Positions 1 through 64,000 of a stretch of DNA of 64,000 nucleotides are shown piece after piece; position 1 is the first letter of the stretch, and each line of letters begins with the position of its first letter. The stretch is from Sminthopsis crassicaudata (lineage: Eukaryota): NCBI RefSeq assembly GCF_048593235.1, contig NC_133622.1:193223198-193287197 (forward strand). The letters are read 5' to 3'. The translations under genes were made by a program, and so were the position numbers. The notes beneath the pieces are model-generated. The model made no database searches. It was not told the DNA's origin and saw only the letters and a list, made by a program, of their open reading frames with translations.

Positions 1-2232
1 GGCCGGGCTGTACAGGCCGTGTATGAGGATGTGGAAGGAGGCCCTCGGAAGGTGGTGGTCACCCATTGGTTGGCTGATTCATCTTTTTCCCTTCCTTCAA
101 TCCGCCACATTATTGACTCGGGACTGGAGCTTAGAAATGTAAGAGGGTTTCTGCCTTTGAGGGTGGAAGTGGAAAGGCTGGCTGGGCTGGAAATAGTAGA
201 TCCTGATCTGTCTGGGCCCTGGGGGGGATAGGTTTACAATCCTCAGATCCGGGCTGAATCCCAAGTGATGAGGCCCATCAGCAAAAGCCAAGCAGAAGCC
301 AGGAGGCTGAGGACCAAAGGCCCCCCACTAGGTAAGAAGCTCATTTGTTCCAACTGATATCCAAGATGTCCATCCCAGATGAGCAGAAAAAAAATTGACA
401 AAGATACTCTCCCTCAGAATCCTTCCTTTTCTCCCTTCAGGATCCTGCCTCCGCCTGTATCCTGAATCTTTTTTGGAGTTAAGAGCTCCCTCAGTTCCTT
501 CGCCTCGGGTGTGTGAGGAGAATCTAAGCCGACTAGTGCTACTGTTAAAGAGGCGACACATCGCGGAGCCAGGAGAGTGTCACTTTCTAGACCGGCCGGG
601 TGAGACACCTACCAACCCATGAGCAAGTGAGAGGCTGGACTGGGCCCGTTTCTGACATACTCTCTGTCCTCCCCAGCCCCAGAGGCCCTAATGCAGGCGC
701 TAGAAGACCTGGACTATCTGGCTGCTTTGGATGATGATGGTGACCTGTCAGACCTAGGAGTCATTCTTTCTGAACTGCCCCTGCCCCCTGAGTTAGCCAA
801 AGCCCTGCTGGCTGCCTGCGAATTTGACTGTGTGGATGAGATGCTGACCCTAGCAGCCATGCTCACCAGTAAGAACACACTCCAGTTCAGCCTAACTCAG
901 ACATTCCATCTTTACAGCTTAGCTCCGAGGAACATGACGATTCTGCCTGCTCCACCTCACTAATGTTCTTCTGTTCTCTCCTCCCCCACCCCACTCCAGC
1001 TGCCCCTGGCTTTGAGGGCCCCCCGAAGTGTGCAGAGGAGGCTGCCCGACGACGAGCACTGGAACACCCAGATGGTGACCACAGCACCCTGATTCAGGTG
1101 TATGAAGCCTTTATACAGAGTGAGTGAGTGCCTTTCTCCCTCTTTTATACCTAGAAGTTCATGCAGGATTTTCCCAGAGTGTCCTGGAGATGGAAAATAG
1201 TATGGGTAGAGCTAGTGGAGCTGGGGACTGGTGACAATGCCTGGTAAGGGAACGGAGGTCTAGGGTGGGCTAGGGGGCATCTGCAATGGCTAATTCCCAT
1301 TTCTCATAGGTGGGGAGGATGAGAATTGGTGTCAGGCTCGGGGTCTGAGCTGGGCTGCACTACGCCAGGCCCAGGCATTTCGGGGAGAGCTCCTGGAACT
1401 GATGCGTCGAATTGAACTTCCCCTGTCTCCACCAGCATTTGGCTCTGAACAGAATCGAAAAAATCTTCAGAGAGCACTGGTGTCGGGGTACTTCCTCAAG
1501 GTGTGGTTGTGGGGGTGCTGAAGCTGAGAATGCTAGTGTTGGGAGGGCTGCCTCAGAGTAGGTCAGGAAGGGATTTCTGAGGGTCAGGAGGTGTGTACTG
1601 GGGGTCTCACCAGAGCTAAGGCAGGAAGGCCATACTGCAAGGAGCAATTAAACCCTTCAAATTAGCTCCATCTCCCAACTCCTTATTGCCGTCTCCGATT
1701 ATTCTCCTTCTCCTTATACCCTTTGGTCTCCTTCATTCAGGTGGCTCGAGACACAGATGGGGCTGGCAATTACCTGCTCCTGACACACAAGCACGTGGCT
1801 CACCTGTCCCCCTCCTGCTGCTACACAAATCGCCGACCCCCCGCCCAGCCGCCTCCATGGGTGCTTTACCACAACTTTTCCATCTCCCAAGACAACTGCC
1901 TCTCTATTGTGTCTGAGATCGAGCCTCACATGTGAGTGCCCTCATGCCCTTTTTTCTCCCCTGGGAATTGAGAGCATCTTTTGGGAAGGAGTGAGTGCCT
2001 TCAAAGAAGAATGGAATAGACAATGGCTGGTGGGCAACAGCAGATAAGCGCCTTTCCCTCTCCTAGGCTGGTGGAGCTGGCTCCCCCCTACTTCCTGAGT
2101 AACCTGCCTCCCAGTGAGAGCCGAGACCTGCTGAATCAGCTGAGAGAAGAGATGAATGGAGTCTTCTCAGGGAATGAACCTCCCAGCCAGGACCTCAGCC
2201 TGGATGACAAGGATGCTTGTGCCTTGCAGTGA
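1..2232 (+). CDS. DQX1: DEAQ-box RNA-dependent ATPase 1, 3' portion (5' exons lie outside the window)
   Basis: Exons 1-138, 232-331, 441-599, 677-868, 1000-1119, 1310-1500, 1741-1931, 2067-2232. All GT-AG and phase-consistent. Translation [10 protein letters not shown]...[11 protein letters not shown]...[24 protein letters not shown]...[27 protein letters not shown]...CALQ* matches recalled DQX1 HA2/OB-fold C-terminus. Confidence 0.96.
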
Positions 2233-2650
2233 TCTCTGCCTGAGGACCCCTCAAGAGGAGCCACAAGCGGCAGCATCCCCTTCCCGCCCCAGGGCCTGGC
2301 CACAGATTTTAGGAGCCCCGGGGACAGGGTGTGGGTGTGCAAGGAATACAGGGTAAGGACTGCAATGGGGTTCACACAAGGGATTCTAGCAGGGGAGGGC
2401 CAGAAAGACCAGGAGGGTGCCCTCCTTCCCTCCCCCCTCCCTCACCATAAAAGCCTTTGCTCTGCCTTGATTTTTCTGGATTTCTTAGAGGCATCATGTA
2501 CTGTGGACACAAGGAGTTCATGATCCTGGGCTTGGGGGCAGGGTGGTGACAACTGGGTGTCCAAGTGGATGGAGGGACAGCCTGCAGTCAGCAAGACTCA
2601 ACTTCAAATCCTGCAGCATACACCACTTGGATATCCTTGAAGGCAAATCA

Positions 2651-2842
2651 NNNNNNNNNNNNNNNNNNNNNNNNNNNNNNNNNNNNNNNNNNNNNNNNNN
2701 NNNNNNNNNNNNNNNNNNNNNNNNNNNNNNNNNNNNNNNNNNNNNNNNNNNNNNNNNNNNNNNNNNNNNNNNNNNNNNNNNNNNNNNNNNNNNNNNNNNN
2801 NNNNNNNNNNNNNNNNNNNNNNNNNNNNNNNNNNNNNNNNNN
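2651..2842. other. Assembly gap (192 N)
   Basis: Run of N characters; ORF-track entries spanning it are artefacts. Confidence 1.
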
Positions 2843-4059
2843 CATTCTTCCTTATCCTTTTAGCCCACCTTCCAAAGGATCCCCTGAGCTGATGCTCAAA
2901 ACTGATGGGATGATTTGCTCACAGCTATCTTTGGCCTTCCAGGAAAATCAGTGCATTACATTTTGAGATAGGCTACATTCAGCCACCCCAAGCTCCTTTC
3001 CCTTTTCCCCAAATTCTCCTGAGGTTCTGCTTGGGGACATTGTAGTTTCCTCCTCCCAGACCCACAGTTTTTCTCTTTGAGCCATCCCAATTCCACACCC
3101 CCTTCACCAGCCAAGAGAAGGACGCTAACCTTTGCTTTAGGTACCTCACTATCACCATCCTCACAAGCTGAGAGCTGGAAGGATTTCAGAGACATGATGT
3201 CCTCTTCTGGACACCTTGGTCTCCTTTCCCGAGTCCTCCCAAAGACTCTTCTTAGTCTCTCCATCCCAGTGGACTCCTTTCTTGCATTTTTAAATTGCCA
3301 TTTGTATTTGAAGTCTAGATCTAAAACTATCCCTAATTATTCTGTTTGCCTGGAACTCTTTACAAGACATTCATTTTTTTTTCCCCCAACTACACTCCTC
3401 CCTTTATTGTTCTCCCAGCTGCACAAGCATCAATTTATCTTTGATAAATCTATTGGCTCTTTCCTTTGTCCTCTTATTTTCAGTCTGGCAATAAATGCTG
3501 TAAATTTGAATTCGGAAAAATCCCCCAGCTAGCCCTTCTCAAATCCACAAGCCCACTCCTCTTTTATCATTTTGTGTCTCCCTACTTCTGTCAAGTTTGA
3601 CATTTATAAAGCACTTAGCAAAGTGCATAGCAGGTGCTATATAAATGTTAGCTGCTATTATTATTCTCTTATTAATCCATCTTGCAGGGGCTGCAGATTC
3701 CAAAAACTCCACTTCCTCAATATTCTGACTGTGAAATTCACAATGAATGACTTTCCTTTTGGCTGGTTTCAAGTTTTCCTCAGTAATTTTTTCAGTGACA
3801 TACATACCCCTTTATCTGATTAGACTTGATACTGGCATACCCCCTTGTTTGCCCATCCTTAATTAGCGCTGCGTCTTTGGGTACTCCGTCTCTGACTCCA
3901 CCCTCCTTATTGACCCTTTCCTCATACTAGGTAGTGGGAACTCCCTATGCACATGCTTCTGAATAGTCAAGTCCTCCCCTACAATGACCCCCCCTAAGAA
4001 AACCCCTAATTGGTCATTCCCCAACGGCACCCACTCAAACGCACTCCTCGTGATCACGT

Positions 4060-4440
4060 GCTCACACGCTAACGGTCACTAACACAGAGACACCCCCAAG
4101 TCCTAAGGGTCGCGTGCTCTCCACACTGCGCCCCCTCTCCTAACCGTCAGGATTATGGTCACACGAGGCTCCCGCCCCACCCCCACAATCCCTCTTCCTG
4201 CAGAGATACCCGCTGCCTCCACTCCCTTAAAGTGAGCCTGGCACTGGAGCCAGATGCGGTAGCGGGTTCTCCAAAGCGCAGGCCGACCGACTCGGGCAAG
4301 CCACCCGGTTGTCCTAAACTTCGCCCCTCGCTGGCTGTCATTGGCTAATTTTTACCAGTCAGTCCCACCCCCTGATTTCATTGGTTAGTTACGCTCGGCT
4401 CAGCTGGTCCAACGAGGTCCCTCCCGCTTCAGGTAGAAAA
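4060..4440. promoter_or_regulatory. Orphan CpG-rich, CCAAT-containing promoter-like element
   Basis: Local CpG enrichment; two ATTGG (minus-strand CCAAT) near 4340 and 4380; GGGGCGGG GC box on the minus strand near 4172; TCACGTG E-box near 4054. No known gene starts here. Confidence 0.4.
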
Positions 4441-4476
4441 GGTGAAGAAGGGCAGAAAAGGCAGCAGAAACCTCGT

Positions 4477-4561
4477 GCTGAGCTGAGCTGGATTGGACCG
4501 GACCGGACCGGACCGGACCGGGCTGGGCCGGGCTGATCTGGACTGGGCTAGGCTGGACTGG
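4477..4561. repeat. Degenerate pentamer array (GCTGA/GCTGG/ACCGG/ACTGG), about 17 units
   Basis: gctga gctga gctgg attgg accgg accgg accgg accgg accgg gctgg gccgg gctga tctgg actgg gctag gctgg actgg. Confidence 0.9.
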
Positions 4562-4799
4562 GAGGCGCGGACACTTAGGGAAGTCTGAATCCTTCTCCCG
4601 CAATCTTTTAGCAATGTGAGTCCTTGGACCCACGATCGGAGCGAGCCCCAACAGGGCAGGGTAGAGAACCAGGAACAGGGAAGGAAGAAGATAGGGTAGA
4701 GAAGGAATCTTTCTCCTTTTAGGCAGCCGAGCCCTCCTTAACGGAGCTGGGGAACGAATCTGCCTAAGTCCACAGAACTCGCTTTCACTTCACTGGCTT

Positions 4800-4805
4800 T
4801 TTATT
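4800..4805 (-). terminator. Candidate TLX2 polyadenylation signal AATAAA
   Basis: TTTATT on +, about 650 nt downstream of the TLX2 stop. Confidence 0.7.
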
Positions 4806-5451
4806 CCCCGAAGTAATCAATTAGGGAAAGAGGAAAGGGGAAAGGGAGCAGCTGGGGAAGGCATGATGTGGCCAGTTCCCCGGCCTGCTCCCCACTGTCC
4901 AGCCCCAAGTATCCATGGCCTGTGAACTTGACGTCCCCTCCCCTCATATCGTAAGCTCAGTGAAGGCAGGGAGCGGGAGTCCTGCTTCGTCAGAACCTGG
5001 GACTTAGCAGCCTCCAAGAAGGAGGGGACAAGGAAAGAGGCGTCTGGTCAGTGGTGGAGGGGGTTGTGGCAGGTGGAAGAGGAACAGGGGTGGGTATAGA
5101 AAGGTTGAGCACAGGGGCCTCTCCCAGCAGGAGTATCTAGCTAGGGTGTGTTGGTCCCTCCATGCATGGACAATTGGTGACCAAGAACCGACTGGCTCTG
5201 TAAAAGCGGGTATAGGTGACAAGCCAACTCTGCAAAACGTCCAACCAGGTCCAGGTGAGAGTGGCAAGTCAGCCCCCTTTGTGCAGGAGGGAGGTGTCTG
5301 GTATGTAGACAAGACGAGGTATCCCGTCCAAGTGGGCATCTGGTGCAGAAGGCACGCGTCCAGTCTGTGGAGAGGTTCTGGGGAGGCAGTGTTTGGCCTA
5401 GTCCTGGAGGGTGTGGAATTGTATCTCCCAGGTTCGGAACCAGGGTCCCCC

Positions 5452-8067
5452 TCACACAACGGAGGCGAGACCAGACACGGATGCCACCTTGTTGTCCTCA
5501 GCCCAGGGTTGCAGATTCTGCAGCGCGAACAGTGAGGAGTTGTGGAGACACAGAGGGTCGGGCGGCAGCGGCGGCCGCAGTGGCCTGGGCAGAGCGTCCT
5601 GCTGGAGGTGCAGGAGCAGCCTCCCTGCGCGGTGCCTCTCGGCCTCCCGCTCTTCGGCAGTTTGCCTCCTGCATCCGGAGTTAGCAGATTGGGTCAGAGG
5701 TACCGCCCCTCCCGTCCTCGTCCCCCACTAATCCAGAGCCCAACGATTGCCACTGCGGGCAAGCAGAACCTGCAGACGCCCTGGGAAACTCTGACCTGCC
5801 TACTTCTCTCCTCCCCGGAATCCCTCCTCTCCCCCTCCCAGCCGCGTGCCCCCTGCTTCCCTACCGAGGCTATCCCGTCCCTCCCTTACCGCCATTTGGT
5901 CCGCCGGTTCTGGAACCACGTCTTGACCTGCGCGTCCGTCATGCGCAAGGCCTTGGCTAGCGCCGCTCTCTCGGCCGAGGCCAGGTACTTCTGGCGCAGG
6001 AAACGCCGCTCGAGCTCGAGCACCTGCGCCCGGGAGAAAGACGTGCGCGGCTTCTTTCGCTTAGGAGGAGTCCTGTTCTGGTAAGGGTGGCCCACGCGGC
6101 GGGCCCCAGAGAACGGGGACAGCGCGGCTGGGGGAGGGGAAGACAAGAGTGTTCCAGCCACGCCAGCGCCGGTGGCTGCCCTGAGCCGAGCCCCAGCAGT
6201 GGGTGCGCTGGACTGTTCGACCCTTCTTGACCTTTTGCGGGCTCGGGGGTACTCAGATCGGACACCCAAGTCTCCTTACCTCACTAACCCAACCCAGATA
6301 CTGTACCGGCTCAGAATCGTGTAACCGGTACCGCTGGGTTCCCCACTCCTCTCTTCCCCCTCCTCCTCCCCCCCCCCCCCGCCCCGTCCCCACAAACACT
6401 CTCTGGATGCTGAGGCTGCCCTTTCTCCAGAGGAGCATTCTTGGACTGAAGGAGATGAGTCCCAGAGGCCGGGAAAGGAGACAAACGAAAAACGTGGGAA
6501 TCCACTGCTCCTCCCCAGGACCACGTTCTGACCCGTAGGCCAGTTCCCAGACGGAACTGAGTACGGTGAGAGTCAGATTACACCAAGCTCCCATATGCCC
6601 ATAGCCCCCGGCAGTTAGAGGTACTTTAGAGCTCCAGACTGGACACACTCCCTGAGATTTCCTCTTTGTCGATGTGTATATTCCTATAGCTGCCTTCAAA
6701 CGATTCTGTTTTCTAGAGTATTTTTGGATTCCTTCTCATCTTGACCCTGGTTCTTAAAAAGCTTAAGCTTCAGGTCCTGAGGTTAGGGAACAGTGAAGTC
6801 AGGTTTAGTGCGAATTAAGGAGGGGGTAGACAATTAATGGAGACGCCCAACAGGAATGATAATCTGGAGATGGAGATGTCGGGCTAAAAGGACTGTGGTC
6901 AGTAGTGCTGAGGAGAACTAATGTTTGTGGGGGAAGAAAAGATATCTTTAGATATATCCTAAAATGAGGTGTCCAGAAAATGTCGGAGAGTTAAATTTGG
7001 GAGGGGAAAAAGTAGATCAAGAATGGGGTGAATGGGAAAAGTCGTTTAGGGGGAGTTTTAGGATTAGATGAAGTGGAGTGGGCATTCAGGAATGAAAATC
7101 GAATGATCAAATTGGGCGAAAGAATTGCTCACGAATGTCTTGGGAAATGGGAGTCTTTAGTATTGGAGAATTAGGAGAAAAGAATTTTAAAGAAATACCT
7201 ATCTTGAGAAGCGCGGTTTTCATCGGTTGCCCTGGATGTGGGGATAACAAGTGTTTGTCCCCAGGAGTGAATCACTCCGGAGCCTAAGAATACTAATGGG
7301 GGGAGGGGAGGGGAGATAAAGGATTCCCCAAGGAAATCCTGGAATTGGGCAAAGATGGGGAGGCAGCGGCTTTATATATAAAAGTGGAATCAGGAAACTG
7401 GAGGCTTGGAAGTGTTTGGGAAGGCCAGTTTTACATTGTGAGGATTTTGCGGGGCTAAGGGTAGGAGGAATAGCACTTTGCAGTGGCGGTTCTTGAGGCA
7501 GTCCGGGGATTAGTGAGGAAGGTAGAAATGGGAAATTGAGGTTGGAATGCTAAAGAGTTTCAGAGTGTCTAGCGGTAGAGATGATGAACCGGAAAGGAAG
7601 GAATCTTGAGTGAAATAGGATGGGGATGAAGGTGAAAGCCTGCCCCACCCCACCCCCTCACCTGTGAGCCGGTCCTTGGCAAAACGGCGGCCGCTGTCCA
7701 TCCAAGGGAAGGTAAGGCCCGATAGGCCGCCTCCAGCGCCTAGGCCGGGGGTGCCCGGGGCTGCGGCCGGGCCCCCGGTGGGGGGCGGCACGGGGAGGGG
7801 CCGGTGGGCGGGGACGCGGATGACGCCCCCGGCGGACCCCCCGCCGTGACTCCCCGGAAGAGAAGCCAGTGAGCACGAGGGTCCGTAGCCGGAGGGCCCC
7901 GCGTATCCGCCGGTATACAGAGCACCCTCTGTCTGCCCCACGCGGCCGGGACCTGGGCCAAGGCAGCCACTGCCGGGGGGCTCGGGGCCGCTGAGGATCT
8001 GGTCGATGCCGAAGCTGATGGGTTCATGGTGCTGGAGGGTCTGCGGTGCCAGTCCGACCGAATCCAT
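5452..8067 (-). CDS. TLX2: T-cell leukemia homeobox 2 (HOX11L1/NCX), 286 aa
   Basis: Exons 8067-7662, 6127-5890, 5668-5452 (861 nt). eh1-like [13 protein letters not shown]; homeodomain [59 protein letters not shown]; C-terminus [21 protein letters not shown]. Start context GCCATGG. Confidence 0.98.
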
Positions 8068-9750
8068 GGCGAAAGGACCTGCCGGGACTAGGTCGTGCGG
8101 AGGAGGTGAGGAAGAGTTCTCGGGGGCTGCAGTTATGGGGCGGGCGCTCAGGGGCCCGCGGGCTCCGGGAGCATCTTCTCTAGACGCTGCCCGGGTCCGG
8201 ACTTGTGCCTGTTGACCTGCGGCCCAGAGGGGCCGCCATCTCCTGTCGGGACTGGGAGTGCGGCAACTCCCGGACCCGCAGCCCGGGGGCCCTGGCCCCG
8301 GACTTGGCCGGCGTCCGGACTCCGGGGCTCGAGACCGATGGACGCTCCGATAGACGGACCCTGGGCTGCGGCTGCCCAAGTCCGGGGTGGATCGGGTTGG
8401 CCAGCTCTGGAGAAGACTGACAGCTGGGCCCCCGGGGGCGGGGCGGGGCCGGCCCGACTCGTTAAAGGGAAAGAGCCGCCTGTTTGCGCCGAGGTGTGTG
8501 GGGCGTAGAGCGAGTGGGGCAGCCGACGCCGAGCCTTGGGCGGGGGGGGGGGGGTGAGGTCTGCTGAGGTGGGGGCGAGCTCCGAGCTTAGCTTGGGACC
8601 GCGCCCCGCGGGCAGGAAGGGAGGGAAGGGTCAAAGGGTGGAGAGAAGGGAAGACCTCTCCCGCACAACCTCGCCTCAGCAGCAGGTGCCTTGAGGTTGC
8701 CCGGCTTGGAGGTGTTGCCAGGCTGGCCCTCCTAGCCCGAGGCCTCGGATTCGAAAGAGGGCCCGAGCTGGGCAGAACCTCTTAGCGACTCCAGATTCGT
8801 TTAGGTTCCGGGGCCACCTAGTTTCGAGCGAGGATCTCGTTGTGCCCGCCCAGGCACTGGTATGACCGGAGGCCTCCGCAGAAGGAGGGACAGCTAAGGG
8901 TGGCCTAGACCCTGAGGATCGACCGGGTGCCCCGGGGTGGGGACCAAGTTGGGCGCGGCTTAGGGGGAAGCCGGCAGGGCCAGATAGTCAGCACAGATCA
9001 GGGAAGCCCCAGCACAAGCGAATGGGGTGGGGCCGGAGAAGCGAGCCAGGGTCTGGGCTGCACTTGCTGACTTCGTTCGAGGAGACCCCGAAGTGCACTG
9101 CTTGGGGTCGCTCGGGGTCCAGTTCCCCCCATTTCTAGGGATTTCGATTTCTTGAGATCAGACCAAAGGTGCTTCTAGCGCTTGTCAATTGTTGGCAGCC
9201 CGCGGAATCCTCGGCGATCGGAGGAGAATCCCTCCCTTCAGGGGCTCGTTTCTTAGCCATTCCAACTGCATTATTCCCGGGGCCCCTTTCCTCTGCCTTC
9301 TCGGGCTTTGGGAAAGGGAGCCGGAACTGTCCGGCCTGGGGCCTGTCCGTGGCGCGCAGTTACTGCAGCCAGCGGCTCCTCCAGTCTTTAGTCTTTAGCG
9401 AGTCCGTTGATAATTAGCTCTAGTCCATCCTCGGCCCTCGTCGTAGGGAATCGGTGGTTACACTGGAAAACGGGGATTTAGGAGGTTCGGACCTTGGCAT
9501 CGGCGGGATGGAGGATCTGGGAAGTAGTTGGCTCTGCATGCCTGCCCCTCCTTCCCCAGGATGGGACCCCCAGCCCTGCCTCCGCCCTCACCCCCCCGGA
9601 CCCGCCCCCGCCGCCGCCCGGCCCCGCGCAGGCTGTGGTAATCGGGTTAGCGGCGCCGGAATTACATTACCTTCCCCAGCCCGGCCCGGCCCCGGGGGGG
9701 CCTGGCGCCTTGGTGCCGGTCAGACATGGAGCGGGGAGGGGGTGCAGCTC
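7660..9750. promoter_or_regulatory. CpG island over TLX2 exon 1, promoter and upstream region
   Basis: Very high GC and CpG density, GC boxes, G-runs. Confidence 0.8.
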
Positions 9751-11384
9751 CATCTCCCCACGGACCCCTGTCCTCTCCCAAGGGCCTTCTCCCCCATCCT
9801 TTTAACTCCTGGCCTCAGGCTACTTGCCTTCCCCAGAAGGGCTGGACGTGGTCCCTGTCCCCGTTCCCCATCCTCCCGCCTAGCCGGGGATAGGCACTGG
9901 ATCCCCTGGATTCCGAGCCCCCGTTTTCCAGAGGGATTTGGTTCCATCCCGGTGGCACCGAGTGGGCACTCGGGAAGCCTGGTGGTCGGGGGTGGAGAAG
10001 AGATTGACTGATTAGTTCATGGCAACCCTGCCCTCCCTCCCTCCTCCCTCACTAGCAGATGGGCCAGCAGCCGGGGCGCCTGGGGCTGAGCACAGGGCAG
10101 AGGCTTCTCTCCCCGAGCCATCAGCTCTTTTCGGCGTCTGGTAAGGAAAAAGCCTTGGGATGAGAGTTCTGAAGTCCTGGGTGTCCGCCCCACCCCGATT
10201 GTTGCCATAGTCGGGAATAACAGTTTCCATCTCTAGAGAAGTGTTTTTCCCTGCCACACTGAGAGCCGGAAACTTGAGCTTTTACTGGGAAGGTCGCTTG
10301 GCCTCGGAAGTGACTGGGAAGTGACTGGCTTGGGCCAAGTTCTGGTAGGATCATAGGATTTAAAATTAGACAGATCCAACCGCCTAATTTTACAAATAAG
10401 GAAAACGGGGTAAATGGCTATTGCAGGGTCCCACAACTAGCGTCAGGAGGTAGGATTCAACCCCAAAGTCCTCCGGCTATATCACAATGCCTCTCCATTC
10501 AGCTGTTCTTAGGAAAGCGGAAGGGACTGAATCGTGTGTTTACTGGGAAAATAACCCTGTTTGTAGAGCCCATAATTCTCCCTTTGGGAGAGAAGTAAAG
10601 GAGCAAGAGTTGATTGACTATCCCAGAACAAGATAAGTGATGACAACAGGATATCTGATATCAATATTTCCTTTCCATTGAGCCATTCCTTCTATAATAA
10701 TCTAACCCCTCTTTTCTCCTCGTCCCTTCTGCCTTTTAAACTTCCAACTACCAGAAAATGCCCTAGATTATTCTTGCCTTCCTGACTTCCTGGGAAGGGA
10801 GGTTGTCTCACAAGTGATCCCCAACTCTTATTTCACCAAGGATGGGCATGAAGTGCAATTGACTGACTGGGAGTATAGAAGATCAACCAAAAGACAGGGA
10901 GAAATGAGAGAGCAGGCATGGGGAAAAGGGTGGAATGAGGAACTATGTGTAACAAACCAAGCGGAACTGTCCCTATACATTCATGCTGATCCACTTATAT
11001 ATGATCCTCTGGCTGAGTAATTTTTCACCTCTTTGAACCTCTTACTGAATTCCCCACAGGATTATGCCCTACTACTTATGCCCACAATCCCCACATGTAC
11101 CCCTTTACTAAGTGAATGACCTCATCTACATCCCAGAGAAGATGGAGATCATTCAGCATGAGCTGTGATTATTTTGTCTCCCTGAGCTCTTGTCTTTGTC
11201 TCAAAATTCCACTTTCATCCCTCTGTTTATTTTGTCTTAGAAATAGTAGTACCTCTCTGTCAGGGCATACCTGTGCTTTAATTTACACTTTTTATCTTTA
11301 AGCTTGTTCTCATATTTCCTGCCTTAACAATTTAAATTTCTCTGTTACCCTCTTCCCTAATTTTCTTTCTCTCTCCCTCCTCAC

Positions 11385-11532
11385 TTTTTTTTTTTTTTCT
11401 GAGACAATTGGGGTTAAATGACTTGCCTAGGTCACACAGCTGGGAAGTTTTAGATGTCTGAGGTCAGATTTGAACTCTTATCTTCCTGACTTCAGGGCTT
11501 GTGCTCTAACCACTGTGCAACCTAGCTGCCTC
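11385..11532 (-). mobile_element. tRNA-derived SINE (marsupial WSINE/Mar-type)
   Basis: Minus strand reads GAGGCAGCTAGGTTGCACAGTGGTTAGAGCAC...GAGTTCAAATCTGACCTCAGAC (A/B boxes) and ends in a polyA tail (polyT on +). Confidence 0.85.
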
Positions 11533-13299
11533 CTTTGCTTCCTTTGGACTGTCAGACTGACCACTGAACTGGGGGGGTACCTAGTTTTGAAACTCAGCTC
11601 TGACACTGACACTAGCAAAGGCCTGGCCATTTGACCTTTGATTCTCATTTACTCCTGTCCCCTCCTCTTTGTCCCTACTCCTCTCAACTAAATTCAGATT
11701 TTAAAAATCATAAGTAGGTTATTAAATGGTCTTAAAAACTGATTGCTTCTACCTCTGGTCTTAACTCCAATACATTCAACCAGAGTTATCTTTCTAAGGT
11801 ACAGCTCTGACCACATTTTGCAATTAATTTCACACTATACCTGGCTTTTAGGATCCTACAAACCTTTTCCCCAAACTTCTCATCACTCCAGATTCAAATA
11901 TTTTCCTTTGACTTTTACTTAGCTGTATGATGGTGAAGTTACTTAGCCTTTCAGCCTCAGTTTCCTTTGTAAATGGGAATAATATTCATGCTACCTACTA
12001 CATAAGACTGTCATTAAGGAAAGTATTTTATAATTCTTAAAAAGTGGTGGAGAAATGTGAACTTACTCACAAACGAATGGCTAATAACACTGTTAACACT
12101 TTCTCACCACACCTTGAGTTTTCAAACATTTGTAATCAACATATTAGTCATATCTGAAAATATATGGGTTATTTTGTATCTTTACTTCTTTGCCAAAAGA
12201 CCACTCAGTTTTTTGAAGTTGTTTGATCACTGAATTGAGCATATCTCTGAAGTCTTTCAAATGTTTCACTTCGATTTTAGCATTGTTTTTGCCTACTACC
12301 TCTTTGAAATGTGACTGATTTCCACAATGCTGTATCATCCCAGTTTTGCTTCTATTTTGAATGTTGTTCGTCTAAACTTTTTTTTCTACCAACCCTTAAA
12401 GATCTAATCCACTCCCATCTTTAAACTATATCTCTTTGCTGAAGAGTAGTAACTTTGTTTCTAGCCCTGTGCTCTCTCCTTAGTTCCTATTTATTCCAAA
12501 ACTTGTTTCAAGTTTTTGTTCCTATTTGTAATCTCTCATTTTTTCCCTTAAAAACCACTCTCAGGTTTGGTCTTTCCTCTCCAGTTACACAGTAAATACT
12601 TTTCTAATCCTTTAACTACTGTTAACAACCCCTTCCAAGCTGACTTTCTTGTCTCTCTCTCTTCTACCCCATTCTTCTAAAATGTAATTTCATCAAAAAC
12701 TGCCAATGGCTCCCTAACCTGTCAATAAAGCCCCAGATTCAAGGCTCTCTACCATTTGACTTGTTCTTTCTTTTCTAGTTTTACCTCCATGATTTGTCTG
12801 TGATATTTCTGCTCTTATTGGTTGAGATATTTGTAATGTGGTATTTCTGCTCTATCAATTGAGATATTTTTAAAGTGCTCAGCATTTGATAAAACATTAA
12901 GCACTGTTTTATTGCCTCAGCTTTAGAAAATAGGTAGTGTAGGTATTATGCCATGTGATTTCATCACTTTGGACTCTAGCTATATAGATTGAAGAGTTCA
13001 ATTTATCACAAGCTTGAATGATTTTATTTCTGTGGCTTCTCAAATCATTACCTGAAAATCAACCTGTATGATGAGCCTCCAGGCATTTAGCTAAGCTGGT
13101 ATGAAGAAGACTTATGTATCTGAAAGGGGTTCAGTAAAATCTCATCAGTTGATAGTATTTCCAATGTTCCAAAGTGAAAAGTCTCTCACTTCTATTTTGT
13201 TGGATCAATAGAGCTAATAGAACTCCTCTTTGGAGAGTCTAAAGTTCCACAAAGAAAACATCAATTAGGGTCTTAGTAAAGAAGTCAATAAAATCCAAA

Positions 13300-13650
13300 T
13301 CTATCAAATGATATGCCAGGTTCTGTGTGGGAAGCAAAATTCTGTATATGTATACATATAAGTATATGAATATCCCAAACAAATACAAAACAGATGAGGT
13401 AACCTTGTAAGGGAACTCACTAGCAAATAAGAATCTGGAAAGGCCTCATGTAGAATGTGGCATCTGAACTGAAGTAGAACTTCCAAGGTGAACTAAGAAG
13501 GGTAATTACTCATTCCAGGCTTGGAACATTCAGTGCAAAGGCCTGGATGTTGAAACTGGGGGGGATGAGGAATAACAGGAAAGTCAGATTGCACAGAGGA
13601 GAGTAATAATGTCAAAAGGCTAGAAAAGTTGACTTTGGAGTGTTCTTGAG
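13300..13650 (-). mobile_element. L2 LINE fragment
   Basis: Purine-rich decayed sequence with L2-like phrases (gaaggcctcatgtagaatgtggcatctgaactgaa; cattccaggcttggaacattcagtgcaaaggcctgg). Boundaries approximate. Confidence 0.6.
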
Positions 13651-14199
13651 AGGTCAAGACAACAGTCATACAAAAGAATTGATATGGAACTCACTAATTT
13701 ATTTACTAGTAAACAGGCATACTGACAAGCATGGATTTGGTCATGGGTAAAAAAAAATTGAATTCCCTAATTACCAATAGTGAAAGAAAGAACACCATTC
13801 CAAGGGATCCAGGAAAGTTTGTCTAGACAGGGCCTCAAGGTTTCATGAGGCCAAAATGAAGTGTGGAGATAGGGGGCTCATTGCTGAGAAACTGCCTCTT
13901 TGTTGCTTTTGAGTATTAAAATGAGAATGAGGGCCTTTTCATCAAAGGAGCCCTCGGCTTCTAAGCCTGTGGTGAGCATCTCAAGGAATCATTGCTAATT
14001 ACTTGCAACAGAAGTTTTGTGGTTTGCTTATAGAATGTTTTAAAATTTTCACATGGTAAAGAAAAAATGGCTAGAAAAGTATGATAATGCCAAGTTCTAA
14101 AAGTTTTAAATGTCAAAAGAGGATCCTGGGATAATAATGAGGTACTGGAGTTTATTGGATATGTGTATCTATAGAAAAAACACATTGGTAACTGTATGG

Positions 14200-14940
14200 T
14201 GAATAGGACTTAGGAGAGACTTACAGAAAGACCAAATAGGAAACTTATTTCCATAATTTGGGCAACTGGTAACAAGGATTTGAACTAGGGTAATGGATAT
14301 GTGAGTGAAACAAATGAGACGTAGGGGAGAGATGTAAAGTTCTAAATGAAGATTTGGCAAGTGATTGGATGAGGTGAAAAACAGGATTTTGGACCTGGAT
14401 GACTAGAAGAATGGTGATTTCCTCCACAATAATAGAAAAGTTTGGAAGAGAAGTGGATTTAAAGGGAGAGAATTTTCTTTTGAATATGTTTGTGGTGCCT
14501 AAGCATCTATAGCTCAACATGTCTAATCAGCAATTGTTGCTGCAAGACCAGATCTGGCTCAGGAGAGAAATGGGGACTGGAGATGGGGATCCATACCGAT
14601 TTGGAGGGCTGCTGCCCAGATAAGATTGAACTCAAGGGAGTTGAGGGTATAAGGGGAAGAGAAAAGGAAAGGAAGATGAGATAAAAGGGAAAGGAAAAGA
14701 ATGGAAGATAGAAAGGCTCAAGACAGATTGAGATACATCCAAAGCTGGTGTTTAAAATCTGGATAAGACAAGCAAATAAGATTTAGAAGCCATAGTGAAG
14801 GAAGGAGCCAAGAGAACATAGTCACAAAAACCTAGAAAGGAGGTATCTAGGAGAAAAAAGTTATCAACTTTGCTATGGAAAGGTTAAGGAGGATGATAAA
14901 TGAGGAAGAATAGATTTGACAGTTAAGGCATCACTGGTAC
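14200..14940 (-). mobile_element. L2 LINE fragment
   Basis: L2-like phrases (gatttggcaagtgattggatg; ggacctggatgactagaagaatggtg; ggctcaggagagaaatggggactggagat). Boundaries approximate. Confidence 0.65.
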
Positions 14941-15799
14941 TGAACAATAAGACAAGCTTGACCCTAAAGAAAATATTTGAGAAGACACCTCCAGTTATTT
15001 TACAGAGACCATAGATATGGAATACATGTAACATCAAATATTTTCAATATATTGGCTTTACTGAAGTTTTTTCTTAGAACTTTTATTAAAAGGGTTTGCA
15101 TTGTGGAAGCATACAGTGAGAAACAAGTGATGTCAAAAAACTTATTTTAAAAAGTTAAGATCACACAAAGATGGTTGGCAACTTTGGCTATGTTTTGATA
15201 AAAATATGAATCAAGATCCTTAGATGTGAAAAGGAGGGCAGTGCTATGGGAGATTTGAGATTAAATTTAGAACTCTATGCTGAATGGGATAGAGAATCAA
15301 TTAGGGAAGAGTAAAGATTGCCTTGCTGCACTTAGAATCCAATTGAGATTAGATCACGAATTTATAATGGCCTTAGTGAGCACTGTTGCATGATTTCCTC
15401 CAGCTCCGTTCAGTGCACATGAGTTTAGAGCAGAAGCAGAGTTAGGTGGTGGGGAATAACCAGCCTTAGGGCTTGGAAGACCAGCAATATAATCAATGGC
15501 CCAGGATTTAAGGGAGGATGGTGAAAGAGTTGATGTTCCCCTCGGGGATTAAGAGGGAAAAGGAAAGAGTAAGGGTAAAGGCTTAGGAAAGTACTGGGGT
15601 GTATGTGTGGGGGGGTATGGAGATAGAGTTGCAGGTAGAAACGAGGAAACAGGCCGAGACTGAAATGACTGGCTCAAAATAATGCATAAGTGGCAGAGAG
15701 TTGGGGCTCAAATGCAGGCCTGATTCCCAATCTAGTGGTGCTTTTGTTCTTGTGCTTGGAATGCCAATCCTATGTTCATCCTTGAAGATGGCAGGAAGA

Positions 15800-15975
15800 T
15801 GGCCCCATGGATAGAGGATTGAGGAGTCAAAACCCAAGTTCAAATCCCACTTCAAACTTATCAAACTACCCTGGGCAAGTCAATCTCTTGCCTGTTTCCT
15901 CATCTGTTTTCCTCATCTGTAAAATGGGGACAACAGCACAAACATGAAAAGCTTTGCAGAACGCTGGCTGTTATA
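15800..15975 (+). mobile_element. MIR/CORE-SINE remnant
   Basis: gttcaaatccc...ctgggcaagtca...tttcctcatctgtaaaatgggg core; a closely similar copy lies at about 19040-19205. Confidence 0.75.
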
Positions 15976-17819
15976 ACTACTTGTGCTATACGATTTGGCT
16001 GTTTTTGAGGTTATTTGTGCCTGTCTTCTCTCCCTAGATATAAGCTGCTTGAAGACATAGCTTGAATTTTTCTCCCTCTTCACCCAGCACAGGCCTGGGC
16101 ACATAGTAGGTGCTCAGTAATTATTTGAACGGTGTGATGAATAGTATCTTTTGTGTTTGTGAGTGTGCTTGTGTCTGTTTCTGAGCACTAGGTTTTCAAA
16201 TGTCTGTTAGTATCTGCCTGGTCCGTGCCTGTGTGGGTGTCCCTGACTCTATATAGTTTATGGATCTATATTTCTGTCACTGTGATGTTAGCATGCAGTG
16301 AATGGGAGTAGTGTTGTCTCAGTGTGTGGCTGACATACATACAATGCACTGGCATTGTGTCTGTGTGTGGTATGTCTGGGTCTGAGATGCGTATGTAGTG
16401 TCTGTCAAGTTCCCGTGCAATTCCGTGATGAGGATTGTACATATATCTGGGTGTGGTGTGAGTGTGGAGGGGGTGCTGTGGGGGGAGTGTATGCATCCTT
16501 GTGTGGGTGGTGTCTGTCTGTTTGCTGTGTGCCCTCTGTCCCTTCATCTCCTCCCCCCGCCCTCTTCAGCATCTGCTCTGCATTAGCTTGTCCCAGGCCT
16601 TGGCAGGCGCCAATGATTAAATCACCATCATTAAGCCGGGCCTGCCCCCCAGCAGCAGGGGGATGGGGGATCACTGCCAATCCCCTATGGGCCCCTCCCC
16701 TCAGAGATGCCCGGAGAAACTTCCTAAGATAGTCCCCTAGAGCCTGCGAGATTCCCTCAGAGGAGGTTTATTACTGGAGGGCAGGAATGAAGGAAGGGGG
16801 TGGGGAGGATCAGCAGATGGGGGAAACAAAGGGGAACAGCCTAATGGACCACGGTGATGGAGAAAATGAGAGGGTGCTATGTAGCCAGGAGCAGGACAAT
16901 GGGGTGGGTGGTCACTGTGTGCCGAGAAAATGGGTATCACCGAAGGACAAATGGGGGTGAGAGAACCAAGATGGGGAGCCGCGGAGGGAGTTGAACTGAA
17001 GGAGAAAAACAATGGAGGGGAACTGAGGCTGGGGTTTGCCTGTAATCGCGAATTGGCTGCGAGCACGTTGAGGGCTGGGATCGTCGTGGTGGGGGGTTGT
17101 CGGTTGTTTTGCTTTTCCGTAGCTCGCCCCCACCCCGGCTTAGCGCAGTGCCCGGCACAGAGCCAGCGCTTAATGAATGCTTGTTGATTACACCTAGAGG
17201 AATCTACGCGAGACAGGCGAGACTGGGATTGGGGAGTGCAGGGAGAGAGATCGCTGGCGAGGGGACCCTGGTGCCCCGGAAAAGGGATCACATGGGACGG
17301 GCCCTTTGGGGCGACGCGGCAGCGAGCAGAGGAGGAGCAGGGGGAGGTCCGCAAGGGGATCCGGCGCGGGCGGGCACACAGGAGCTACGACTGCGCCTCG
17401 CGCGTCCGGGATTTGACCGCGGTCGAGCTCAGTCTCCGGCCGCGGAGGGTCTCGCTTTCGGACGCAGACGTTCGCGAGGAGACCTCCCGCCCGTCCCGAG
17501 AGATGCTCCCCGCGAGACGCCCCCGTCGCCCCTCGACAGACCCGGCTCGGCTGGGGAGGACCCCCGGGAGAAGCTTTTGGAAGAGGAGACGGGGGTGCCT
17601 TCCTCCTCGGCCGCGGCGGCCTCCGGAAGACGCAAGCACCGCGGCCTCCGCTGGCTCTGGTTTGGGGTGGCCGGGCTCCGGCCTCGCGGGGAGAGCGGGG
17701 CTGCAAAGAGCCCCCTCGGCAGCTATGACGCCGAGTGGGGCGGGGCTAGGGGCGGGACGAACTCAGGTGAGCACACGGGAGAGAGGGGCGGGGAGCGGTG
17801 AGGCGGGGCTCTGGGCGGG

Positions 17820-17925
17820 GAGGCCAATCAGAAAAGGACCAGGCCCCCCGTTGCCTGGAGACAGGCCCCGCCCAGCAGGCGGCACCGGAAGTGGCTGGCC
17901 GGGCTCAGCCTTTAAGATGGCGTCT
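17820..17925 (+). promoter_or_regulatory. PCGF1 proximal promoter (CCAAT, GC box, ETS, YY1) within a CpG island of about 17050-18700
   Basis: GGCCAATCA near 17822; GCCCCGCCC near 17865; CCGGAAGTG 17885-17893; AAGATGGCG over the start codon. Confidence 0.75.
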
Positions 17926-20900
17926 CCTCAGGGGGGCCCGATGGCGATCGCGATGCGGCTGCGGAACCAGCTTCAATCTGTGTACAAGATGGACCCGCTG
18001 CGGAACGAGGTACGGAGGCGCCGGGCTGGAGGCGCCAGGTGGCGCGAAGAACCGAGGCCCAGGGGCTGGTGGGCGCCTGGGCAGCTGGCCCGATGCCCAA
18101 TGCGCTTGCGCTGCGGCCGGGTACCGGATGCGCGTGCGTGCTGTTTGGAAAGGGGGCGACCCCCCGAGTAGGACGCATGCGCGCCGTGACCCCCTTTGTC
18201 GCCCCCCCGTATTGAGCTCAGAGCCGGACTTGCATGCGGAGCCCCCTGCTGGGCAGAGGTGGAGGGGGGGTGCTCAAGTGGAGCACCCCCCAACGCCTTG
18301 GTCCCCAAGGGTCTTAAGGGGGGCGGGCGGAGGACGACACGGGAGGTCATTGTTTAGCTGCCTCACGTCGGGTCTCGGGGTGGTCAGTTAGAAAGTCAGT
18401 GATGGTCAGTTTGGCTGCAGGAGGAAGTCCGAGTGAAGATCAAGGACCTGAACGAGCACATCGTCTGCTGTCTGTGCGCCGGCTACTTTGTGGATGCCAC
18501 GACCATCACGGAATGTCTGCACACCTGTGAGGGTCCTCCCCGCCCCCTCCCTCCCCACCCCGCGCCCTCCCAGCAGGTCTCGGCCCTCCCGCAGCCCAGG
18601 GGACCGGTGGGATGGACGGAGCTGCCTTCGCGGCAGATCCTTCCTGCCCCGGGGCCTCTCCCCAGCACCCCTTTACCTGGGTGAGGGAGGGACGAGGGCT
18701 GCAAGGTGTGTGGCCTCTCTCCCCCCCCAGTCTGTAAGAGTTGCATAGTGAAGTACCTGCAGACCAGCAAATACTGCCCCATGTGCAACATAAAGATTCA
18801 CGAGACCCAGCCCCTGCTCAACCTCAAACTGGATCGGGTCATGCAGGACATCGTGTACAAGCTGGTCCCCGGCCTGCAGGACAGTGAGTGTCCCCCGCCC
18901 CCTAGGAATCGGAAAAGCCCCGGGTTCTGGGCTCACCAGCTAGATTTCCCACTCTGCCCTGGGCTCGGCGCCCCAGGAAAAAACGAGGGAGCTGAGCCAA
19001 TCTCCAAAAGACTCTTCCCGCTCCGACTTTGTGATTCCAAAGGGCTGAATCTGGAGTCCAGCCCTAAGTTCGAATCCCACTTCAGACACCATCAAACTGT
19101 GACCCTGGGCTCTCTTGCCTCAGTTTTCCCATCTGTAAAACAGGGACAATAGCAGCACCAATGTGAGGATAAAGATATTTGCAAAGGGCTTTGCAGAGCG
19201 CTGGCTCTTATGACTGTTTCTGTTAATGTAACTTAGCTGACTTTGTGGTTTATTTGTGCTTTTGTCTTGTTCCTGCTCCCGGTCAATGTCCCCTGTGGAA
19301 AATGAGGGAGCCGAGCCAATTAATCTCTAAAGACCCTTCTAGCTCTGACTGATTCCAAAGCTCCCAGTAGAGCTAGCAGGACAGTGACATCCTTCATCCC
19401 CACCTGGGTGTGTGTGTCTCTGTGTCTCTGTCTCAGATCGTGTGTCTGTCAGTCTCTGTGCCTCTGTCTCAGATCGTGTGTCTGTCAGTCTCTGTGTATG
19501 TGTGTCAGACTGTGTGTCTGGTCAGACAGTATGTGTGTTTGTCTCTGTCTGTTGGCTCTGGCTCCAGCTGGAGCTAAGACTTAACTGGAGTAAAATCGGG
19601 CTATGAAAATTAAGGGTGGTGACCAGGAATCGACTTCCAAAGTCTAAGGTATCTTTCTTCCTTTTCCCACCCTCTCCTCTGCTGCAGGTGAAGAAAAAAG
19701 GATACGAGAATTCTATCAGTCTCGAGGCCTGGACCGAGTCACCCAACCCGTCGGGGAAGGTAAATATCGCCTAAAGAAAGGTCACCTGCCTCCTCCCCCA
19801 GAGCTTTCATTGTTCATCACAACTCTTACTGGGTTGTGATAGTGGGTACTGTGTCTCTCGTAGAACCAGCCCCGGGTACCTTTGGCCTCCCCTTCAACAG
19901 CTTTGACCATTCAAAAGCACACTATTACCGTTACGATGAGCAGCTCAGCCTATGCTTAGAAAAACTAAGGTAAGGGGTGTGATGGGGGCGGGGTGGGGAT
20001 GGGAGGGGAGGGGGTAGGGAAGTGATTCCATCAATTATGCCTGCTGTGTGCTTAGGGAAGAGTCTAGTCCAAAGTGATGGCCTACCCCAAGTTTAGTGCT
20101 GAGTGGGGAGGGGGAAGGTAAGCCAGCTAATGCTCCTACCCCACCTAGGAGGGTAAAGACTTGAGGAGGGAGGAGAGATACCAGGAAAGGGAGGGGCTTT
20201 GGGAATGATCGGGGCCAGTTCCCTAGTAGATCCTAATCTTTGTCTTTGTTCTCCCTTCTTCAAAACAGCTCTGGCAAAGACAAAAGTAAAAGCATTTTAC
20301 AGGTAAGGGGGCTGAGAGGGAGGTTGCCATATTCCTATCTAAACAATTCTAATATCACTTTTTCCTCATACAGTAATAATAATCATAGCAGCTCCGATTT
20401 CTAGAGCACTTCATGATTTGCAAAATACTTTGCTCACAGTAATCCTGGAAGTTGTTATACAGGTGGTATCCCCAGGATTATCAGGACGCTCAAAGCCGGG
20501 ATTTACCTTTTCAAACAGTTAATAGAGTGGCAGAGTTGGGATTTTAATTCAGAATTCTTGACTTGAATTCCATTGCGCGATCTTTGTCTCCCTGTCCTTC
20601 AGCACAAGTTCGTTCGTTGTTCTGTCCGAGCCGAGGTTCGGCATCTCAGAAGGGTCCTATGTAGACGACTAATGCTGAACCCCCAACATGTAAGTTAGAC
20701 TGTAACAGGAAGAAGCTGTTAAAGGGAAGGAGGGAGGGAAGGAGGAAGGACCGAGGGATTGAGAGGAAGGGGCTACCTGTTCCAGTGTTCCCATGACCTC
20801 ATCTCCTCTCTCCCCCTTCCAGGTACAGCTCCTATTTGACAATGAAGTTCTCCCAGATCACATGACCATGAAACAGATTTGGCTGTCTCGATGGTTTGGC

Positions 20901-21144
20901 AAGGTGGGGTTTGGGGAAATGAGAGACTGGGAGGGAGTGGGGTTTCAGGAGGAAATTGGTCAGAAAAAAGGGTGGTTGATTCAAGGAAGGTGTGAAGGTG
21001 GGGAGGGGAAAAATGGAAAGGGGATGACAGGAAATAAAAGGGCAGCTATGGCTAGAGAAAGGTGTGTAACATCCCTCCCCCCTTCTTTTCTGCTAGCCTG
21101 CACCCCTGCTCCTGCATTACAGTGTGAAAGAAAAAAGGAGGTAG
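17917..21144 (+). CDS. PCGF1: Polycomb group RING finger protein 1, 259 aa
   Basis: Exons 17917-18009, 18421-18526, 18731-18883, 19688-19759, 19864-19969, 20269-20302, 20603-20689, 20823-20903, 21097-21144 (780 nt). [29 protein letters not shown]...CPMC; RAWUL region; AATAAA at 21207-21212. Confidence 0.98.
19040..19205 (+). mobile_element. MIR/CORE-SINE remnant in PCGF1 intron 3
   Basis: gttcgaatccc...ctgtgaccctggg...cctcagttttcccatctgtaaaacaggg core. Confidence 0.75.
19417..19530. repeat. 36-bp TG/TC-rich tandem repeat, about 2.5-3 copies
   Basis: Unit tctctgtg(t/c)ctctgtctcagatcgtgtgtctgtcag repeated in PCGF1 intron 3. Confidence 0.8.
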
Positions 21145-24100
21145 AAGCTGGCCTCCCTCCCCCACCCCAGATATTTATGCGATACCCACAGTGGCTTTAT
21201 TTTTGAAATAAAAGTGAAAAAGCACTTTTGGCTGCTTCTTGAACTCTCATTTCTTCCTCTTCCCATCTCTCTCCCTCATCCTACATTGCTTCTCCCTTTC
21301 CTTCCTTTTTCCACCTCTTAACCTCTCATTCAACAAGTCCAGGTAACCTTGTATTGAACTGAAATGGGGAAAAGTAAAGTGTATGTTGAGGGATCAATGA
21401 GCAGTAACTTGAAGATTTCTTGGCCAGGGCTACGATGGATTCATTGGAACTAGGGGTCCTTAGCAGGAGCTTTAGAGAAAGAACTTTGTTGGAAATTTTG
21501 AAATCCAGGAAGGAGAAGGGGGGTTACTGTCCTAGTGAGGGGCCTTAGATGTGATGAAGCCTTGAACAGGGAAAAGCCCCAGTGATCAGCAAGTGGTTTA
21601 ATAGCCAGGATTTTTTTTTGGTGGGGGACACCCCAAGTGTGTAATCTAGAAATCTGGGGATCTGCATCTGAAACTCTGCCCTGGACCAATCATCCCCTCC
21701 CCCCATGCCCTTCAGAGATGCTCATAGGCTCAGATCTCAAGTCTGGATCTTCTTTGTGTCTTTCATCAACAGGGGGTGGGGGAAAGGTTTGGCCAAGCTC
21801 TTGCTTTGGCAGCTGCTCCCTCTCCACCACCACTGATTCAGACCAGCTGTAGGGCCATTTGGGCCCCGAATCTACCAGCCTCCTTTATTCTCCTGCTAAT
21901 GAGCACCCCATTGTGGGTCTTCATCTCGGGAGGGGGACAGGCCTCATTGTGATCTGGATCTCAGGGGTCTCGGAGAAGAGGGCCTTTGTTGGGGGTGGGG
22001 AGGTCCAGATTTGATCAGAGGAATAGCAACCAGGTTCCAAATGGGAATTGAGAAAGAGGTACTGGGAGCCTTTACCACATGCCCCTCATGTTTCCACACT
22101 GTTTCCCCTCCTGTCTGGCCAGAAGGCTGAGAGTCCTGCATGCTGTCTGTCCTCAGCTCCCTGCCTTCTCTCCACCCCTCCCTCCCCCTGCCCCCCCCAG
22201 CTGTTCCCAGCTGTCAGGGATGAAGATGTCTCTTCCCCTGCCCTTGCCCTCCCCCTAATGTCCCCAAAGGACTGAAAAGTAAAATTGAATGCAGCACATA
22301 TGGACACATGCACTGTGTTATGGAAAAAACTTTGCATTCAGGATCTTGGGAGAACCTATTCCAAGTTCTGGCCTTGGCTGATATAACTTGGATTCAATTG
22401 ATTGCCATTTTTCTGGACTTCATTTCTCCCATAGTTTATGAAACATTTTTAAGGTTTGCAGAGTGCTTTATCTATTCGATGAAAGGGTCCGACATTCATT
22501 CTGGTTCTAAATCCTAAAAGTATCTACCAGGGCACTTAGGTTACATGCCATTTGATGCGGATTTACAAACTTGAAGACAGAATATAGCACTTCTAGGTAT
22601 CAGTTTTCCCCCCCTACATTAAAAAAATGTTTCTGGTTATACATGTACATTAAAAAAAAAGATTTCCTTATGAATCATGTTGGGAGAGAACTAAAACAGG
22701 GAAAAAACCAGGAAAGAAAAAGAAACATAGTATATGTTGATTTACATTGTTTCCATTCCCCTCTACTTCCACTTAAATTTATAATGGCAAGTCATTTAGG
22801 TGCAAATATTCTGGATTCTCTAGTCAGGCTCAGAAACGGAAGGTGATTTGCTCAGGATCACAATAAGTGGAAGAGCTAAATCCAAGTTTTCCTATTTTAT
22901 ATACTACCTGTCCCGAGTATTGAAGGTGTAGTGAAAAAGGAGAGAGGTAAAAACAGATGAGGAAATGGGGCTGAGAAGCTTTTCTAGGATATAGCTCAAG
23001 CCAAGCTTTGATCTTGATAGGAATTGTTTCCCAGTACCTATAACATGAAGGGATATGGCCATATCCCCTTTTAGCTGAATTCATCCCAAATCCCAGAGGA
23101 ATACAGAAAAGTGAATAACTGGTATCGAGCCCAATGTGGTTTAAGAAATGTTGGTAAAGTCGTATGCCTAGAGGGGAGGAATGGCAAAATATAGAAATAG
23201 GCAATGATGGAGAAGGCTCTCTGGGTTGATATGGGGTGGAGTAGGGTGTTCAAGTCTCCAGGAATACATTGGATCAATAGGATTTTCTGTGATCATTTAG
23301 GAGGTATAGATAGGGTCAGTGGTTTAAGTGTTGTGTCCATTGATGAGATATGAGTGAGAAGGGTGGGGGAATGAGGTTTCAAGGAGTAGCAGCTGTATGA
23401 GACCCCCATGTATGTGTGTGGAGCTTCAATGATGGGGGCAGGTAAGGTCTGTGACCAGATTGTAAGGGGGGCCTCAGTGATGTGGGTCACAGGAACTCTG
23501 TTGTTTGAGACTCAGTAACAGTGGGGATCAAAACTGGGTTATGAGGGTAGTGAAAATTCAGTGACAGTTTGTCAGTGGTGGTGATGTGTGCAGTATGGTC
23601 ACAGGGGAGGAGGGGGTTTTCAGGTTGGAAGTTCAAGGAACATCTGTCATAAGATGTTGGGGGGGGGGAATCAGTGATCATACTGACCAGGTTTGTAGAG
23701 TGGTATGTTGTGGCAGAGGGTGAGGTTAGGGGCAGTGATAAGGGTCAGGTAATGGGAGTATCTTCAGTTGATTTCACTCCCTGCCCTCTTCCCAAGTAAG
23801 AGCCCTTCTCAATTTCCCAAGGTGAAGTGGGGGGGAGATGACCTCGGGGCCTTGAGGTTTAATCTCCCTCATTAATCACTCACCCCTCTCTCCTCCTCCA
23901 ACTCCTTCCAGAATCCAATGGATCCAGTTTCTCTCAGACTCCTTGACCTGGGGCCAGCGAGAGGCTGGGGGGTGAGGTATTTGGGGTGGGGGAGACTGAG
24001 AAATCCCTTCAGTGGCTCCTCATTAGTCCCGGGGAGACACACGCTTCTTGAAAAACTGGGGACTTCCCTTTTTGTGTGAGCCGTAGGGCTGTGTCTGACT

Positions 24101-25557
24101 CTGTGGCCATTTCTTTATCTTGTGTCTACTGGTCTTTTTCTGCTGCTGTGTCTGCCACTATCTTTGTCACTCAGATTCTGTGTGTCTATGCTCTTTTATC
24201 TTTGTCTCTGTTTCTGGGATGTCTCTGTTGGTTGCCTGTTTCTGTTTGAAACCCTCTGTTCGAAAAATTTCCCTCATATCTATGCATGTCTGTTTCTAGT
24301 CTGTGTGCTTGATTTTCTATTTCATTGTGTGACTATGCCTTCCCAGGTGTCTCTCATTGGGATTTTTTTCTGTTTGTTTTTTTAAGTGTTTCTCTTTTCT
24401 CCCCATCCCCCAATCCAAATCCCATCACCATCTTCTCAGTTTCTGCATTTCTACCCGCCTCTTCTCTCCCCCCCCCCACAGGCTAACCCCCATTACCTGA
24501 GACAGGCATTGAGAGGAGGAGGGGAAGGGAGGAATAGGATGAGAGGGAAAAGGAGGGGGCTCCGAGACCGGAAGAAAAAGGGGAAATGCAAGAGCCTTCA
24601 GCTTTCCACCCAGTTCCAGTTTCCCCTTCCTGGCCCTTGGGCCCTTGGTCATTGTCTTACACTCGACCTGGAGAGCTATGTCTCTTCAGATTCCCGGCCA
24701 CCCCTCAGACCTGAGACGCCCCCAGCATATCTGAAACATCTCAGGCCCAAGGAGAGAATTCTGGGGGAGGCATTCTTTAGGAGAGATATCCACAGCAGGG
24801 AGGTCTGAAATTAAAACCCAGGTAAAGAGGGATAGAGAGAGGAAGAGGAAAAAATAAAGAAGAGGAGCTTGTGAGCAAAGAAGAGGTAAGACAGACATGT
24901 CAATGACTGTTTTTTGAGAATTTAAAAAATCAGACCTTTGCGTTCTAGAAACCGGATTTATCAGTTGGGCTCTGAATGTGTGTTATGTGAGTTATGTGTT
25001 GGATATCTTGGCCTCTACAGGGCTGAGGGTTGGAGCTGGGAGGAGGGGCACATGGAGCCTCTCCTGGGACCCACTTTAATTACAGATTAAGTGAAACAAC
25101 ATCTATGGGACAGACATTGATTTGAGGGAAGAAAGGCAGCTCCCCGTTCTGCCGGCGGAGGAGCGGGGAGGTGGAGGGAGGGGTGTCTCCCTCCTCCCAG
25201 AAATAACCAATTGAGAGGCTCTTGAATCACTTAAGCCATCCTCCACACTTGGCTTCCTTCTGATCTTTGACCGTTAGTCAGTCACCAGTGTGAAGTGTCT
25301 ATTCTGTGTAATTGCGCAATTGTGTGTGAATGGTCGCGCTCCGTGTTTGCGGATATGGTGCCCTTTGTGGCTGTGTGTTTGTACCCCTCGAGTATTTGCG
25401 CTTGGGTTGCCCTATGTGGTCTTTGAGACGTTTCCTGAACGGACTGGTTCTCCCAATGAACGCTTCCCAGAGTGTCGCGGTTCCTACGCAGTCCGTTTCT
25501 CGGCGCTTCTGTTCTGGGGTCGAAAGCCGAGCGGGCTCCTTTACCTGGAGATGTGAG

Positions 25558-25817
25558 CTCCTTCCAACACGGCCCGGGCTCCCTCCTTCCAACACGGCCC
25601 GGGCTCCCTCCTTCCAACACGGCCCCGGGCTCCCTCCTTCCAACACGGCCCGGGCTCCCTCCTTCCAACACGGCCCGGGCTCCCTCCTTCCAACACGGCC
25701 CCGGGCTCCCTCCTTCCAACACGGCCCGGGCTCCCTCCTTCCAACACGGCCCGGGCTCCCTCCTTCCAACACGGCCCGGGCTCCCTCCTTCCAACACGGC
25801 CCGGGCTCCCTCCTTCC
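25558..25817. repeat. 25-bp CpG-rich minisatellite (VNTR), about 10.4 copies
   Basis: Unit CTCCCTCCTTCCAACACGGCCCGGG; two copies carry an extra C (26 bp). Confidence 0.97.
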
Positions 25818-27123
25818 CCCGAGAGCCGAGAAAGCCGAGGAACAGAAAGAAAGCGCGTAACACACAATCCCCACACAGTCCCCCCCCCCCCCCCCCCCCG
25901 AGAGGCAGGAGAAGACGGAAAGAGATCGCCAATAATCAATTGGGGAAGAGGCGGGAGAAGGTGAAACAGAAATGAAGGAAGCGAGAGAACGCACCATCCA
26001 CAGAGCCGGGCCCAGGGAACGCGGCCGAACCGCAGGCGGGACAACTTCCGTAATCCCCTCGCTTTTCGGGGCGGGGGAGGAGAGAGCCGAGAGGTTCAAA
26101 AGAACAAAAGCCGCTTTAGAGGTGGGAGGGGAAGCACCGGTGACAGGCCGTCAAACCGTGGGGACCCAGGAGTCCTCCCTCTGGTCGTCGGTGTCCGAGC
26201 CTGCACCCCTCTCGCCCCCCACAGGAAGTGCCGAGCGTTTGCCCGGGACGGCTCGTATCGCGGCGTGGTTGGTTTTGCTTTGTGTTTTTCGGAATATACC
26301 CGCTGGTGCGGGCGTGGAGGAGCTTGGGATTGGGTTTTTTCCAAGCCGGTTGCCGAGGCTCTGGACTGAGCCGCGGGATGTCTGTGGTTCGGTGAGACGG
26401 AGCCCCGAGAGACCGCGAGCGCGGCTGCCGAAGCCGGGTGGAGGGGCTCCCAGGCCTTGACCTCCCGCACCATTTCCTGAGGCCTATTAGGATTCCCGCG
26501 AAATTCGCCTGAGCCGGGTCTGCGCTGGATCGCCATGTCCTGGCGACGGCCCACAGAAGATGATCGGAGATCTGCGTGTGTGCTGTGTGCGTGCTTATAT
26601 GGCCAAGCTATGGGTCTCATGTCCCACCGGTACCCTGTGTTCCCGGGGTCTTTTTGCGTAAATCTAAGCTGTTTGTCTTTTCCAGCGTATGTGCAGGATC
26701 GTATGTGAGTCTCCCTCCGGGAACTTACTGGAGTCAGATGCCTCCGCCAACCTGAGGCTCCAAGGTCACCTAAGGCCCTGGGAGTGACTCCAGGCCTGGA
26801 CTAGGTCTCCAACCCATAGCCCTGGGGATTGGGGGGTCAGCTCCTACCTTGTCTGTTCCGGGTACTTCTCCTCTGTCCATCCAAGCTTTTTCATCCGAAG
26901 TTTGATGCTGCTGGGGGAATTCCCATTCATTGTAGAGGCCGGGACAGACACAGGTACCTCACTTTGGCCATGAGCTGCATGTGCCTCTGTCCTTTCATGT
27001 GTCTACGTCCCTTTGGGTCATTGAGTTTCTGTAGTGGTGATGGTGGGGAGATGTGTAGATGGCTTCCGCTAGGCCCCTCTTCCAGCACCAGGTCCACCAC
27101 CTTGTCCTGCACTTAAATCTCCC

Positions 27124-27179
27124 GTTTTTTGTTGTTTTTTTGTTTTGTTTTGTTTTGTTTTGTTGTTGTTGTTTTTTTA
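27124..27179. repeat. (TTTTG)n/(TTG)n microsatellite
   Basis: Read directly from the sequence. Confidence 0.9.
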
Positions 27180-28797
27180 TCTCCCAGTTTGCTCCGTACC
27201 TGTCCCAGTGCTATTAAATAGGTCTTGAGGCCCCGTCTTAAGACAGCTCAGAACTGAAGTCAGAATCCTCCTGGAAATCAAATCTGAAGCCTTCAGAGCA
27301 TCCAAGGGGCCAAAGTCAGGCTTAGAAAAGGAGACGGAAGGCTACTGCAGAGCACTGACACTGGGAAACGGAATCGGGAAACAGGGAGAAAGAAATGGAG
27401 GCGGGAGAATGGGGGGCATGGAGGGAGGTAAGCTTCTGGGCCTGGGACCCAGGCAGTGAAGAGGGTGGAACTGAAAAGAATGTACTAAGTACTAAGAGAA
27501 AGTCTATGGATTAGGCCCGAGAGGCTGAGGGCTCCCAGAAGCCTGAGGTTTCTATACCTCCTCACATGCCTCCTCCAATTGGCTCCCCCCAGCCCCTCTC
27601 CTGGCCTGTGGCTTTGACTACTCTGAGCAACCTCTGTTCTGGGGGTGCCAGACAGAGAAGGCTGTAGGGCTCGGTAGTGGCTGTTCTCCGGCCCAGCTAT
27701 GGTTGGTCTGCGGAAGCTGAGCAGTGCCCCAGCCCCACATCCCCGCATCCCTAATCATTTCCAGGTGCAGTCACCCCCATCGACTTGTGGACCCATCCTC
27801 TCTTTGGGGTTGGGGAGGAGGGTAGATTAGGATTGGGTTTGTAGAAGAGCGGGCCTAAACCAGGAGATTTGGAAGCTAGGCAGACACAGTTGCCCCCTAG
27901 GTCGCGTCACAGCTGGGTCCAACCCCCTCTTCCCTCACGGCTGGTTTTATCGCCCCCTCCTCAGCTCCCCTTTCTCCAGCCCCCCCCCCATCCACCCACC
28001 AACTCTTGCGCTGGGAACTTTTAAAAGCTCTTGAGGCCGCGGGAGAGGAAAAAAAAAAAAACAACCCTTTTATCGCCCGCAGTTTTATGGGCCAGAGAGG
28101 CTGCTCCCATTACGGGTTAGGGGCCCAGACTGGACAGCGGGGAGGGGCACAGTAGGGGGGGGACAGGGTCTGGCCATTAAGGGACAGGGGCGATAACCGT
28201 CAGAGTAAAGAAGCTGATTGGAAAGAAGCAGGAGTAAAGAGCCCATGGGCTCGCTGGTAGCCATCAGAGCGGGAGTCAGAAGACATCGAGGGATTGGGGA
28301 TATTCGGGGTAGCGCACTGTCTTGTCCCACGGAGTCTCCGAGGGTGTTCGGATCTAAGAGTCGCTTCCTCAGTCCGCGCTGGGGTCACCTGGGTCCGAGC
28401 CCGAGAACGGCAGAGCAGCTGGGGGCCCCTTGAGGTAGGGGTGGGTCTGGAGGAGGGATACGCAGCCCCCAAGCTCGGGGGCCGCCGCAAGCTCCGCCCC
28501 CCCTCCCCACCCAGTTGCCGCCTCCGGCCCCGAGGCCCTTTAAGGCTGGGCTAAGGCTCCGCTGGCGGGCGTAGGGCGGCACACGCTGAGCCGCCCGATT
28601 AAGGCAAAGAAGCAGCTTTAGGCTTGCCCCGCTCAGTCTGCTGGGCACGGACCGGGGCCCCGGGGGGCAGCGCGGGGCGTTCCCGGGGCCCGGAGCATGA
28701 GCCGATGCGCGGAGGAGGTGGGGGAGGAGGAAGAGGAGGCGGTGGAGCGAAGCTGGCTGCCGGGGCGGCGGGGACCCCTTGGCCCTGGGGCCCCGAC

Positions 28798-31294
28798 ATG
28801 ACCTCGGCCCAGGAGTCCGGGCCGCCGCCTGCAGTTTCCAATAAGCCGCTGACGCCCTTCAGCATAGCTGACATCCTGGGTCCGCCAGCTCGTCCGGCCC
28901 CGGTCCCAGTCCCCGTGCCGGCCCAGGGCCCTACTTCGCCTCTCTGCGCGCTGGAAGAGTTAGCCAGTAAGACCTTCCGCAGGCTCGACGGCAGTGCCCC
29001 GCAGGCAGCCGAAGGTAGGCGGCCAGACGCTCGGCCGAGATTCCCGTTGGAGGGAGGGAGTTTGGGGGTTGTTAAACTGCTGTTTTTAACGTGCACCCTG
29101 CAATAGCGCCCCCTCCGACTCCTACTTGCTCCTTTCCTCCTCTATCCCCTCTTTCTATACATTTTTCCTCTCTTCATTCCCGAATCCCCTTTCTTGCTCT
29201 TCTTCAACACCTCCGTCCCGATTGCTCTTTTTCTCCAGCCCTCCTTTCCCCTTCTTTATCCCTTTCTCCTCTTCCCTCTTTTCCTTGGTTTCCCTTCTCT
29301 ACCGACCTCCACTTTTCCTTCTATCTACCCCTTTTTCTCTTTCCCTGGGGTTCCTCTCTCCTCTCCCATAGTGGATTTGCTTCTTTTCTTCCCCTTGCTC
29401 TCCTCCCCCCCCCCCAATGATGCCCGTCTTTCATTCACTGTCGCCCTTTTAACTCGTCACCCCTTCTCCAACACCCTCCTCCCTCTTCGGAGTCCGGTTC
29501 CTTCGAAAACTCGGGCTACGACGGGAGCCTCCTCCGGATCAGCTCGAAATTGCCAAGGGTACTGTCCGGGGCAGCTCTATCCCGTCTTCCCTGGGCGTCA
29601 AAGATCTGTGCAGGACGTCGTCGGGTCCTTCCTTCGGCCGGCCGAGGTCTCTGTCCCACCTGAGCTCTCTAGGCAGTTCCGACCCGCAGAGAAAGCGCTG
29701 GCTTCCAAATGCTCGCGCGCGCGCACGCACACAATGGACCAAGGGAAGATAATCAGACGTTGGGGATTTGACAGCTACTGTTATTCTATACATTGCAACA
29801 AAGATGATTAAAAATTCTGTCAGGCTGAGAAAGACAAAGGGACAGAAACAGACGTGAAGAAAGAGCGAGATGGCAAGAGATCCAAGCCGGTTTAGGATCC
29901 GCCTTGGCGTCTCCCCAGGTTTGTAAGGTTCAGAGGTTCCAGGCTCATCCCTCCCCCGCTGTGCTTGTGTCTCTGAGGCTCTAACCCCTGCAGCGGCCCG
30001 TTTGGCTATCCGGAGGTGGAGGAGGGGCCCAGGGAAGGTGTGAGCCAAGCCACTGAGACAATCAGGAGGCCTGGGAAAGGCCCCGAAATCCCGGAGAAAT
30101 AGCCCTAAGAACTGAGGGAAAGGTCAGAGAGGGAAGCCCCTGGTCTCTCCCTTTTAACTCACCTGGCTGCTGAGGCCCCAGAGCTCAGATCAATCCCACC
30201 CGCCAGTCCCCTGACCTCTCCTGCATCTCTCTACCCCATGAACCTCTTCTCCTTTCCAAACCTTCTGTACTTCCAGCCCCCTCCCCCATTTCCCTTTTCC
30301 TTTGATTGCCTATCTCTGTCCTCTCAAGTCCCTACTTCTTTGTGCCTCCCTCCCCAACCCTAACTGCCTTAGTCCCTCGGTTCTTCTCAGCCCTACACCT
30401 CCCCTGACCTCTGTTTCAGACACCCCAATCAATCAAACCATCAACAAGTCTTCTCTGTGAATTCACTCCCCCCTCTTCTCCCCACCCCCCAGCCTTCACC
30501 CTGTGCTGGGAGGAAATGGAGAAAGAGCAATCCCCACTCTGAACCTGCTGGCTCCCAGAGTTGCTCATAACGTAATATTCCCAGGGGCCTCGAGTTCCCT
30601 ACCCCCTCTGCTTGGCGGAAAGGACCCTCGCGTTAGCCTCGTGGCCTTGGCTCTGCCGGACCCTCCTTGCCCATGAGGAGTTCATAGATCACCTCCTGTT
30701 TCCCGGGTTCTAATAGTGCCCACCCCCGGGCGTCTAGGGAATTCCCTGAACCCTGAGCCAGATTCCGCCTTGAGGTTGTGGAGGAGTCCGCAGTCTGCTA
30801 TAACGGCCCACGTTCTGCTGCGAAACTCGGCCTGTTCCCGGGGAGGTGCAGGTCCGGGTCCAGGCTCCCTGATTCCCCTGACCCTTCCTGTTCCTGCAGA
30901 TCGGACCGCGCTGAGCCCGCTGAGCCCCAGGCGGGTGACCCGCAGGCGTCGGAAGTCGCGGACCGCGTTCACCGCGCAGCAGGTGCTGGAGCTGGAGAGG
31001 CGCTTCGTCTTCCAGAAGTACCTGGCTCCGGCCGAGCGGGACGGACTGGCAGCTCGGCTGGGCCTGGCCAATGCCCAAGTCATCACTTGGTTCCAAAACC
31101 GCCGGGCCAAGCTCAAGAGGGACGTGGAGGAGATGAAGGCGGACGTGGCCTCCCTGCGTTCCCTGCCGCCCGCAGCTCTCCGCCGCTTGAGCCTCTCTCT
31201 GCCCGAACCAGGCTCCCAGCCTCCGGCCGACCCGGAACCCGGCAGTGACCCTGAGCCTGAGCTTTCAGAGGAGGAGATCCAGGTAGACGATTGA
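28798..31294 (+). CDS. LBX2: Ladybird homeobox 2, 203 aa (234 aa if ATG 28705 is used)
   Basis: Exons 28798-29014 and 30900-31294. [14 protein letters not shown]; [16 protein letters not shown]; homeodomain [59 protein letters not shown]; C-terminus EEEIQVDD*. Confidence 0.96.
29110..29490 (+). repeat. Long polypyrimidine (CT-rich) low-complexity tract in the LBX2 intron
   Basis: About 380 nt with very few purines on +. Confidence 0.8.
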
Positions 31295-34200
31295 AGAAAA
31301 AGTCTGGCCCTGGCTCTGGGTTACTGCGCTCGCTACCCTCGGCCGTTATCACGACTCGATTGCTGGCTGGGTCAGCTCAGAGGATCCCGGCTCCCCGATG
31401 GACTTCTATTGCTCGGTTTGCTGATTTATTCGTACAGCGTTCTCCTCCCATTCATTGTCCCTCCACTTCAGCCTCCACGCTATCCAATCCTCCCATTCTC
31501 TGGGGCTTTTCCCCAGATCCCAGAATAACTGGATCACTGGACCCCTCCGTCGTTTATTCCTATCGTGCTTGGAAGGCAGGGTCAGGACTCTGCATTGTTC
31601 CTCCTGCCACTCCCTTTAAGGGTCCTAAACCTCTCCATGAAGCTGGTTTCCTTACTCCCGAACTCGTGCTTCTGAGGTGTTCTCCACTTTCTCCATTTTT
31701 TGGAAAACCCAATAGTCTTCGCTACTGCTCCTCCTTATCCCAGTGGCCTTGTCTATTCGCCCTCGTTTTTCTCTTAACCTCGTCCCAATCTGACTATACC
31801 GCTCATTCTTCTAGGCTGAGGGTTTCCCCCCGCGCCAGACTCCGCCTCTCCCACCCGAGCTCCCGCCTTCGGAAGCCTAGGGCTCTCCGGCCCCTGTACA
31901 CTTTCACCTATCCTGTCCCCTGCCCTCCTTTTTAAGGACCCCCAAAGCACACGTTTCCTTTGCCGAAGCCTCGTTTTAATCGGATGCTAGAGTATATCCC
32001 AGCCATGGCCGTAGCCCGCGTCAGCCGGGTCTCCTGCCTGGTACAGCCGTCCGGCAGTTCCCGGCCGCCTCCCCACCTCCACCCCCGCCCCCGTCAGTGT
32101 GAATCAAGAGAATCCGACGCGGCTTTTCGCTTTTTTCCCTCCCGCGAGCGGGTGGAAAGGGTGGGCGCAGGCCACAGATGCTGGGGGCTCGGGTGCGTGG
32201 AACAACCCCTGCCTGGTACTTACGGATTGCAGGCCTGAGATCCGGGAGGGGTGCGTTCCCCCTTACCTCCCCCGCTCAGTTTTAAGAGCTGACTCCCCGA
32301 ATGGCTCCCCTCCCTCTCCCACAAGTGAGACGGCCCTCCGTTTCTAAATTGAATCCACTAAGCCCCGGGGCACCCCTCGGAATTCCTTTCTAAACGCGTC
32401 CCCAGCCCCCTCCTCATTCCAAGAGTTTATTAAGGATGACCTTGACCTGGATCCAACCCAGAACGACACGTGGGATGCGTAGAAAGCGAGACGAGAGCCC
32501 AGAGTCCGGGAGGCTACGGCGACAGCGCACTCCACCGGGTGCGTGGCTACCACCACCACCGCCGAGACAATGAAGTGCTTGGGGGACACTGTAACTCTCA
32601 CCGCGCAACGGTAACCGCACGGCGATACACTGTAACTAGCCTCCGACCGGGCCAGGCCTTTTGTACAGTTCCCCGGGGGATACAGTCACACGCCGCTGGG
32701 ACACTGTAACCCGGCCAGCGCACGCCGTTGTAACGTACGTGAAGCAATACTTACACCGCACGGTCGCACGGAACGGAGCAGGAACACCTTAACGAGAGCC
32801 ACACAAAGGCCTCCCCAAGTTGCTCCCCACCCCTCCATTCACAATTGTGGGTGTGGGCTAGAGTTGGGAACTTTCCCCACCCCCTACACTGTGGAGTGGC
32901 TGTCCCCCTCCCCGTCCCCCGGTAATTTCCCGGGTGACCGGGTCGCCGCTGGCTGCTGACATCCCCGGCTGAGTTTAATTCCTTCAACTTGTGATTAATT
33001 ACCCGCCCCCGCCCCCACCCTTCCCTCGGGTCTGTCTGCACATCAAACGCGGAGGGGGGGAGGGGCTGCGGGGAGCTACTGGACCAGAGAGAAAGAAAAG
33101 GGGAATTCTATGGTCGTTTACCCGGTTCTAGGCCGGGTAAGGTTTCCCTCAATCACCCCCTCACATTTATATTGTCTCCAAAAAAATCACCCACCCGCTC
33201 TCCCAAGCCCAACCCAGCCTCTCTGGACCCAATAAAATGTTAATCTGCACTCCCTTATGCTCTGGCTGAGTCTTTTCCCCTGGAAAACGAGAGCTTTGGG
33301 GTAAATCTGTGGGTTCTAACCCCAAGGAGCACAATATTATCCGAGTTGAGGGACAAGATACATATGGAAGAAAGTGAATCAAGAAGTCCAAGTCAAATCC
33401 TAACTTGGCTACTTTATTGTGTGATGTCACTTCACTCTTAGGCCTCTTTCCTTCTTTCTAAAATGAAGGAGTTAAGATTTCATATCCAAGGTTCCTTCTA
33501 GTTGTGACATTCACCCATAAATTTATAATTCATAAAGGGTAGGTTCCAAGAGTGGGGAAAGAAATCCCTTCTAGCCTCAGTGGCCAAAGAATATTTTCTT
33601 AAAGAGGTAAATTTAAATTGGCCTATATTTGATAGGTTGAGAGGGTTCCCATAAGGTGGCAAGAAGGGTGCCTCCCAAGGCCAAAATCTGCAGAGAATAA
33701 GTCTAGCTTATTGGAGGAGCGAGTAAAGTTTGGGATTTAAGTGTTGTGGGCTAGGTGAAGGGCAAGCTTCAGTGGCATCGATATGGAAATTGGGAAAGGA
33801 ATATATAATTAGGTACTGGGTGTAGGAGAAAAACTTGAAGGAAGGTTACCTGCAAGGAGGTAACCAAGAGGCATTAAATTAGGCTGGTGGAGTCTGGGCA
33901 GAGAGGAGACACTGGAAGGGAAGAAAGGATAGGATTTGTTGACTGGGAAGTCAGGAAGAGGGAGGAGTCATGGGGGTTTCTAAGCCCAGATAATTAAGGG
34001 TTTCATGGCACCATAGGGGATCAGGAAGGGGGAAATCAATTTCAGGAGTAAGAGGGTTGGCTTTGGGCAATTACTTCCATGAAGTCCCATCCAGCCCTCT
34101 CCCTTTGTTCAGGAGAACAAGACTATATAGTCCCCACTCTCTGCCCCACCCCCCAGTTCAGACATCCCCAAGCTAATTCCTTCAGGAAGTCTTCCCTGAT

Positions 34201-34517
34201 ATGACAGTTACATCAGGGAAAGGGAGAAGTTGGATGTATTCAATAGAAAAAGGACCAGAAGATGTTTGAAGTTGAGGAACATTTTATTGAGCTCAGTTCC
34301 TGAACTTGGAATGCAAGGGGACCCAGCACACAAAGCTCTGCCTCATCTGCCAGTAACCAGTACAGTACCTTCATCAGACACCAGGTATCAGGCTGGAGGT
34401 GAGCCCTGACTCAGAGCCTAGGACACACACAGGCCCTTAGCAACAGCAATCATCTTCAGGGTCCTGAATTCGGGCCCATATGAAGCTCACACACGCTTCT
34501 CTGGCCTTGAGACTTTG

Positions 34518-34815
34518 CTAGAGGCTCCTATGAGGAAGGAAGGATGTTAAAGGGAAGGGAAACCAAAGCTGGAAAAGTGATGGGAAAATATCAGGAAGAA
34601 AGCAGGTACTAAGAGGGAAGAGCATAGTATAGTTGCTGAAATGAGGAGAAAATTTTTTGTTCATGTGGCTAAATCGGAGGAAGTTGAGGACTGAAAAGAT
34701 CTAGTAATTTTAGAGAAGAAAGTTTCCTCACCAGGTTTTTGGCAACTGAAGGTGCTGAACTGAAGGTAATGAAACTGGAACTGGGACCGGCAGGACAAAC
34801 GGTCGGGGACCAAAT
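34518..34815 (-). CDS. TTC31: Candidate additional TTC31 coding exons 14 (34815-34732) and 15 (34527-34518, plus UTR)
   Basis: Strong acceptors (ccttccttccttgcttatattccaccag; catccttccttcctcatag), donor CTG|GTGAGG, phase-2 continuity from the donor at 37380, stop TAG at 34520-34518, AATAAA at 34288-34283. Confidence 0.6.
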
Positions 34816-34978
34816 CTGGTGGAATATAAGCAAGGAAGGAAGGGTCGTAAGAATGCATCTTTGTTACCTTCCCATCACACCCCAGAAGCTCATGGTCAGA
34901 AGACCACCCCAACACCCAGGGCATGACCCCTCCCCAAGAGAGGTAGCAGAAAGAAGGGCAGGGATCCAAGGGAACACC

Positions 34979-35142
34979 TTTTTTTTTTTTTTTTTTTTTT
35001 TTTTTGGTTGAAGCAATTGGGGTTAAGTGACTTGCCCAGGGTCACAAAGCTAGGAAGTATTAAGTGTCTGAGATCAGATTTGAACTCAGGTCCTCCTGAC
35101 TTCAGGGCTGCTACTCTATCCACTGTACCACCTTGCTGCCCC
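34979..35142 (-). mobile_element. tRNA-derived SINE with long polyA tail
   Basis: Minus strand GGGGCAGCAAGGTGGTACAGTGGATAGAG...GAGTTCAAATCTGATCTCAGAC; same family as 11385-11532; about 27-nt T-run on +. Confidence 0.88.
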
Positions 35143-35459
35143 AGAATACCCAATTCTTTACAGGGTTTATGCAAATGGAAGCTCAGGGTACATTTAAAAA
35201 TCTCTTGTTCAAATGGAGAGCTTAAAGACTTTCACTTACTGTCAAATTAAGTGACTTAACATTTCTGAGGAATTCTCATCTGTAACCCATTGTAGTGTTT
35301 AGAGAAAGTCTGTGAGCTTGAAAGCCATATAGAAATGAGAGCATGTCTTTTAATTCACAATGATTTCCAGCAAAATTCTAGGATCTATTATGAATGAAAA
35401 AAGATGGTTTAGAATAGGATAGAAACAGAAGATAACACTTAGAATAGGAAGGATTACTA

Positions 35460-36060
35460 AGAGGCAGTTTAAGTTCATCAAGAGCTCATGCCAGACTAAC
35501 CTTATTTCCTTTCAGTGACAGGATTACTGGGCTGAGTAGATCAGGGGAATACCTGATACCATACACCTAAGCAAAGCATTTAACAGTCTCATGAAAGTGT
35601 GCAGGATGACAAGAAGGTTAGGGGTATTGGGAGCTGAAGGACTAGACCTAAAGAATGTCAACAACTTGAATGAAAGCACAGGGGGGGCAAACGGAATTTC
35701 AGACTTCATGAATGAAAGGACAGTTAACACAGTGAATGACAGAACCAAGGTGTACAAAAGTTGGCTTATGTGAAAAAAGTTTAGGATTTAATGCAACCTT
35801 CATATAAAGTAGCAGTATGATGTGACTGTCAAAATATTAACACAAGTGTAGTGTACAGTTCAAGGAAAATAATCAACCCTAGTAAGAGGATATCTGAAAT
35901 AACTGTGTTCAGTTCTATGTGCCACACTTTTAGGACACTGAAAAAACTGGAATAGATGCAGAGGAGTGGAGTGAAAGGTTTGACTAGATGCTACGCTATT
36001 AAAGTAATACTTGAAGGACCTAGGAAGAATTAGCCTAGAGAAGACATGGGGGGAGGAAGG
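35460..36060 (+). mobile_element. L3/CR1 LINE reverse-transcriptase remnant
   Basis: tca tgc cag act aac ctt att tcc ttt = SCQTNLISF, a CR1/L3 RT motif, followed by frameshifted remnants (agcaaagcatttaac). Boundaries approximate. Confidence 0.7.
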
Positions 36061-36559
36061 GCTTGAATATATCATATGTTTTGTGAGGAGAACCCCAAAA
36101 GAAAGTGATACTCAATTATAAAGAAAGAGACTGATAACTCTTCTCCCTCTGACCTCTTTCATCCCTTCCCTTTCAGCACAGGCAAAACCTGTTAGGAACT
36201 AATCAGGACAATAGATTTGGGAAAAAGCTGACAATCTGAGTTAATGTTTTCCTGGATGGTAGAGGGAAAAGAAGCTATAGAAGGAGGGAGTTTTCCAAGT
36301 AATGTTTCAAGGCTGGGAGGGGTGGGCAAGAGAGTGTTCTTGAGGGACACTATGCCTCCAGGGAAGGATGGACCAGATGCTAACTTTTAAAGAGATTCCC
36401 CCTTTCCACTTAGGGCCATGTAACTGGGAGTAAGTCACTTTTTCACTTCTAGCCTGCTTCTTAATCTTTAAATAAGAAGGTTGGATCTAAGACCCTCTAA
36501 ATTGGAACTTTAGTTCTAGAAACAGGATTACTCCAAGTAAAAAGAACTACAAAGGGACA

Positions 36560-36790
36560 ATTAGAGAGTGCCAGGCCTGGAGTCAGGGAGACCTGAATTT
36601 AAATCTGGCCTCAGATGCTCTCTACCTCTGTGATCCTAGACAAGTCACTTCACCTTGTATGACTCAGTTTCCTCATCTGTACAATGAGCTGGAGAAGGAA
36701 ATGCAAACCCCTCTAGTATCTTTGCCAAGAAAATCCCAGATGGGTCATGAAGAGCTAGACAGGACCAAAACAACTCAACAACAAAAAAGG
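36560..36790 (+). mobile_element. Mar1-type CORE-SINE with RTE/Bov-B-like tail
   Basis: CORE (ctcagtttcctcatctgt) followed by gagctggagaaggaaatgcaaacccctctagtatctttgccaagaaaatccc...caacaac. Confidence 0.85.
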
Positions 36791-37375
36791 AAGAGCCACA
36801 AACAGGGCCCCAAGCTACCTTGGGAAGACTCCACCCCCACACACTGAGAGTCTCAGATATTCTGAGGAGATCATTTCTTAAGTTGGAACAGCCTGATCCT
36901 CCATCCAGGAAGGGAGGGAGCAAGCATTAGCCCCACATCAAGTAGGGATGCAGAATGAAGCATCTGGCTCAAAGAAGCTAATGACCACCTCCAAACAAAA
37001 GAACAGGGAGAGAAAGTGAACTCTGACATGAGCTTAGAATCTAACCTAAGTCAGCTTTTCATGAATAGTACCTCGCTCAGATAGATGGCCTGGACTACTG
37101 TGGGTGCTACTCAGAACCTAGCAACTGTGTCTTGTCAATGGGAGGTCCGAGAAGGCCAGTTACATGTACCAGAGTTTATGAGCAGGGCTGAGTATGGCTA
37201 TCCCCTCTCTTGGGAGAAAAGCAATGAGTCCACTCCCATAGATGTACAGAGAGAATTACCATATGCGTCCTATCTTGAGAAATGGGGAGTAGACATTACA
37301 GGCCTGCCCACAGGGATGGACAGAAGCAGCCTCTTTGGTGGACAGGTAGATACACACACAGAGACAAGCAGGCCC

Positions 37376-47778
<10,403 letters not shown>

Positions 47779-48476
47779 CTCCCGCCTTCAGTGCCCCGGA
47801 AGCAGAACAAGGGAATCACTCGCCTCCAAAGCCCAGGCCAAGACTGGGCGGGGCGAGGCTAGACTAAGCGCTCAGTCCTTGGACACGCAGGCGCGAGCGC
47901 AGGCTCAGCTAGAGTCATGGGCGTCAAAGGCCGCCTGCTGTGGCGCACCTGGGGCGGCCATCTTGGATGGAGGCTGAGAAGTCCTGAGCGAGGCACGTGA
48001 CGAGGACCACTTTTGTGATAAGAGAGCAGAGGCTTAGGTCACAACATAGCGGTGCGGCCATGTTTGTTGAGGGCAAGAAGGAGCCCGTAGAACGCCTAGT
48101 GGCCATATTTGTTCTTGGCAGAGGGAATTCCCGGGGAAGGGAGACCGTGCAGCGGAGATCGGCGCCGACCCTAGTTACGTGATGACTGACCGTTAGTTTC
48201 CCATGTCACGTGACCCTCTTTAATCAACTTCCGGGAGCGTTGGGGCCACAGTCGCTGTAAAGAAGGGTCGGGGGCCAGCCCCTACCCCAGTGGGTTTGAG
48301 GTGGTCACTCGGGGTCCTCTCTCCCGAAAGTATGGCGGGGTGGGCGGTGGGGTCGCCGTGCGTGCGGTAGGGTCTTTGACAGGTGTGGGCCTATCTCGGG
48401 CTGGGTGGATCCTAGGCCAGCGGCCACTCTGCCCTCGCTCCAGCCTCCCTGACCCTGCCCTGCCCTCGCCGCGGCC
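47779..48476. promoter_or_regulatory. Bidirectional CpG-island promoter shared by TTC31 and CCDC142
   Basis: 698 nt between divergent ATGs; GC box near 47848; three GCCATNTT (YY1-like) at 47954, 48054, 48101; GTCACGTGAC 48205-48214; ACTTCCGG near 48227. Confidence 0.8.
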
Positions 48477-51400
48477 ATGTCACGGACGTCCAGGTCTGGG
48501 GGGTTTTTGCCCCCGCTGTGGCCCGCGGCCCCGGGGGAGCCAGGTGAGAAGGTCGCTGGGCGCGGTGGGGGGGAGGAGTCTGTACGCTCGGCCTTTGGGG
48601 CGGAGCGTGGTGGTCCGGCCCTGGGTCAGGCTGGTGCGCCGGCTGCGTTTCAGGTGGCGTTTGGCAGGACAGCAAATTCGAGCCGGGAGCGCTGTGGCCG
48701 CCCCGAAGTCAGCCGTGGTGGACGCGGGCGCTTAAGGGGCAGGACGGGGCGGTCCGGGAAGGAGAAGAGGCGGACTGCTCCGGCAGGGGTGCAAGACGGT
48801 CTTCGTTCTCCGGTCCCGGCTTGCCCGTGGCCCTGCAGCGGCTCCGGGCGGTGCTGCTGCGGCTGCAGAGAGAGCGTGAGGAGCTGCTGGTGGCCCGGGA
48901 CTGCGCCCGCTCTCTGCAGACCGTGCTGGGCTTCCTGCGGGCCCCCCGGCCCCTGGCAGCCCTGGCCCCGCTCTGCTGGGAGCTCTTTCCTCACAGCGCC
49001 CACGGCCCCTCCCTGCGCCTGCGGGCCCACGGGGACCCCCAGCTGCGGCCTCTGGCCCGGCCCCTGGCTCTGGCCGTGATGAGACTGGACATGGCCGTGG
49101 AAGAACAGCTGAAGAGCCTGGGCCAGGCTTCCCCCAGCCCCTCCCTGGTGCCCCAGATCAGCGAGCTGCTCCAGCTTCTCCCCGTCTACCACCAGATGCT
49201 GGCCGTGGCGGGCATCCCCAGAGCAGCGCAGCCCTTCCCACCCGGCCGGGTGCTCAATCTGTTGGCCAGGGAACGGGGCCGACAAGGAGCAGAGAGGCTT
49301 TGGGTGGCCCTGCAGGAAGCCGAGCTGCGCCCCCAGCTGCACACGCTCTGCCGGGAAGAGCGGGAACTGCTCCCCGGATTGTTAGGCCTGCTGGGAGACA
49401 CAGGGGCCCCGGGGAGTGGTTCTCGGGGCTTGGGAGGGTCCCGGCAGCTGTGGGGCCAGTACTGGAGTCTCTTCTGGGTAGCCTGTGCCCAGAACCTTGG
49501 TGGGAGACTGGGCCCTTGGGAAGACACTCAGAAGGCTGTGCAGGAGCTGCGACAGGCACTGAATCAGGGTAAGTGACAGGGAGCCCTATTGTGTAAAAGC
49601 TTTGGAGAGAAGAGCTGTGGTTCTTGCCCATATGGAATCTAAATGTGAAGGGCACAAAACTATACTATCTGCATGTATGTACTGGGTACGTGTGAAAATT
49701 CCTCAGGTAAAAAAGATGCTATAAGTGGAAAAAGCTTAAGAAGTTCTGCTTTAACCTTTTCCCTAGCTTCCTGTCCTTGGGAGTGCCTGAGGGGGTTGAG
49801 TGACCACTCTTCTCTCCTCTCATTCTCAAGAGGGCCACAATCCCCTTCTCTTTGATCTCATTATCTGAGGGAGGTTATGCTGGGGGGGGGGGGGAAGATG
49901 GATCTTGTGCTTAGGTGATATATGAGACCTGGGTCTGGATAGCCACCTCCATTCCCTTCCTACAGCATCCTTGCCACAGGAATGTGAGAAGGAACTGACT
50001 TCCCTATGCCACTATCTGCTTCGACAGACACTGACTTGGACATGGGACCAAGGTGAGGGGGGGAGATGTTATTGAGCTCTTAAGGCAATGAAATCATCCA
50101 TATTCCCACACTGGTCCTTGCTCCCTCTATCCTAGGCTTCTGCCGAGCCTTGGGATCTGTTTGTGGAGACCGTGGGATCGTGTCCATGGCCTGGGATGGC
50201 AGTCCCTGCATGCATACCACTGGTCTCTTCCGACAGCTCTTTCCTCTTCTCATCTCTGCCCTTGGAGAACCAGGATCTGCTTCCTGCCAGTTTCCAGGTG
50301 ATGGCAGGGCTTTGGGGGTGATGGGATACCAGGCCTTTCCCCTTAAGTTCTGTTTTTAGGATTGCTTCTCTGACACTTTGTCTCTTTCATCCTCTACCCC
50401 CAGGGCCAGGACCACCACCCCTAGTCCTCGGGCTTTGCACTCTTCAGGCCACCACCCTCTGGCTCCTCAGCAAATGTCAGCAGTATCTGGCCTCCTGGGC
50501 CCCTGGGCCCCTTCTGCTGCTGACTCAAAGGGAACTGCCTGTGAGTATCTCCTGTTCTGGGCAAGGAGGGAAGAAGGGACTGCTTTGATCTCTCTGAGAC
50601 ATGAGGAGAATGGTGGAAGACAGAGAATGCGTGTGCAGATGACCAAGAGTCCTTGGCAAGGAAAGGCGGTGACTTTGAGGATTTGAGTGTCATCTTTGAA
50701 TAGTGCTCTGGGAAAGGGGCAATCTTGGAGATGAGAGTGATTTTGAAAAGGAGAATTTTTCTGTGTTTGTATGACACCTGAGCTTGTTATTGAGGATTCT
50801 ATGAGTGTTTCCCAAAGAAAGTCATTCAAAGTGTGCGAATAGGTAGATTGTGATAGGGACAGGAAAACTGAAGGTCTAGTTTGGACGTTTAATCTTTGTG
50901 CTTTCTCCAAAGCTTCTCCTGTGTGAGGCAGAGGCCCTGGCATCCCTGGTTTCTGAAGGGGCATCTGTACTAGAGCTGAACTGGCAGCTGGGAAAAGAAA
51001 TTCGGAGACTGATAGCTCAGATCCAGGTGAGAGGACTAAAGAGTGATTGGGAAAGGGGGGGGATGTAATTGTGAAAACAAAGCTATGGATTGATAACAGT
51101 ACTTTTGGAGACTGGGATGGGACTGCCTTCTGAAGGTTAGGATTCCCGTTGAATATACTAGTGAATTGCATAGATTTTTTTATAACCCCATTAATGCTAA
51201 GAACAGAGCAGATGACTGAATGGGAAAATAACATTCTGCCAGGGACAAAATAGAGGAAGCTAAAATATAGCTAGCTTTTTGGAGATGAGCCTGGTGAAGA
51301 CACTATATTTGAGATAATATCAGGATTAGAGAATCTTAAAAGCTAGAAAGAATTTTACTGATGGGAAAATTGACTTGTCCCATAGCCCAAAAGTGGTAGT

Positions 51401-53698
51401 TCTGGGACTGGAACTCAGATCTCCTTGCTATCTGTCCTATATTCTTTGTGTTAAAAACTTCATTGTCAAACGGGAACCTGGAAAAGACTAGCCTGGAATT
51501 TGTGAGACAAGTCAGGGCTAGGATTTCTCCACAGAATAGACAGCTGAAAATAAAGCCTTATAATCTCTGTATGTAGAGCAGGAGCCATGAAAATACTCAG
51601 AGATTGAGAAGAGGGAGGCTGGGACAGGAGGATCTCTGGGGCCTGTCACATGGCAGTTGTGGGGGAAGTCTTAGGGGAGGAAACAGGGGCTTGTGGGAAC
51701 CCCAGGGAGCAATCTGAGTAATGTGCAGTCAGGTGAAAGTAGAAGCTCTTGGAGATAGCACAAGTGTGGGAGGTGACATTATCTGAGAAAATCACCCATG
51801 TTTCTGGCCCATTGCTTGAAATAAGAAGACGAATCCTTGGCTAAGGATAGGCTACTTAGTAACAGCTGGCAGAAAAAGAGATGCTTGGATTCAGTTTGCT
51901 CATTTACATTTGTGTATTTGTCTACCTGGTTATACTCATACGGGTGCACACACACACATATTCTAGTTCTTTTCTTCGGCTCATGTTAGTCTTCCCATGT
52001 TTCTTTGACTTCTTCATGGGGTCACCGTTTTTCAGGTATCAAGTCCCATTTCTTCATTTGCCAACAAATGAATACCCACCTTGTTGCCAGTTGTTGTCCT
52101 ACAAGAGAGTGCTGCTGCCACTTTCTGTCATTGTTATCCCTGAGATAAGTGCTCAGTGGTGGTGACTCCATGGACCCTAGGAGAGGGACAGTTTCATTAA
52201 TTGCTTCTCATAGAACTCCAGGATTTCTCTAGAATATTTGAGGCATTTCTTTGGTAGGCCTTTCATGCCTCTCTCTGCTTGTTCATGGTGTCAATGCTTT
52301 TTTCTTTCCGGAAATTAATTTCAGAGATCTGGGGCAAAGAAAGGGAAGCTAAGCTTGAGCTAGGGCAGAGCCCAATGTAAACTCTTTTCTCCCACCCTCT
52401 CAGGTCCTGCCTGAGAAGTATCTGTGTCTCTTCTCCCGAGAATGTTGGCAACAAGCAGCTAAGGGTTTCCAGCTCCACATGCCCCAGGGTCGTCACTGGA
52501 AGCTCAGGCTTCGATCTGGTAACCCCTCACCCTCAACTCCCAATGGGCCTAGAATTCATTCTCCTTGGTTCTCTCAATCAGTCCTTCAGTAAGCCTATAA
52601 CTCAATTTCTTTGTCCCTGTGCCCTTCTTTTCCCATTCTTCTTATGTCCCCATGATTCTCCCCACCCAAAATCATAGAAAGAGGTTTCTAAGCTTTGCTT
52701 TCTGCCCTCCCCCAGAACTTCCCAGCATTCCCAGTGACTATGCAAAGTTGGTAGTGGGAGCTGTTCTGGGACCTGTGCTGCAAGGGGTACAGGGATTGCC
52801 CCCCCAGGCCCAAGGGCCCCCACTTACAGAGGCCTTGACTGCACTTCTTGATGCCTGGCTCAACCACATTCTCACACACAAGATACGGTTCAGGTAGGCC
52901 TAGAATGGGAGAGAAGAGGAAATAGCTGTGGAAAGGCCTCGGGGATGGAGAAAGGAGATGGGCTAGAAAGAGTGAGAGTTGGGTCTAGGGGGATGACCTT
53001 GCTCTCACTTTCAGCCTGCAGGGAGCACTGCAGCTGAGGCAGGATTTTGCAGTTATTCGGAGTTTGCTGGAAGAGGAGCAGTGGGGTCTGTCCCCTGAAC
53101 TTCGTCAGGCTTTGCTCACACTCAGCATCTTCCAGCGGGCAGATGGGGCCCTGTTGTGTCTGCTGCAGCAGCCAATGCCGAGGAGCCGTAGCTATGGAGG
53201 GTCCCCATGTTGCTGTAAGTCTTTTTTTACCATCATCTCCCTACAAGCATTTGTGTATGTATGTGACCCACTTGCTACCTCAGCACAACAACCCATTATA
53301 AGCCTCCAAGTTCTATCTATGACTTCTGGTGCCATCAAGCTGTCTCCTAGCTTCCTGTTCTGTTGTGTACACAAACTTACCAGTCACCCCACACTCATTT
53401 ACTGACCTGTTCTCCACCCTACCTCCTAATCTCACTAGGTACCTGTAACAAGATCCAGATCCCTGAACTACCCAGTAGCAGCCTCAACAGCCTAGAGAAC
53501 CTAGAACCGCCTTCCCTTCGTCCTGGAGTTACTTTTGTCCAAACGGCTCAGCTTCTCAGCAATCTTCGGGGTGGAGGACCCAACCCCGAGGCTTATCTAG
53601 CAGGCAACCAGCAGGCTTGGCTGGCCCTTCGGCAGCACCGATCCACACGATGGCATCTGCCTGCCTTTCTTTGTATGAGAACTACTCCTGAACCCTGA
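48477..53698 (+). CDS. CCDC142: Coiled-coil domain-containing protein 142, 744 aa (10-exon model)
   Basis: Exons 48477-48543, 48654-49568, 49966-50052, 50136-50297, 50404-50540, 50913-51026, 52404-52518, 52716-52893, 53015-53214, 53439-53698 (2235 nt). ALQRLRAVLLRL, ASLPQECEKEL, SLQGALQLRQDF, AYLAGNQQAWLALRQH. The first junction is inferred (see findings). Confidence 0.9.
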
Positions 53699-55084
53699 TA
53701 ATAGAATGTGAAAGCTGGGAAAATAGAGGCCAGAACAATGAGCCCAAAGAAGCCTAGAATTCTTTTTTGACACTAGGGTCTCAGCCAAGATTGGAACCGA
53801 AGTGAGAGGCATCTAGAAGAGCTCACACTCTTGGAATCAGCATGAGCCCAGGATCTGCACCTATATTTCAAGAACCTGGAACCCAAAAGTGCACAGGGTT
53901 GGAGACCCTGCTCCCAAGAACACTGGGACCTCAAGCTACAAATCCAAAGAAATTGGAGCCCAGGAAGGCTGGACTTTTGTGTAGGTCTAAAGATTGAGAA
54001 CCTCATGCCCTAGACTAGACATAAGTAACTGCAGCAACAGCAGGGAAGGAACCAGGAAGTTCTGGATGTGTAAGTGCTGAGAGCTGCCCCCATCTTCCAA
54101 CTCTTTGCCCTGCCTACCTCAGGGCTGATGTGTGATCTGTCTTAACTTGACAAAACCAGTCCTCCTCGCCCAGCCACAAACCAGGCACTAATTTTCATAT
54201 GTCAGGAAGCATTTATTAAGCGCTTAGTTGTGTGTGGTCTTGTACTAGGTTACCAGGGAGAGGATGAGGAATGGAATGGGGTTCCTGTTTTCCACTAGCT
54301 CACAGACTGTTAGGGAAGAGAAAGGAATGGATCCAGACAGTACAGCAGTGATGGAATCCAAGGACTTAGAGTTCTCCTACTTGTCTCGTCAGCACTCCGC
54401 AAGTTACTTCATCTTCCAGACCTTGCTTTCCTCATCTGTAACTGGGCAATTGGACAGGTTGTTCTGGTGGTCTCCCGTGCTTAAGCCTAATGCAGCTAGA
54501 ATGAAAGTGAGATGCCTTCCAGTTGAGTGGATAAGGAAAGGGATTTAAACTGGGCTCTTAAATATGCAGAAGATTTCTGCTGCTCCTGGAAATGGGAATG
54601 ATGGGAGCACAGTCCTTGAGGTGAGAGAGGGGCACTTGGCACTGTAGGTGGCATCCAGGTCTGCACAAGGTTTGATGCCCTGATGGTTTGGACTTTGTCC
54701 ATAGATCTTGGGCAGAAACTGGACACCCTGGAGCCAAGGCTTAAAGACGTGCATCTAGTCACATCTTGAGAATGTGCAGCAGTGCGGCGGGCAGAGTGGC
54801 CGTCTCTGCCAAAGCGGTGGGAGCTCAAAGAGAAGTCGGTGGCTGAGGGCTGGATAGAAGGAAGGTACGACCGGCTGGCCCCGGGGGAGTGGGGCTGCCC
54901 CCAAACCTTGGAGAAGAGCAAACTCATCTTGGATTTAAGAGGTCATAGGATAGGGAGACACCCTGTACAGCGCGGAGGCGGGCCCTGGAGGCGACTGCCT
55001 GCCTTAGCCGCCACCACTCTTCCGGGAGGCTTGGAGGGCGCAGGGGCGGGCTTGCGGCCCCGCCCTCTTACGGGCCTGGCGCGG

Positions 55085-55096
55085 ACTACATTTCCC
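55085..55096 (+). promoter_or_regulatory. ACTACAnnTCCC motif (ZNF143/THAP11-type) in the MRPL53 promoter
   Basis: ACTACATTTCCC about 36 nt upstream of the ATG, in a CpG island with GC boxes. Confidence 0.7.
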
Positions 55097-55131
55097 GGCG
55101 TGCCGTGGACGCGGCACTTCTGCAGAGCGCC

Positions 55132-55624
55132 ATGGCCGGGCCTGCGGGGAGGAAGCTGGGGCTGCAGGCGGTTAAGCGAGTGTTGGTTCGTTTCTGCCCC
55201 TTTGAGAGCAACGTGGAGGCGACGAGGTAACGGGTACGCCCCCGATCCCTGCCCTGCTCGCTCCTTCTAGTCCCCGCTCACTCTTCTTGCCTTTTCCTCT
55301 TCCCGATCGTAGGCAGTTCCTCCAAGCAGTGAGCAGCGAGAAGGTGCGCGCCTCCAACCTCAACTGCACCGTGCAGGTGGACGTGCGTCACGACGGCTCC
55401 GAGCCCTCCGTGGACGTGCTTTTCGGTGCGTCCGAGCCCCGCCCCCCTCTCCCCAAGCTTGCCCCGGCCTTTAGACCCCCCGCTTGACCGCCGTTTTTCC
55501 TTCTCCAGGAGACGGAGACCGGCTGATCCTTCGCGGCGCCCACCTCACGGCGCAGGAGATGTTCGCAGCTTTCAGTTCTCGAGTCCTGGCCAAGAGCAGC
55601 ACCTCTTCCGGGCAGAAGGGCTGA
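55132..55624 (+). CDS. MRPL53: Mitochondrial ribosomal protein L53, 107 aa
   Basis: Exons 55132-55226, 55313-55425, 55509-55624. [43 protein letters not shown]...[33 protein letters not shown]; AATAAA at 55671-55676. Confidence 0.97.
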
Positions 55625-55889
55625 GGGCCTTGGCGTCCGGGAGATGGGGGCAGGGGCTAGGGGTGGAGCAAATAAAAGTGAGCCATTGCGATCTGCGCCT
55701 GTACCCTGATGTCTGTGTGGGTTACCGAATGGGGGAGGTAAAAGACGCTACGGACCTAGAGGAGGTCGGCACGCTAGCCGGTGGGCGGGGCAACGCGCCA
55801 CTTCCGTTTACTGAGCTCGCGGACTTCGGTCTTCTCGGCTGCCGGTGTGTGGCGGTCTCCTGAGCCATCTGGTGGCCTCTGTGCCCAGG

Positions 55890-58800
55890 ATGGCAAGAGG
55901 AGAACGCAAGCGCCGGGCGGGTCCTCCCGCGGAAGCTCTCGGGCCGCGAGCTCCGGACAAGGCGGCCAGGAGGCGGGAGGGCCGGTTTGGGGTGGGGCCG
56001 GGCTCGGGGCCCCGGCGTGGGCCTGGAGGTCGGGGCGCTGGGAGCCAGGGGCCGGGGTCCGCGGCTCTGGCCGCCCTGGGCCTGGCGCTGGCGCTGGGCC
56101 TTGGCCTGGGCCTGTCCTGGCGCGGAATCGTGGCATGGCAGCGGGCGAGGCGCGCCGTAACCCTGCACCCGGCGCCTCCCGCGCTGCCGCCCAACAGCTC
56201 CAGCGCCGCGGCCGCCCCGGACCTCTTCTGGGGCACCTACCGGCCGCACGTCTACTTCGGCATGAAGACCCGCAGCCCGCGCGCGCCCGTCACGGGTAAC
56301 CCCGGGGGACTGGCCGGGCGGGAGGACTGGGCCAGGGAGGGACGCAGCACCGGCTGACCCCGCTGCCTCTCCCCGTATCCCCAGGCCTGATGTGGCTGCA
56401 GCAGGGCACCCCCCCAGGAATGCCGGGCCAGCTCCGGCACACGTGTGAGCAGGGCGACGGGATGGGCCCGTACGGTTGGGAGCTGCACGATGGGGTCAGC
56501 TTCGGGCGGCAGCGGCTGCACGACGGAGCCCTGCTGCTCACCACCGAGTTTGTGAAGAGGCCAGGCGGAAGCCACGGCGGGGACTGGAGCTGGAGGATCA
56601 CGGCTGAGCCCCAGGTCAGACCCCGCCCCTTCCGGGACAGCCACAGCTTGGGTGTGAACCCCGGGGGTCCTATCGCATCCCCTGGCCTTCCCCCCCCCCC
56701 AACACCCCCACGGCATTATGTGTTAAAGCCTGAGGTCCCAGTAGAAATCAGAACCGGGGCGTTTCCCTTAGTTTCCCATTTAAAGCAGGGGTGGGTGGCA
56801 AGCTTCTCAGGACTTGCAGCTGAGACGCCTTTTTCCACTTCTCTTCCCAATTTCCACCTTTTCAGTCTCAGGAGAGCCTCGGGATACCTCTGCTCTCGTT
56901 GTTCTTCTACGTGGCCACAGATGGGCAGGGGACGTTGAGGCCAGAGCCTGGGACAGGGGGGCAACTGAATGGCGTTGATGGCCACACGGAGGAGCTTGGT
57001 GACTTTCGCCTCATCCTTCTTCCCCCTACCAATGTCAGAGGGACAGCCTTAAAGCACGGCAGGTAATGGCAATGCAGGTTTGGTCTCCAGCTCCCTTAGG
57101 GATCCTGGTCCACTTTTCTGTCCTTTCCTTATGTCAACCCGCCTTCCAATGTTTTCCCCTCTCTGCTCTATCTTCCCTGTCCTGTTGTCCTGTTTCTCTT
57201 CTTCCTAACTGACTTGACCCTTGTTTTCCATAGCTACAATAGCCTTTGGATGCCTAGCCCAGGGCTGCATTTGTTGACAGAAGTTGTGAAGAATCGACTG
57301 AATCGATGGTTTCAGCACCGGCCCCCTGGTGGTTCTCCAGAGCGATACCTGGGCTTGCCTGGATCCCCTCAGTGGGAAGGGGAGAGCCTGAAATCAGGCC
57401 ACTCAGTACAAGGACAGATTGTGGTCCAGCAGCTGACACTAAAACCACCTTTCCGAGTTGAGCTGGTTTTTGAATCAGGAAGCGTGGGCTGGGGGGAATC
57501 CCGACCTGGGGGTCGTCTGGCTGGGCCAGTATTCTCCCAGGCCCTGGACATCCATGTCACAGCTTTCACAGACCGATTTGAGGATACCTTCAGGCTGGGT
57601 GCACGAGGCCTGAGTGCAGGAGAGCAGGCTCTGGGTCAAGCAGCCCTAAGTGGGCTCTTGGGGGGCTTTGGCTATTTCTATGGACAGGGCCTGGTGCTAC
57701 CGGATCCTGGGGATGAAGGACCTGAGGAGGACCCAGCCCCAGCCCCATCCCTTTTTCCTCCAGCTCCACTCTTCACAGCCGTCCCTTCAAGATCCTTTTT
57801 TCCTCGTGGCTTTCTGTGGGATGAAGGTTTCCACCAGCTTGTGGTGTATTGTTGGGAGCCACGTTTGACCAGGGAGGCCCTGGGCCACTGGCTTGGACTG
57901 CTTAATGCCGACGGCTGGATCGGGCGAGAGCAGGTGCTGGGAGATGAGGCCCGGGTCCGGGTCCCACCACCGTTCCTGGTACAGAGAGCAGCCCATGCTA
58001 ATCCCCCAACTCTCTTATTGCCTGTGATGCGCATGCTGGACAGTGGAGACACTGCTGATTTGGATTTCTTACGTACAGCTTTCCCCCGTCTCCAGGCCTG
58101 GTTCTCTTGGCTCCGACAAAGCCAGGCAGGCCCTGTTCCTTTGTCCTATCGCTGGCGAGGACGCGACCAGGCTGCTCCTGGTCTGCTGAACCCCAAGACA
58201 TTGCCCTCAGGCCTGGATGACTACCCTCGAGCTTCACACCCATCACCAGATGAGCGACATTTGGACCTGCGCTGCTGGGTGGCACTTGGCGCTAGTGTCC
58301 TGGCCCGGCTGGCACAAAAACTTGGGGAGACTCAGGCAGAGACTGAGTTGGCTGAGCTTGCAGCCAAACTGAGGGATGAGAATGGTCTGGACTTGTTGCA
58401 CTGGGCCCCTGAGTTGGGCGTCTTTGCAGATTTTGGTAATCATACAGGAGCCGTTCGCCTTGCAAGGGGTCCACAGGGGCTGGTCCGTGTGGTGGGCCGT
58501 CCTCCTCCCCACCTACAGTATGTTGATGCATTGGGATATGTCAGCTTCTTTCCACTGCTCCTCAGACTGCTGAGCCCCACCTCCCCACACTTGGGCCCCC
58601 TGCTGGACCTGCTGGCAGACACCCGTCACTTATGGAGTCCTTTTGGTTTGCGCTCACTGTCTGCCTCCAGCCCCCTCTATGGACAGCGAAATTCGGAACA
58701 TGACCCACCATATTGGCGAGGGGCTATCTGGGTTAATGTTAACTATCTAGCACTGGGTGCCCTGGATCACTATGGACGCCTGGAGGGGCCCCACCAAGCC

Positions 58801-58980
58801 CAGGCATCACAACTCCACACCCAGCTGCGAACTAACCTTGTGGGTAACGTGTGGCGACAGTACCGGGACACAGGCTTTTTATGGGAACAGTACAGCGATC
58901 GAGATGGTCACGGCATGGGCTCCCGGCCATTCCAGGGCTGGACCAGTCTTGTACTGCTTGCTATGGCAGAGGACTACTGA
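55890..58980 (+). CDS. MOGS: Mannosyl-oligosaccharide glucosidase (ER glucosidase I, GH63), 859 aa
   Basis: Exons 55890-56295, 56385-56614, 56866-57062, 57234-58980. Arg-rich tail, TM segment, [64 protein letters not shown]; AATAAA at 59297-59302. Confidence 0.98.
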
Positions 58981-59591
58981 TCCCCACCATTCTTCCACGT
59001 AAATCCTTCCCATGTCAACTCAGGACCAACTCACTGCCCAGCCTTCCCCAAACCACCACCATCCATCCTAGGCCTGCTAGGAAATGACCCATCTAACACT
59101 CCCTTGGGCCCTCTTTGCTGCTGCTGGGGGTCAGGACCTCATGTGTGGTGCATGGGAGGGAGATGGGCTGGGGAGAGGGCTCCTCTGCTCCAGAGCTCCT
59201 GGGTCCCACGCCTGGAACTCATCTCAGGGGTTACCCCACCCATCTCCATTAGTCTTGGTGGCAGATGGTGGTGAAGCCAAGAGTTTATTTTTCTAAAATA
59301 AAAATTGCCTTCCTGTGACTGATATAGTCATTTATGGTCCCCCTACTCTCTTCTAAATGCCCCTCATTTGAATCTTTTTTCTGCCTTCTACCCAAGGCTG
59401 AAAATAATTCAAATTCACACCTAGCTAGTTAAATTTCTTTAATAAGGAGACCTGAGGTGTTGGGTATGTGTATGGGAAGGGCAATCACCACTCTTTTCCT
59501 ATATGCAATTGCCATAGTCAGAATCCCATCCACCAGGGGCCAGACTTCCTGGCAGAAACCACTGGGGATGAGAGGACCAAGTTGCAGGTCC

Positions 59592-61461
<1,870 letters not shown>

Positions 61462-61619
61462 GCTGCTGCCTACAAGCCCGGGCAGGAAACTGCCACCTCC
61501 ACCGCCGGGCAGCCTGCCACTGCTTTCCGGACCGCAACCACCATAGTCCCGGCCCGGACCATAGCCGCTACCGCCGCCATCGCTATCCGGACTCACAGCT
61601 ACCGAGCCTTGCAGCCGCC

Positions 61620-61830
61620 CAGCCAATCAGCAACTGAGTTGCGTCAGATTGCACCAATCGGGAGTCGTTTCTTGAGGATCGGCCAATGGGAACAGCCTGC
61701 CAAGGCACTTCCGGAGACCAATGCGCTGCCGCGTCTCCACCACTCACCCAGACAACAGCGGCCCAGAGACAAAGAGTGAAGAAGCAATCGCCCAAAGACT
61801 GTGATCGGCAGCACTAACCACCAATAAAAG
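61620..61830 (-). promoter_or_regulatory. WBP1 promoter with multiple CCAAT boxes and an ETS site
   Basis: CCAAT at 61623, 61654, 61683, 61718, 61821; CACTTCCGG near 61707. Confidence 0.7.
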
Positions 61831-62084
61831 GCATTAGTCCCACTTCGTGGGAATCAAGCCCACCAACGAGTGTTCAGAGGCGCTAGAGAGGGCCGCTCTT
61901 TCCGAGAGAAGTCTCAAGGATTGGCTGAGCTTCGCTCAGCAATATGGGCAAGAGGTGGGGAAAAGTGGAGCCCGAGGTGAGGTAGCCTTCGGGGAGACGG
62001 AAAGGCCTCCAGCTCCGCCTCCAGCCGGGAGGGGCCGAGGCCGAGTCGCGGGGGCGAGGGAGGGGGGCGGGAGGGCGGGGGTGC

Positions 62085-64000
62085 TCAGGTGGCCACGATG
62101 GGGCTGGGCGGGGCGGCGCCGACGCCCTCCGGTAGCCCGAGCTGCAGCTGCAGGTTGAGGCGGTAACACTGCAGGCTGCAGAGGGGCTGGCCCGTGCGCG
62201 AGCAGGCGTAGCGCCGCGGGTGGGGACAGCCTGGCACAGAGCAGCGGGGCCGAGGGCCCGGGGGCGGCGGGGGCGGAGAAACTGGGGCCGGCGTGGGCAC
62301 ACCCACGGGGAAGGACAGAGTGGCGCCGCGCGCTCCGCTGCTGTAGCGGACCATGGGCGTGACGGCGGGTGGTCGGCCCCCTCGGCGTTCGCCACGCGCG
62401 CCCCCTCGGCCGCCGCGGCTGCTGGGGGCCGCCGTCTTAGTCAGCCTCTCGATGGTCTGGTTTTTGTGCTCCTCCGCCCGGCGGGCCGCCTGCAAGCGCC
62501 GCTTCCGGGCCCGCTCCTCCCGCTTCATCAGCATCTCCTCCGTGAGCGCCGGAGCACCCGCGGCCTTGGGCAGCTTGAGCATGGGCGACGGCTGGCTCCG
62601 GGCTTTCTGCAGCAGGGCCTTCTGCGGGGACAACGAAGAGGGGCCCGATCGTCAGGGGCCGCCACTCCGACACTGCCGGCTCCCGCCCCGGTCCTCACCT
62701 CCGACCCCATCCACCCACCTGGCGTGCTGTGAGCAGTCTCTCGTTGATCTCCTTCTTCAGGTCCCCATTGTCATCCAGCTCCCCCTTCTCCAGGGCATCC
62801 AGCCAGCGCTGTTCTTCCTCATCCTCTCGGCCTCCAAGGCCTCCAGCCAACTCCCCGAGAGGAGAGGGGGACAGGTTACTGTCTTCATCTAGGGACAAAA
62901 GTATACCCTGACACAACTTGTATCCAGCCGGAAGAACAGCCAAACTGGGGGGGAGGGGGAAGCCGTCAGCCAGTCCCTGAAGGTGCCTTACCCAGCCAGG
63001 CTCGGTACTGCTCAATGGGGACCCCTTCCATCGGCTCCTCTTCATTGTCCACAACCATGAGGGGAGAAGGGGACCGGGGCTCCTCGGGGATCACAGTGAA
63101 GGTGGGAACGCTGGAGAAGGAGAAGAGTGAGAAGCCTGGCAAGCTACCTCCTTTTCTACACTCCACATGCAGGACACCAAGTCTACAGGTCCAGTCTGTG
63201 GGCATTTACTAAGCATCTTCTATAAGCATCTTCTATTGCACTTATAGTGTTGGGAAATCCAAAGAAAAGCAAAAATAGTGTCTGCTTTCCAGCAGAAGCT
63301 CACATTCTAATAATGGACACTATCAATCAGTCCAGTCTCCTGCCTCCCACCACAGTCCCATAGTTATTTTGGTGCTGTGCATAAAGCTACAGGAACTAGG
63401 AATCAGGAACACTCCTGGAGTTCAAGTACAGCCTTAGACACTTCCTGGCTGCATGACCCCTCTTTGCCTCAGTTTCCTCATTTATAAAATGAGCTGAAGA
63501 AGAAAATGGTCAACCATTTCAATATTTTTTGCTAAACAATCTCCAGGTCTCACCCCAAAGGCTGATCAGACCCGCCTCCCAGTGGACATAGGAAGGGCCT
63601 CTTTTAACTTTCCCTGATTCCTAGATCTTCAACCCAACTAGGCAGTATGGCCAGACTCCCCACCAAAAGCCGACCAACTCCAGATCAGCACCCATGGGGA
63701 GTCCTTGGCTGTCAGCAAAGCCCTTGAGGTTCGAGGAGCTCAAGTGCCTTCTTGGGAGGGCTTGGCCCTGGCTGCCCCCCAGCCCACAGAGCCCTGACCT
63801 CACGGTCTTCATGCTTACCTCTTGGTGCCCAGAACCTGGCCACCGAGTTTGATCCTGAGCTTCAGCTGGGCAGGAGCTTGGGCAGGGCCAGAGGCAGAGC
63901 TGGGCAGGGGGGGGCCGGGTCCTTCCTCCTGGTGCTGCTTTTTCTTATGTTTCTTCTTGTGCTTCTTATGCTTCTTCTTATGGCCACCGTGGCCGTGGCC
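62085..64000 (-). CDS. INO80B: INO80 complex subunit B (IES2/PAPA-1), exon 1 and the start of exon 2 outside the window
   Basis: Exons 64000-63819 (partial), 63110-62992, 62888-62719, 62621-62085. HKKKHKKHKKKHKK, QLKLRIKLGGQVLGTKSVPTF, PAPA-1 region LTEEMLMKREERARKRRLQ, zf-HIT CSVPGCPHPRRYACSRTGQPLCSLQCY. Confidence 0.97.
63390..63545 (+). mobile_element. Mar1-type SINE remnant in INO80B intron 2
   Basis: ggaatcagga...cctcagtttcctcatttataaaatgagctgaagaagaaaatggtcaacc. Confidence 0.7.

Follow-up and report, generated by a model that had tools for sequence, protein, structure and literature searches.

A stop codon overlapping a splice donor, and a probable C-terminal tail, in TTC31 of Sminthopsis crassicaudata and other Australian marsupials

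In the dunnart Sminthopsis crassicaudata, and in Australian marsupials generally, exon 13 of TTC31 is most likely an internal exon, in a reading to which we give a probability of about 0.85 and in which a spliced, 15-exon form is the plausible main product. In the mechanism that we propose, splicing at 37380 would remove the TGA that ends the placental protein, and the Arg codon split by this cut would be completed by exon 14 (84 nt), which exon 15 would follow. The outcome would be a 30-residue tail rich in proline and valine, a TAG, a 3' UTR of about 250 nt and an AATAAA. Two further acceptors in intron 13 (35566 and 35384) would lead from the same donor to short alternative tails, probably ending at a conserved ATTAAA. 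In placentals the Arg codon is AGA and offers no GT, such that the TGA would always be read and exon 13 would be the last, with a long unspliced 3' UTR. We infer the dominance of the spliced form from gene models and conservation, which make it a plausible main isoform; the positions of the transcript ends and a function of the tail are likewise inferences. The window analysed is a stretch of 64,000 nucleotides (NCBI RefSeq assembly GCF_048593235.1, contig NC_133622.1, positions 193,223,198 to 193,287,197 of the forward strand); all positions are those of the window, on whose minus strand TTC31 lies (Table 1). A run of N at 2651-2842 falls in none of the loci that were compared.

Table 1. Features at the 3' end of dunnart TTC31, in window coordinates; a slash marks an exon border
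Feature	Position	Strand	Remarks
TTC31 exon 13	37380-37654	-	Coding; phase 0 in, phase 2 out; identity 94% (devil), 87% (koala)
5' splice site CAG/GTGAGG	37374-37382	-	TGA in frame (37378-37376), at +2 to +4 of the intron; kept in devil and koala
Intron 13	34816-37379	-	2564 nt; SINE/MIR-type repeats and alternative 3' exons; 62-70% identity to koala outside conserved peaks
Alternative last exon, coding part	35524-35566	-	R, 13 residues and TAA (35526-35524); acceptor and TAA kept; identity 93% (devil), 85% (koala)
Acceptor for dunnart X4	35378-35384	-	Sole acceptor in 37375-33300 yielding R, S, stop (pattern scan); probably used by X4
ATTAAA	35349-35354	-	Putative poly(A) signal, probably for the alternative last exon; kept in devil and koala
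Part of a SINE with long A run	35018-35058		Inside intron 13; masked in the alignments with other genomes and left out of later searches
Exon 14	34732-34815	-	84 nt; phase 2 in, phase 2 out; 28 residues including the split Arg codon
Intron 14	34528-34731	-	204 nt; wombat isoform X3 reads through, ending ...KTW
Exon 15, coding start	34518-34527	-	Finishes W, then S, L, TAG; RefSeq X1 CDS ends at 34518
Exon 15, 3' UTR	34265-34517	-	About 250 nt; identity 89% (devil), 75% (koala); end near 34265 predicted from the hexamer
AATAAA poly(A) signal	34283-34288	-	Lies in 24 nt that show no difference between dunnart, devil and koala

The dunnart gene and its annotated isoforms

The identity of the gene is clear from about 100 named TTC31 proteins matched by search. 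A TPR exon (38300-38440, minus strand), used as a query against protein representatives, led to isoform X2 of Tasmanian devil TTC31, whose 90% cluster contains four isoforms from Sminthopsis crassicaudata; the same exon is 100% identical to protein P0001. Three Pfam models, TPR_2, TPR_1 and TPR_14, exceed their cut-offs within residues 326-432 of dunnart X1, in its C-terminal half. The synteny also fits TTC31, which is divergent with CCDC142 and convergent with LBX2 in the order CCDC142-TTC31-LBX2; CCDC142 and a homeodomain gene flank it in the dunnart RefSeq locus and in three further loci that we compared. The peptide of exon 13 by itself gave no match in a word search whose candidates were limited to proteins of 51-161 aa, and the collection searched contained no Logan-derived dasyurid TTC31 protein. 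On the other side of the intergenic region, LBX2 occupies 28705-31294 on the plus strand, its homeobox exon ending at 31294 and the gene running towards TTC31; if its transcripts end by way of the AATAAA at 33231, the 3' ends of the two genes would be about 1 kb apart.

The extended structure of TTC31 is already known, being present in the NCBI RefSeq annotation of the same assembly, and our literature search found no paper that discusses the tail. The dunnart isoforms X1, X2 and X3 (562, 561 and 561 aa; XP_074130353.1, XP_074130355.1 and XP_074130356.1) all end exactly in the predicted tail, and X4 (533 aa), which ends R, S, uses the same donor with another acceptor. These XP_ models are computed predictions. 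The CDS of X1 (XP_074130353.1) maps to 47778-34518 and so ends at the same TAG, and the locus encoding it (GCA_048593235.1, CM109186.1) is 100% identical to 53778-28518 of the window over 25,261 nt. None of the approximately 30 marsupial isoforms listed ends at the TGA, and hence an unspliced, alternative C-terminus is as yet without support among annotated isoforms.

On the minus strand the 3' end of exon 13 reads ...TCC AG/G TGA GG, with the donor closing the exon at 37380. Exon 14 comprises 27 whole codons besides the split one and is bounded by an acceptor ccag/ and a donor TG/gtgagg, which, if left unspliced, likewise runs into a stop (T, W, stop); exon 15 begins at 34527 after an acceptor tag/. 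By a rough position-weight matrix, whose scores give a relative ranking only, the donor on the stop scored 11.2, that of exon 14 9.2 and the two acceptors 7.1 and 11.5, on par with known TTC31 sites (three acceptors at 6.2-9.6 and one donor at 4.2). A hexamer scan found no canonical AATAAA within 3.1 kb past the TGA, the first being that at 34288-34283; ATTAAA occurs at 35792 and 35354, the nearer of them 1.6 kb from the stop, and between the TGA and 35792 there are weak variant hexamers only. A preliminary description made from the letters of this stretch had drawn the same picture, and it was borne out in each of these respects: a stop codon overlaps a consensus donor (CAG/GTGAGG with the TGA at 37378-37376, read on the minus strand); the 84-nt exon at 34815-34732 continues in phase 2, its coordinates, sites and translation all matching; the terminal exon from 34527 adds a W from the split codon, then S, L and the stop; the AATAAA at 34288-34283 is the first canonical signal after exon 13 by the hexamer scan; and a 15-exon form of about 561 aa has its counterpart in NCBI models of 561-562 aa from the same assembly.

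The same donor feeds further tails. The exon beginning at 35566 has been annotated for three species (devil X6, koala X3, brushtail possum X2) and is absent from the four dunnart isoforms. The ATTAAA at 35354 sits about 170 nt after its TAA and probably serves this alternative last exon, in which case it is no refutation of the 15-exon model. In a wombat model derived from Ensembl the tail comes from still another exon, probably located near 36019-36034. Variation is also seen upstream of the stop. The acceptor of exon 13 (37651-37656, minus strand) is a NAGNAG, tcag/cag, which accounts for isoform pairs differing by one Gln (dunnart X1 versus X3, devil X4 versus X5). In devil X1-X3, exon 12 is longer by 10 residues through a downstream donor; reading through exon 12 of the dunnart (38067-38078, minus strand) meets a TAG after three codons, and an extension of the devil type therefore cannot exist there.

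Conservation of the tail in marsupials and the homologous stop in placentals

RefSeq X1 of the devil, wombat, koala, sugar glider and brushtail possum ends in the same tail, which with the dunnart makes six Australian marsupials, all sharing the TAG; the tail of the sugar glider has an in-frame insertion of 2 residues. In a three-way DNA alignment of dunnart, devil and koala, exon 14 is 96% identical to devil and 88% to koala, as against 79-89% and 62-70% in the flanking introns, and the stop/donor, both sites of exon 14, the acceptor of exon 15, the TAG and the AATAAA block are kept in all three. In an unbiased 60-nt scan of dunnart against koala, peaks of at least 85% identity fall on exon 14, on the first part of exon 15, on the AATAAA and on the alternative last exon at 35566-35524. 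For exon 14 against koala, pN/pS is 0.15-0.26 in the annotated frame versus 0.5-1.4 in the other two frames, values that derive from just 7-10 substitutions; the corresponding ratio for exon 13 is 0.31-0.33. Across the six species, invariant columns make up 64% of the tail, 64% of exon 13 and 87% of the TPR exons. The exon-like conservation, together with a coding pattern of substitution, supports the prediction that exons 14 and 15 are real coding exons. No Pfam family was found on the 30-residue tail. Blocks 85-92% identical to koala also occur outside annotated exons, at 34021-34240, 36201-36260 and 36961-37020, the one at 34021-34240 being situated just past the predicted poly(A) site of TTC31, between it and LBX2.

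In a match list of 110 proteins, most eutherian TTC31 models end ...LPQAR, which aligns with ...LPPSR of marsupials. At this point the genomes of beaver, horse and flying fox read CC AGA TGA followed by GGG or AGA, with no GT, and those of dunnart, devil and koala read CC AGG TGA followed by GGG or GGA. The presence of AGA TGA and AGG TGA at an aligned site implies that the stop is orthologous, and that one synonymous A/G base decides whether a GT is there. In horse, an RNA-seq contig shows 13 exons and stays in line with the genomic sequence to at least 1.3 kb beyond the stop, and no homologue of exon 14 or 15 was found downstream of TTC31 in horse or flying fox. As far as species were sampled, the extension is lineage-specific, as the preliminary description had proposed: the tail is found in six Australian marsupials, most eutherian models stop at the homologous Arg, and three eutherian genomes are without the GT. 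The sole TTC31 model from opossum reads into intron 12. Judging from the proteins alone, the tails of gibbon and tarsier TTC31 resemble the products of stop-loss read-through.

Alternative readings and the direction of change

Taken alone, the features in the dunnart sequence are within chance and constitute weak evidence: when the 4 kb downstream are shuffled by a first-order Markov model, 13% of the shuffles give at least one open exon with equally good sites, in a test whose thresholds were chosen post hoc. That the splice-like sites and the open frame are nothing more than a chance pattern in 3' UTR or intergenic DNA is nevertheless extremely improbable, being contradicted by conservation across species and by independent gene models in six of them. 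Nor do we give much credence, albeit slightly more, to the suggestion that exons 14 and 15 have been kept for a non-coding reason, for instance as regulatory elements between TTC31 and LBX2, with the frame being incidental. The conserved blocks at 37020-36961, 36260-36201 and 34240-34021, which lie outside annotated exons, would be in line with it. However, the conservation peak matches the exon borders with the AG and GT kept, a synonymous excess is seen in the annotated frame only, the sugar glider indel preserves the frame, and six species have the stop in common.

A more serious, though still unlikely, alternative is that the principal dunnart protein stops at the TGA, like its placental counterpart, and that the tail is made in minor amounts, by splicing of an intron in the 3' UTR; on this account, the annotation pipeline would list spliced forms for the sake of the longest frame, and forms retaining the intron would go unreported. 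In its favour, the stop is orthologous to that of eutherians, and intron 13 words are widespread in the sequencing runs found: several runs, whose type we only guessed, contain 58-78% of the sampled words of 34200-37700 (range over runs 18-78%). Either pre-mRNA in rRNA-depleted libraries or a frequent unspliced form would explain this abundance; the public dunnart data comprise rRNA-depleted, stranded RNA-seq from 23 samples and a single poly(A)+ Iso-Seq pool (PMC11091235), and rRNA depletion presumably applies to these runs. Against it, a full-consensus donor has been kept in three marsupials, the 3.1 kb past the stop contain no AATAAA, and an ATTAAA comes no closer than 1.6 kb, exon 14 shows constraint of a coding type over the deep dasyurid-koala split, and 0 of about 30 marsupial isoforms listed end at the TGA. 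On balance, we prefer the reading in which exon 13 is internal and the 15-exon form predominates.

How the two states arose is a matter on which we are more tentative. Somewhat short of even odds, in our estimate, is the proposal that one synonymous A/G change in the Arg codon before the stop turned a terminal stop into a splice donor, or did the reverse; the two directions share this estimate. In the former case, AGA TGA would have become AGG TGA in marsupials, after which two exons would have been recruited from former 3' UTR or intergenic DNA, and the 30-residue tail would have been held by purifying selection across the dasyurid-diprotodont split, these being the two Australian orders sampled. 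In the latter, the eutherian stop would be what remains of a 5' splice site since lost.

Outside therians, TTC31 has further domains: in snakes, lizards and salamanders the TPR region is followed by an RRM, to which salamanders add a CCCH zinc finger, and therian TTC31 is without both. We considered the tail as a relic of these lost RRM and CCCH domains and rejected the idea for lack of signal. A BLASTP comparison of residues 490-562 of dunnart X1 with axolotl and boa TTC31 gave E-values of at least 0.7, and tblastn of four reptile and amphibian proteins against the window and horse recovered nothing but the TPR exons and a single coding exon upstream (41007-40915 of the window), with no relic of an RRM or CCCH domain.

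Comparison with known systems

The closest comparison is with the RefSeq TTC31 of the dunnart and the five other Australian marsupials, which have the same exon structure, tail and TAG and present no structural difference. The public annotation of the 3' end of TTC31 is thereby confirmed as sound, and our analysis adds nothing for annotators. TTC31 itself is an uncharacterised gene. Eutherian TTC31 is orthologous, lies in the same CCDC142-TTC31-LBX2 neighbourhood and shares the TPR exons and the position of the stop; it differs in having 13 exons, an AGA Arg codon without a donor and a terminal exon 13 with a long collinear 3' UTR.

In composite terminal exons and alternative last exons, a splice site competes with intronic polyadenylation, as in the secreted/membrane switch of immunoglobulin mu (PMC5928244, PMC8559711). 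Marsupial TTC31 resembles these in that the 5' splice site of exon 13 would set the C-terminus and that the intron after it contains several alternative last exons. However, the use of marsupial exon 13 as a terminal exon is putative, and no canonical poly(A) signal is found near its stop. A second, more general parallel comes from the consensus of the 5' splice site itself: a phase-2 intron with a GTGAG or GTAAG donor usually shows an in-frame stop, such as TGA, at positions +2 to +4. In this regard exon 13 is ordinary, with AG/GTGAG read unspliced as AGG TGA, and the donor of exon 14 behaves in the same way. Marsupial TTC31 differs from such introns in that its stop has, in another mammalian lineage, an orthologue that truly ends the protein. 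The result would be a clean pair of states, in which one and the same stop ends the placental protein and is removed by splicing in marsupials, with a single synonymous base between the two. This would be a modest addition to what is known of such sites, and a tidy example of how a C-terminus might be lengthened or shortened by the gain or loss of a donor on the stop codon.
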